Positions 1-37,279 of a DNA stretch of 37,279 nucleotides are shown here, one piece after another. Both the position numbers and the translations under genes were made by a program. The notes below the pieces were generated by a model. That model saw nothing but the letters and a program-made list of their open reading frames with translations, searched no databases and was not told the origin of the DNA. Source of the stretch: a virus (Duplodnaviria > Caudoviricetes); IMG/VR virus record IMGVR_UViG_3300037781_000210, positions 1-37,279 of that record; one strand, given 5' to 3'. How positions within the stretch are numbered: the first letter of the stretch is position 1; each line of letters starts with the position of its first letter.

Positions 1-75
1 ATGCTGTCCGGCGCAGACCGGCCCGGCGTGATGCAATCCGGTGTCACGGTGGCGGACTATCTGGCGGGCTGGAAC

Positions 76-1269
76 ATGGGCAAACTCACAGCGATTGCGA
101 TCAGGAAAGCCGGGCCGGGCAGGCTCGGCGACGGCAACGGGCTGGAGCTGCACAAGGCCGAGGACGGCGGCAAATGGGTCTGGCGCTATTCCTTCGTCGG
201 CAAGCGGCGGCAGATGGGGCTGGGCACGTGGCCGGGCGTCAGCCTGTCCGAGGCCCGGTCAGAGCGCGACAGGTGGGCGCTGGTGCTGGCACGCGGGCGC
301 GATCCGATCACCGAACGCAGGGCCGCGATCGAGGCCGCGCGCGCCGAGATCGAGCGCGACGATCCCACGCTGGAAACGCTGGCCCGCGACGTGCTCGAGT
401 CGCGCAAGGCCACGCTGCGCAACGAGGGCCGCTCGGCGCGGTGGCTGTCCCCGCTGGAACGCCATGTGTTCCCCAAGATCGGCCGCAAGCCGATCAGCGA
501 AATCCGCCAGCACGACATCAAGGCCACGCTCTCGGGGATCTGGCGGACCAAGCACCCGACGGCCGAGAAGGCGATCCAGCGCCTGCGCATCGTCTTTCGC
601 CAGGGCAAGCTGATGGGATACGACTGCGATATGTTCACGGTGGACGCGGCGCAGCACATGCTTGGCGCTGTCATCCACACGCCGGAACCGATCAGCGCCA
701 CACCCTGGCAGGACATCCCGGCGCTGTTCGCGCGACTCGAGCATCGGGGCACGACGGCCTCTTGCCTGCGCTTCATGATGCTCACGCTGGTGCGGGCCTC
801 GGGGTGCCGGGGCGCGAGATTTGACGAGATCGAGGGGGATGTGTGGACCGTGCCAGCCGATCGCATGAAGGGTCAGGTGGGCAAGGTCCGGGATTTCCGC
901 GTCCCGCTGTCAGAGGCGGCGCTGGAAATCGTCGAGACGCGCAAGGCGCTCGGCGGCGAATACCTGTTCGCAGGACCGCGCGGGCGGCCGGTCAGCGATT
1001 CCGCCGTGTCGAATTACCTCAAGCACATGGGCGAGGACGGGCGTCCGCACGGGTTCCGCACCAGCTTTCGCACATGGGTGCAGGATACCGACGCATGCCC
1101 GTGGGACGTGTCAGAAACGATCCTGGCGCATGTGATCGGCGGACGGGTCGAACGCAGCTACGCCCGCTCCGACATGCTCGATCGACGCAGGCCCGTCATG
1201 CAGTCCTGGGCCGACCATGTCACCGGCACGGGCGCGCAGGTCATCACACTAAAAACCCCCAAGGCCTGA
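76..1269 (+). CDS. int: Tyrosine integrase, P4/CP4-like, with N-terminal arm-binding domain
   Basis: DGNGLEL...WVWRY...MGLGTWPGVSLSEAR arm-binding motifs; catalytic R, RMK, HGFR, LAH and Y (RSYARS); likely start MGKLT at 76 (track start 1). Confidence 0.93.
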   Translation: MGKLTAIAIRKAGPGRLGDGNGLELHKAEDGGKWVWRYSFVGKRRQMGLGTWPGVSLSEARSERDRWALVLARGRDPITERRAAIEAARAEIERDDPTLETLARDVLESRKATLRNEGRSARWLSPLERHVFPKIGRKPISEIRQHDIKATLSGIWRTKHPTAEKAIQRLRIVFRQGKLMGYDCDMFTVDAAQHMLGAVIHTPEPISATPWQDIPALFARLEHRGTTASCLRFMMLTLVRASGCRGARFDEIEGDVWTVPADRMKGQVGKVRDFRVPLSEAALEIVETRKALGGEYLFAGPRGRPVSDSAVSNYLKHMGEDGRPHGFRTSFRTWVQDTDACPWDVSETILAHVIGGRVERSYARSDMLDRRRPVMQSWADHVTGTGAQVITLKTPKA

Positions 1270-1330
1270 AAAATAAGGGGGACACGGACACTGTATAGCA
1301 AGCCTAACGCGCGATGCCCACAACCTGTAT

Positions 1331-1455
1331 ACTGGAATGGCCCATATTGGGGAGGCCGATTCGCGCACCACTAGTACTGGCATGCGAGAATAGCCTCCCC
1401 GTTCGTTTTGGGCGTGGACCCCATGTTGCCGAAAGGAGGTGATTCCAGTGGCAAC
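1331..1455 (+). promoter_or_regulatory. Structured leader with sequestered Shine-Dalgarno sequence
   Basis: Complementary pairs GGGGAGGC 1349-56 / GCCTCCCC 1393-1400, GTTGCC 1425-30 / GGCAAC 1450-55, ACTGGAAT 1331-38 / ATTCCAGT 1442-49; SD AAAGGAGGTGA 1432-42. Confidence 0.55.
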
Positions 1456-1549
1456 GAAGAAAGGCAGTTGTGGCTGCCCTACACCACCTAAAGGGCCAAA
1501 GACCGTAAAGGTCAAGCCCCACACGCGTCGCAAACCACGCGACTGCTGA
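1448..1549 (+). CDS. Unannotated 33-aa basic Cys/Pro-rich peptide MATKKGSCGCPTPPKGPKTVKVKPHTRRKPRDC
   Basis: Near-perfect SD 5 nt before a GTG; followed by a strong terminator. Confidence 0.65.
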   Translation: MATKKGSCGCPTPPKGPKTVKVKPHTRRKPRDC

Positions 1550-1572
1550 TCGCTCCATGAGTGAATAAATTT

Positions 1573-1602
1573 AAAGTGGGCGAGACAGTCTCGCCCACTT
1601 TT
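1573..1602. terminator. Intrinsic terminator, possibly bidirectional
   Basis: Perfect inverted repeat AAAGTGGGCGAGAC-A-GTCTCGCCCACTTT. Confidence 0.8.
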
Positions 1603-1625
1603 CCACGCAACTACTTGAGGCTGCA

Positions 1626-2099
1626 ATGGATCTCATTGAGTACGAGTACATTACAACGGGCGCACAAGTCGGAGCCGCCATGGCAGCGATCGTAGCTTTA
1701 TTTTTGCCAATGTTTCATCGCGCCGGAGAACGAAAAAGGAAACTCGAGCTTTTGCAGAGAGAACTCGCGCGGAACATGTCTCTGCTCGGTGAAATTGCAG
1801 CACTGCCCCCGGTCATACCTTCAGGCAACGAAAGCCAAACCGTTTTATCTGCAGACAGCACGATGCGCTACTTGCTCGAGGCGGTGACTTTGAGGAACTG
1901 GGATCGCTTCAAATACGAAATTGCCACAGCGCCCTACGTCTGCATGGAACGCCACTGCGATCACATCCATTCGGTGCTGATATATTGGAACACCCATTTC
2001 GACTATCACTATACCCGACATTCATGCGAGAGCACCGTTGAGGCTTACGATCACGATGCAAGAGTCTGCAAATTTCTCCCAACACGCAAAATGAACTGA
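1626..2099 (+). CDS. Moron: hypothetical protein with N-terminal transmembrane helix
   Basis: Low GC, opposite strand to lysis genes, hydrophobic segment AQVGAAMAAIVALFLPMF, GAGG SD. Confidence 0.7.
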   Translation: MDLIEYEYITTGAQVGAAMAAIVALFLPMFHRAGERKRKLELLQRELARNMSLLGEIAALPPVIPSGNESQTVLSADSTMRYLLEAVTLRNWDRFKYEIATAPYVCMERHCDHIHSVLIYWNTHFDYHYTRHSCESTVEAYDHDARVCKFLPTRKMN

Positions 2100-2152
2100 C
2101 GAAGCAGGCTCATTTACCAGTACTCGAGTCGAGCGTCCCTGCCTCCAGTCGA

Positions 2153-2422
2153 TCAGCGGGGCCGACCTTCGGCCCCCGCCTCGGCACGGGTCAGGATGGT
2201 GTCGATGGTCGTGATCCGGGCATTGGCCGTCGTGAGCGCGTCGATCAGCTCGCCGTTGAGCGCGGTGGACGCCCGCAGCGTCGTCACCCGCCTAGCGGGG
2301 ATTGGCACCGGCGTTCGCAGGTCCGCCGAGATAGTCGGCACAACGATCCGGGTCTCGACCATCGGCTCGGCGCAGGCAGTCAAGATACTCAGTGATCCGA
2401 GGATCAACAGGCGTGTCCGCAT
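2153..2422 (-). CDS. o-spanin (Rz1-like lipoprotein)
   Basis: Lipobox in MRTRLLILGSLSILTAC; overlaps the 3' part of the i-spanin gene. Confidence 0.7.
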   Translation of the reverse strand: MRTRLLILGSLSILTACAEPMVETRIVVPTISADLRTPVPIPARRVTTLRASTALNGELIDALTTANARITTIDTILTRAEAGAEGRPR

Positions 2423-2681
2423 TGGCAAAGTCTCCCGTCATGAGGGCCTCAAGCGCCCGTTGCTTTTCTGCGGCCCGCGCCGCTTCCCGCGCGCGATGTG
2501 CGGCCTCGACCTCGCGTGCCAGCCGGGCTTGCTCGGCCACCTCGCGCGCAACCCGCAGCTCGCTCGCGTAATGCGCCGCCTCGGCCTCCGCGTCCTGCCG
2601 ACCGGCGCGTTCCCACGCGCCCCATCCCGCGACAGCCAGCAAGGCAAGGAACAGCCCACCCAGAAGATACCGGGCGATCAT
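2292..2681 (-). CDS. i-spanin (Rz-like)
   Basis: N-terminal TM helix plus Ala/Glu/Arg coiled coil, directly after the endolysin. Confidence 0.75.
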   Translation of the reverse strand: MIARYLLGGLFLALLAVAGWGAWERAGRQDAEAEAAHYASELRVAREVAEQARLAREVEAAHRAREAARAAEKQRALEALMTGDFANADTPVDPRITEYLDCLRRADGRDPDRCADYLGGPANAGANPR

Positions 2682-3466
2682 GATGTCAGCCCCCGCCTAC
2701 ACATCCCGACCTCCTCGGCGCGACGATTGACCAGACCACGCACGACGCGGCCCCCTGCCTTGTTCCACCAGCCTATCGCGGTGCAGGCCCCGGCCACGTC
2801 ACCACCGTTGAGCCTGCGCGTTGCTGTAGAGCGGCCCGCCCCCGCGATGCCCACGTTGTAGGCCAGCGATGTAAATGCGGCCTCACGCGGCGCGTGTAGG
2901 CGCGTCAGTCGTGTTTCCGGTGTCAAGTAGCCCCGCCACCCGTTGCGGAATTCCAGCACGCGCTCAGCAAGCATGTCGCGGCATTGTTCGTCGGTGAACC
3001 GCATACCGCCCTTGATGCCCCGCGTCTCGCCGTGGCAGGCGGTCCAGACGGGCGGGTCTGCTATGGTATCGAGATAGGAACAGTGCAGCGCGGGCCGATC
3101 ATCGCAGCGGTGCGCGCCCTCCCATTTTCGGATCAGCGGCACGGCGACGGCCAGCACGTCCTGCACCGTGTAAGACGGTGAGAGCGGTTCGGTCTGCACA
3201 CGATCCGGCACCTGCGCCATCGCGAGAAACAGTGCAGCGACCATCACAGCAACAGGGCTGCGCGTCATGCCTTGGTCAATCAGGCGACCGAGAATGCCGA
3301 GGAGGATGAGCCCGAGACCCAAGATCCACCACAGGCGCGGGTTGGTGTCGATCTGCCAGAGCGCATAGATAGCCTCGGGCGCGATCAGCGCGGCGATCCC
3401 GAGATAGTTGGCCCACATGGAATAGGACCGAAGCGCGATCCGCTTTGCGTTCTTTACTGTTTTCAT
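2678..3466 (-). CDS. Endolysin (GH24 lysozyme) with N-terminal multi-TM, holin-like extension
   Basis: WEG...YLD...WTACHGET, SLAYNVG, WNKAGGRVVRGLVNRRAEE; three hydrophobic segments in the first ~85 aa. Confidence 0.9.
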   Translation of the reverse strand: MKTVKNAKRIALRSYSMWANYLGIAALIAPEAIYALWQIDTNPRLWWILGLGLILLGILGRLIDQGMTRSPVAVMVAALFLAMAQVPDRVQTEPLSPSYTVQDVLAVAVPLIRKWEGAHRCDDRPALHCSYLDTIADPPVWTACHGETRGIKGGMRFTDEQCRDMLAERVLEFRNGWRGYLTPETRLTRLHAPREAAFTSLAYNVGIAGAGRSTATRRLNGGDVAGACTAIGWWNKAGGRVVRGLVNRRAEEVGMCRRGLTS

Positions 3467-3795
3467 TTCGGTCTCCCGTCGTTCCGATTTGCGATGGCGT
3501 TCAGGAGCGCATCCAGCCGCAGATTCGTGGCGTTGTTCGCGGTGCGCTGCTCGTCTCGGATTTCATGCAAGTCTTTGCTCAGGCGGGCGGATAGTTCGGT
3601 CAGGTCTGTCTTGTGAACCGTGTCCTCGCGAAGGCGCGTGATGCGCCCGTGCAATTCCTTGTCCCCCTCCTTCGCTTGGTCGTCTGCTTTTCCAATCATC
3701 GCCATGATTTTCCAGAACACCCCTGCCAAGATGGACCCCCAGCCAAGCGATAGTGTGACGCCCAGACCAATGATCCACTGCCATTCCTGCTCCAT
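3463..3795 (-). CDS. Lysis-module membrane protein (1 TM plus coiled coil; holin/antiholin candidate)
   Basis: N-terminal TM; translationally coupled to the endolysin. Confidence 0.6.
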   Translation of the reverse strand: MEQEWQWIIGLGVTLSLGWGSILAGVFWKIMAMIGKADDQAKEGDKELHGRITRLREDTVHKTDLTELSARLSKDLHEIRDEQRTANNATNLRLDALLNAIANRNDGRPK

Positions 3796-3798
3796 TAC

Positions 3799-4080
3799 TT
3801 ACCCCTTGATCTGTCGCCAGTTGTTCGCCGCCACCGCCCCAGTCAGGACGGCCAGCGCCAGAATGCCGAGCGGATATCCGGCCCAGTGCATGAGGCCCGC
3901 AGCGACCCACGCGAGGCCGATCTTCGCCAGCCACCACGCCCCGCCCAAGCGGCCCATGATGAACGCCACCACCGGGTTGCGCTCATGCCCGCCCTGTTCG
4001 AGCAAGCGACGCGTCGTCAGCACATCGGCCAACTGCGCCGCCGCGAACAGCACCCAGACGATGATCTCGATCAAGGCCAT
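3799..4080 (-). CDS. Small 3-TM membrane protein (DUF5658-like)
   Basis: LADVLTT...GGHERNPVV...K motif and hydrophobic helices. Confidence 0.6.
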   Translation of the reverse strand: MALIEIIVWVLFAAAQLADVLTTRRLLEQGGHERNPVVAFIMGRLGGAWWLAKIGLAWVAAGLMHWAGYPLGILALAVLTGAVAANNWRQIKG

Positions 4081-4400
4081 GTGATCACCGGCAATTCCGC
4101 GATGAGATCGGCCTCGCCGGGCACGTCGCGCGCACCGCTCTGAACGTCATCAAGGATGGCGAACGCGGTCAGCCACACATCGTCCCGCCACGCCACGAAT
4201 GCCTGCGCCTCGGCCTGCCAGTCCGTCACTGTGCTTGTGGCATAGCCCGCGATATGCGCCGCGCTGTTATAGCCGCGCGCCTGCGCCGTGGCCTCGACAT
4301 GCTGATCAATGGCCCCGGTCAAGCGGGCCTGCATCGCCTCTGCCGCCGCTGCGGCCTTGGCCTCGGGCGTGATCGCTTTGGTGAAATCAATCTGCGGCAT
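4071..4400 (-). CDS. Tail-fibre-associated or assembly protein
   Basis: AQARGYNS...EAQAFVAWRDDVW...ELPVITWP pattern; position after the tail fibre. Confidence 0.65.
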   Translation of the reverse strand: MPQIDFTKAITPEAKAAAAAEAMQARLTGAIDQHVEATAQARGYNSAAHIAGYATSTVTDWQAEAQAFVAWRDDVWLTAFAILDDVQSGARDVPGEADLIAELPVITWP

Positions 4401-4713
4401 TTTCGGCCTCCTCGGCGCTAAAAGGGGGCAGGCTGACCGGTCCGTCGCCGGTCAGGGTGATCGGGGCCGGAAACCGCGTTTCCTCGGGCGCACCGGGGGC
4501 GAAGGGCAGCATCAACGTGACGTGCAGCACGCCGTCGATGCGCTCGACCGGCCCGACAAACCAATCGCTTCCGATGGCCTCGCGCGGCAACGTAGCCCCG
4601 TCGGGCAGGGGCGAGAAATCGAACGTCTCGCCGTTGACGGTGATGGTATCGCCGCTGCGGCTCAGGACCAGTGGCGCGGGCCTTTTCTTGGGCTTGAAAT
4701 TCAAAATCATCAT
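4387..4713 (-). CDS. Conserved tail-fibre-associated hypothetical protein
   Basis: GDTITVNGETFDFSPLPDGATLP...RFPAPI pattern; GAGGAG SD before 4713. Confidence 0.7.
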   Translation of the reverse strand: MMILNFKPKKRPAPLVLSRSGDTITVNGETFDFSPLPDGATLPREAIGSDWFVGPVERIDGVLHVTLMLPFAPGAPEETRFPAPITLTGDGPVSLPPFSAEEAENAAD

Positions 4714-4720
4714 CGTCTCC

Positions 4721-5857
4721 TCAGATATTGGCCTCGCCCAGGGCGAATGCGCGCATGTTGTTGATTTCATCACCCGAGACAAATGAGCGCGTCACGCCGT
4801 TGGGGCGGTAGATGTTCGCCAACATGGTGCTCGCGCTGGCGCCTATCCCGATCCAGCCCAAATCGCGCGTGGACAGGCCCACGTAATCCGCGCCTGTATT
4901 GCTGCCATGCAAGGACAAACTTGGGGCTGTGCCCGCCTTGAAATTAACAGGGTAATCCCACGTCGCGAGCATGATCGAGGACGTGCTGTAAACGGCTTGG
5001 ATATCGTCATGCCAGCAGAGCTGCGTGCCATCCGCCCAGATCGCGTAGCCGCCGGTGGCGGTCAGGCCGCTTTCGATGATCGCCCCGGTCGGCACGCCTG
5101 CGGATTGGCTGACGGTGCCGAGGATGCGGGCGGCGGTGTAGATCTCCGACCAGTCGCCCCAGACGCTACTGTCCTTGTTTTTCAGGTACAGCGCAGGCGC
5201 ACTGCCAGAAATGCGCGAAGCAATCATTGAACCGTTGTTCGCGTTGAAACCCGGAAGGTAGATGGATGACCAGTTGAATGTCCCCGGCGGACCGTTTGCC
5301 GCATCGGACGCGGGACGGTAAAAGCCCGCCCTGCCAATATTGTGCCAGTCGTCAGGCTCCGCGATGCCGGTATTTGCGCCAAGCGACCAAGCACCGTTCG
5401 CCAGCAGCCGCCCCGCCGTGGCGTCAGTGGGCGAGGTCTGCTCGATGGTCGCGCGGGCCAGCAACGCCCGCGCCGCCGTCGTGATATCCGCCAGTGCGAG
5501 CGTACCCACGCCGCTGAAATAAGGCAGCTTGTTCGCCGCACCGGCCAGCCCCGCGAGGCTGGTCAGGTTTCCCGATCCGAGATCCGTGACGATCTGGTTG
5601 AGCGCGGTCAGCGACCGTTCGCCTGCGTCGATCAGCCGGATCGAGTAATCGACCGCTGTCAGCCCCGCGCCGGGCCACGCACGGGCCAGCGTGATTTGCG
5701 TGGCGCTGTCCACCGATGCGATCTCGACGGTCAGGCCAGCAGCGCGGAAATCGTCGCCCGCGAGAATGCCCGCCGCGATCCAGCCGGTGCCGGAGCCGGT
5801 GACGATGGTGCTGCCTGCGCCGACCGAGATTGTGCCAGTGTCGTAGGTGGTGGTCAT
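4721..5857 (-). CDS. Tail fibre / receptor-binding protein
   Basis: YDTGTISV...VTGSGTGW N-terminus; ANKLPYFSG motif; ILGTVSQSAGVPTGAIIE...ADGTQLCW C-terminal fibre motifs. Confidence 0.85.
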   Translation of the reverse strand: MTTTYDTGTISVGAGSTIVTGSGTGWIAAGILAGDDFRAAGLTVEIASVDSATQITLARAWPGAGLTAVDYSIRLIDAGERSLTALNQIVTDLGSGNLTSLAGLAGAANKLPYFSGVGTLALADITTAARALLARATIEQTSPTDATAGRLLANGAWSLGANTGIAEPDDWHNIGRAGFYRPASDAANGPPGTFNWSSIYLPGFNANNGSMIASRISGSAPALYLKNKDSSVWGDWSEIYTAARILGTVSQSAGVPTGAIIESGLTATGGYAIWADGTQLCWHDDIQAVYSTSSIMLATWDYPVNFKAGTAPSLSLHGSNTGADYVGLSTRDLGWIGIGASASTMLANIYRPNGVTRSFVSGDEINNMRAFALGEANI

Positions 5858-6204
5858 GTCCGTGGCCTTTCGGGATATTTCGGGTTCAGGGGATCGGTGG
5901 TTTCAGGCAGGTCGCGCAGCGCCTGCCGGTATTCGGCCCAGGCGGCGCGGTCGCAGGGGGCGTCGGGCAGCTGCGACCAGTCCGAGGCGGCAAGCAGCTG
6001 GTCGCGCGTGTCGCGCAGGGCGCGCGTCGCGGCCTCGATATCGACACCGCGCGGCACCAGCGCGCCCTTTTCGACGCGATAGTCCAGCGGGTCGAGCACG
6101 TCCTCGACCACCGCCACGCGCAACCCGCGACGGCGGGGGAACTTGGCCCGGCCACTGCCCCAGCGGACGATCCGGCCCGTGGATGCGTCGTATTGCACCT
6201 TCAT
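5854..6204 (-). CDS. Tail fibre assembly chaperone-like protein
   Basis: RDQLLAASDWSQLPDAP...WAEYRQALRDLP motif. Confidence 0.8.
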   Translation of the reverse strand: MKVQYDASTGRIVRWGSGRAKFPRRRGLRVAVVEDVLDPLDYRVEKGALVPRGVDIEAATRALRDTRDQLLAASDWSQLPDAPCDRAAWAEYRQALRDLPETTDPLNPKYPERPRT

Positions 6205-9200
6205 CGCAGGAACCCCGTGACCGAATAGTTGGAGCTTTCCGCGCCCAACCCGCCCGCGTTCTGCACCTCGAATTTGATCTCGACCGAGGCAGCCGCCACG
6301 CCGTTATTGAGCGTCACCGGCAGAGTGATCCGGCGGGCGTTGGCGTTGAGCAGCCCGGCCTTGGTGATGTTCACGACGACCGTGCCCTGAATGAGCGCGC
6401 GGAACAGAACGTCATTGGGATAATCCGCTGGCGGGTCTGTCAGCAGAAACGACAGGATGCCCTGTGCCTTGAAATCCACCGGGGCCTCGAAGGTGGCAGT
6501 TGCGATGGTGGTGAAGGTCGCGCTTGCGTTCTTGATCTCGCCCGACCCCGCCACCGCAAGCCGCGTGATTCCGTTGGCGACGATGTTCTCGGCCAGGATC
6601 GTGTTGGCGAACAGGTTGTCACCGCTGACCTTGAAATCGCCAGTGACCTCAACCTCGCCGTCGAGGCGCAGATAATCCCCCGACCAGCGCCCTGTGACGC
6701 TTGGACCGGAAATGCCGTCAGCCACGCTAACGGCTTCCCAGACATTCTGACCGTTAAGCCGCATAACGTGACCGGCGACGATGCCGTCAGAGGTCGCCTG
6801 GGCAAAGGCTGTCGCCTCGGCCAATGCCTCGAACGACGCATACTCGGCGCTGATCGTCTGGCTGACCGCCGACACCGCCCCGGCGGCATCCACTTTCACG
6901 GCGGCAAGGTCCGTGATCGCGGCCGCATTGTCGCCTACTTCACCGCTCAGGGTCGTGACCGATGTCGCGAGGCTTTCCAGATCGTCGCCCTGCCCCGTCA
7001 CCTCGGTCTGGAGCAGTTTCAGCGCGTCGGCGGTCGCAAGCCCTGGAATGGCCGACTGCACAAGCGTGACGGCTTCCGACACGATCCTGATCTCCTCGTC
7101 GGTCAGGTCGATCCGCGCGTTCAGGTCCTGGCTGGCCTGTGCCAGTATCTCGCGCTCCTTGATCCGGCCAAGGATCGAGCGCGCCGCCTCCTCGGTGTTC
7201 TGTGCGCCTGACAGCTTGACACGCGAGCGCACCGCGCGGGTCGAGCCGGATTGCACCCGCTCGCCGCCCTCCAGCGTCTCGGCCCGCGTCTCCAGCGCAT
7301 CGACCGCTTCGCCTGTCAGAGTGAGGCCGGTCTGCACGTCATCCACATCGCTCTGCAAGGCGGTGGTGGCACTCGTCAGGCTGACGATGCCATCCTCGTT
7401 CGCCGTGACGCGGGCGTTGGTCTCGTCCAACGCATCCGCCGTGCCCGTGGCCTGCGCCGCCACGTCCGTCAACTCGCCGCTGAGCGCCGTGATGTCCTCC
7501 GCGAGTGCATCCCCCTGCGCGATGCGTGCCGCCGTTTCCGCCGCCACTTCCGCGCTCGACGCGCCGGGTGCGGGGCGACCGATAGCGATCCAGTCGATCT
7601 CAACCCCATCGGGCAGATCGAGGCGGATGCGATCCACGGTGCCCGTCCAGTCCAGATTGACCGTCAGCTGTGCCACGTCCTCCGCGAAATCGGGCTCCAC
7701 CACGTCCACACGGCGCGCGGCGTCGAATGCCTCGCCCTCTCCGGCCCACCAGAACTGCGACGCCCATGTCGTCGCGCCATCGCGACGTATGCGCGCCCGC
7801 ATCTGCCGGTAGGTCTGCGTCGGCACGGCCAGTCCCGAGGGCGAGATGACACCGCTGCCTGTCGCGGGGGCAAGGAAGCCGTCCGCCGTCACACTCGGGG
7901 CCGAGGACACCCCCGTCCAGCCTTCGACCGTGGCATCGAAATGCCAGATCGCAACATGATCGAACTGCGTCACCGTGCCCACGGCCAGCAGCGCGATCTG
8001 ATTTGCCAGCGCCTCGTCGCCGTCGATCCGCGACTGGTCGATGGTCTGCGTCAACGCCTCGATATCGGCGGTGGTCGTTTCCAGCACCTGCACCGATTGC
8101 GCGAGTTGGACCTGTTCGTCGGCCACGACAGTCAGCGCCGCAGACGCCTCGGCCCGCGCGCCCTCGACCTCTGCCACAAGCGTGGCGCGCACCTCGTCAC
8201 GGGCAAGAAAATCGCGCGCCGCGCTGTCGAGAGCAAGCTGCGCCGCCGACTTGATCCGGCTGCGCTCGCGCCGCACCGTGCCCGCGACGGTGAACACCTC
8301 CGAATTGATCCGCGCGATATGCGGCGTGCCGGGTATATCGCCGTCACCGATCGGCGAGATGACCTGCTCAATCCGGTCGAACAGATCTGTCACGGCCTGC
8401 GGCGCGCCCTCATCCCCCAGCACCGCGTCGTGCCGGTCGAAGGCGGTGTCGATCTTGGCCGCGAAGTCGGTCGACAGGTCCGCCGCCGTGAAGCCGCCCG
8501 CGCCGGTCGTGACCGACACCCAGTCCGACCACTCGCCCGGCGCATCGAACAGGTAGCGCGCCCGCACCTCGTAGGTGGTCGAGTGCAAAATCCCGTCATT
8601 AATCTCGATCTCGCCGTCCTCAGTGCGCGCAACGACGCGGGCGACACGATCCAGCCCCGGCACCACCCGGACCTGCACGATCAGCACCAGCGCATCGACC
8701 GGCTGATCGCCGGTCCACTCGACCAGCAGCGCGGCGCGGCGCGACACGCCCAGGCTGTCGCGGATCGACAGGTCGGAGACGATGATCGACGGCGTGACCG
8801 GCGCAGGCAGTGTGCGGCCCAAGCGGCCCACCGGCGCGGGCAGGTCCTGCTCGGATGTCCAGGCCACGTCGCCCGGCTCGCGCTCGCGCACCCTCACGCG
8901 CTGCGTCAGGTTTGCCGGGCGGTCCTCGACCTCGAGCACCTCGAAGACCCTGCCGCCATATCCGTTCTCGGCGCTTGTCCAGGTGATCGCATCGAGCGGC
9001 TCCAGCAGGGCAAAGCTCGGCGGCAGCGTCATGATGTGGTTGCGGAACCGGCGGCTGTCCTTGATGTACGCTTCGAGCAGGTGCTGCGCCTGGCTGTTGT
9101 TCGACACGGCAGGCAGGTTGATGGCGCGCGGCAGGCGGCGGTTGCCGTCCTCCGCCTCCCAATCGAGGTTGATTACCGCGTCCGCTTCCCGGCTTTCCCA

Positions 9201-10385
9201 GACCGAGGCCGGATCGACAAAGCTGCCTGTCGCGGCGTTAAACGTATTGGCCAGCCCCGGAAACGGCTCCAGATCGCTCGGCTCGGTTATCATGAAATCA
9301 TCGTCGGTCAGCGACATGACGGGCGTTCCGGGCGCGCCTGTGCGGGTGCGCCAGACCCCGCCAAATTCCGAGGTCTGGCCGAAACACGCCCGATCCATTT
9401 CCTCGATCACATCGGGCGGGGCCATGTCGTTGGTGTTGATCTCGAACCCGGCCTCGAATTGCGGGCGGCCCCCGATCAGCACGTCGCACTCGTTCATCGC
9501 CGCGAACCAGTTGTCGAGCGGCAGGTCCTCGGCATCCGAGCCGCCGCCGTAGACATCTCCGGTGGGCAGGGTGATGCCCCGGAAGATGTTGTACTTGATC
9601 ACCTGCGGATTGCGCGTGCCCGCCCAGGTGGACGGATCACCCCATCTCTGCGTGCCCTGCCCCCCGACGCTGCTATCCTCGCGCGGATCGTAGAGCCGGA
9701 TCCCGTCCACCTCGAACCGCACCGAGGGCAGGCCGGGAAAGACGTTCTGGTCGCGCCGGAATTCGAGCACCGCATAGGCGCTGCCGCGCAGCACGTGGTC
9801 GGCGGTCCAGGGCCGGTCGGGGTGATCCGAGTACGCTTCGACCAGCCCCGCGTCGGCGGTGCTCTGCGTGCCGTCATAAAAGCGTATCCAGGCGCGCGCC
9901 GCGTTCCCGTTCCGCAGTCCGATCAGTTCGCGAGTGCCGTCCTCGTCGGGCTCGCCGATCTCGGTATACTGCCCGTCGATGATGATCCGGTCGGTCAAGC
10001 CCTGCACCGGGATGTTCGAGACTTCGAGAATGTAGGTCAGGATGCGATTGTTCGGCCCGCGCGAATAGGCCGGGGCCACGGCATGCCCCTCCAGACCGTA
10101 GCGCCCGACGACGAATTTCTGGGGGGTGATGTCACCGGTCGTGGTCTGTTCGGTCTGGATGCCACCGTCGCGGATGCCCTTGGGCTTTTTCCGGAAGAGC
10201 TGCCCGACGAGGGAGAGGGCCACGCCGAACACGACGCGCGACACGAATGTCGTGATCGCCGCCGCAGCCGTCGCTGAGACGCCTGCCGAAACAAGAAACG
10301 TCGTGAGGGCCGCAGCGGCAGGACCGGCAAGCGCCGCATCCGGCGCGACCAAAAGCCCAAGCAGCAGTGTGATAAGCCACATCAT
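6201..10385 (-). CDS. Tail tip / central fibre (host-specificity, gpJ-like), 1394 aa
   Basis: YDPR and NPQVI tip-domain motifs, FnIII-like WSDW, long coiled coil, embedded beta-sandwich-like segment. Confidence 0.88.
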   Translation of the reverse strand: MMWLITLLLGLLVAPDAALAGPAAAALTTFLVSAGVSATAAAAITTFVSRVVFGVALSLVGQLFRKKPKGIRDGGIQTEQTTTGDITPQKFVVGRYGLEGHAVAPAYSRGPNNRILTYILEVSNIPVQGLTDRIIIDGQYTEIGEPDEDGTRELIGLRNGNAARAWIRFYDGTQSTADAGLVEAYSDHPDRPWTADHVLRGSAYAVLEFRRDQNVFPGLPSVRFEVDGIRLYDPREDSSVGGQGTQRWGDPSTWAGTRNPQVIKYNIFRGITLPTGDVYGGGSDAEDLPLDNWFAAMNECDVLIGGRPQFEAGFEINTNDMAPPDVIEEMDRACFGQTSEFGGVWRTRTGAPGTPVMSLTDDDFMITEPSDLEPFPGLANTFNAATGSFVDPASVWESREADAVINLDWEAEDGNRRLPRAINLPAVSNNSQAQHLLEAYIKDSRRFRNHIMTLPPSFALLEPLDAITWTSAENGYGGRVFEVLEVEDRPANLTQRVRVREREPGDVAWTSEQDLPAPVGRLGRTLPAPVTPSIIVSDLSIRDSLGVSRRAALLVEWTGDQPVDALVLIVQVRVVPGLDRVARVVARTEDGEIEINDGILHSTTYEVRARYLFDAPGEWSDWVSVTTGAGGFTAADLSTDFAAKIDTAFDRHDAVLGDEGAPQAVTDLFDRIEQVISPIGDGDIPGTPHIARINSEVFTVAGTVRRERSRIKSAAQLALDSAARDFLARDEVRATLVAEVEGARAEASAALTVVADEQVQLAQSVQVLETTTADIEALTQTIDQSRIDGDEALANQIALLAVGTVTQFDHVAIWHFDATVEGWTGVSSAPSVTADGFLAPATGSGVISPSGLAVPTQTYRQMRARIRRDGATTWASQFWWAGEGEAFDAARRVDVVEPDFAEDVAQLTVNLDWTGTVDRIRLDLPDGVEIDWIAIGRPAPGASSAEVAAETAARIAQGDALAEDITALSGELTDVAAQATGTADALDETNARVTANEDGIVSLTSATTALQSDVDDVQTGLTLTGEAVDALETRAETLEGGERVQSGSTRAVRSRVKLSGAQNTEEAARSILGRIKEREILAQASQDLNARIDLTDEEIRIVSEAVTLVQSAIPGLATADALKLLQTEVTGQGDDLESLATSVTTLSGEVGDNAAAITDLAAVKVDAAGAVSAVSQTISAEYASFEALAEATAFAQATSDGIVAGHVMRLNGQNVWEAVSVADGISGPSVTGRWSGDYLRLDGEVEVTGDFKVSGDNLFANTILAENIVANGITRLAVAGSGEIKNASATFTTIATATFEAPVDFKAQGILSFLLTDPPADYPNDVLFRALIQGTVVVNITKAGLLNANARRITLPVTLNNGVAAASVEIKFEVQNAGGLGAESSNYSVTGFLR

Positions 10386-10765
10386 ACCCGGAACGCCCTT
10401 TCGGCCTTGAGCCGCGACAGATGCCCCAGCCCGTCGGGGCGCAAGACGAACACGCGGTCTCCGCCGACAATCCCCATCGCGTCATTCTCGCAGACCGCCA
10501 GATCGCCGACCTGTGCCCGGCATGGATGGATGGCCTCAAAAAGCGTGGCGATGTAGTCGACGTGGCTGGCAAAACCGTGCGCCGCCAGCAGCTTTGAAAG
10601 CTGCTCGTCGGTGGCGTATTTGCCACGATAGGGCGCGGCATGATCGACGCCGGTGATCGCCTCGACCCAGCCCGCCACGAACAGCCCGCAATCGTGCTTG
10701 CCCGGCCAGAACGGCAAGCGCCGCACGGCGTCGAGATAGAGATGCAGATGCTCGTGCCGGGTCAT
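10382..10765 (-). CDS. NlpC/P60-like tail-associated peptidase
   Basis: PFWPGKHDCGLF...AQVGDLA motifs. Confidence 0.8.
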   Translation of the reverse strand: MTRHEHLHLYLDAVRRLPFWPGKHDCGLFVAGWVEAITGVDHAAPYRGKYATDEQLSKLLAAHGFASHVDYIATLFEAIHPCRAQVGDLAVCENDAMGIVGGDRVFVLRPDGLGHLSRLKAERAFRV

Positions 10766-11451
10766 CCGCGATTATCCCCGCTTGCGTCCGAGCTTCGCCC
10801 GGGGTCGTCGCCTTTGAAAACAGGTGCAGTCGGCGGCGGCGCGCCGCGCTTGTGCAGCACGCCCCAGAACACCCCCACGGCCCCGGAGATCGTGGCATAT
10901 TCCCGGCCCCGGTCGGTCGCGTCGATACGGCGCTGCGCGGCGTCCGATTTCTTGACGGTCAGCGTGCGGGTCAGCGCACGCGCCGCACTGGCCAGCGTCA
11001 TCTCAAGGCTCGCCTCCTGCCCCACGGCGGGTTTGGGAATGGGGGCTTCCTCGACCGAGCCCTTGAATACGCGGACGGGCGCACCGATCTGCACGCCCTT
11101 CACCGGGTCGATATGGACACGGTGTATCTCGACCGGGGCGAGGCGCACGTCATATCCCCGGATCGCCTGCATCACCTCGGGCGCGACCTGAGCAAGCCGC
11201 ACCCGCTGCATGCGCACGTTGAGGCCGACACTGCCGATGATCGGATCAATGCCCAATAGCGCCCCGGCACCGAAATAGGTCCGCGTCTCGCCGTTCACCA
11301 CGAACTCGCGCACGTCCTTGCCATTCCAGAAGCCGGTGGCCTCGACCCCGCCGGTCGTGCGGTTCTTCGCCTTGATCCACAGCAGGTGACGCGGGGCCAC
11401 GGCCTCGCCCGCCGCCAGATGTGTCTCGATGGCCGTGCCGTAGTCACGCAT
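10762..11451 (-). CDS. Minor tail / baseplate hub-like protein
   Basis: Position between distal tail and peptidase genes; YFGAGALL motif. Confidence 0.7.
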   Translation of the reverse strand: MRDYGTAIETHLAAGEAVAPRHLLWIKAKNRTTGGVEATGFWNGKDVREFVVNGETRTYFGAGALLGIDPIIGSVGLNVRMQRVRLAQVAPEVMQAIRGYDVRLAPVEIHRVHIDPVKGVQIGAPVRVFKGSVEEAPIPKPAVGQEASLEMTLASAARALTRTLTVKKSDAAQRRIDATDRGREYATISGAVGVFWGVLHKRGAPPPTAPVFKGDDPGRSSDASGDNRG

Positions 11452-11457
11452 CGCTGA

Positions 11458-12117
11458 TCACCTCACGGTCTGCACGAAGGCAAATTGCGCACCCCGTGCG
11501 ATCGCAGGAACGACCTCGCCGTAATCGGGCGAGGGCACGAGCTTGGCTTTCAGCACTGGCTTGATCAGCTGCACCGCCACGCCCGAAAGGGATGCCTGCT
11601 CGATGAATGGCGTGACTTCGAGAAGCGGGATACCGCCACCCGCACCGGCCGTTTTCGTCTCGACAACCCGGTGCAGCGCATAGCGCACCGGGTTCGTCCC
11701 ATATTGCCAGCCGATCAGGTCGCCCGCCGTGAGCACGTATCCCGCAGGTAGATTCGACAGGCCCATGATCCGCGCGTCCGTCACGTCGATCCCCGAGATC
11801 GTCGGCGTGGCCGCGCCCAGGATCGAGCCGTCGGGATCCGCCGCCGGATGCGTCTGGTAGGGATGATGGATCAGGAACGACGCGCCGGGACGGTCCACCA
11901 CCGACAGCAGCGCATCCTGCCGCGCCGCGCGCGCATAATCGTTCGTGGGCGCGATGCTGAAACTGCCCCGCCAGACCGCATCGCCAAGCGAGGCCGACAC
12001 GATGGCACCACCGGCGGTGCGGTTGCTGTCGCGGGGCTGGTCGGGGAACATCCGGACGTTGGTGATTTGCAGCACGTCCTGGAACTGGGCCACGGACAGG
12101 GGATAGGTCAGCGCCAT
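11458..12117 (-). CDS. Distal tail protein-like
   Basis: Immediately after the tape measure gene; LPAGYVLTAGD motif. Confidence 0.7.
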   Translation of the reverse strand: MALTYPLSVAQFQDVLQITNVRMFPDQPRDSNRTAGGAIVSASLGDAVWRGSFSIAPTNDYARAARQDALLSVVDRPGASFLIHHPYQTHPAADPDGSILGAATPTISGIDVTDARIMGLSNLPAGYVLTAGDLIGWQYGTNPVRYALHRVVETKTAGAGGGIPLLEVTPFIEQASLSGVAVQLIKPVLKAKLVPSPDYGEVVPAIARGAQFAFVQTVR

Positions 12118-14189
12118 CAGCCACGCCTCCAGGGATCGCTGTTGATCTGCTCGACGCGGTCGGGCAGCGTGTTGCGCGAGAACTCCGAAAGTCCCTCGCC
12201 CATGACGTCCACCGATACGCCGCGCGCGGTTTCGGTTGCCACGACCCTGAACATCTCGCTCGGCTCAATGAGCAGCCTCGTCACGCCGCCCGACCCGCCA
12301 CTGAGCATCCGCGCTGTCTCGGCGCGCGACGTCACCTGCGCCGGGCCGGGCACCAGCACGCCGTTGACAAGCTCGTTGCCGCGCTCGGCTGCAACGCCGA
12401 ACTGCCCGCGCGGAATCGTGCCGCCACGATCAAAGAACCCTGCGAACAGGTCGCCCAACCCGGAGCCCTCGAACAGCGCCCCGGCCAGCCCGCTGATCCC
12501 GCTCGACGCGAGCCGCGTGCCGAGGCTCGACAGCGCCCCCCCGATGGTCTGCGACCCCGTGACGAGGCCCGCCACCATGTCGCCAAAGCGCCGCGATGTC
12601 TGATCCGCGCTGTCGCCCAGACCGTCGAGCGATCCGCTCATCTGGTCCACGCCTTGTTGCAGCGCATCCACCGCGACCTGCGTGCGCTCCTGGATACCGA
12701 TGCCCAGACCGTCCATCAGGTCGCGACCGATCCTTATGAAAACACGAGATGGCGAGCGGGTTTCCAGAACCTCACGGGCGGATTGCGGCACAAAGTCAAA
12801 GACGTCTTTGATCGAGGACTTCACGCTTTCCCACTTTTCCAGGATGCCGCGCTTAAGCCCCTCGATGATCTGTCCACCGATGCGCTCCAGCTCGGCGGGA
12901 AGACCGCTGAAGAATTCGGTGATCCCATTGACCACCGATGTCAGCGCCTCCCGAGACCCTGGCAGCAACGACTCGAGGATGCCGAGCCACGTGTCCACGG
13001 TAGCGCGAAAGAAACGGCCCAAGCCGGAGAACATGCCCTTGAAATTTTCAAGTGCGCCTTGGAGATCGCCTCTGAACAGGGCGCCGATAGAGCGCACACC
13101 TTCCGTCAGAACCGAAACCAGCGCCGAGAACTGATCTTTTGATCCCTCCCAAGCCGCCGAAATGGCATTTCCGCTTCGGGTGGCAACCTCCCCGAGGGCC
13201 GGAAACCTTTCGACTAGACCGTCCCATTTCGCTGCGACCAGCGCCGCAACACCTGCAACCGCGCCTAGACCTAGGATCACGACGCCAATGGGCGAGGCAA
13301 GCGCCGCCAGCCCCGCCGCCACGAAGCCCAGCCCGATGGCAACCGGACCGAGCGCCGCCGCCACCGCCGCGCCGATGCCGATCAGCCTGCGCGTCTCGGG
13401 CGACAGCGCCGCGAACCGGCGCGACAGCTCCGCGCCTTTCTCGGCCAGAAACTGCAGCGTCGGGGCCAGCGCCACCGACAACTGGTTTGCCAGGCCGCGT
13501 GTCACCAGCCCGAGCGCCGACATCGCGTCATTGGCCGCCTCGATCTGGTCGGCGTCCACATCGGCGACGGCGACGCCGAATTCCTTGACCTCGCGCGCCG
13601 CCCGCGCCAGCGTTTCCGGATCAAGCCGCAGCATCGCCAGGCCAGTCTTGTCGCCGAAAATCTCCGACGCCACACCCGCCTGCTGCGCCTCGGGGATAAG
13701 CGTCTTGATCGCGGTCACCAGCTTGTTGACCCGCTCATCGACAGGCAGACCGGCGAGGTCCGCCGCTGCGATGTTCAACCGCCCGAGCGCCTTGACCGCC
13801 GGGCCGGTGCCACTCTCCGCCAGCGACACACGCCGCGTCATCCGGCGCAGAGACCCTTCAAGATCGTTCTGGGAAATCCCGGCCAGCTCGGACGCGCGGG
13901 TCAGGTTCTGGATACTCACGACCGTCGTATCCATCGACTGCGCCATCTTGGCCTGCGCATCCACCACGCTCAGCGAGGACCGAAGCGCCGCACCCGCCGC
14001 CGCCGCCATCGGTGCGGTGATGCCGATCGACAGCCGCCGCCCGATACCGCCGATCCGGCGCTGGAAGCCCTGCATGCGCGCATGGAACCGGCCCATGCGC
14101 TTCTCGGCGGCATTGGCCCCCTTGTCGAAGGCGGCAGACCGCATTCCCAGCACGACGCGCAGCGCGCCGACAACCGCCCCTCTAGCCAT
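12117..14189 (-). CDS. Tape measure protein
   Basis: Ala/Gly-rich helical 690 aa; VVGALRVVLG start; SPSRVF and FFDRGG motifs; follows the chaperones. Confidence 0.9.
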   Translation of the reverse strand: MARGAVVGALRVVLGMRSAAFDKGANAAEKRMGRFHARMQGFQRRIGGIGRRLSIGITAPMAAAAGAALRSSLSVVDAQAKMAQSMDTTVVSIQNLTRASELAGISQNDLEGSLRRMTRRVSLAESGTGPAVKALGRLNIAAADLAGLPVDERVNKLVTAIKTLIPEAQQAGVASEIFGDKTGLAMLRLDPETLARAAREVKEFGVAVADVDADQIEAANDAMSALGLVTRGLANQLSVALAPTLQFLAEKGAELSRRFAALSPETRRLIGIGAAVAAALGPVAIGLGFVAAGLAALASPIGVVILGLGAVAGVAALVAAKWDGLVERFPALGEVATRSGNAISAAWEGSKDQFSALVSVLTEGVRSIGALFRGDLQGALENFKGMFSGLGRFFRATVDTWLGILESLLPGSREALTSVVNGITEFFSGLPAELERIGGQIIEGLKRGILEKWESVKSSIKDVFDFVPQSAREVLETRSPSRVFIRIGRDLMDGLGIGIQERTQVAVDALQQGVDQMSGSLDGLGDSADQTSRRFGDMVAGLVTGSQTIGGALSSLGTRLASSGISGLAGALFEGSGLGDLFAGFFDRGGTIPRGQFGVAAERGNELVNGVLVPGPAQVTSRAETARMLSGGSGGVTRLLIEPSEMFRVVATETARGVSVDVMGEGLSEFSRNTLPDRVEQINSDPWRRG

Positions 14190-14541
14190 CGCGTTTCACA
14201 ACCTTTCCGCCGGACGCGATCACATAGGCCGTGATCTGCGCCGTCATCTGTTCAGGAGACATCGGCGTCTTGCGCCGGGCCTTGCCGCGCCCGGGAAACA
14301 CCTTGTCGAATTCAGGGAAGTTCTTCGGGTTCTGGAACCCGATCATGACCAGCTTGGCCAAGGCGTAGGCGACCGATTCCGACTGCCGGAACTCGCGCTT
14401 GAGGCCACGCGCCGCGCCGCGCATGATCACCGACTGGTGCCGCAGGGTCAGATGCCAGAACCTGTCCGCGCACTGCCCCCACGACACCCATTCGGACAAC
14501 AGGTCCGCCCAGTCTAGCGCGCCTTGGCCTTGCCCTTTCCC
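14182..14541 (-). CDS. Tail assembly chaperone, frameshifted extension (gpGT-like)
   Basis: -1 frame is open from the slippery site through DWADLLSEW...FWHLTLR. Confidence 0.75.
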   Translation of the reverse strand, partial: GKGQGQGALDWADLLSEWVSWGQCADRFWHLTLRHQSVIMRGAARGLKREFRQSESVAYALAKLVMIGFQNPKNFPEFDKVFPGRGKARRKTPMSPEQMTAQITAYVIASGGKVVKRDG

Positions 14542-14891
14542 GGCGCAGGCGCGGCCTCGCCGTCCTCCTCATCGTCGGGGAAGGCGAGCATGAACGCCTC
14601 CATCACCTTCTGCGACGCCTCGACCACGCCCATCTGGTGCATCAGCCGACCCGCCCCCTTGAGGTCCATGTCGTCGTGATGCTCGGACAGGGCGTGCAGC
14701 AGCAGCAGCCGCAGCTTGGTGACCGACATGTCCTCGTCGGCCAGCATGGCGTCGATCTCGCGCCCGATCTGCACCACCGTCTTGCCGGTCGCGTCTTCCA
14801 GATCGCAAAGCGCATTGGGGGTGAAGGCGAGGGTGTAAGCCTCGCCATCCACCTCGATCCGGACCTCGCCGGTAACCTCGCCCCGGCTCAT
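14514..14891 (-). CDS. Tail assembly chaperone (gpG-like)
   Basis: YTLAFTPNALCDLED motif; lies between the tail tube and tape measure genes. Confidence 0.85.
   Translation of the reverse strand: MSRGEVTGEVRIEVDGEAYTLAFTPNALCDLEDATGKTVVQIGREIDAMLADEDMSVTKLRLLLLHALSEHHDDMDLKGAGRLMHQMGVVEASQKVMEAFMLAFPDDEEDGEAAPAPGKGKAKAR
14535..14541 (-). other. Programmed -1 frameshift site G GGA AAG
   Basis: Identical to the lambda G/T slippery heptamer and in the correct frame (Pro-Gly-Lys). Confidence 0.8.
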
Positions 14892-15310
14892 GCGCCAGCC
14901 GCCGTGATCGTCTGCTGGCCGCTTGGAGTGAAGTCCACTTCAACCTCCATCAGATCTTCGCGCGGCGTGGACGGGCCGATGCCCGAAACCAGCGCGGCGA
15001 ACGCCCAGGTGGTGCCATCGGCCAGCGTGGCGACGTAACCCTCGGGCGCCTTGGCGTTGATCTTTTCCAGCAGCATCGTCATCCCGGCGCTGCCCGGCTC
15101 GTAGATCAGCGTCAGGCTGAACGGCTCCAGCCGCCCCATGCCGTTGATGACCTCGTCCATCCGGCCCGGCGATGTGCTATGCGTCGCGTTTACCGCGTCG
15201 CGCACGATCTTGGGCAGGGACGGCTCCCGGATTTTCCCGACCGAGACCGGCGACCCCGAGCCGCCATCGGCCAGCGCGAAGTCGAACCCCGCGCCAATAT
15301 CTGCAGCCAT
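14888..15310 (-). CDS. Major tail tube protein
   Basis: DAVNATHSTSPG...E.I.G motif; FTPSGQ end; GAGGA SD. Confidence 0.85.
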   Translation of the reverse strand: MAADIGAGFDFALADGGSGSPVSVGKIREPSLPKIVRDAVNATHSTSPGRMDEVINGMGRLEPFSLTLIYEPGSAGMTMLLEKINAKAPEGYVATLADGTTWAFAALVSGIGPSTPREDLMEVEVDFTPSGQQTITAAGA

Positions 15311-15311
15311 G

Positions 15312-15707
15312 TTATGTTCCTCTCCATGTGATGATGACATCTTCGGTGCGACGGAAATACGTCACCCCCGCAACCTCTGCCTCTCCGTCCCGGCCGCCAT
15401 CAAAGGCGACGTGCCGGAAATCGCAGCCATGCAAGACCCCGCGCAGCGGCGTCAGTACATCCTCTATGCGGCGGGCCAGGCTGAGCTGATCTCCGTAGCC
15501 ATCCGCGTAAATGTCGATCTGGATGCGGGTCTTCTCCAACCCCACCCGGCCCGTCGTGTGATACAGGCGCGGCCCGCCGATATCCTGCAGCGACACGAAG
15601 GGCGCGGGCGCGGTGCCCGGCGGCACCCAGCCCCAGAACACCCGGTCGCCCACAACGCCCGCGATCTCCGCGTCGTCCAGCAGCGCGCGCTCGATGGCCA
15701 GATGCAT
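15312..15707 (-). CDS. Tail terminator (DUF3168-like)
   Basis: VGDRVFWG...P...RIQIDIYA motif. Confidence 0.8.
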   Translation of the reverse strand: MHLAIERALLDDAEIAGVVGDRVFWGWVPPGTAPAPFVSLQDIGGPRLYHTTGRVGLEKTRIQIDIYADGYGDQLSLARRIEDVLTPLRGVLHGCDFRHVAFDGGRDGEAEVAGVTYFRRTEDVIITWRGT

Positions 15708-16159
15708 CAGCGCCGCCCCTGCTTGGCCAGCTTGCGCGCGTGCCGCTTGAGCGTCTTCTCGATATCCGCCCATAGCAGACCGGCCAGGTCGGGCATGATG
15801 CTCGCACGGTGCGAATCCCAGGCGGGCCGCAAATGCGGCTGCGCGGGCTGGTGCTCGTTGCCGAACTCGGTCTGCACCGCACCGGGATCGTTCGGCCCGG
15901 CATACATCTCGACATCAGACTCCTTGCGCGTGACCTTTCGCTGACGCTTGGTCAGGCGTGTGCTGACCGCGTAGCTCTCGGACAGGTCGCCGCGATCCGT
16001 CGGCGCAAGCGCCGCGCCGCGTTGCGCCACCGGCGTCAGCACCTTCTTGAGTGCGCGCCGGACGCTCGCCTTGGCCGTGGCGCGGGGCAGGTCATTCAGC
16101 GCGCGGCCCGCATCCTCGAACCCCTCGAGCTCCATGCTGATCCCGTCACGCTTAGACAT
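15707..16159 (-). CDS. HK97 gp10-like tail completion protein
   Basis: APTDRGDL...EFGNEHQPAQPHLRPAWD. Confidence 0.85.
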   Translation of the reverse strand: MSKRDGISMELEGFEDAGRALNDLPRATAKASVRRALKKVLTPVAQRGAALAPTDRGDLSESYAVSTRLTKRQRKVTRKESDVEMYAGPNDPGAVQTEFGNEHQPAQPHLRPAWDSHRASIMPDLAGLLWADIEKTLKRHARKLAKQGRR

Positions 16160-16481
16160 CGCTGCGCCGCTCCGCCATGATCTCGAAACCGCGCCGCGCG
16201 CCGGCCATTTCAGTCTTGCCAATCACGTCGAAATCGCCGTCGCCGGTGGCGGCGACATCCCCGACCCTGACCGATTGCGTCACCGCCTCGTCCCGCACCC
16301 GGAACTTGACCAGCGCCCGCCCGAATTCGATGCCCGCAACTGTCTTGTCACCGTCGCTCATGTCGATGCGCCGCGCCTGGACCGTGCCCAGGTCGACCGC
16401 CGCTGACCCCGCCGCGCTCAGCTGGTGCCGCGACTTCCTGTTCTCCCGCAGGAACTGCACGGCTACCGGGCGGCCCGACAT
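16152..16481 (-). CDS. Head-tail adaptor / head closure protein
   Basis: Position; KFRVR...FDVIG pattern; TGATG overlap with the upstream gene. Confidence 0.7.
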   Translation of the reverse strand: MSGRPVAVQFLRENRKSRHQLSAAGSAAVDLGTVQARRIDMSDGDKTVAGIEFGRALVKFRVRDEAVTQSVRVGDVAATGDGDFDVIGKTEMAGARRGFEIMAERRSDV

Positions 16482-17071
16482 CACGCGCGCTCGCCGATGA
16501 CACAGGGCCTGCGATACCGGGCCTGCTTGACCAGGCGGCGCGCGCCCATGGTGATGCGCGGGGCCTCGACCGTCTCGCCAAGGGACAGGCCCGCATCGAA
16601 CCATTCCTTGACCAGCAGAATGATGCCCTGTCGCATGGGCTGCACGCTGTGATCCTCCGGGTCTTCGCCTGCTGTGAACCGCAGGATCATTTCGCCCGCC
16701 GTGACGCTCAGCCCGGCCCAGCCATCCGCGATCACCATCTGCGGCTCATCTGCGCCGCGCGCCAGGCGCAGCCCGTCCATGGGCTGGATCAGCTCCTGCC
16801 CATCTGGATCAACCAGGATCACCTCGTTGATCGAGGCGACGGGGCGGCAGGGAAACCAGAACCGACGCCAGCGCGCCCAGGGCACGGTCAGTTCGAATTC
16901 CCCCAGCCCTATCGGGCGGCCCGTCGCATCCTCGAAGATCTGTTGCGCCGCCGCGATCATCACGGCGAAATGCGCATCGTCCTGCACATCGCCTTCGCGA
17001 ATATGCACCGCCGCCTTGAACTCGGCAGGCGTGACCGCCTCGAAGCGCGGCGCATCCCCGATATATCGCAA
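16481..17071 (-). CDS. Head-tail connector (gp6-like)
   Basis: AVTPAEFKAAV...IAAAQ...E..TGR...QGIILLVKEWF; TTG start. Confidence 0.8.
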   Translation of the reverse strand: MRYIGDAPRFEAVTPAEFKAAVHIREGDVQDDAHFAVMIAAAQQIFEDATGRPIGLGEFELTVPWARWRRFWFPCRPVASINEVILVDPDGQELIQPMDGLRLARGADEPQMVIADGWAGLSVTAGEMILRFTAGEDPEDHSVQPMRQGIILLVKEWFDAGLSLGETVEAPRITMGARRLVKQARYRRPCVIGERA

Positions 17072-17086
17072 CGGCCCGCCCCCGCC

Positions 17087-17407
17087 TTACGTGATCTTCG
17101 CGCCCTGCGCGGGCGGCGTTCCGGCGGTCTTCTTGGCCTTGCTCTCTGCCTCCTGCAGCGCGGCTTCGCGCTTGGCCAGGGCGGCCTCCTGATCGGCCAG
17201 CGCCTTTTCGCGTTTCGCCAGCGCGGCCTCTTGTTCCTGCGCCCCGGCATCTTCCTTGGATGCCTTGGCCTCGGCCGCGCCGATGATCTTGGCGATCGGC
17301 GGTTTCGCATCCGCGAAGTTGCGCGCGACATGCTCCGCGAAACCCGCAACGTCGCCCTTCACGTAAGAGCCGTGAGTGCGCAGAAAGCGCACGACTGTCT
17401 TTGCCAT
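17087..17407 (-). CDS. Capsid-adjacent hypothetical protein with EAALAKRE repeats
   Basis: AAGGA SD; VRFLR...GDVAGF N-terminus; heptad repeats. Confidence 0.7.
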   Translation of the reverse strand: MAKTVVRFLRTHGSYVKGDVAGFAEHVARNFADAKPPIAKIIGAAEAKASKEDAGAQEQEAALAKREKALADQEAALAKREAALQEAESKAKKTAGTPPAQGAKIT

Positions 17408-17490
17408 GGTCTTGTCCTTTCGGTTATGCGGCCCGCGCCGCGTCATGAGACGGCAGGGCCGTCATGGCCCCGCCCGGGTTCAGGGAAAGA

Positions 17491-18813
17491 TCAGAGCGAC
17501 CAGGCGACGCCGTTGATCACGGCGATGGCCTCGTCATGCGCCGGGGCCATGTCGTGCTCCTCCACCGCGCGCATCAGCGTCAGGTTGCGCTGGAACGCCG
17601 AGATGGTATCGCCGCTGGAATCCACGAACGCCGCCTCGGTCGAGCTGGCGATGGTGATCGTCTGACTGGAACCGAGCATGATTTCCGACGCATCGAGGAA
17701 GTAAATCTCGGTCTCGTTCGTACCCGCCCCGAGGTTGTTCGGGATCTGCGTCGTGGTGAAGATCGGGTAGCCCTCAAGCTCGTTGCTGTCCCGGATCGAC
17801 GGGAAGACGCGGAACCCGGTATCCGGGTGACGCAGGCTGGCGAGAAAGTTCTTGGTGCCGGGGCGCATGATCCAGCCCGGCGCCAGCATCATAACGTTGC
17901 TTTCCTCGACCACGTTCACCGCCGTGTGGATCGCGGCCTCGACAGCGGCCACGGTATTGGCCACCGCCGCCTGCTTGTGGCCCGCCAGCGCCCAGTTCAG
18001 CAGCCCCTTGGGCATGTCGCCCGTGCCGTCATAGCGAATGAGTGCGATGTCCTTCTTGAGGCCCATGGCATCGAGCATCAGGTTGCGCACCGTCAGACCG
18101 ACCGAGGCGCTGGAATGACGCAGCAGGGCATTGCCGATCGGGACCAGCGACGACAGCGTCTTGAAGTTCTGCTGCACCGCGTCGAAGGTCGGCTCGGATT
18201 CCGCCGTGGCGGCATTCTCCGCGCCATAGCTTGCCGTCGGGCCGCTGGCGACGCGGGCATTGCGCAGCTCACCGGCGGGCATGTCATGGCGCTGGATACC
18301 CATGCGCTCCAGCGCCACGCGCGGCTGCAGGAGCTCGATCATGGTCTGGGCCTGCGCACGCGGGATGGTCACCCCGCCCGCACCGTCCGTGGCACCCGAC
18401 AGCGCCGCCGAAATGCCGGAATGCCCGGCCTGTTCCAGGTGATCGCAGGCCGCTTGCCGGTCGCCGCCCCGCGCCGCCAGCGCGGCCATCATCAGGCCCA
18501 CATCGACGCCGCGATCTTCGGGATTCGCCGCTGCCGCCGGAACGCCCGGCGCGGACGCGGGGTTCGGCGCGGCAGGCGCGGTGGTCTCGGACTGCGCCGA
18601 CGCGGCCTGTGCCGCCTCGACCGCCTCGCCGCGCTTGACCTGCACGTCGAGCGCCTTGAACGCGCCCTCTGCGGCCTCGAACGCGGCCTGCGCCTCGGCC
18701 ATCGCGGCCTCGGTCGCACCCTCGCCCGCCTCGATTTCGGTCAGGGCCTGCGCCTTGGCCGCCATGTCATCCGCCGCAGCCTTCCGCTTGCGGCGCAGAT
18801 CGTTGAGGTCCAT
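17491..18813 (-). CDS. Major capsid protein (HK97 fold, with N-terminal delta domain)
   Basis: GGVTIP, GWIM, LEGYPI, SAFQRNLTLMRA motifs; AAGGAG SD. Confidence 0.93.
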   Translation of the reverse strand: MDLNDLRRKRKAAADDMAAKAQALTEIEAGEGATEAAMAEAQAAFEAAEGAFKALDVQVKRGEAVEAAQAASAQSETTAPAAPNPASAPGVPAAAANPEDRGVDVGLMMAALAARGGDRQAACDHLEQAGHSGISAALSGATDGAGGVTIPRAQAQTMIELLQPRVALERMGIQRHDMPAGELRNARVASGPTASYGAENAATAESEPTFDAVQQNFKTLSSLVPIGNALLRHSSASVGLTVRNLMLDAMGLKKDIALIRYDGTGDMPKGLLNWALAGHKQAAVANTVAAVEAAIHTAVNVVEESNVMMLAPGWIMRPGTKNFLASLRHPDTGFRVFPSIRDSNELEGYPIFTTTQIPNNLGAGTNETEIYFLDASEIMLGSSQTITIASSTEAAFVDSSGDTISAFQRNLTLMRAVEEHDMAPAHDEAIAVINGVAWSL

Positions 18814-18921
18814 GTCAGTTTCTCCTTTTCGCATGGATCGCGGCAGAACGCCGCCTGTCCCCGCCGCCGCGCGGCGCAGGGTTACGCGAACGGTGACCCG
18901 TTCGAATTCGTCGTATCGCTG

Positions 18922-19836
18922 TCAGGTGCCCGATTGCGCCTGTGCCGCGCGGGCACGCGCCATGGCACCGGCCCCCGACCGGGCCGGTGCCCGCGCATAG
19001 AGCGCGGTAATGCGTGCCATCGCGGTGGCCCGGTCCTCGATCACGTCGATAAGGCCGCGCCGCTGTGCATCCTGCCCCCAGAACACGGCCCCGCCGTCGC
19101 GCACGTCATCGGTCATCGACAGCTGCGCGGTGATCGCGTCCCGGTCGATACCGCGCCCCTCGGCCACGTCATCGAGGAACTGCGCCTCCAGCGCGTCGAT
19201 ATCCTGCTGAACAAGCTGCTGCCCAGCCTCGGTGGTCACGTCCGGAACCTTTGCGCGAGCGTGGCTCGACAGTATCTGGAACACCTGGAACCCGGACATA
19301 CCCATGCCCACGGGCTGCATCGCGGTGTAGATCACGCCGATACTGCCGACCCAACCGCCTGCCCCCAAGCTGATCTCGGTTGCCTGGCTGGCGATATGAT
19401 ACCCCGCCGAGGCGCAGAGAGGATCGACGATGGCGTGCACCGGCTTCTCCGAATTGGCCCGCGCCACCGCCTCGACCGCGCCTTTCAGGCCCAGAACGCT
19501 GCCCCCCGGCGTGTCGCAGGCCAGCACGATTGCGCGGACATCCTCGTTGCTGGCCAGTTCGTCCATGGTCTCGGTCAGGCCACGATAGGTGGTCCAGCCC
19601 AGGAACCGCTCAAGGATCATGGAATTGGGCGTCAGCAGCCCGCGCACAGGCACCAGCGCGACACCACCCTGGACGGCGAACCGCTGCCCCGATTCGACGG
19701 TCAGCGCCGAAACCTCGCCCGCCTGCAGGCCCTGCACCGCATCGGGCATCGGCATGCGCAGCAGCGGCTCGGCATAGTGCTGCAGCGCCGAGATCGGCCC
19801 GCCCCCTACAAATTGCGCCGCGATCACATCGGTCAT
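18922..19836 (-). CDS. Prohead protease, S49 (ClpP/SppA-like)
   Basis: DTPGGSV, CASAGYHIASQA, VGSIGV, GLIDVI. Confidence 0.9.
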   Translation of the reverse strand: MTDVIAAQFVGGGPISALQHYAEPLLRMPMPDAVQGLQAGEVSALTVESGQRFAVQGGVALVPVRGLLTPNSMILERFLGWTTYRGLTETMDELASNEDVRAIVLACDTPGGSVLGLKGAVEAVARANSEKPVHAIVDPLCASAGYHIASQATEISLGAGGWVGSIGVIYTAMQPVGMGMSGFQVFQILSSHARAKVPDVTTEAGQQLVQQDIDALEAQFLDDVAEGRGIDRDAITAQLSMTDDVRDGGAVFWGQDAQRRGLIDVIEDRATAMARITALYARAPARSGAGAMARARAAQAQSGT

Positions 19837-21134
19837 TAGTCGTCCCCTTCGCTGTCCTCGTCCGCGCTGTCATCACGCGTCATGTTCGCCGCCGGATTGA
19901 GCCGGTTGCCATCCTCGACCGGTGGAAGGCCCAGGTCGCGGCGTCCCTCGTTCGGCGTCTTGAACGGACCGCCCACCGCCTTCGCGGTCGCGTCGTACTG
20001 ATCCTTGATCGTCGGGCGCAGCAACGTGCCGAAGTCGTGGCGCAGGAACAGCCCCGCGCGCCGCTCCGCCTCGGTCAGGAAGGCCAGCGTCATCTGCGCC
20101 TCGACAAGGCAGGACCAGTGCAGCAGGCAGTCGGTCAGATAGTCGATCGCCTGCTGTTCGCCGTTCGCCTTCACGCCGTTCTCGAGGATCTGCAGCTTGG
20201 ACATGTTCATGCGGTAGATGCTGGCGATCTGCTCGCGGTCGAACTTGCGCGCCGCCAGCAGCTCCATATCCGCCGCCGTCATGTCCAGCGTCTTGATGTC
20301 CTCGTCCGGCCCCAGGACCGGGAACCCGTCCGCGTCGGGCCGCGTGATCTGGTCCTTGACCCGGCGGGCGTTACGCTCGCGCGCCTCGTCGTTCTCGTAA
20401 TCGTCCGACAGCTTGATCACCGCCTTGGCCGATCCGCCGCTGGCGGTGCGCGCTGCGGCCTCCTGCCCGGCCATGGCGATCCCCATGCTCTCGGCGGCAA
20501 CGGCCAGTGGCGACCGGCCCGACCAGCCATCGAGCGGCGAGAACCGCAGATGTGCCATCGAGCGCGACGGCACCCGGCGGACCACGTTGGCCTGGTCCTC
20601 GAAATCGTAGAACCGCGCCCGCCCCGCCGACAGGATCACCGGGGCGCGCCCATCCTTCGGCAGCTCGATCAGCTCGACTTCACCCGCCCCGTCGCGCGGC
20701 ACATAGGCATATCCGTTGCCGCGCAGCGCATAGGCATAGACCATCATGTAGCGCACCAGCTTGGCCGGAACGCCCGGCGCGGCCTCGACGTTCAGCAGGT
20801 AGGGCAGCGCATGCTGCTCTACGCGATTGTCGATTCCACCGGCACGGCGCTGGCAGAGCTTGAGCGGGACCTTGGCGAGGTCACCCGCGATGTTGTTGCA
20901 GCACGCGGTCACCGTGGCGTGCAGCTCGGCGCGGTCTGCCGTGACACGGGGCAACCGCACCCGCGACGGCACCGGCCCGCCCCATCCGATGTCCTGCAGC
21001 CACGCCTTGGGGTCCTTCGACCCGCTCGGCTCGACCGCCGCCTGCGCTGTCACCGGCGGCTCGACGCGCCGCGGCTGAGCATATGCCGGGCGATCCTGAC
21101 CGGCGCGCTTGATCTCGAAGCCCAGCATCCTCAT
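19836..21134 (-). CDS. Portal protein (HK97 family)
   Basis: ACCNNIAGDLAKVPLKL, LRGNGYA, GRSPL, TPNEGR. Confidence 0.93.
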   Translation of the reverse strand: MRMLGFEIKRAGQDRPAYAQPRRVEPPVTAQAAVEPSGSKDPKAWLQDIGWGGPVPSRVRLPRVTADRAELHATVTACCNNIAGDLAKVPLKLCQRRAGGIDNRVEQHALPYLLNVEAAPGVPAKLVRYMMVYAYALRGNGYAYVPRDGAGEVELIELPKDGRAPVILSAGRARFYDFEDQANVVRRVPSRSMAHLRFSPLDGWSGRSPLAVAAESMGIAMAGQEAAARTASGGSAKAVIKLSDDYENDEARERNARRVKDQITRPDADGFPVLGPDEDIKTLDMTAADMELLAARKFDREQIASIYRMNMSKLQILENGVKANGEQQAIDYLTDCLLHWSCLVEAQMTLAFLTEAERRAGLFLRHDFGTLLRPTIKDQYDATAKAVGGPFKTPNEGRRDLGLPPVEDGNRLNPAANMTRDDSADEDSEGDD

Positions 21135-22798
21135 ACGATCAGGATATCCCTTGCCTTGCGTTTCTCTTTTCCGACCTCGGCGCGCCCCACCGCCATGATC
21201 CCCGCGACCGCAACATCGATCCGCCCCATCGCCTTTTTCTTGTTCGGCTTGACGTTCTCAGCCGCGTCCATGTCCAGCGCCACGTTGCCCACCTGCCACG
21301 CCAGCACCGGGTTGCCGCCATGCCGGATGCGCCCGGTCATGACCGCCTGCTCGAACCGCTTGGTGGGCGCGCTCATGCCCGCGTATCCCTGCCCGTGCTC
21401 GAACAGCGGGAACCGCATCTTGTCCAGCTCGCCCGCCACGTATTTCATGCCCCAGCGGTCATAGACGACTTCCTGAACATCGAACGTTTCCCGGATCCAT
21501 TTCAGTCGCTCGATCACCTGGTCCTCGTCGATCTGACCGCCCCGGTGCACCTCAAGCCAGCCCTCGTCGCGCCACTGGACGAACTCGCGCTTCTCGGTCT
21601 GCGCCCGCGCGATGAACCCCTTGGGTCCTTCGGGCAGGAACGTGTAGGCCAACAGGTAGATCGCCCCATCGACCGGCACTGCCACCACGATGGCGGTCGT
21701 GTCCGTCGTGCGCGACAGATCCACCCCGACCCATGCCTTGCGACCGTGCAGCATCGCCGGATCGAAGGGCGCGGATGCCAGCCCCTGGTCCCAGACATCG
21801 CGGGCGATCCAGCTCTGATTGCCTTCGGTCCACAGGTTCAGATGCAGCCTGCGAAAGTTCGGCATGCGCCCCGCGATAGCCTGAGCCTGTTCGAGGATGG
21901 CGCGAAAATCCTCCTGCTGGAACGCGACCCCGAGGTTCGGATTCGCCATCTTCCACGCCACCGGATCGGCGGGGTCGCAATCCTCGGGCGGCTCGGCCAC
22001 ATAGGCAAAGAACCGGTCATCCGTCACATCGCCGCGAAGAACCCGCTCGGCATAGTCGCGCAGCTCGCCGCAGATCGTGGCTCGATCCGCGCCCGCCGTG
22101 GTGATCGCCCAGTCGATCGGCTGCGCCCGTGCCAGCATCGAATTGGTCAGCACCTCCGCCAGCTCGCGGTCGGTCCAGCGGTGAACCTCGTCGCGCGCCG
22201 CGAAATGCGGGTTGATGCCGTCGGCGCTGTTCCCGTCCCGGCTCAGCGCCGTGATCATGCCGTTGGTCTTCGGGCACAGGATCGAGGACTGAAACACCTT
22301 CATCAGCTGCGACAGCTCGGGCGAGGCCTGCACCATACGCTTGAGTTACCGGAACAAGAGCCCCGCCTGGTCGCGCGTTGTGGCGGCACAGAACCCTTGC
22401 GGCGCTGCCTCCCCGTCGAACAGCTGCGAGTAGAGCATCGGCACCGCCGTGTCCGTGGTCTTGCCGTTCTTCTTGGCCACCTGGTGATAGGTGCTCTTGA
22501 ACCGGCGACGACCCGTCTCGGCATGCTTCCACCCGAAGATCGAGCCGTGCCGGAACGCCTGCCACGGCTCCAGCTCCAGGGGCTTGCCCGCCATTTCTCC
22601 CGTCGTGTGCTGGATCAGCTTCGCGAAATTCGTGATCCGGCTTGCCGCCTTGCAATCGAAGACGAGGCCGCGATCGGTACCCGTCTCCAGGTCCATCAGG
22701 TGCCGCTCACAGGCGAGGCGCACCAGCGTGCCCGCAATTTCCCGGCCTTCCACCACGTCGATGGCATAGCGGCTGACCGGGTGATCAAGCGGGTCCAT
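21131..22798 (-). pseudogene. terL: Terminase large subunit interrupted by an in-frame TAA at 22346-22348
   Basis: Walker A (KKNGKT) in the 5' part; Walker B (AARDE) and nuclease motifs (GVDLS, RID) in the 3' part; same frame across LLFR*LKRMVQ. Confidence 0.85.
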
Positions 22799-23225
22799 CG
22801 TTCAACTTCGACAGGATGGCGTCGAACAGATCGCCCTGCCCCGCCCCCGAAAGGCGCTGATCATCGACCGGCGACATGCCGAACAGCGCACCGAGCTGAC
22901 GCATCGTGGCCAGCGCATCCTGCCGCGCCTGCCAATCCGCCGTCTTCTTCTGCTGCCAGCCGTTGCGGGTCTTGACCTGGTAGGTCCGGCCCATCAGCAC
23001 GATGTTGCTGGTCAGCTCGATCACGTCGGCGACAGCCTCGCAATAGGCCTGGAACATGTCGGCGTGCCGGGGCTCCAGCCGCTCGAGGCGCACCAGGTCC
23101 GGGGCCAGCCGATCCCATACCGCCTTGCCGCCTTCCGACATCAGCTCCGGCGCGGCAGGCACCGGCTTCTGAACATCGCCCTTCATCGGGATGACATTGC
23201 TGGGCGTTGGCTTGCGACCCTTCAC
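22785..23225 (-). CDS. terS: Terminase small subunit (P27 family)
   Basis: MKGRKP, W.RL, YCEA, FGMSP motifs; GTG start with GGAGG upstream. Confidence 0.88.
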   Translation of the reverse strand: MKGRKPTPSNVIPMKGDVQKPVPAAPELMSEGGKAVWDRLAPDLVRLERLEPRHADMFQAYCEAVADVIELTSNIVLMGRTYQVKTRNGWQQKKTADWQARQDALATMRQLGALFGMSPVDDQRLSGAGQGDLFDAILSKLNDGPA

Positions 23226-23350
23226 CGTGTTTCTCTCACCTCCATCACACCCAGAAGCGGGCTTTTTTCCTCAATTCCCCCCACACAAAAAGTTAGGTAT
23301 GCGCGTCGGTTTTCAGTGGGGTTGAGGGATTTTCAGACACCCCCCCCTTT
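23226..23350. other. Probable cos packaging region
   Basis: Lies between HNH and terS as in HK97-like phages; G-run and AT-rich tracts; exact cut site not determinable. Confidence 0.45.
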
Positions 23351-23728
23351 CCCGTGGAAAACTTCCCGCGCCGTCTTCCGGCTATGACAGCGATGGCACA
23401 GCGGCTGCCAGTTCGACCGATCCCAGAACAGCTGCGCATCACCGCGATGCGGGACAATGTGATCCACCTCGGTCGCCGCCTCGACCGCACCCAGCTCACC
23501 GCAATCGGCGCAGAGCGGATGCCGGTCGAGATACCGCCGGGCCGCGCGCCGCCAACGCGGATCAGCATAGAGCGCGCTGAACGCCAGCGCGTGATCGCTG
23601 CGCTTTGCCTCTGCCTTTCGGGCGGCCAGACGGTCGGCGACACGCGCGGCGTGATCCTCGCAATGGGGTCCGCCCGGCGTTGCGACCTCCTCGCATCCGG
23701 GCGCGCTGCAGATCTTGCGCGGGGGCAT
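23333..23728 (-). CDS. Terminase-associated HNH endonuclease (HK97 gp74-like)
   Basis: HPLCADC...VDHIVPHRGD...NWQPLCHRCHSRKT. Confidence 0.9.
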   Translation of the reverse strand: MPPRKICSAPGCEEVATPGGPHCEDHAARVADRLAARKAEAKRSDHALAFSALYADPRWRRAARRYLDRHPLCADCGELGAVEAATEVDHIVPHRGDAQLFWDRSNWQPLCHRCHSRKTAREVFHGKGGGV

Positions 23729-23835
23729 GTGACTGATCCGATCCGTTGCGCCCGCCCGAGGCGACACCTGGGGAACACGCATGACCACCGGGCGGGCCGA
23801 TGCGGGGGCCGCTGCCTATTCACCCCCCGCAACGC

Positions 23836-23864
23836 AAAAGCGCCCGCCGGTTTCCCGTGGGCGC
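23836..23864 (-). terminator. tR'-like terminator downstream of the late promoter
   Basis: Minus strand GCGCCCACGGGAAACCGGCGGGCGC followed by TTTT. Confidence 0.7.
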
Positions 23865-23884
23865 AGTTATAGATGATGACACAA

Positions 23885-23914
23885 GGGATAGTGATTCGGT
23901 GTCCTATCTGTCAA
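23885..23914 (-). promoter_or_regulatory. Putative late promoter (pR'-like)
   Basis: Minus strand TTGACA-18 bp-TATCCC. Confidence 0.6.
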
Positions 23915-23930
23915 GCATAATGTGGCACGC

Positions 23931-24641
23931 TCAATAGTGAACCGTCCTGACGCGATGACGCGGCTGCGGCCCCATCATCCGCTCCAGCGCCTCGCACAGG
24001 GCCTCCCGTAGGATCGAGACGGACTTGCCTGTCTTCGTCCAGCCTGCCTCGGCCAGCACATCGGCGAGCGTCTTTTCCTCGATGCAAACGGCATCCACCA
24101 AACGCCGATCCGGGATCGCCACCCGAGAACCGCGCGCCGAGGGCCGCACCTTGCGCACTGCCATCGCGCAGCCAGAGCCGATCCGCGCCCGCAACACATC
24201 CAGCCGCTCACGATCCCGCAGCACCGCATCGATGTATTCACCCCCGCCGGACGGGCTGCGGTCGATGCTGGTCTCGAGCGAGGCACAGCGCACACCGGCA
24301 CTGACATGCGCCTCGTGCAGCGCGGCGTAATAGCGCCCGACCGCGACCTGACCTGGCGTGAACATGGCCCGCCGCGCCTTGGCCTGCATCACGTCGAAGG
24401 CATCGGCATGGCGCATCGTCTTACGCCCGCGCCAGCCAGCGGCAACAGGCTTCCAACCATCCGCGCCCTCGGGGCAGAGCATGACATCCTCGAACACCTG
24501 GAACGCGCCGCGCGCCGGGGCCTCGGCAATCTCGGGGCCGCACTCAGGCGGCACCACCCCACACGACCGCACGGCCTCGACCCGGTCTGCCTCGGCCTTG
24601 CGGTCCTCGTCACGCTGTTCGACAGGCTTGCGCGCGATCAT
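23931..24641 (-). CDS. Putative late-gene regulator (Q-position protein, C-terminal HTH-like)
   Basis: Last gene before the promoter/terminator; LVDAVCIEEKTLADVL...LREALCEAL. Confidence 0.6.
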   Translation of the reverse strand: MIARKPVEQRDEDRKAEADRVEAVRSCGVVPPECGPEIAEAPARGAFQVFEDVMLCPEGADGWKPVAAGWRGRKTMRHADAFDVMQAKARRAMFTPGQVAVGRYYAALHEAHVSAGVRCASLETSIDRSPSGGGEYIDAVLRDRERLDVLRARIGSGCAMAVRKVRPSARGSRVAIPDRRLVDAVCIEEKTLADVLAEAGWTKTGKSVSILREALCEALERMMGPQPRHRVRTVHY

Positions 24642-25216
24642 GCCTCACCGCCTTTCGCGCGCCGGATCGCCAGCACCCTCTCACGATCGGCGAGGTAGTG
24701 CTGCAGCCACACCTGATCGGAGGACCGCACCGCGCCGCGCTCACGATCGGCCCTGATCCGGGCAAGCCGCCGCTGATTGTCCTCGGCCTGCGAGCGGATC
24801 AGGTCATAGCAATAGGTCTCGGTGGGCGGGCGGCCATGCTTGCGCAGATACCAGAACAGCTCGACCAGGTAACCACCACCTTCGGCGGCATCGCCACTGG
24901 CCGATTGCAACATGGAGCGCACCAAGCGGCTGACCGTGGCGGGCGGCTCCTCGATCCGCCGCGCCCAGTTGCAGATCGACAACTCGGCAGGCCAGGCATT
25001 GCGCGACCGGCCCCGCGCATGCGACCCGACCACCTCGGCCAGCGCCTCAAGACTGCCCTCGGACATATAGGCCAGCCGGGCGACCAGCCGCTCGATCATG
25101 GCCTGCTCCTGCTCGACCGTCATCCGGCCATGTCGCGTCATGCCCGCATCCACGAGCGGGGTGATCAACACCCGCATCACGCGCGCCTTGCCCTCTCTCA
25201 GTGCCTCGCCTTCCAT
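24638..25216 (-). CDS. Hypothetical protein, replication module (possible helicase loader)
   Basis: Follows the initiator and origin; WPAELSI motif; function inferred from position. Confidence 0.55.
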   Translation of the reverse strand: MEGEALREGKARVMRVLITPLVDAGMTRHGRMTVEQEQAMIERLVARLAYMSEGSLEALAEVVGSHARGRSRNAWPAELSICNWARRIEEPPATVSRLVRSMLQSASGDAAEGGGYLVELFWYLRKHGRPPTETYCYDLIRSQAEDNQRRLARIRADRERGAVRSSDQVWLQHYLADRERVLAIRRAKGGEA

Positions 25217-25387
25217 CACGTTCCCCTTTCTCTGCACATGTCCGACAGCGCCGCTAGGCGGTCCGCCGGATCGTGAGGCGCTGCCCGCGCCGAAAGGGTC
25301 TGTGCTGCCTGTGCCTCTCGTCCTTTTTCTAAGCCTGTCCCCGGCCCGCAAATCGCGCAGGTGTCGGCGTTCGGGCGGTGAGCGGTA

Positions 25388-25484
25388 ATTTCTTTTTCAT
25401 TGTCTTTGTCATTCTCTTTATCGATGTAGACATTAGCTTTGTGTCCGTTAACGTCCGCTAGTGTCTCGTTGGACACTAACGGAC
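25388..25484. repeat. Putative replication origin: iteron-like repeats plus AT-rich tract
   Basis: GTGTCCGTTA 25441-50, GTCCGCTAGTGTC 25453-65, inverted GGACACTAACGGAC 25471-84; adjacent AT-rich 25388-25440. Confidence 0.55.
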
Positions 25485-25485
25485 C

Positions 25486-26139
25486 TTAGCCAGAAGACGT
25501 TGGGGGGAACCTGCCGCCGCGCTCGGCCTCGATGCAGGCCTGTATCGCCGCGTGCAGATCTTCACTGGTGCGCCGCTCGCCGCCACGGCGCTCGACCCGC
25601 TCCTCGATCTGCGCCGAGATGAACCGAACCTTGCGCGGATCGCTGGCGATCTTGGGCGAGAGCTGCGCCACATCCTCGGTCAGCCGCTTGAGCCGCTTGG
25701 CGAGGGATGCGGCCTGCACGCGCGCGGCATTATTGGCCCGCGACGCAAACGCGGCCTGCACGATGCGCGTCACCACCGGATGCATCAGGCGGCGACCGTC
25801 GCCGCAGCGGCAATCCGTCCAGCCATGCAGCGGCCCGAACGGCAGCGCACAGAGCGCCTCGAAATGATCGCGCTCGACCACGGGCTGGATCATCCGCGCA
25901 AGGCGCTTGGTGTCGCACGGCAGGGTGCCGACCGGCGTCTCGGAATGCGAGATATTGACCAGCTCGAACCACATCGACTTGCATTCATGTGTGCCGCTCC
26001 AGCGCATGTCGGAACTCAGCCAGCGGCGGAATTCCCACTGGATGAACCCGTGCGAATCGAGCCGCGCATCCGGGTCGATCGGGTATTCCGGCAACGCGTC
26101 GAGATCGACGGGGGCCTTGAGGGCGGTCAGCGCGGTCAT
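25486..26139 (-). CDS. Putative replication initiator (DUF1376-like N-terminus)
   Basis: F.QW...WL.SD...ETPVGTLPCD...LARM pattern; adjacent repeats. Confidence 0.6.
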   Translation of the reverse strand: MTALTALKAPVDLDALPEYPIDPDARLDSHGFIQWEFRRWLSSDMRWSGTHECKSMWFELVNISHSETPVGTLPCDTKRLARMIQPVVERDHFEALCALPFGPLHGWTDCRCGDGRRLMHPVVTRIVQAAFASRANNAARVQAASLAKRLKRLTEDVAQLSPKIASDPRKVRFISAQIEERVERRGGERRTSEDLHAAIQACIEAERGGRFPPTSSG

Positions 26140-26255
26140 GCCGTCTCCCGCTCACGCTCGGGCAGGGTCACTATCGCGACCGGGGCAGCAGGGAGGGGGA
26201 GAGCCGCCCCGGTCACTGGCCCCGACAGGGAGGAGTATTTGCCGGGGAATGTCAT
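26136..26255 (-). CDS. Small hypothetical protein (39 aa)
   Basis: ATGA overlaps at both ends; GAGG SD. Confidence 0.45.
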   Translation of the reverse strand: MTFPGKYSSLSGPVTGAALPLPAAPVAIVTLPERERETA

Positions 26256-26917
26256 GCCGCCACCTCGCTCGGATCGGGCCAGGGCGCATCGGCATCGGCC
26301 CCCGCCTTGATGTGATCCTCGATCAGCGCCTCGATGCCCCGCACGGCCCGCAGCCGGTGCCAGCGCTGCTGCACCTCGGCCACGCCACGATCCATATCCG
26401 TGGCAATCCCGGTGAAACACGCTCCTCCTGCCCGGTCGCGCAACAGCAGCAGATCGTCGGCAGGTGACCAGCGCGGATGCAGAACCGAGGCCAGCCCGCG
26501 CGGCATCGACCGACACGCAACCGGCTCCGCCGTCGCGGCATCTGACGGGGCGGCGACCGGGGACGGGGCACCGTCCGAAACCGCGACCGCCCGCTTGCGC
26601 GACCCGGCGGGAAAGCCGCGCCCCCTGTAGGCGAACTCCAGCCCCAGCCGCCGCGCCACCTTCGACACGCAACCCGAGTCGACACCCAATTCGCGCGCCG
26701 TCTCGGCCTGCGTCAGGCCCCGTGCCGCACAGGCCTTGATCCGCTCGTCATACGGCTTGGCCGCGCGACGGCCTCGCCCCTTGTGGACAAATGACAATCC
26801 AAGCGCCTTCTTGACAACCGAGACCGACCCGTTGCTCAGGCCCAGCTCGCGCGCCGTCTCGGCCTGTGTCAATCCACGCCGCGCACAGGCGGCTATGCGG
26901 GCCTGATGCTCGGTCAT
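26252..26917 (-). CDS. DNA-binding protein with two tandem HTH repeats and a Myb/SANT-like C-terminus
   Basis: RGLTQAETARELG twice; WSPADDLLL...IATDMDR...VQQRW. Confidence 0.75.
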   Translation of the reverse strand: MTEHQARIAACARRGLTQAETARELGLSNGSVSVVKKALGLSFVHKGRGRRAAKPYDERIKACAARGLTQAETARELGVDSGCVSKVARRLGLEFAYRGRGFPAGSRKRAVAVSDGAPSPVAAPSDAATAEPVACRSMPRGLASVLHPRWSPADDLLLLRDRAGGACFTGIATDMDRGVAEVQQRWHRLRAVRGIEALIEDHIKAGADADAPWPDPSEVAA

Positions 26918-27633
26918 CGCACCCGCTCCTCGATCCGGGCGATGCCGCTCTCGGGATAGTCCCCCCGCCGCGTCAGCTCGCGGCGCGTGCCGGGCGGCAC
27001 CCAGTGCAGCTCCGTCGCGCGCCCGAAATACGGCCCGAACCACACCAGCCAGGCATAGGACGCCGCCGTAGACGGCTTGCGCATGACCCAGTCCTCGGCA
27101 CTCTCCGACCATGTCGGCACCGCCACATCGGGGTTCGGCACACGGCCCTTGTGCATCACCACGCGCTCGCAGAATTGCAGGATATGCGTCGGCGGCTGGC
27201 CCCGGAACAAGCGCCGATAGCGCCCCGCGCCCTCGATGAAACTGGACCGCACCAGCATCGCCACCCCTATCCCCGACAGCGGCAAGGCCCGCGCGACGAA
27301 CTGCTCGGCCAGACGAAAGGGCGGGTTGGTGATGGTCCAGCCCGTCGTGTCCAGCGGGCCGGGAAAGAGATAATCCAGCACCTCGAACCCGGCTCCGTAA
27401 TCATGCACATCCGACGCCAGCACCATGTCGAACTCGCGCGCCAGCGCCCGCACCAGATGGCCCCGGTTGGCGGCAGGCTCGCGCACCGTGAAGAGCTGCA
27501 GATGCTGCAGCAGATGACCCCGCAGAAACCGGCACAGCGCGCGGCCCGCCCAGGGCGGCGTCGGGAAATCATCAAGACTGTCATGCGGCTCCGACCGCTG
27601 CGCCATCACCGCGCTGGATCTGTTCTGCGCCAT
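26914..27633 (-). CDS. Orphan DNA amino-methyltransferase (m6A or m4C)
   Basis: DDFPTPPW, EPAANRG (SAM binding), catalytic TNPPF, YAWLVW. Confidence 0.85.
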   Translation of the reverse strand: MAQNRSSAVMAQRSEPHDSLDDFPTPPWAGRALCRFLRGHLLQHLQLFTVREPAANRGHLVRALAREFDMVLASDVHDYGAGFEVLDYLFPGPLDTTGWTITNPPFRLAEQFVARALPLSGIGVAMLVRSSFIEGAGRYRRLFRGQPPTHILQFCERVVMHKGRVPNPDVAVPTWSESAEDWVMRKPSTAASYAWLVWFGPYFGRATELHWVPPGTRRELTRRGDYPESGIARIEERVR

Positions 27634-28109
27634 CACGCACCCCCTGCCATGCCGCCCGGAACCGACAGGCGCACGACACTGCCCCCGCGGCCCCGCAGGC
27701 CCATGCCCTCGATTAGCGCGGTCAGCGGCAACACCCGGTCGCAGTCAAAGAGGATGAACATCACCCGTCCATCCTCCAGCGCCCAGGCAAAGACGCGCCG
27801 CCCCGGCCCCTCGATCCGCGCCACCGGGCAGAGCCGTTGGAACTCACCCGCAAAGAACGCCGCCACCGCGCTGCGCCACACCGCCAATGCGGCCTCGCGC
27901 GACAGCCCGAACCGCTCGCTGCAGCGCCGCTCGAAATGCCGGTAGGCGCTGATCAACTCGGTCGCATTGGCCCTCGGGGCGGACTTGGAACCGCAGAAAG
28001 GTCCGGACTTGCGTGCGGACCGCGCGCCGGATTTAGGTCCGGACTTGCGTGCGGACTTTTGTCCGCCCCCGCCCGAGAAATCCGCCAAGGCCCCGAACCC
28101 GCGCGCCAT
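27633..28109 (-). CDS. Hypothetical protein with SARKSGP repeats
   Basis: Coupled at both ends; HFERRCSERFG motif. Confidence 0.6.
   Translation of the reverse strand: MARGFGALADFSGGGGQKSARKSGPKSGARSARKSGPFCGSKSAPRANATELISAYRHFERRCSERFGLSREAALAVWRSAVAAFFAGEFQRLCPVARIEGPGRRVFAWALEDGRVMFILFDCDRVLPLTALIEGMGLRGRGGSVVRLSVPGGMAGGA
27999..28056. repeat. 22-bp perfect direct repeat AGGTCCGGACTTGCGTGCGGAC (2 copies)
   Basis: Copies at 27999-28020 and 28035-28056. Confidence 0.9.
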
Positions 28110-28564
28110 TATGCCGCCTCCAGCCACTGCCGGGCCTCAGCGGGCCAGCGGCGCAGCGCGAAACAGACATAGGCCCCGTTCACGCCACCCTCGGCGTTCC
28201 ACCACTTGCGCGCGGCCCGCTCGGACACGCCGAACGCGACCATCACGTCCCGCAGATCACGGAAATTCGCGCGGATAAAGCTTTGCCACAGCTGCGGCAT
28301 CGCCTTTTGTATCTGATGCGGATCGGCCACGGCCCGGCCCCGCACCGGCCCGCGCGGCACCGATCCCCGCGACAGCGCGGCACGATGCGCGTCATGCGGA
28401 AAATCGGCGGGCAGCGCCCCGGACACAGGCACGGCGGACTTGGGCGCGGCGGAAGATGCGGACACATCCCAGGGCGACACCGCCCCGCCGCCCGTGCCAG
28501 CATCGGGGTATGATGACCCATGCACATGCACAACGACCGATGGCGGCAGGCTGTCCCGGCTCAT
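28109..28564 (-). CDS. CII-position HTH protein
   Basis: Directly after cro; VMVAFGVSERAARKWW HTH; start uncertain. Confidence 0.6.
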   Translation of the reverse strand: MSRDSLPPSVVVHVHGSSYPDAGTGGGAVSPWDVSASSAAPKSAVPVSGALPADFPHDAHRAALSRGSVPRGPVRGRAVADPHQIQKAMPQLWQSFIRANFRDLRDVMVAFGVSERAARKWWNAEGGVNGAYVCFALRRWPAEARQWLEAA

Positions 28565-28764
28565 GCGGCACCTCTGGATGCGCTAAGCGAAGAAATTGCC
28601 ACGCAGCCCTTCGTTTCCTGCTGTATTTTGACTGCCAACGCCAAGCTAGGCGACTTCGAGCCCTTGACTATTTCATTCAAGTAAGACGGCGACACACCTA
28701 CGGCGCTAGCGAATTCACGCTGAGTGCGGTTTGCCGACGCGAGATATTCTTTAAGGCTCATCAT
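28561..28764 (-). CDS. Cro-like Xre HTH regulator
   Basis: TQREFASAVGVSPSYLNEIVKG..PS; divergent from the repressor. Confidence 0.88.
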   Translation of the reverse strand: MMSLKEYLASANRTQREFASAVGVSPSYLNEIVKGSKSPSLALAVKIQQETKGCVAISSLSASRGAA

Positions 28765-28770
28765 CTGGTA

Positions 28771-28826
28771 AAGTTCGCAAAAAGCGAACTTAATTGCAAC
28801 CACAAAAGTTCGCTATATGCGATTAG
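28771..28826. promoter_or_regulatory. Operator pair (OR-like), consensus GTTCGC-N5-GCGAAC
   Basis: AAGTTCGCaaaaaGCGAACTT 28771-91; AAGTTCGCtatatGCGAttag 28806-26. Confidence 0.8.
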
Positions 28827-28858
28827 GCAGTCGCGTCCAATCGTGGCAGATTATAGCT

Positions 28859-29164
28859 ATGCAGCTACGCATTAGAGAACTAAGGAAAAAACGCCGGTTA
28901 ACTGGCGAGATGCTGGCCGACAAAGTCGGCTGCAGCAAAAGTTACATTTCGGAAATTGAGACCGGCAAGAAATTTCCAAGCGGGCGGCTGCTCCAGCTTC
29001 TAGCGCGGGAGCTTCATGTTTCTATCTACGAGCTGATCGACAGCGATGATGTGTCACAGGAGATCATCACACATCTGGAAATCATGAAGTCACTCAGCGA
29101 TGAAGATCGTCGGGCGGTATCGCGTCACGCAGCGTCGCTTCTCGAGAAAGAGCCTCAATCATAG
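28859..29164 (+). CDS. Phage repressor (Xre HTH, ~101 aa, no S24 autopeptidase domain)
   Basis: IRELRKKRRLT...LADKVGCSKSYISEIETGK; likely start MQLRI with no SD (possibly leaderless). Confidence 0.85.
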   Translation: MQLRIRELRKKRRLTGEMLADKVGCSKSYISEIETGKKFPSGRLLQLLARELHVSIYELIDSDDVSQEIITHLEIMKSLSDEDRRAVSRHAASLLEKEPQS

Positions 29165-29240
29165 CGAATAAGTCGCGACGAGAACTGGGGCTAAGGGCTA
29201 TAACCTGCGCAATGAAATCAGCTTCTTCCTCGTAAGACAT
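29094..29240 (-). CDS. Unannotated 48-aa ORF, candidate SOS-induced antirepressor (MSYEEEADFIAQVIALSPSSRRDLFAMIEALSREATLRDAIPPDDLHR)
   Basis: GGGGG SD, upstream LexA box and promoter; similarity to the repressor C-terminus. Confidence 0.65.
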   Translation of the reverse strand: MSYEEEADFIAQVIALSPSSRRDLFAMIEALSREATLRDAIPPDDLHR

Positions 29241-29253
29241 AGCACCCCCAAAT

Positions 29254-29268
29254 GTTCCCCATGCGTTC
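29254..29268 (-). promoter_or_regulatory. Alphaproteobacterial LexA (SOS) box
   Basis: GTTC-CCCATGC-GTTC (GTTC-N7-GTTC), abutting minus-strand promoter TTGACC-18-TACCCT (29269-29298). Confidence 0.75.
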
Positions 29269-29276
29269 AGGGTAAG

Positions 29277-29312
29277 AAAAAAGGCGAGCGTTGGTCAACA
29301 ACTGCTCGCCTT
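29277..29312. terminator. Hairpin terminator between the convergent repressor and lipoprotein genes
   Basis: AAGGCGAGC...GCTCGCCTT with an A-tract on the left (U-tract on the minus strand). Confidence 0.65.
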
Positions 29313-29367
29313 AAAAAGGATTTGGTGCAGAGTGCCCTTGTCCCTTAGGGAAATTTAGGCGAACAGA

Positions 29368-29808
29368 TCAAGCACTTGCTTTGATCCGATTTAGAAGCTC
29401 TTGGATCTCTGTGCTGTCCTGATTGTTATTCATGGGCGTGCGGCGCTCGAATGCGGAACCCGGATTTGTGATTACCGCCATGTCGGCGACGATTCGCGTG
29501 TCACCCCCGATCTGGACGATCGAATAGGTTATCCTGGCATTGGGGACACCGTCATAACCGCTCCCAAAAAACGCGTTTGCGAGCGCATTATTCGAAGCCC
29601 GGTCGAACGCGACGGTGCTGCCGGAGTCCATCGTTACTGTGTAACCCCTGTTCAGCATTTCGTTTGTCAATCTATCCTTCGCCCACGCCGAGCTGCGACC
29701 GCTGATTGTCACTTCAGGTCGCCCGCTTGGCGTAGCGTGTGTGACCGGTTCTGCGCAGCCCGCAAGTGCCAAAGCGCATGACCCGATAATAAATAAACGA
29801 CGTCTCAT
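29368..29808 (-). CDS. Lipoprotein in the immunity region (superinfection-exclusion candidate)
   Basis: MRRRLFIIGSCALALAGC lipobox; low GC; GGGAG SD. Confidence 0.8.
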   Translation of the reverse strand: MRRRLFIIGSCALALAGCAEPVTHATPSGRPEVTISGRSSAWAKDRLTNEMLNRGYTVTMDSGSTVAFDRASNNALANAFFGSGYDGVPNARITYSIVQIGGDTRIVADMAVITNPGSAFERRTPMNNNQDSTEIQELLNRIKASA

Positions 29809-29930
29809 TGTAGCTCCCCATTAAAGTGCAATTCCTAAAACCGTAGATAGATAAATCTCGCGAGGCAACACCGCTCGCCCAGGATCAACTCTCATGCTGA
29901 TTCTAAAAACGTCGCGGCCTTGCACCGCGA

Positions 29931-29985
29931 TAGTTCGCCATGGGCGAATTTTATTATTGCAATTTTGTTCGCCAAATGCGAACTT
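29931..29985. promoter_or_regulatory. Operator pair (OL-like) around TTGCAA -35 of the rightward early promoter
   Basis: TAGTTCGCcatggGCGAATTT 29931-51; TTGTTCGCcaaatGCGAACTT 29965-85. Confidence 0.8.
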
Positions 29986-30019
29986 CACCCCCATCACCGC
30001 CACACCCGGCGCAGAGATG

Positions 30020-30853
30020 GGAGACCCGACATGCAGACGCCCGACCACATCGCGGATCTGCTCAAGCGCGGCGCGCTGTTCGTTGTGAACCACAGCGCAG
30101 GCAAAGACAGTCAGGCGATGACGATCATGCTCAGGCAACTTGTACCCGCCGCGCAGCTGGTCGTGATCCATGCCGATCTGGGGCGCGTCGAATGGGCGGG
30201 CAACCTCGATCACATCCGCGAAACCATCGGCGATCTGCCGCTTCTGGTCTGCCGTAACCCGAACAAGACCTTCCTCGAAATGGTCGAGCATCGCGGCATG
30301 TGGCCAAGCCCCAAGCACCGCCAATGCACCAGCGACCTCAAGCGCGGCCCGATCGAGCGCACAATCCGCCATTACCTCAAATTGCAACCCGAGCATGGCG
30401 GGCTTGTCGTGAATTGCATGGGCATCCGCGCTGATGAAAGCGCCGATCGCGCGAAGCGAACACCCTTCCGCCACAACGCCCGCAACAGCAAGGCGGGCCG
30501 CGAATGGTATGACTGGATGCCCGTCTTCGACTGGACTGAGGCACAGGTGTTCGCCGCCATCGCCGAGGCAGGCCAGACGCCGCATTGGGCCTATGCCGAG
30601 GGCATGACGCGGCTGTCCTGCGTGTTCTGCATCATGGCAAGCGCCGCCGACCTGCGCACCGCCGCCAGACTCAATCCAGACCTCTATCTCGAATACGTCG
30701 AGACCGAGAAACGCATCGGCCACACCCTGTCCATGTCTGGTCGCGGTCTTGAGGAGGTGACGGGTATCGCCGCCGCCCCGAGGGCCAAGGCTGCGTAATC
30801 ACCGCCGACCGATTTCCGCGAAATGACAACTATTGGAGACCCGACATGCAGAC
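30020..30853 (+). repeat. 19-bp direct repeat GGAGACCCGACATGCAGAC (RBS plus start) bracketing the PAPS-reductase-like gene
   Basis: Copies at 30020-30038 and 30835-30853. Confidence 0.9.
30031..30798 (+). CDS. PAPS reductase family (PP-loop) protein
   Basis: SAGKDS PP-loop, RQCTSDLK, GIRADES, RLSCVFC. Confidence 0.88.
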   Translation: MQTPDHIADLLKRGALFVVNHSAGKDSQAMTIMLRQLVPAAQLVVIHADLGRVEWAGNLDHIRETIGDLPLLVCRNPNKTFLEMVEHRGMWPSPKHRQCTSDLKRGPIERTIRHYLKLQPEHGGLVVNCMGIRADESADRAKRTPFRHNARNSKAGREWYDWMPVFDWTEAQVFAAIAEAGQTPHWAYAEGMTRLSCVFCIMASAADLRTAARLNPDLYLEYVETEKRIGHTLSMSGRGLEEVTGIAAAPRAKAA

Positions 30854-31097
30854 CCCCGCGAAACACCTCCGCGCAACCCACACGCACAGCGCCGTTTCCG
30901 ACGACACGCTGCGCCTCTTGGGCCGCAGCGATCCGGGCCGCGCCATGGGCCAGATCGACGCCACGGATCAGGCGATCCTCGCCATGACGCTCGAGGACAT
31001 CTGCGCCGAGCTGCTGGAGCATCGCCGCGCGCACCGTCTGCGCAGGTCGCGGCGGCACGAGTTCGAGGCCGGTCACAAGCCGCGGGCACGGGCATGA
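30846..31097 (+). CDS. Hypothetical protein
   Basis: GGAG SD; coupled to the next gene. Confidence 0.7.
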   Translation: MQTPAKHLRATHTHSAVSDDTLRLLGRSDPGRAMGQIDATDQAILAMTLEDICAELLEHRRAHRLRRSRRHEFEAGHKPRARA

Positions 31098-31351
31098 GCC
31101 CCGCCGCCCTCACCCGCCTGCGCCGCGCCGCAAGCCTCGCGCAGGCCACGCTCGACCGCTTCGCGGGCGGCCAGACCGGCACCAACCTGCGGCAATTCCT
31201 GATCACCCACGGCCCCGCCGATGTCTGGGACGATGCCGAGGGCCATCACTGCCGCTGCTACGGCCTGCAGCCGCCCCCGGCGCGCAGCCCGGCAGCGGCG
31301 ATCACCGCCTGGGCGCAGATGGCCCTGCAACAGGAAAGGACGCTGACATGA
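31094..31351 (+). CDS. Hypothetical protein
   Basis: ATGA overlaps; shares an A..AI..W motif with the next gene. Confidence 0.65.
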   Translation: MSPAALTRLRRAASLAQATLDRFAGGQTGTNLRQFLITHGPADVWDDAEGHHCRCYGLQPPPARSPAAAITAWAQMALQQERTLT

Positions 31352-31626
31352 CCGGCCCCGTATCCATGGCCGAACTGACCCGCCTCGCGGATAGCCTCGA
31401 GCGCGCCGACCCCGCCAGTGCCAGCGACATCATCTGGGGCGCGGTGATCGAGGCGGGCGGCACCTACATCCCGCCATCGGGCACCTGCACCCATCTGTTC
31501 GAGATCGGGCTGCACGGCATCACCGGCACCGGCGCATCCGAGGCCGAGGCGATCCGCAACTGGACCCGCCTCGCCCGCCGCATGATCGCCGTGGCATCCG
31601 CGTCGGCCCCGGCCTTCACGGCATGA
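31348..31626 (+). CDS. Hypothetical protein
   Basis: ATGA overlap; LHGITGTG...EAIRNW. Confidence 0.7.
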   Translation: MTGPVSMAELTRLADSLERADPASASDIIWGAVIEAGGTYIPPSGTCTHLFEIGLHGITGTGASEAEAIRNWTRLARRMIAVASASAPAFTA

Positions 31627-31696
31627 CCCGCCCCACCTTCTCCCACAGGCCGGATGCGCGAGACTTGGGCGAACTTCGCCGCGCAACGGCCAACTT

Positions 31697-31733
31697 GCCG
31701 GGGGCGGTCTGCTCGACGCCCCCGGCCCTTTCC
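31697..31733 (+). terminator. GC hairpin with weak U-tract within the early operon
   Basis: GCCGGGGGCG-10 nt-CGCCCCCGGC followed by CCTTTCC. Confidence 0.5.
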
Positions 31734-31844
31734 AACACCGGCGGCGCACCCCCCGCCCCCGGCGCGCGCGCGGGCACACCACTCACGGACACCGCCCGCG
31801 CGCGCGGCTTTTCCCATCCTGCGGCAATCAAGGAGGTGCCTGAC

Positions 31845-32153
31845 ATGGCCAAGAAGCCCGCACCAGCCCCGAGCTTGGCAATCAGATCGTGCGTCCAGCC
31901 GCGCGCGAGCGCCCCGACCACGCCACCACCGCCCAAAACGCCGCTCGGCAGGGACGTTGGCCTGCGCGAATGCCCCAACTGCCATGTCGCGTGGCGGACC
32001 ACGGCCCAGAAACCGGTGCCCGCTCTGGACTGGACCGCAGACCCGGCCAACCTCTGGACGGTGCTGCTGACCGGCATCCTGGTCGCCCTCGCCGTCATCG
32101 CGATTTTCGTAGGCGCTGTGTGGGTCGCTGCCCTGCTGGCGGGGTGGATATGA
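31845..32153 (+). CDS. Hypothetical protein, CxxC plus C-terminal TM
   Basis: AAGGAGGT SD before 31845. Confidence 0.65.
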   Translation: MAKKPAPAPSLAIRSCVQPRASAPTTPPPPKTPLGRDVGLRECPNCHVAWRTTAQKPVPALDWTADPANLWTVLLTGILVALAVIAIFVGAVWVAALLAGWI

Positions 32154-32347
32154 TGACCGAAATCGCCCTGTTCATCACCTCCATCCTGCTCTGGATCATG
32201 GCGCTGCTCATGGCGGTGATCTGCGGCATGGCCAGCGGGAAACCCGGCCAGAAGATCGAACCCACCGACCAGCAATTTGCCGGGTTCTGTGCCGTGGTCT
32301 CCGTGACCTTCGCCCTCTGCGCCTATGTCGTGACGGTGTCGGCATGA
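32150..32347 (+). CDS. Small 2-TM membrane protein
   Basis: ATGA overlaps; two hydrophobic helices. Confidence 0.65.
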   Translation: MMTEIALFITSILLWIMALLMAVICGMASGKPGQKIEPTDQQFAGFCAVVSVTFALCAYVVTVSA

Positions 32348-32607
32348 AGAACACCATGGCCGACCTGCACAACCACCTCTTTGCCCAGATCGAACGCCTG
32401 GGCGACGAAGACCTGACCGCCGAACAGATCGACGCCGAGACGAAACGCGCGAGCGCGATGGTCAGCGTCGCCGATCAGATCATCGAGGGGCAGAAACTCA
32501 ACCTGACCGCCGCGAAACTCTTTGCCGAGCATGGCGAGAAGATCCTGCCGATGCTGCCCCCCGTGGGCAAGGCCCTGCCCGCAAAGCCCGAGGGCGATTC
32601 CGAATGA
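32344..32607 (+). CDS. Conserved phage helical protein
   Basis: MKNTMADLHNHLFAQIERL motif. Confidence 0.75.
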   Translation: MKNTMADLHNHLFAQIERLGDEDLTAEQIDAETKRASAMVSVADQIIEGQKLNLTAAKLFAEHGEKILPMLPPVGKALPAKPEGDSE

Positions 32608-33236
32608 AGGGCGCGGCGATCCCCTACAGCGACGCCGAGCTTGCGTGGATCGAGGCGCATCACGACCTGCCGCGCCGCGATCTGCACGCGCAATTCGTCG
32701 CCCACTTCGGGCGCACCGATGTCAGCCAACAGAACCTGACCGCGCTGTGCAAACGCAAGGGCTGGCTGACGGGCCGCACCGGTCAGTTCGTCAGGGGGCA
32801 ACCGAGCCACAACAAGGGGAAAACGGGCTTTCGCCCTGCTGGCTCCGAAAAGGGATGGTTCAGAAAAGGCCGCCGCGCCCCGAACACCCTCCCGCTCTGG
32901 TCCGAGCGCATCGGCAAGGATGGCTACATCGAAATGAAAGTGCCACTGCGCAACCCCTACACCGGCCACGAGACCCGGTTCATGCACAAGCACCGCTACC
33001 TCTGGGAACAGGCCAACGGCCCCCTGCCCGAGGGTCATGCCCTCAAATGCCTGGACGGTGACAAGACCAACACCGATCCCGAGAACTGGATCGCCGTGCC
33101 CCGCGCCCTGCTGCCCCGCCTGAACGGGCGCTCTGGACGCGACTACGACAGCGCCCCGCCCGAGCTGAAACCGCTGATCCTCAAGATCGCGCAGCTCGAA
33201 CACGCCACCCGCGAAAAGCGAAAGGCCGCACAATGA
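32604..33236 (+). CDS. HNH endonuclease-like protein (HNH_3 type)
   Basis: KDGYIEMKV...HRYLWEQANGP...DGDKTN...EN. Confidence 0.8.
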   Translation: MKGAAIPYSDAELAWIEAHHDLPRRDLHAQFVAHFGRTDVSQQNLTALCKRKGWLTGRTGQFVRGQPSHNKGKTGFRPAGSEKGWFRKGRRAPNTLPLWSERIGKDGYIEMKVPLRNPYTGHETRFMHKHRYLWEQANGPLPEGHALKCLDGDKTNTDPENWIAVPRALLPRLNGRSGRDYDSAPPELKPLILKIAQLEHATREKRKAAQ

Positions 33237-33505
33237 CCGCCATCCGCACCCCCTTCAACGACCTGCCCCGCGCCACGCAGGCGGGCATCCTGTGCAACGA
33301 TCCGCGCTTTCAGGACTTCGCAGCCCGGCACGCCGAGTCCCCGGGCCGGTTCTGCGCCAGCGCCGCCGCCGAATGGCTGCGCACCCAGTGCCGGGTAGCC
33401 TCGCGCCGCGACCTCGATCTCGACGACACCGCCGCCGCGCGCTTCGACGCGCTGCGCACAGACTTCGACGCCCACACGGGCAAAATCGCCACCCCCGACA
33501 GGTAA
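33233..33505 (+). CDS. Hypothetical phage protein
   Basis: AGILCNDPRFQ...C.V.SRRDL. Confidence 0.75.
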   Translation: MTAIRTPFNDLPRATQAGILCNDPRFQDFAARHAESPGRFCASAAAEWLRTQCRVASRRDLDLDDTAAARFDALRTDFDAHTGKIATPDR

Positions 33506-33515
33506 GGAAACAGGC

Positions 33516-33884
33516 ATGACGGACCAATTCACCATAACCTCGATGGATCAGCTCCTCGCGATTCTCGACGGCGGCAACTTCCACGGCGAGGTGATGGAAG
33601 GTCAGGCCGATCTGCTCGCCGCCCTGGTCGATCACCAAGCCGAATTCGGCGGCAAGCCCAAGGGCCACATGACCCTCAAGGTCACGTTCCAGCGCCAGAA
33701 ATCCGGCGACGTGCAGATCACCGGCACGGTGACTTTCACCAAGCCCAAGACGCCGCCCGCCTCGGGCGCGGCCTATATCGGCGACGATCTGCACCTGACC
33801 CTCGAAAGCCCGATGCTGGCCAAGATGCGCGGCGGTGTCCGCGACACCAGCGAACCCGCCCGCGATATCCGCGCGGCGGAATGA
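33516..33884 (+). CDS. Hypothetical protein (usual partner of DUF2303)
   Basis: KGHMTLKVTF...KPK pattern; synteny. Confidence 0.7.
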   Translation: MTDQFTITSMDQLLAILDGGNFHGEVMEGQADLLAALVDHQAEFGGKPKGHMTLKVTFQRQKSGDVQITGTVTFTKPKTPPASGAAYIGDDLHLTLESPMLAKMRGGVRDTSEPARDIRAAE

Positions 33885-33927
33885 TCCGCCCCGCCCCTCA
33901 TTGATCCCAACCGGAAAGGACAGACAA

Positions 33928-34920
33928 ATGACCACCACACCCGACACCACCCGACAGCCCGGAGACCTGCTCGACCTCGCGCAGCTCATGGCAAGCCTCG
34001 GCAGAACCGAGGACCTGATCGGGACACCGCCCGCCCCCGGCGAAACCAGCCTCGTCTCGATTCCCGAGGGCCGCAAGATCGAGGACCTGACGCCCTATTT
34101 CCACGCCGCGCAGGAACGCTACCGCCCCGCCCGGCGCAAGGGCACCGCCAGCCTGCGCACCCTGCAGTCGCTGATCGACTGGACCAACCGCTTCAAGGGG
34201 CCGACCAGCGTCCTTTTCGCCAACCCCGACCCCGAGCGCCTGAGCCTGTCCTGCGTCGCCAATTACCACGCCCAGGAACCCGCCGCCTCGGGCACCGAAA
34301 CGGGCGAGCCGGGCGCGTCGCATTGCGACCACGTGGGGCGCTACGCCTTCCCCCTGTCGAAGGAATGGAAACGCTGGGCCGCAGTCTCCGGCAAGGCCCT
34401 CACCAAGGACGAGCTCTGCGATTTCATCGAGCGCCACGCGAGCGACCTGATCGACCCGACCCCGGCCCTTCTCGGCGACGGCAAAACCACCAAGGACGCC
34501 GCCGCCTGGGAACTGCGCAACCTCGAAATCCGGGACAAGATCATGGGGCGGTTCGGCCAACTGCATCAGCTGATCAACATGGGCCGCCAGTTCCAGGTGC
34601 ACGAGACCAGCGATCTGGAGATCAAAACCGACCCCGACACCGGCGAGACGCGCGTGAACTTCAACGAGGAACACAAGGACGCGCAGGGCAGGCCGCTCAA
34701 GATCGCCAACCTGTTCCTGATCGCGATCCCGGTCTTCGAATCCGGCGACCTGTTCCGCCTCACCCTGCGCCTGAGCTACCGCAAGCGCGGCGGCAACCTC
34801 ACCTTTTCGCTGACCATCTACGAAATGCAAAAGGCGCTCGACACCGCATTCGAGGAAGCGATCGAGACCGCCCGGGCCGCCACCGAACTGCCCCTCTTCA
34901 TCGGCAGCCCCGAAACCTGA
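33928..34920 (+). CDS. DUF2303 (YfdQ-like) protein
   Basis: RRKGTA, NYH, PLSKEW..W, FLIAIPVF, LPLFIGSP; AAGGA SD. Confidence 0.8.
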   Translation: MTTTPDTTRQPGDLLDLAQLMASLGRTEDLIGTPPAPGETSLVSIPEGRKIEDLTPYFHAAQERYRPARRKGTASLRTLQSLIDWTNRFKGPTSVLFANPDPERLSLSCVANYHAQEPAASGTETGEPGASHCDHVGRYAFPLSKEWKRWAAVSGKALTKDELCDFIERHASDLIDPTPALLGDGKTTKDAAAWELRNLEIRDKIMGRFGQLHQLINMGRQFQVHETSDLEIKTDPDTGETRVNFNEEHKDAQGRPLKIANLFLIAIPVFESGDLFRLTLRLSYRKRGGNLTFSLTIYEMQKALDTAFEEAIETARAATELPLFIGSPET

Positions 34921-34977
34921 CCCGCCCGGCCCCCGGCAACGGGGGCCGCCCCCCCTCGATCGACGAAAGGAACCACG

Positions 34978-35253
34978 ATGAACGACACGACACAAACAGG
35001 CCGCCTCGCCATGCGCGTCGAGGGTGACTGGTGGGTGGCCTATTATGCGCAGTCCGACACCATGCAGGGCGCGCTCGAACTGGGCCGCATCCGCATGGTC
35101 TTCGTGCAGGATTTCAGCGCCAAGGAAATCTTCAAGGCCCTCATGCGCGACGCGGTCACCGCCATCATCAAAGAAATCACCGGCGAGAAGCCCTTGTGGC
35201 CCGAGCCCGACGGCCGGCCGGCACCGGAACACGAACGCTCCGGGCGGGCGTGA
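34978..35253 (+). CDS. Hypothetical protein
   Basis: AAGGA SD; GRLAMRVEGDWWVAYYA. Confidence 0.7.
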   Translation: MNDTTQTGRLAMRVEGDWWVAYYAQSDTMQGALELGRIRMVFVQDFSAKEIFKALMRDAVTAIIKEITGEKPLWPEPDGRPAPEHERSGRA

Positions 35254-35273
35254 GACAAGGAAGGTAATCCGAC

Positions 35274-36248
35274 ATGAGCGACCAGACCAAGATCGAATGG
35301 ACCGACGCGACGTGGAACCCGATCACGGGCTGCACGCTGGTATCCGAGGGGTGCCGCAACTGCTATGCCGCCACACTGGCCGCGACCCGGCTCAAGCACC
35401 ACCCCAGCCGCGCCGGGCTCGCCCGCGTCAACGCGGCAGGCGAGGCCAAATTCACGGGCGAGGTGCGCCTCAACGAACAGTGGCTCGACCAGCCCCTGCG
35501 CTGGCGCAGGCCGCGCATGATCTTCGTCTGCGCGCATGGCGATCTGTTCCACGAGAACGTGCCGGATGAATGGATCGACCGGGTGTTCGCCGTCATGGCA
35601 CTGGCCCCGCGCCACACGTTTCAGGTGCTCACCAAGCGGCCAGAGCGGGCGCGCGAATATCTATCAACGCTGCCAGATCGTCACATCACGTGGGGTCCAC
35701 GCCCGATGGGGGCTTACAAGATTTATAGGCGCGCCGAGGCAGTTGCCTCTGATCTTGGATCAAAATACGGAGGTGTTGCATTCGCATCGCTGCTCAATAA
35801 CTCTCTGCCCGACAACTTTGCTCAGATGCCGGATATCTGGCCCCTTCCCAACGTCTGGCTCGGCACGTCCGTCGAGGATCAGGCCACCGCCGACGCGCGC
35901 ATCCCCCACCTGCTCGCCACCCCGGCAGCGGTGCGGTTTGTCAGCGCCGAGCCGCTGCTGGGGCCGGTGGACCTGCGCAGCATTCATCCCGATGGGCGTT
36001 GGCTTAACTGCAATGTGTTGGAGGGCACATGGGATGACGGCGAACATATTGGCGCCGACCCCGCGATCCTCGACTGGGTCATCGTCGGCGGCGAGAGCGG
36101 CCCCAAGGCCCGCCCCATGCACCCCGGTTGGGCGCGGTCCCTGCGCGACCAGTGTCAGGCGGCGGGCGTGGCGTTCTTCATGAAGCAAATGGCGAAAAAG
36201 GCCGCGATCCCGTCTGACCTCATGGTGCGGGAATTTCCAAATGGCTAG
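35274..36248 (+). CDS. DUF5131 (Gp37/Gp68 family, radical-SAM-like three-Cys) protein
   Basis: KIEWTDATWNPITGC-x6-C-x2-CYA, FQVLTKR, FVSAEPLL, WVIVGGESG. Confidence 0.9.
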   Translation: MSDQTKIEWTDATWNPITGCTLVSEGCRNCYAATLAATRLKHHPSRAGLARVNAAGEAKFTGEVRLNEQWLDQPLRWRRPRMIFVCAHGDLFHENVPDEWIDRVFAVMALAPRHTFQVLTKRPERAREYLSTLPDRHITWGPRPMGAYKIYRRAEAVASDLGSKYGGVAFASLLNNSLPDNFAQMPDIWPLPNVWLGTSVEDQATADARIPHLLATPAAVRFVSAEPLLGPVDLRSIHPDGRWLNCNVLEGTWDDGEHIGADPAILDWVIVGGESGPKARPMHPGWARSLRDQCQAAGVAFFMKQMAKKAAIPSDLMVREFPNG

Positions 36249-36651
36249 AGGCAAGCACGGCAATCACGCCAAGGCGTCCGCGCAACACCGATGGAGGCCC
36301 GGAAGTCGCCCCGGCAGCACCGGGCACGTCAAGGTTCGCGTCGGCAAGGGCCATCCGCTTGCCGACCCCAACGGCTGGGCCTACGAGCATATCGTCGTCT
36401 GGGTAGCCGCAGGAAACCCACGCCCGGCAAAAGGCGAGATTCTGCATCACATAAATGAAGACAAAACCGACAACCGCATAGCCAATCTGCGCCTTATGAC
36501 ACGCGCGGATCACAACCGCCTGCACAACGCTGACCGCTGCCGTTGCCCAAAGACCGGCAGGCTGCTCAGCAAAGCCCGCGCAGGCCGCACCCTCGACGGG
36601 CGCGAGTGGAACGAGGTGCCCGCCTCTGCGGCGCAGAAGAAGGGTGAGTGA
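36241..36651 (+). CDS. HNH endonuclease (HNH_3)
   Basis: YEHIVV...HHINEDKTDNRIANL...H. Confidence 0.85.
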   Translation: MARGKHGNHAKASAQHRWRPGSRPGSTGHVKVRVGKGHPLADPNGWAYEHIVVWVAAGNPRPAKGEILHHINEDKTDNRIANLRLMTRADHNRLHNADRCRCPKTGRLLSKARAGRTLDGREWNEVPASAAQKKGE

Positions 36652-37013
36652 TGCCTAAGCGCGTCCGCATGACCCGCGCCAAACCGTGGCGACACCTGCA
36701 CCCCGACGCGGTGATCGTCGATCGACGCTCGCACTGGGGTAATTGCTTCGCGATCGGAGCGCCCGGCGTGCCGGATGCAGAGACCGCCGTTGCCTTGTTC
36801 CGCGCCGCGATCGTGCTGTGCGATTACTCAAACACCTGCGTCGCGGCGCGGCCTTCCCTGATCGTGCATCATGTCATGGCCGCCATGCCCGGCCCGGTGC
36901 CGCGCCTCGATGAAATCCGGCGTTACCTGCGCGGGCTCGACTTGGCATGCTGGTGCCCCCTCGATGCGCCCTGCCATGCAGATGTGCTGCTTGAACTAGC
37001 GAACAAGGACTGA
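36651..37013 (+). CDS. DUF4326 protein
   Basis: VDRRSHWGN.F...LRGLDLACWCPLDAPCHADVLLELAN. Confidence 0.85.
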   Translation: MPKRVRMTRAKPWRHLHPDAVIVDRRSHWGNCFAIGAPGVPDAETAVALFRAAIVLCDYSNTCVAARPSLIVHHVMAAMPGPVPRLDEIRRYLRGLDLACWCPLDAPCHADVLLELANKD

Positions 37014-37015
37014 CC

Positions 37016-37279
37016 ATGCCCACTGCCCTCCTTGTCCGCGCCAATGAAGCCGCCGCGATGCTGGGAATCAGCCGCAGCACGCTCTACGCGCGCGTGCAGA
37101 AAGGGCGCTGCCCGGCCCCGATCCAGTGGGACGGAACGACCGTCTGGCGCGTCCGTGACCTCGAAACATTCGTCGATCGACTGGCGGACCAGATGGCGGA
37201 CCCGCCATGCAGCACGACCCAAACAGCCAGTAAAAAAAGGGGTAATACGGGTAAGAATGGTGCGGGTGGAGGGACTTGA
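37016..37279 (+). CDS. AlpA-family excisionase / regulator
   Basis: EAAAMLGISRSTLYARV..G..P.P...W...DL. Confidence 0.85.
   Translation: MPTALLVRANEAAAMLGISRSTLYARVQKGRCPAPIQWDGTTVWRVRDLETFVDRLADQMADPPCSTTQTASKKRGNTGKNGAGGGT
37258..37279 (-). tRNA. 3' end of a tRNA (likely tRNA-Leu), att core; partial
   Basis: Reverse complement TCAAGTCCCTCCACCCGCACCA contains part of the T-loop, the acceptor strand and CCA; the anticodon lies outside the window. Confidence 0.8.

Follow-up and report, generated by a model that had tools for sequence, protein, structure and literature searches.

A candidate LexA-controlled antirepressor gene convergent on the short repressor of a temperate phage with a predicted Rhodobacterales host

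Described antirepressor switches and the immunity cassette of the phage

The SinI-SinR pair is a chromosomal biofilm switch that is not known to be gated by LexA, and the SinI-type dimerisation domain constitutes a Pfam family. In the part of the preprint of Kabel et al. covered here (10.1101/2025.11.23.689978), SinR of Bacillus subtilis (1b0n) is described as an HTH repressor with a short helical tail and SinI as a small helical antagonist mimicking the oligomerisation domain. The same part deals with the Bacillus arbitrium phages of the phi106 type, in which AimX binds the C-terminal oligomerisation domain of the repressor and blocks DNA binding. Their repressors have 80-140 aa, the small ORF overlaps the repressor gene in some cases, and a start-codon mutant of phage phiW23 indicates that the antisense transcript has little role. 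Antirepressors under host LexA are also described for the Gifsy phages, namely GfoA and GftA, small proteins which inactivate a non-cleavable repressor (PMC3121763), and Tum of coliphage 186 and Ant of SPC32H are cited as such in a paper that lists LexA-using phages (PMC9437464).

The stretch of DNA analysed here (the window) is a whole virus record of 37,279 bases and has genes for an integrase, capsid, portal, terminase and lysozyme; it therefore represents a temperate phage. A Rhodobacterales host is predicted, since its repressor has its closest named relatives in that group (Roseovarius (72%), Pseudosulfitobacter, Sulfitobacter, Roseinatronobacter and Cereibacter). The immunity cassette is lambda-like, with a cro gene, a repressor gene and two operator pairs, and it has the following features:

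28561..28764, minus strand: divergent Cro-like HTH gene, from HTH family matches
28774..28823, no strand: two palindromic operators TTCGC-N5-GCGA(A/T) between cro and repressor, at 28774 and 28809, 35 nt apart
28859..29164, plus strand: short Xre/CI-like repressor, 101 aa, with an HTH domain and two predicted tail helices
29094..29240, minus strand: small ORF, 48 aa, candidate antirepressor with two predicted helices, from sequence, conservation and codon signal
29244..29249 (about), minus strand: G-rich ribosome-binding site, with a G-rich stretch at the same place in related loci
29254..29268, minus strand: LexA-type box, a GAAC-N7-GAAC direct repeat that follows the -10 element immediately
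29269..29298, minus strand: predicted promoter TTGACC-18-TACCCT (TTGACC at 29298-29293, 18 nt, TACCCT at 29274-29269)
29277..29312, minus strand: terminator-like hairpin and U run, with the -35 element in the loop
29368..29808, minus strand: gene of 146 aa, phrog_3152 (unknown function), in the cassette upstream of the small ORF
29934..29982, no strand: second operator pair on the far side of the cassette, before the other early operon, at 29934 and 29968, 34 nt apart

With one mismatch permitted, the operator palindrome has 10 matches in the window against 3.0 expected, a number reached in 0 of 100 shuffles. Operators were found on both sides of the cassette in seven of the eight related loci examined, with L103 having the first pair only. 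The 146-aa gene is also present in L001 but was not seen at the same place in most other relatives, which carry varied genes there, and it does not appear to be a fixed part of the module. Its start, judged by eye, resembles a signal peptide with a lipobox. The gene could be involved in superinfection exclusion.

The only Pfam matches of the repressor are to HTH families and its tail consists of two predicted helices, which bears out its original description as an HTH with a short helical tail and no S24 domain. No S24 domain, as possessed by lambda CI-like cleavable repressors, was detected by Pfam in the 101-aa protein. The repressor itself had no match in searches of a phage and a plasmid collection. 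Many database entries of the repressor family (homologues P0006-P0023) have an N-terminal extension of 28-34 aa that corresponds to translated operator DNA (window 28817-28858), while the invariant Met of the family is the Met at 28859; the extended starts look to have been mis-called. There is no clear SD upstream of 28859, and for this reason the repressor message may be leaderless.

Elsewhere in the window, an in-frame TAA (22348-22346, minus strand) interrupts the large terminase gene and splits it into frames of 150 aa and 401 aa, suggesting either a decayed gene or an assembly error. The early region (30031-30798 and 35274-37013) has PAPS-reductase-like, DUF5131, HNH and DUF4326 genes, possibly a DNA-modification set.

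Like the aimX-aimC-aimL loci of the phi106 type, as presented in the part of the preprint covered, the window combines a LexA-type site, a small convergent ORF, a short single-HTH repressor that has no autocleavage domain and a divergent cro-like gene. In extended arbitrium modules the small ORF that converges with the repressor gene has 29-80 aa and, in the phi106 type, follows a LexA site; the 48-aa ORF of the window falls within this size range. The novelty originally claimed for the module is thus reduced, as its layout is already that of phi106, and what stands is a Rhodobacterales variant differing from the arbitrium phages in its alphaproteobacterial direct-repeat LexA box and its hosts. 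No description of the module in Alphaproteobacteria was found in the literature searched, a body of work with most subscription journals outside it. No aimR-like or aimP-like genes were seen in the cassette, where the 146-aa gene is all that lies between the small ORF and the far operators. A profile of the peptide family matched no AimX chain in the PDB. In addition, this peptide resembles the end of its own repressor at family level, a statement not made for AimX in the part of the preprint covered.

As with the LexA-regulated antirepressors, a predicted host LexA motif lies over the promoter of the small ORF, and a terminator-like hairpin before the LexA-controlled promoter is a feature common to the Gifsy phages and the window (PMC3121763). 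The Gifsy antirepressor genes, however, are reported there to belong to a dinI operon remote from the immunity region, whereas the candidate of the window is tail-to-tail with the repressor gene. With regard to SinI, its Pfam family gave no match with the repressor or the peptide (E <= 0.1) or with 20 members of the peptide family (E <= 1), and no SinI or SinR chain was among the seven PDB matches at E <= 10. A fold search with the repressor model ranked SinR (1b0n) second and the complex of the phi106 repressor with AimX (9sf2) fourteenth. Both matches are through the HTH, that to SinR having an rmsd of 10.9 over the full length. Going by these comparisons, the module belongs to neither the arbitrium nor the SinI family but most likely works like them.

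The small convergent gene and its LexA-type box

The 48-codon minus-strand ORF (29240-29094) was found with its SD and ATG exactly where the original prediction had placed it, overlapping the last 71 nt of the repressor gene and leaving codons 1-25 outside it. Conservation of the ORF and the box in relatives had been named beforehand as a test. Both are present in all 12 loci with a close repressor relative, about eight of them distinct, these being loci with full-length repressor matches of at least 53% identity (L053, the same contig as L001, was left out). Counted from the start nearest to the SD, the convergent ORFs have 48-56 codons. Over codons 2-23, eight loci (L103 and L009 left out) gave differences of 0.49, 0.35 and 0.66 at codon positions 1, 2 and 3 respectively (permutation p 5e-5). 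Variation in codons 34-48 falls on the third position in the frame of the repressor, for which reason this part is regarded as passive. The working part of the ORF would therefore comprise about codons 1-33, the remainder being antisense to the repressor tail. From the way in which the codons outside the overlap evolve, like those of a protein gene, the small ORF is judged to be a real and conserved gene.

With the peptide as a single query, a one-residue variant was the sole match, while the profile gave 19 matches at E <= 0.001 among 1.84 billion proteins. Thirteen of these are short (48-90 aa); the six others are long repeat-like proteins that were judged chance helix matches and kept out of the alignments. 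Among 401 genomes of the order, the profile had a strong match in its own source only, together with 11 weak ones (E 6e-4 to 8e-3), and the family is rare in this set. Longer or fused forms of the peptide (159-2000 aa) were not found, which is weak evidence. In two other assemblies, among the 40 of 100 differences listed, one falls in the stop codon and leaves a stop, and another, in codon 24, is silent.

The promoter TTGACC-18-TACCCT and the GAAC-N7-GAAC box behind it (GTTC-N7-GTTC on the plus strand) likewise lie at the coordinates originally predicted. Taken singly, neither stands out. The promoter fails a generic sigma-70 scan, and the box has two matches in the window against 0.81 expected, a number reached by 22 of 100 shuffles, so that the box alone in the window is within chance. 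The second match (1761-1775), also within chance, falls within a reading frame of 157 aa close to the integrase. In the relatives, TTGAC occurs at the same distance in seven of the eight distinct close loci, being missing from the Cereibacter group, and the half-sites of the box are kept while the 7-nt spacer is changed, the box of L103 being inverted. In a Cereibacter prophage that has no TTGAC element (L009, 4327-4301), the box is followed by a third GAAC half-site. The box, the promoter and the likeness of the peptide to the repressor are each weak alone, and it is conservation that lifts all three above chance.

GTTC-N7-GTTC is the LexA motif of Alphaproteobacteria in the part of PMC8565304 covered, as the original prediction had it, and the same box was found before lexA in G001 and before recA in G001 and G003, that is in all three of the starts located by script out of six loci fetched. 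The box over the promoter of the small ORF matches this type and is a predicted LexA site. The hairpin upstream of the small ORF (29312-29281), which adds to the elements originally named, has a folding energy of -19.1 kcal/mol (z -5.9, 0 of 200 shuffles) and, as modelled, would halt read-through out of the upstream gene; in L001 a hairpin (z -3.4) lies upstream of the -35 element.

Recurrence of the module and family-level resemblance between peptide and repressor tail

A scan was made with a DNA pattern drawn from the window's own family (-35 element, box with 7-nt spacer, and SD), and the layout of short repressor, convergent small ORF and LexA-type box recurs. The pattern gave 100 viral loci with 71 convergent ORFs, 70 of which were submitted to Pfam. 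In 18 of the 100 loci there was a convergent HTH gene, its end lying 32-133 nt past the box; three of these 18 are contigs used to draw the pattern. S24 was not among the families listed for the 18 HTH proteins, which are too short for such a domain. A control with a 6-nt spacer gave at least 121 loci with 76 ORFs and an HTH gene in 0 of 121 among the matches listed. In loci with at least 600 nt downstream and a GC content of at least 0.5, HTH genes were present in 17 of 41 with the 7-nt spacer against 0 of 34 with the 6-nt spacer, the latter among the matches listed. A second pattern was scored with a model based on the first matches and gave 24 of 92, with many contigs shared with the first set. 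In the 401 genomes of the order, a strict pattern matched four times, three of these being the module and one lying before a long gene, which we take to be that of a ribonucleotide reductase. By these scans, the layout is general and not bound to the repressor family of the window. The first DNA pattern tried was discarded as too loose, its single HTH gene in 120 loci (narrow model) being a duplicate of L316.

The module is also found in cultured phages. Five Paracoccus phages induced by mitomycin C are described in the part of Decewicz et al. covered (PMC6536676), with an S24 domain only in Pyei1. The four others (Pthi1, Pben1, Pkon1 and Psul1) all have the module, with a perfect GTTC-N7-GTTC 55-80 nt beyond the repressor stop and, behind a G-rich SD, a convergent 53-75-codon ORF which the records leave unannotated. 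The ORF starts at 7432 in Pben1, 9508 in Pkon1 and about 7619 in Psul1 (record coordinates, plus strand), and at position 1906 of L636 on the minus strand in Pthi1. Pyei1, on the other hand, has no perfect box beside cI; the box some 180 nt away, within another gene, is degenerate. Perfect boxes number two per 24 kb in the three non-cleavable Paracoccus phages counted and likewise in Pyei1. The module is also present in Pan4 and Mae-JY02 (L637, L638; ON968455, PP395635), which were deposited with cyanobacterial hosts. The alphaproteobacterial LexA box of this module points to co-cultured Alphaproteobacteria as their likely true hosts. For two Sulfitobacter phages propagated with mitomycin, the switch proteins are given as unknown in the part of Basso et al. 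covered (PMC7305329). In NYA-2014a a convergent ORF of 61 codons accompanies a degenerate box, and in pCB2047-A a perfect box seems to lie inside a small reading frame and not before it. By pairwise score, the peptide and repressor are not significantly alike in any of the four Paracoccus pairs or in either Sulfitobacter pair, while the Pan4 pair has p 0.002.

The original prediction had aligned the core of the peptide with the repressor tail. For the window pair itself this did not hold (score 19, shuffle p 0.78), and the resemblance of the candidate antagonist to the tail helices is seen at the level of family profiles. A profile of 21 peptide sequences gives an ungapped alignment with residues 66-94 of the repressor (HHalign 91%, score 27.9, against 8.4 +/- 2.3 in column shuffles, 0 of 200 reaching it), and it matches the whole repressor alignment at 80%. 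The match rises to 94% against the tail profile with the first 25 residues only, which lie outside the overlap; an antisense artefact, which had been discounted originally, is thereby rejected. AlphaFold2 places helices at residues 65-78 and 81-96 of the repressor and at 3-15 and 18-40 of the peptide, and the two predicted helix pairs have their turn in register. The repressor tail is presumably an oligomerisation surface. A two-helix amphipathic hairpin is nevertheless a generic shape, which counts against specific mimicry, and a fold search with the peptide model gave no match at E <= 0.001. A short viral contig (L002, 1058-1111) has 18 residues with 83% identity to the repressor tail, the HTH part being unmatched.

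In a wider set of 38 pairs from 12 tail families, the small ORF overlaps the repressor gene in every pair, and the selection would have accepted ORFs that do not overlap. Peptides score higher with cognate than with non-cognate tails overall (p 0.005 and 0.007 over the 12 families), with pairwise p < 0.05 in only 13 of the 38 pairs and the cognate tail the best match in two families by BLOSUM and three by profile. These three are the family of the window and two with repressors ending close behind the HTH, in which a PLDF-like or DLN-like motif from the final HTH helices recurs in the peptide. The codon-position signal is also present in one of these latter two (p 5e-5). In the other tail families a helix-turn-helix pattern alone is visible by eye, and peptides of one family score nearly as high against the tails of others. 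Pairwise BLOSUM scores were rejected as proof of mimicry for the window and most of the helix-pair families.

Proposed mechanism, alternatives and meaning

The product of the small ORF is probably a decoy, released from LexA control, that breaks up repressor oligomers. The steps set out here are predicted from sequence, conservation and the linkage of the two genes. In the lysogen, host LexA would occupy the box that follows the -10 element, holding the small gene off, while the hairpin would block read-through into it. DNA damage would remove LexA, as in the known SOS pathway, and allow the peptide to be made. It would then take the place of a second repressor tail, leaving the repressor unable to oligomerise or to hold its operators, a step suggested by the profile likeness and by AimX-AimC and SinI-SinR. 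Both early operons would open and the prophage would be induced.

It is quite unlikely that the LexA-controlled convergent transcript is itself the effector, lowering repressor synthesis by antisense pairing or polymerase collision, with the peptide secondary. The promoter does point straight into the repressor gene, and the overlap in 38 of 38 pairs, when non-overlapping ORFs were admissible, also fits such a role. The strong codon-position signal outside the overlap and the retention of SD and start argue against it, as does the likeness of the peptide to the repressor end, which points to selection on the protein; in phiW23, moreover, the antisense transcript is of little role in trans or in cis, according to the part of the preprint covered (10.1101/2025.11.23.689978). 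The module had originally been read as double-acting, and the antisense half of that reading finds no support in this comparison.

An SOS-induced peptide could instead have another role, tuning or strengthening repression or targeting Cro, the repressor of another prophage or a host protein. This seems unlikely given that the gene adjoins a non-cleavable repressor in mitomycin-induced phages that need some route to induction, and given the fixed tail-to-tail linkage with unrelated repressors; a helix pair with no DNA-binding domain would also be expected to poison an oligomer rather than aid it. Such a role is nonetheless in keeping with a cognate preference detectable in only three of the 12 families, with the nearly equal scores of peptides against the tails of other families and with the action of Gifsy antirepressors on non-cognate repressors, as described in the part of PMC3121763 covered. 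Binding of the box by a factor other than LexA, or an ORF that is only a side effect of antisense sequence and promoter conservation, is very unlikely. The half-sites alone are conserved, in either orientation and at a fixed place behind the -10 element, the operators of the phage are a different palindrome, the 6-nt spacer control gave HTH genes in 0 of 121 loci among the matches listed, and the coding signal has p 5e-5. These outweigh a single box within chance in the window, a promoter failing the generic scan and the perfect box of pCB2047-A apparently lying inside a small frame.

As to the origin of the candidate decoy gene, the homologous stretches of peptide and tail meet head to head at about 29144, as expected after an inverted duplication, and residual DNA symmetry at p <= 0.05 is present in two of nine loci (L342 0.007, window 0.05). 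Selection for compactness would yield the same head-to-head geometry. We tentatively propose, as a possible but rather doubtful generalisation, that this is a standard unannotated switch of non-cleavable Rhodobacterales prophages, in which each antirepressor mirrors the pairing surface of its own repressor, having originated on more than one occasion through an inverted duplication of the repressor 3' end and then been wired to LexA. At least two surfaces would have been copied, the C-terminal helix pair in the window and the last HTH helices in the PLDF-like and DLN-like families.

What makes the module valuable is that it spans unrelated repressors, comprises two kinds of mimic and provides named genes in inducible phages that are in culture. 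Mitomycin C induces many prophages of roseobacters and Paracoccus despite repressors incapable of self-cleavage. For the four Paracoccus phages with a non-cleavable repressor the finding supplies a named candidate gene, and for one Sulfitobacter phage a candidate, all of these phages being in cultured strains. The module can also be detected by a short DNA pattern in the absence of any protein homology. If the mirror-copy origin is true, a phage could acquire, in a single step, an inhibitor fitted to whatever new repressor it has.
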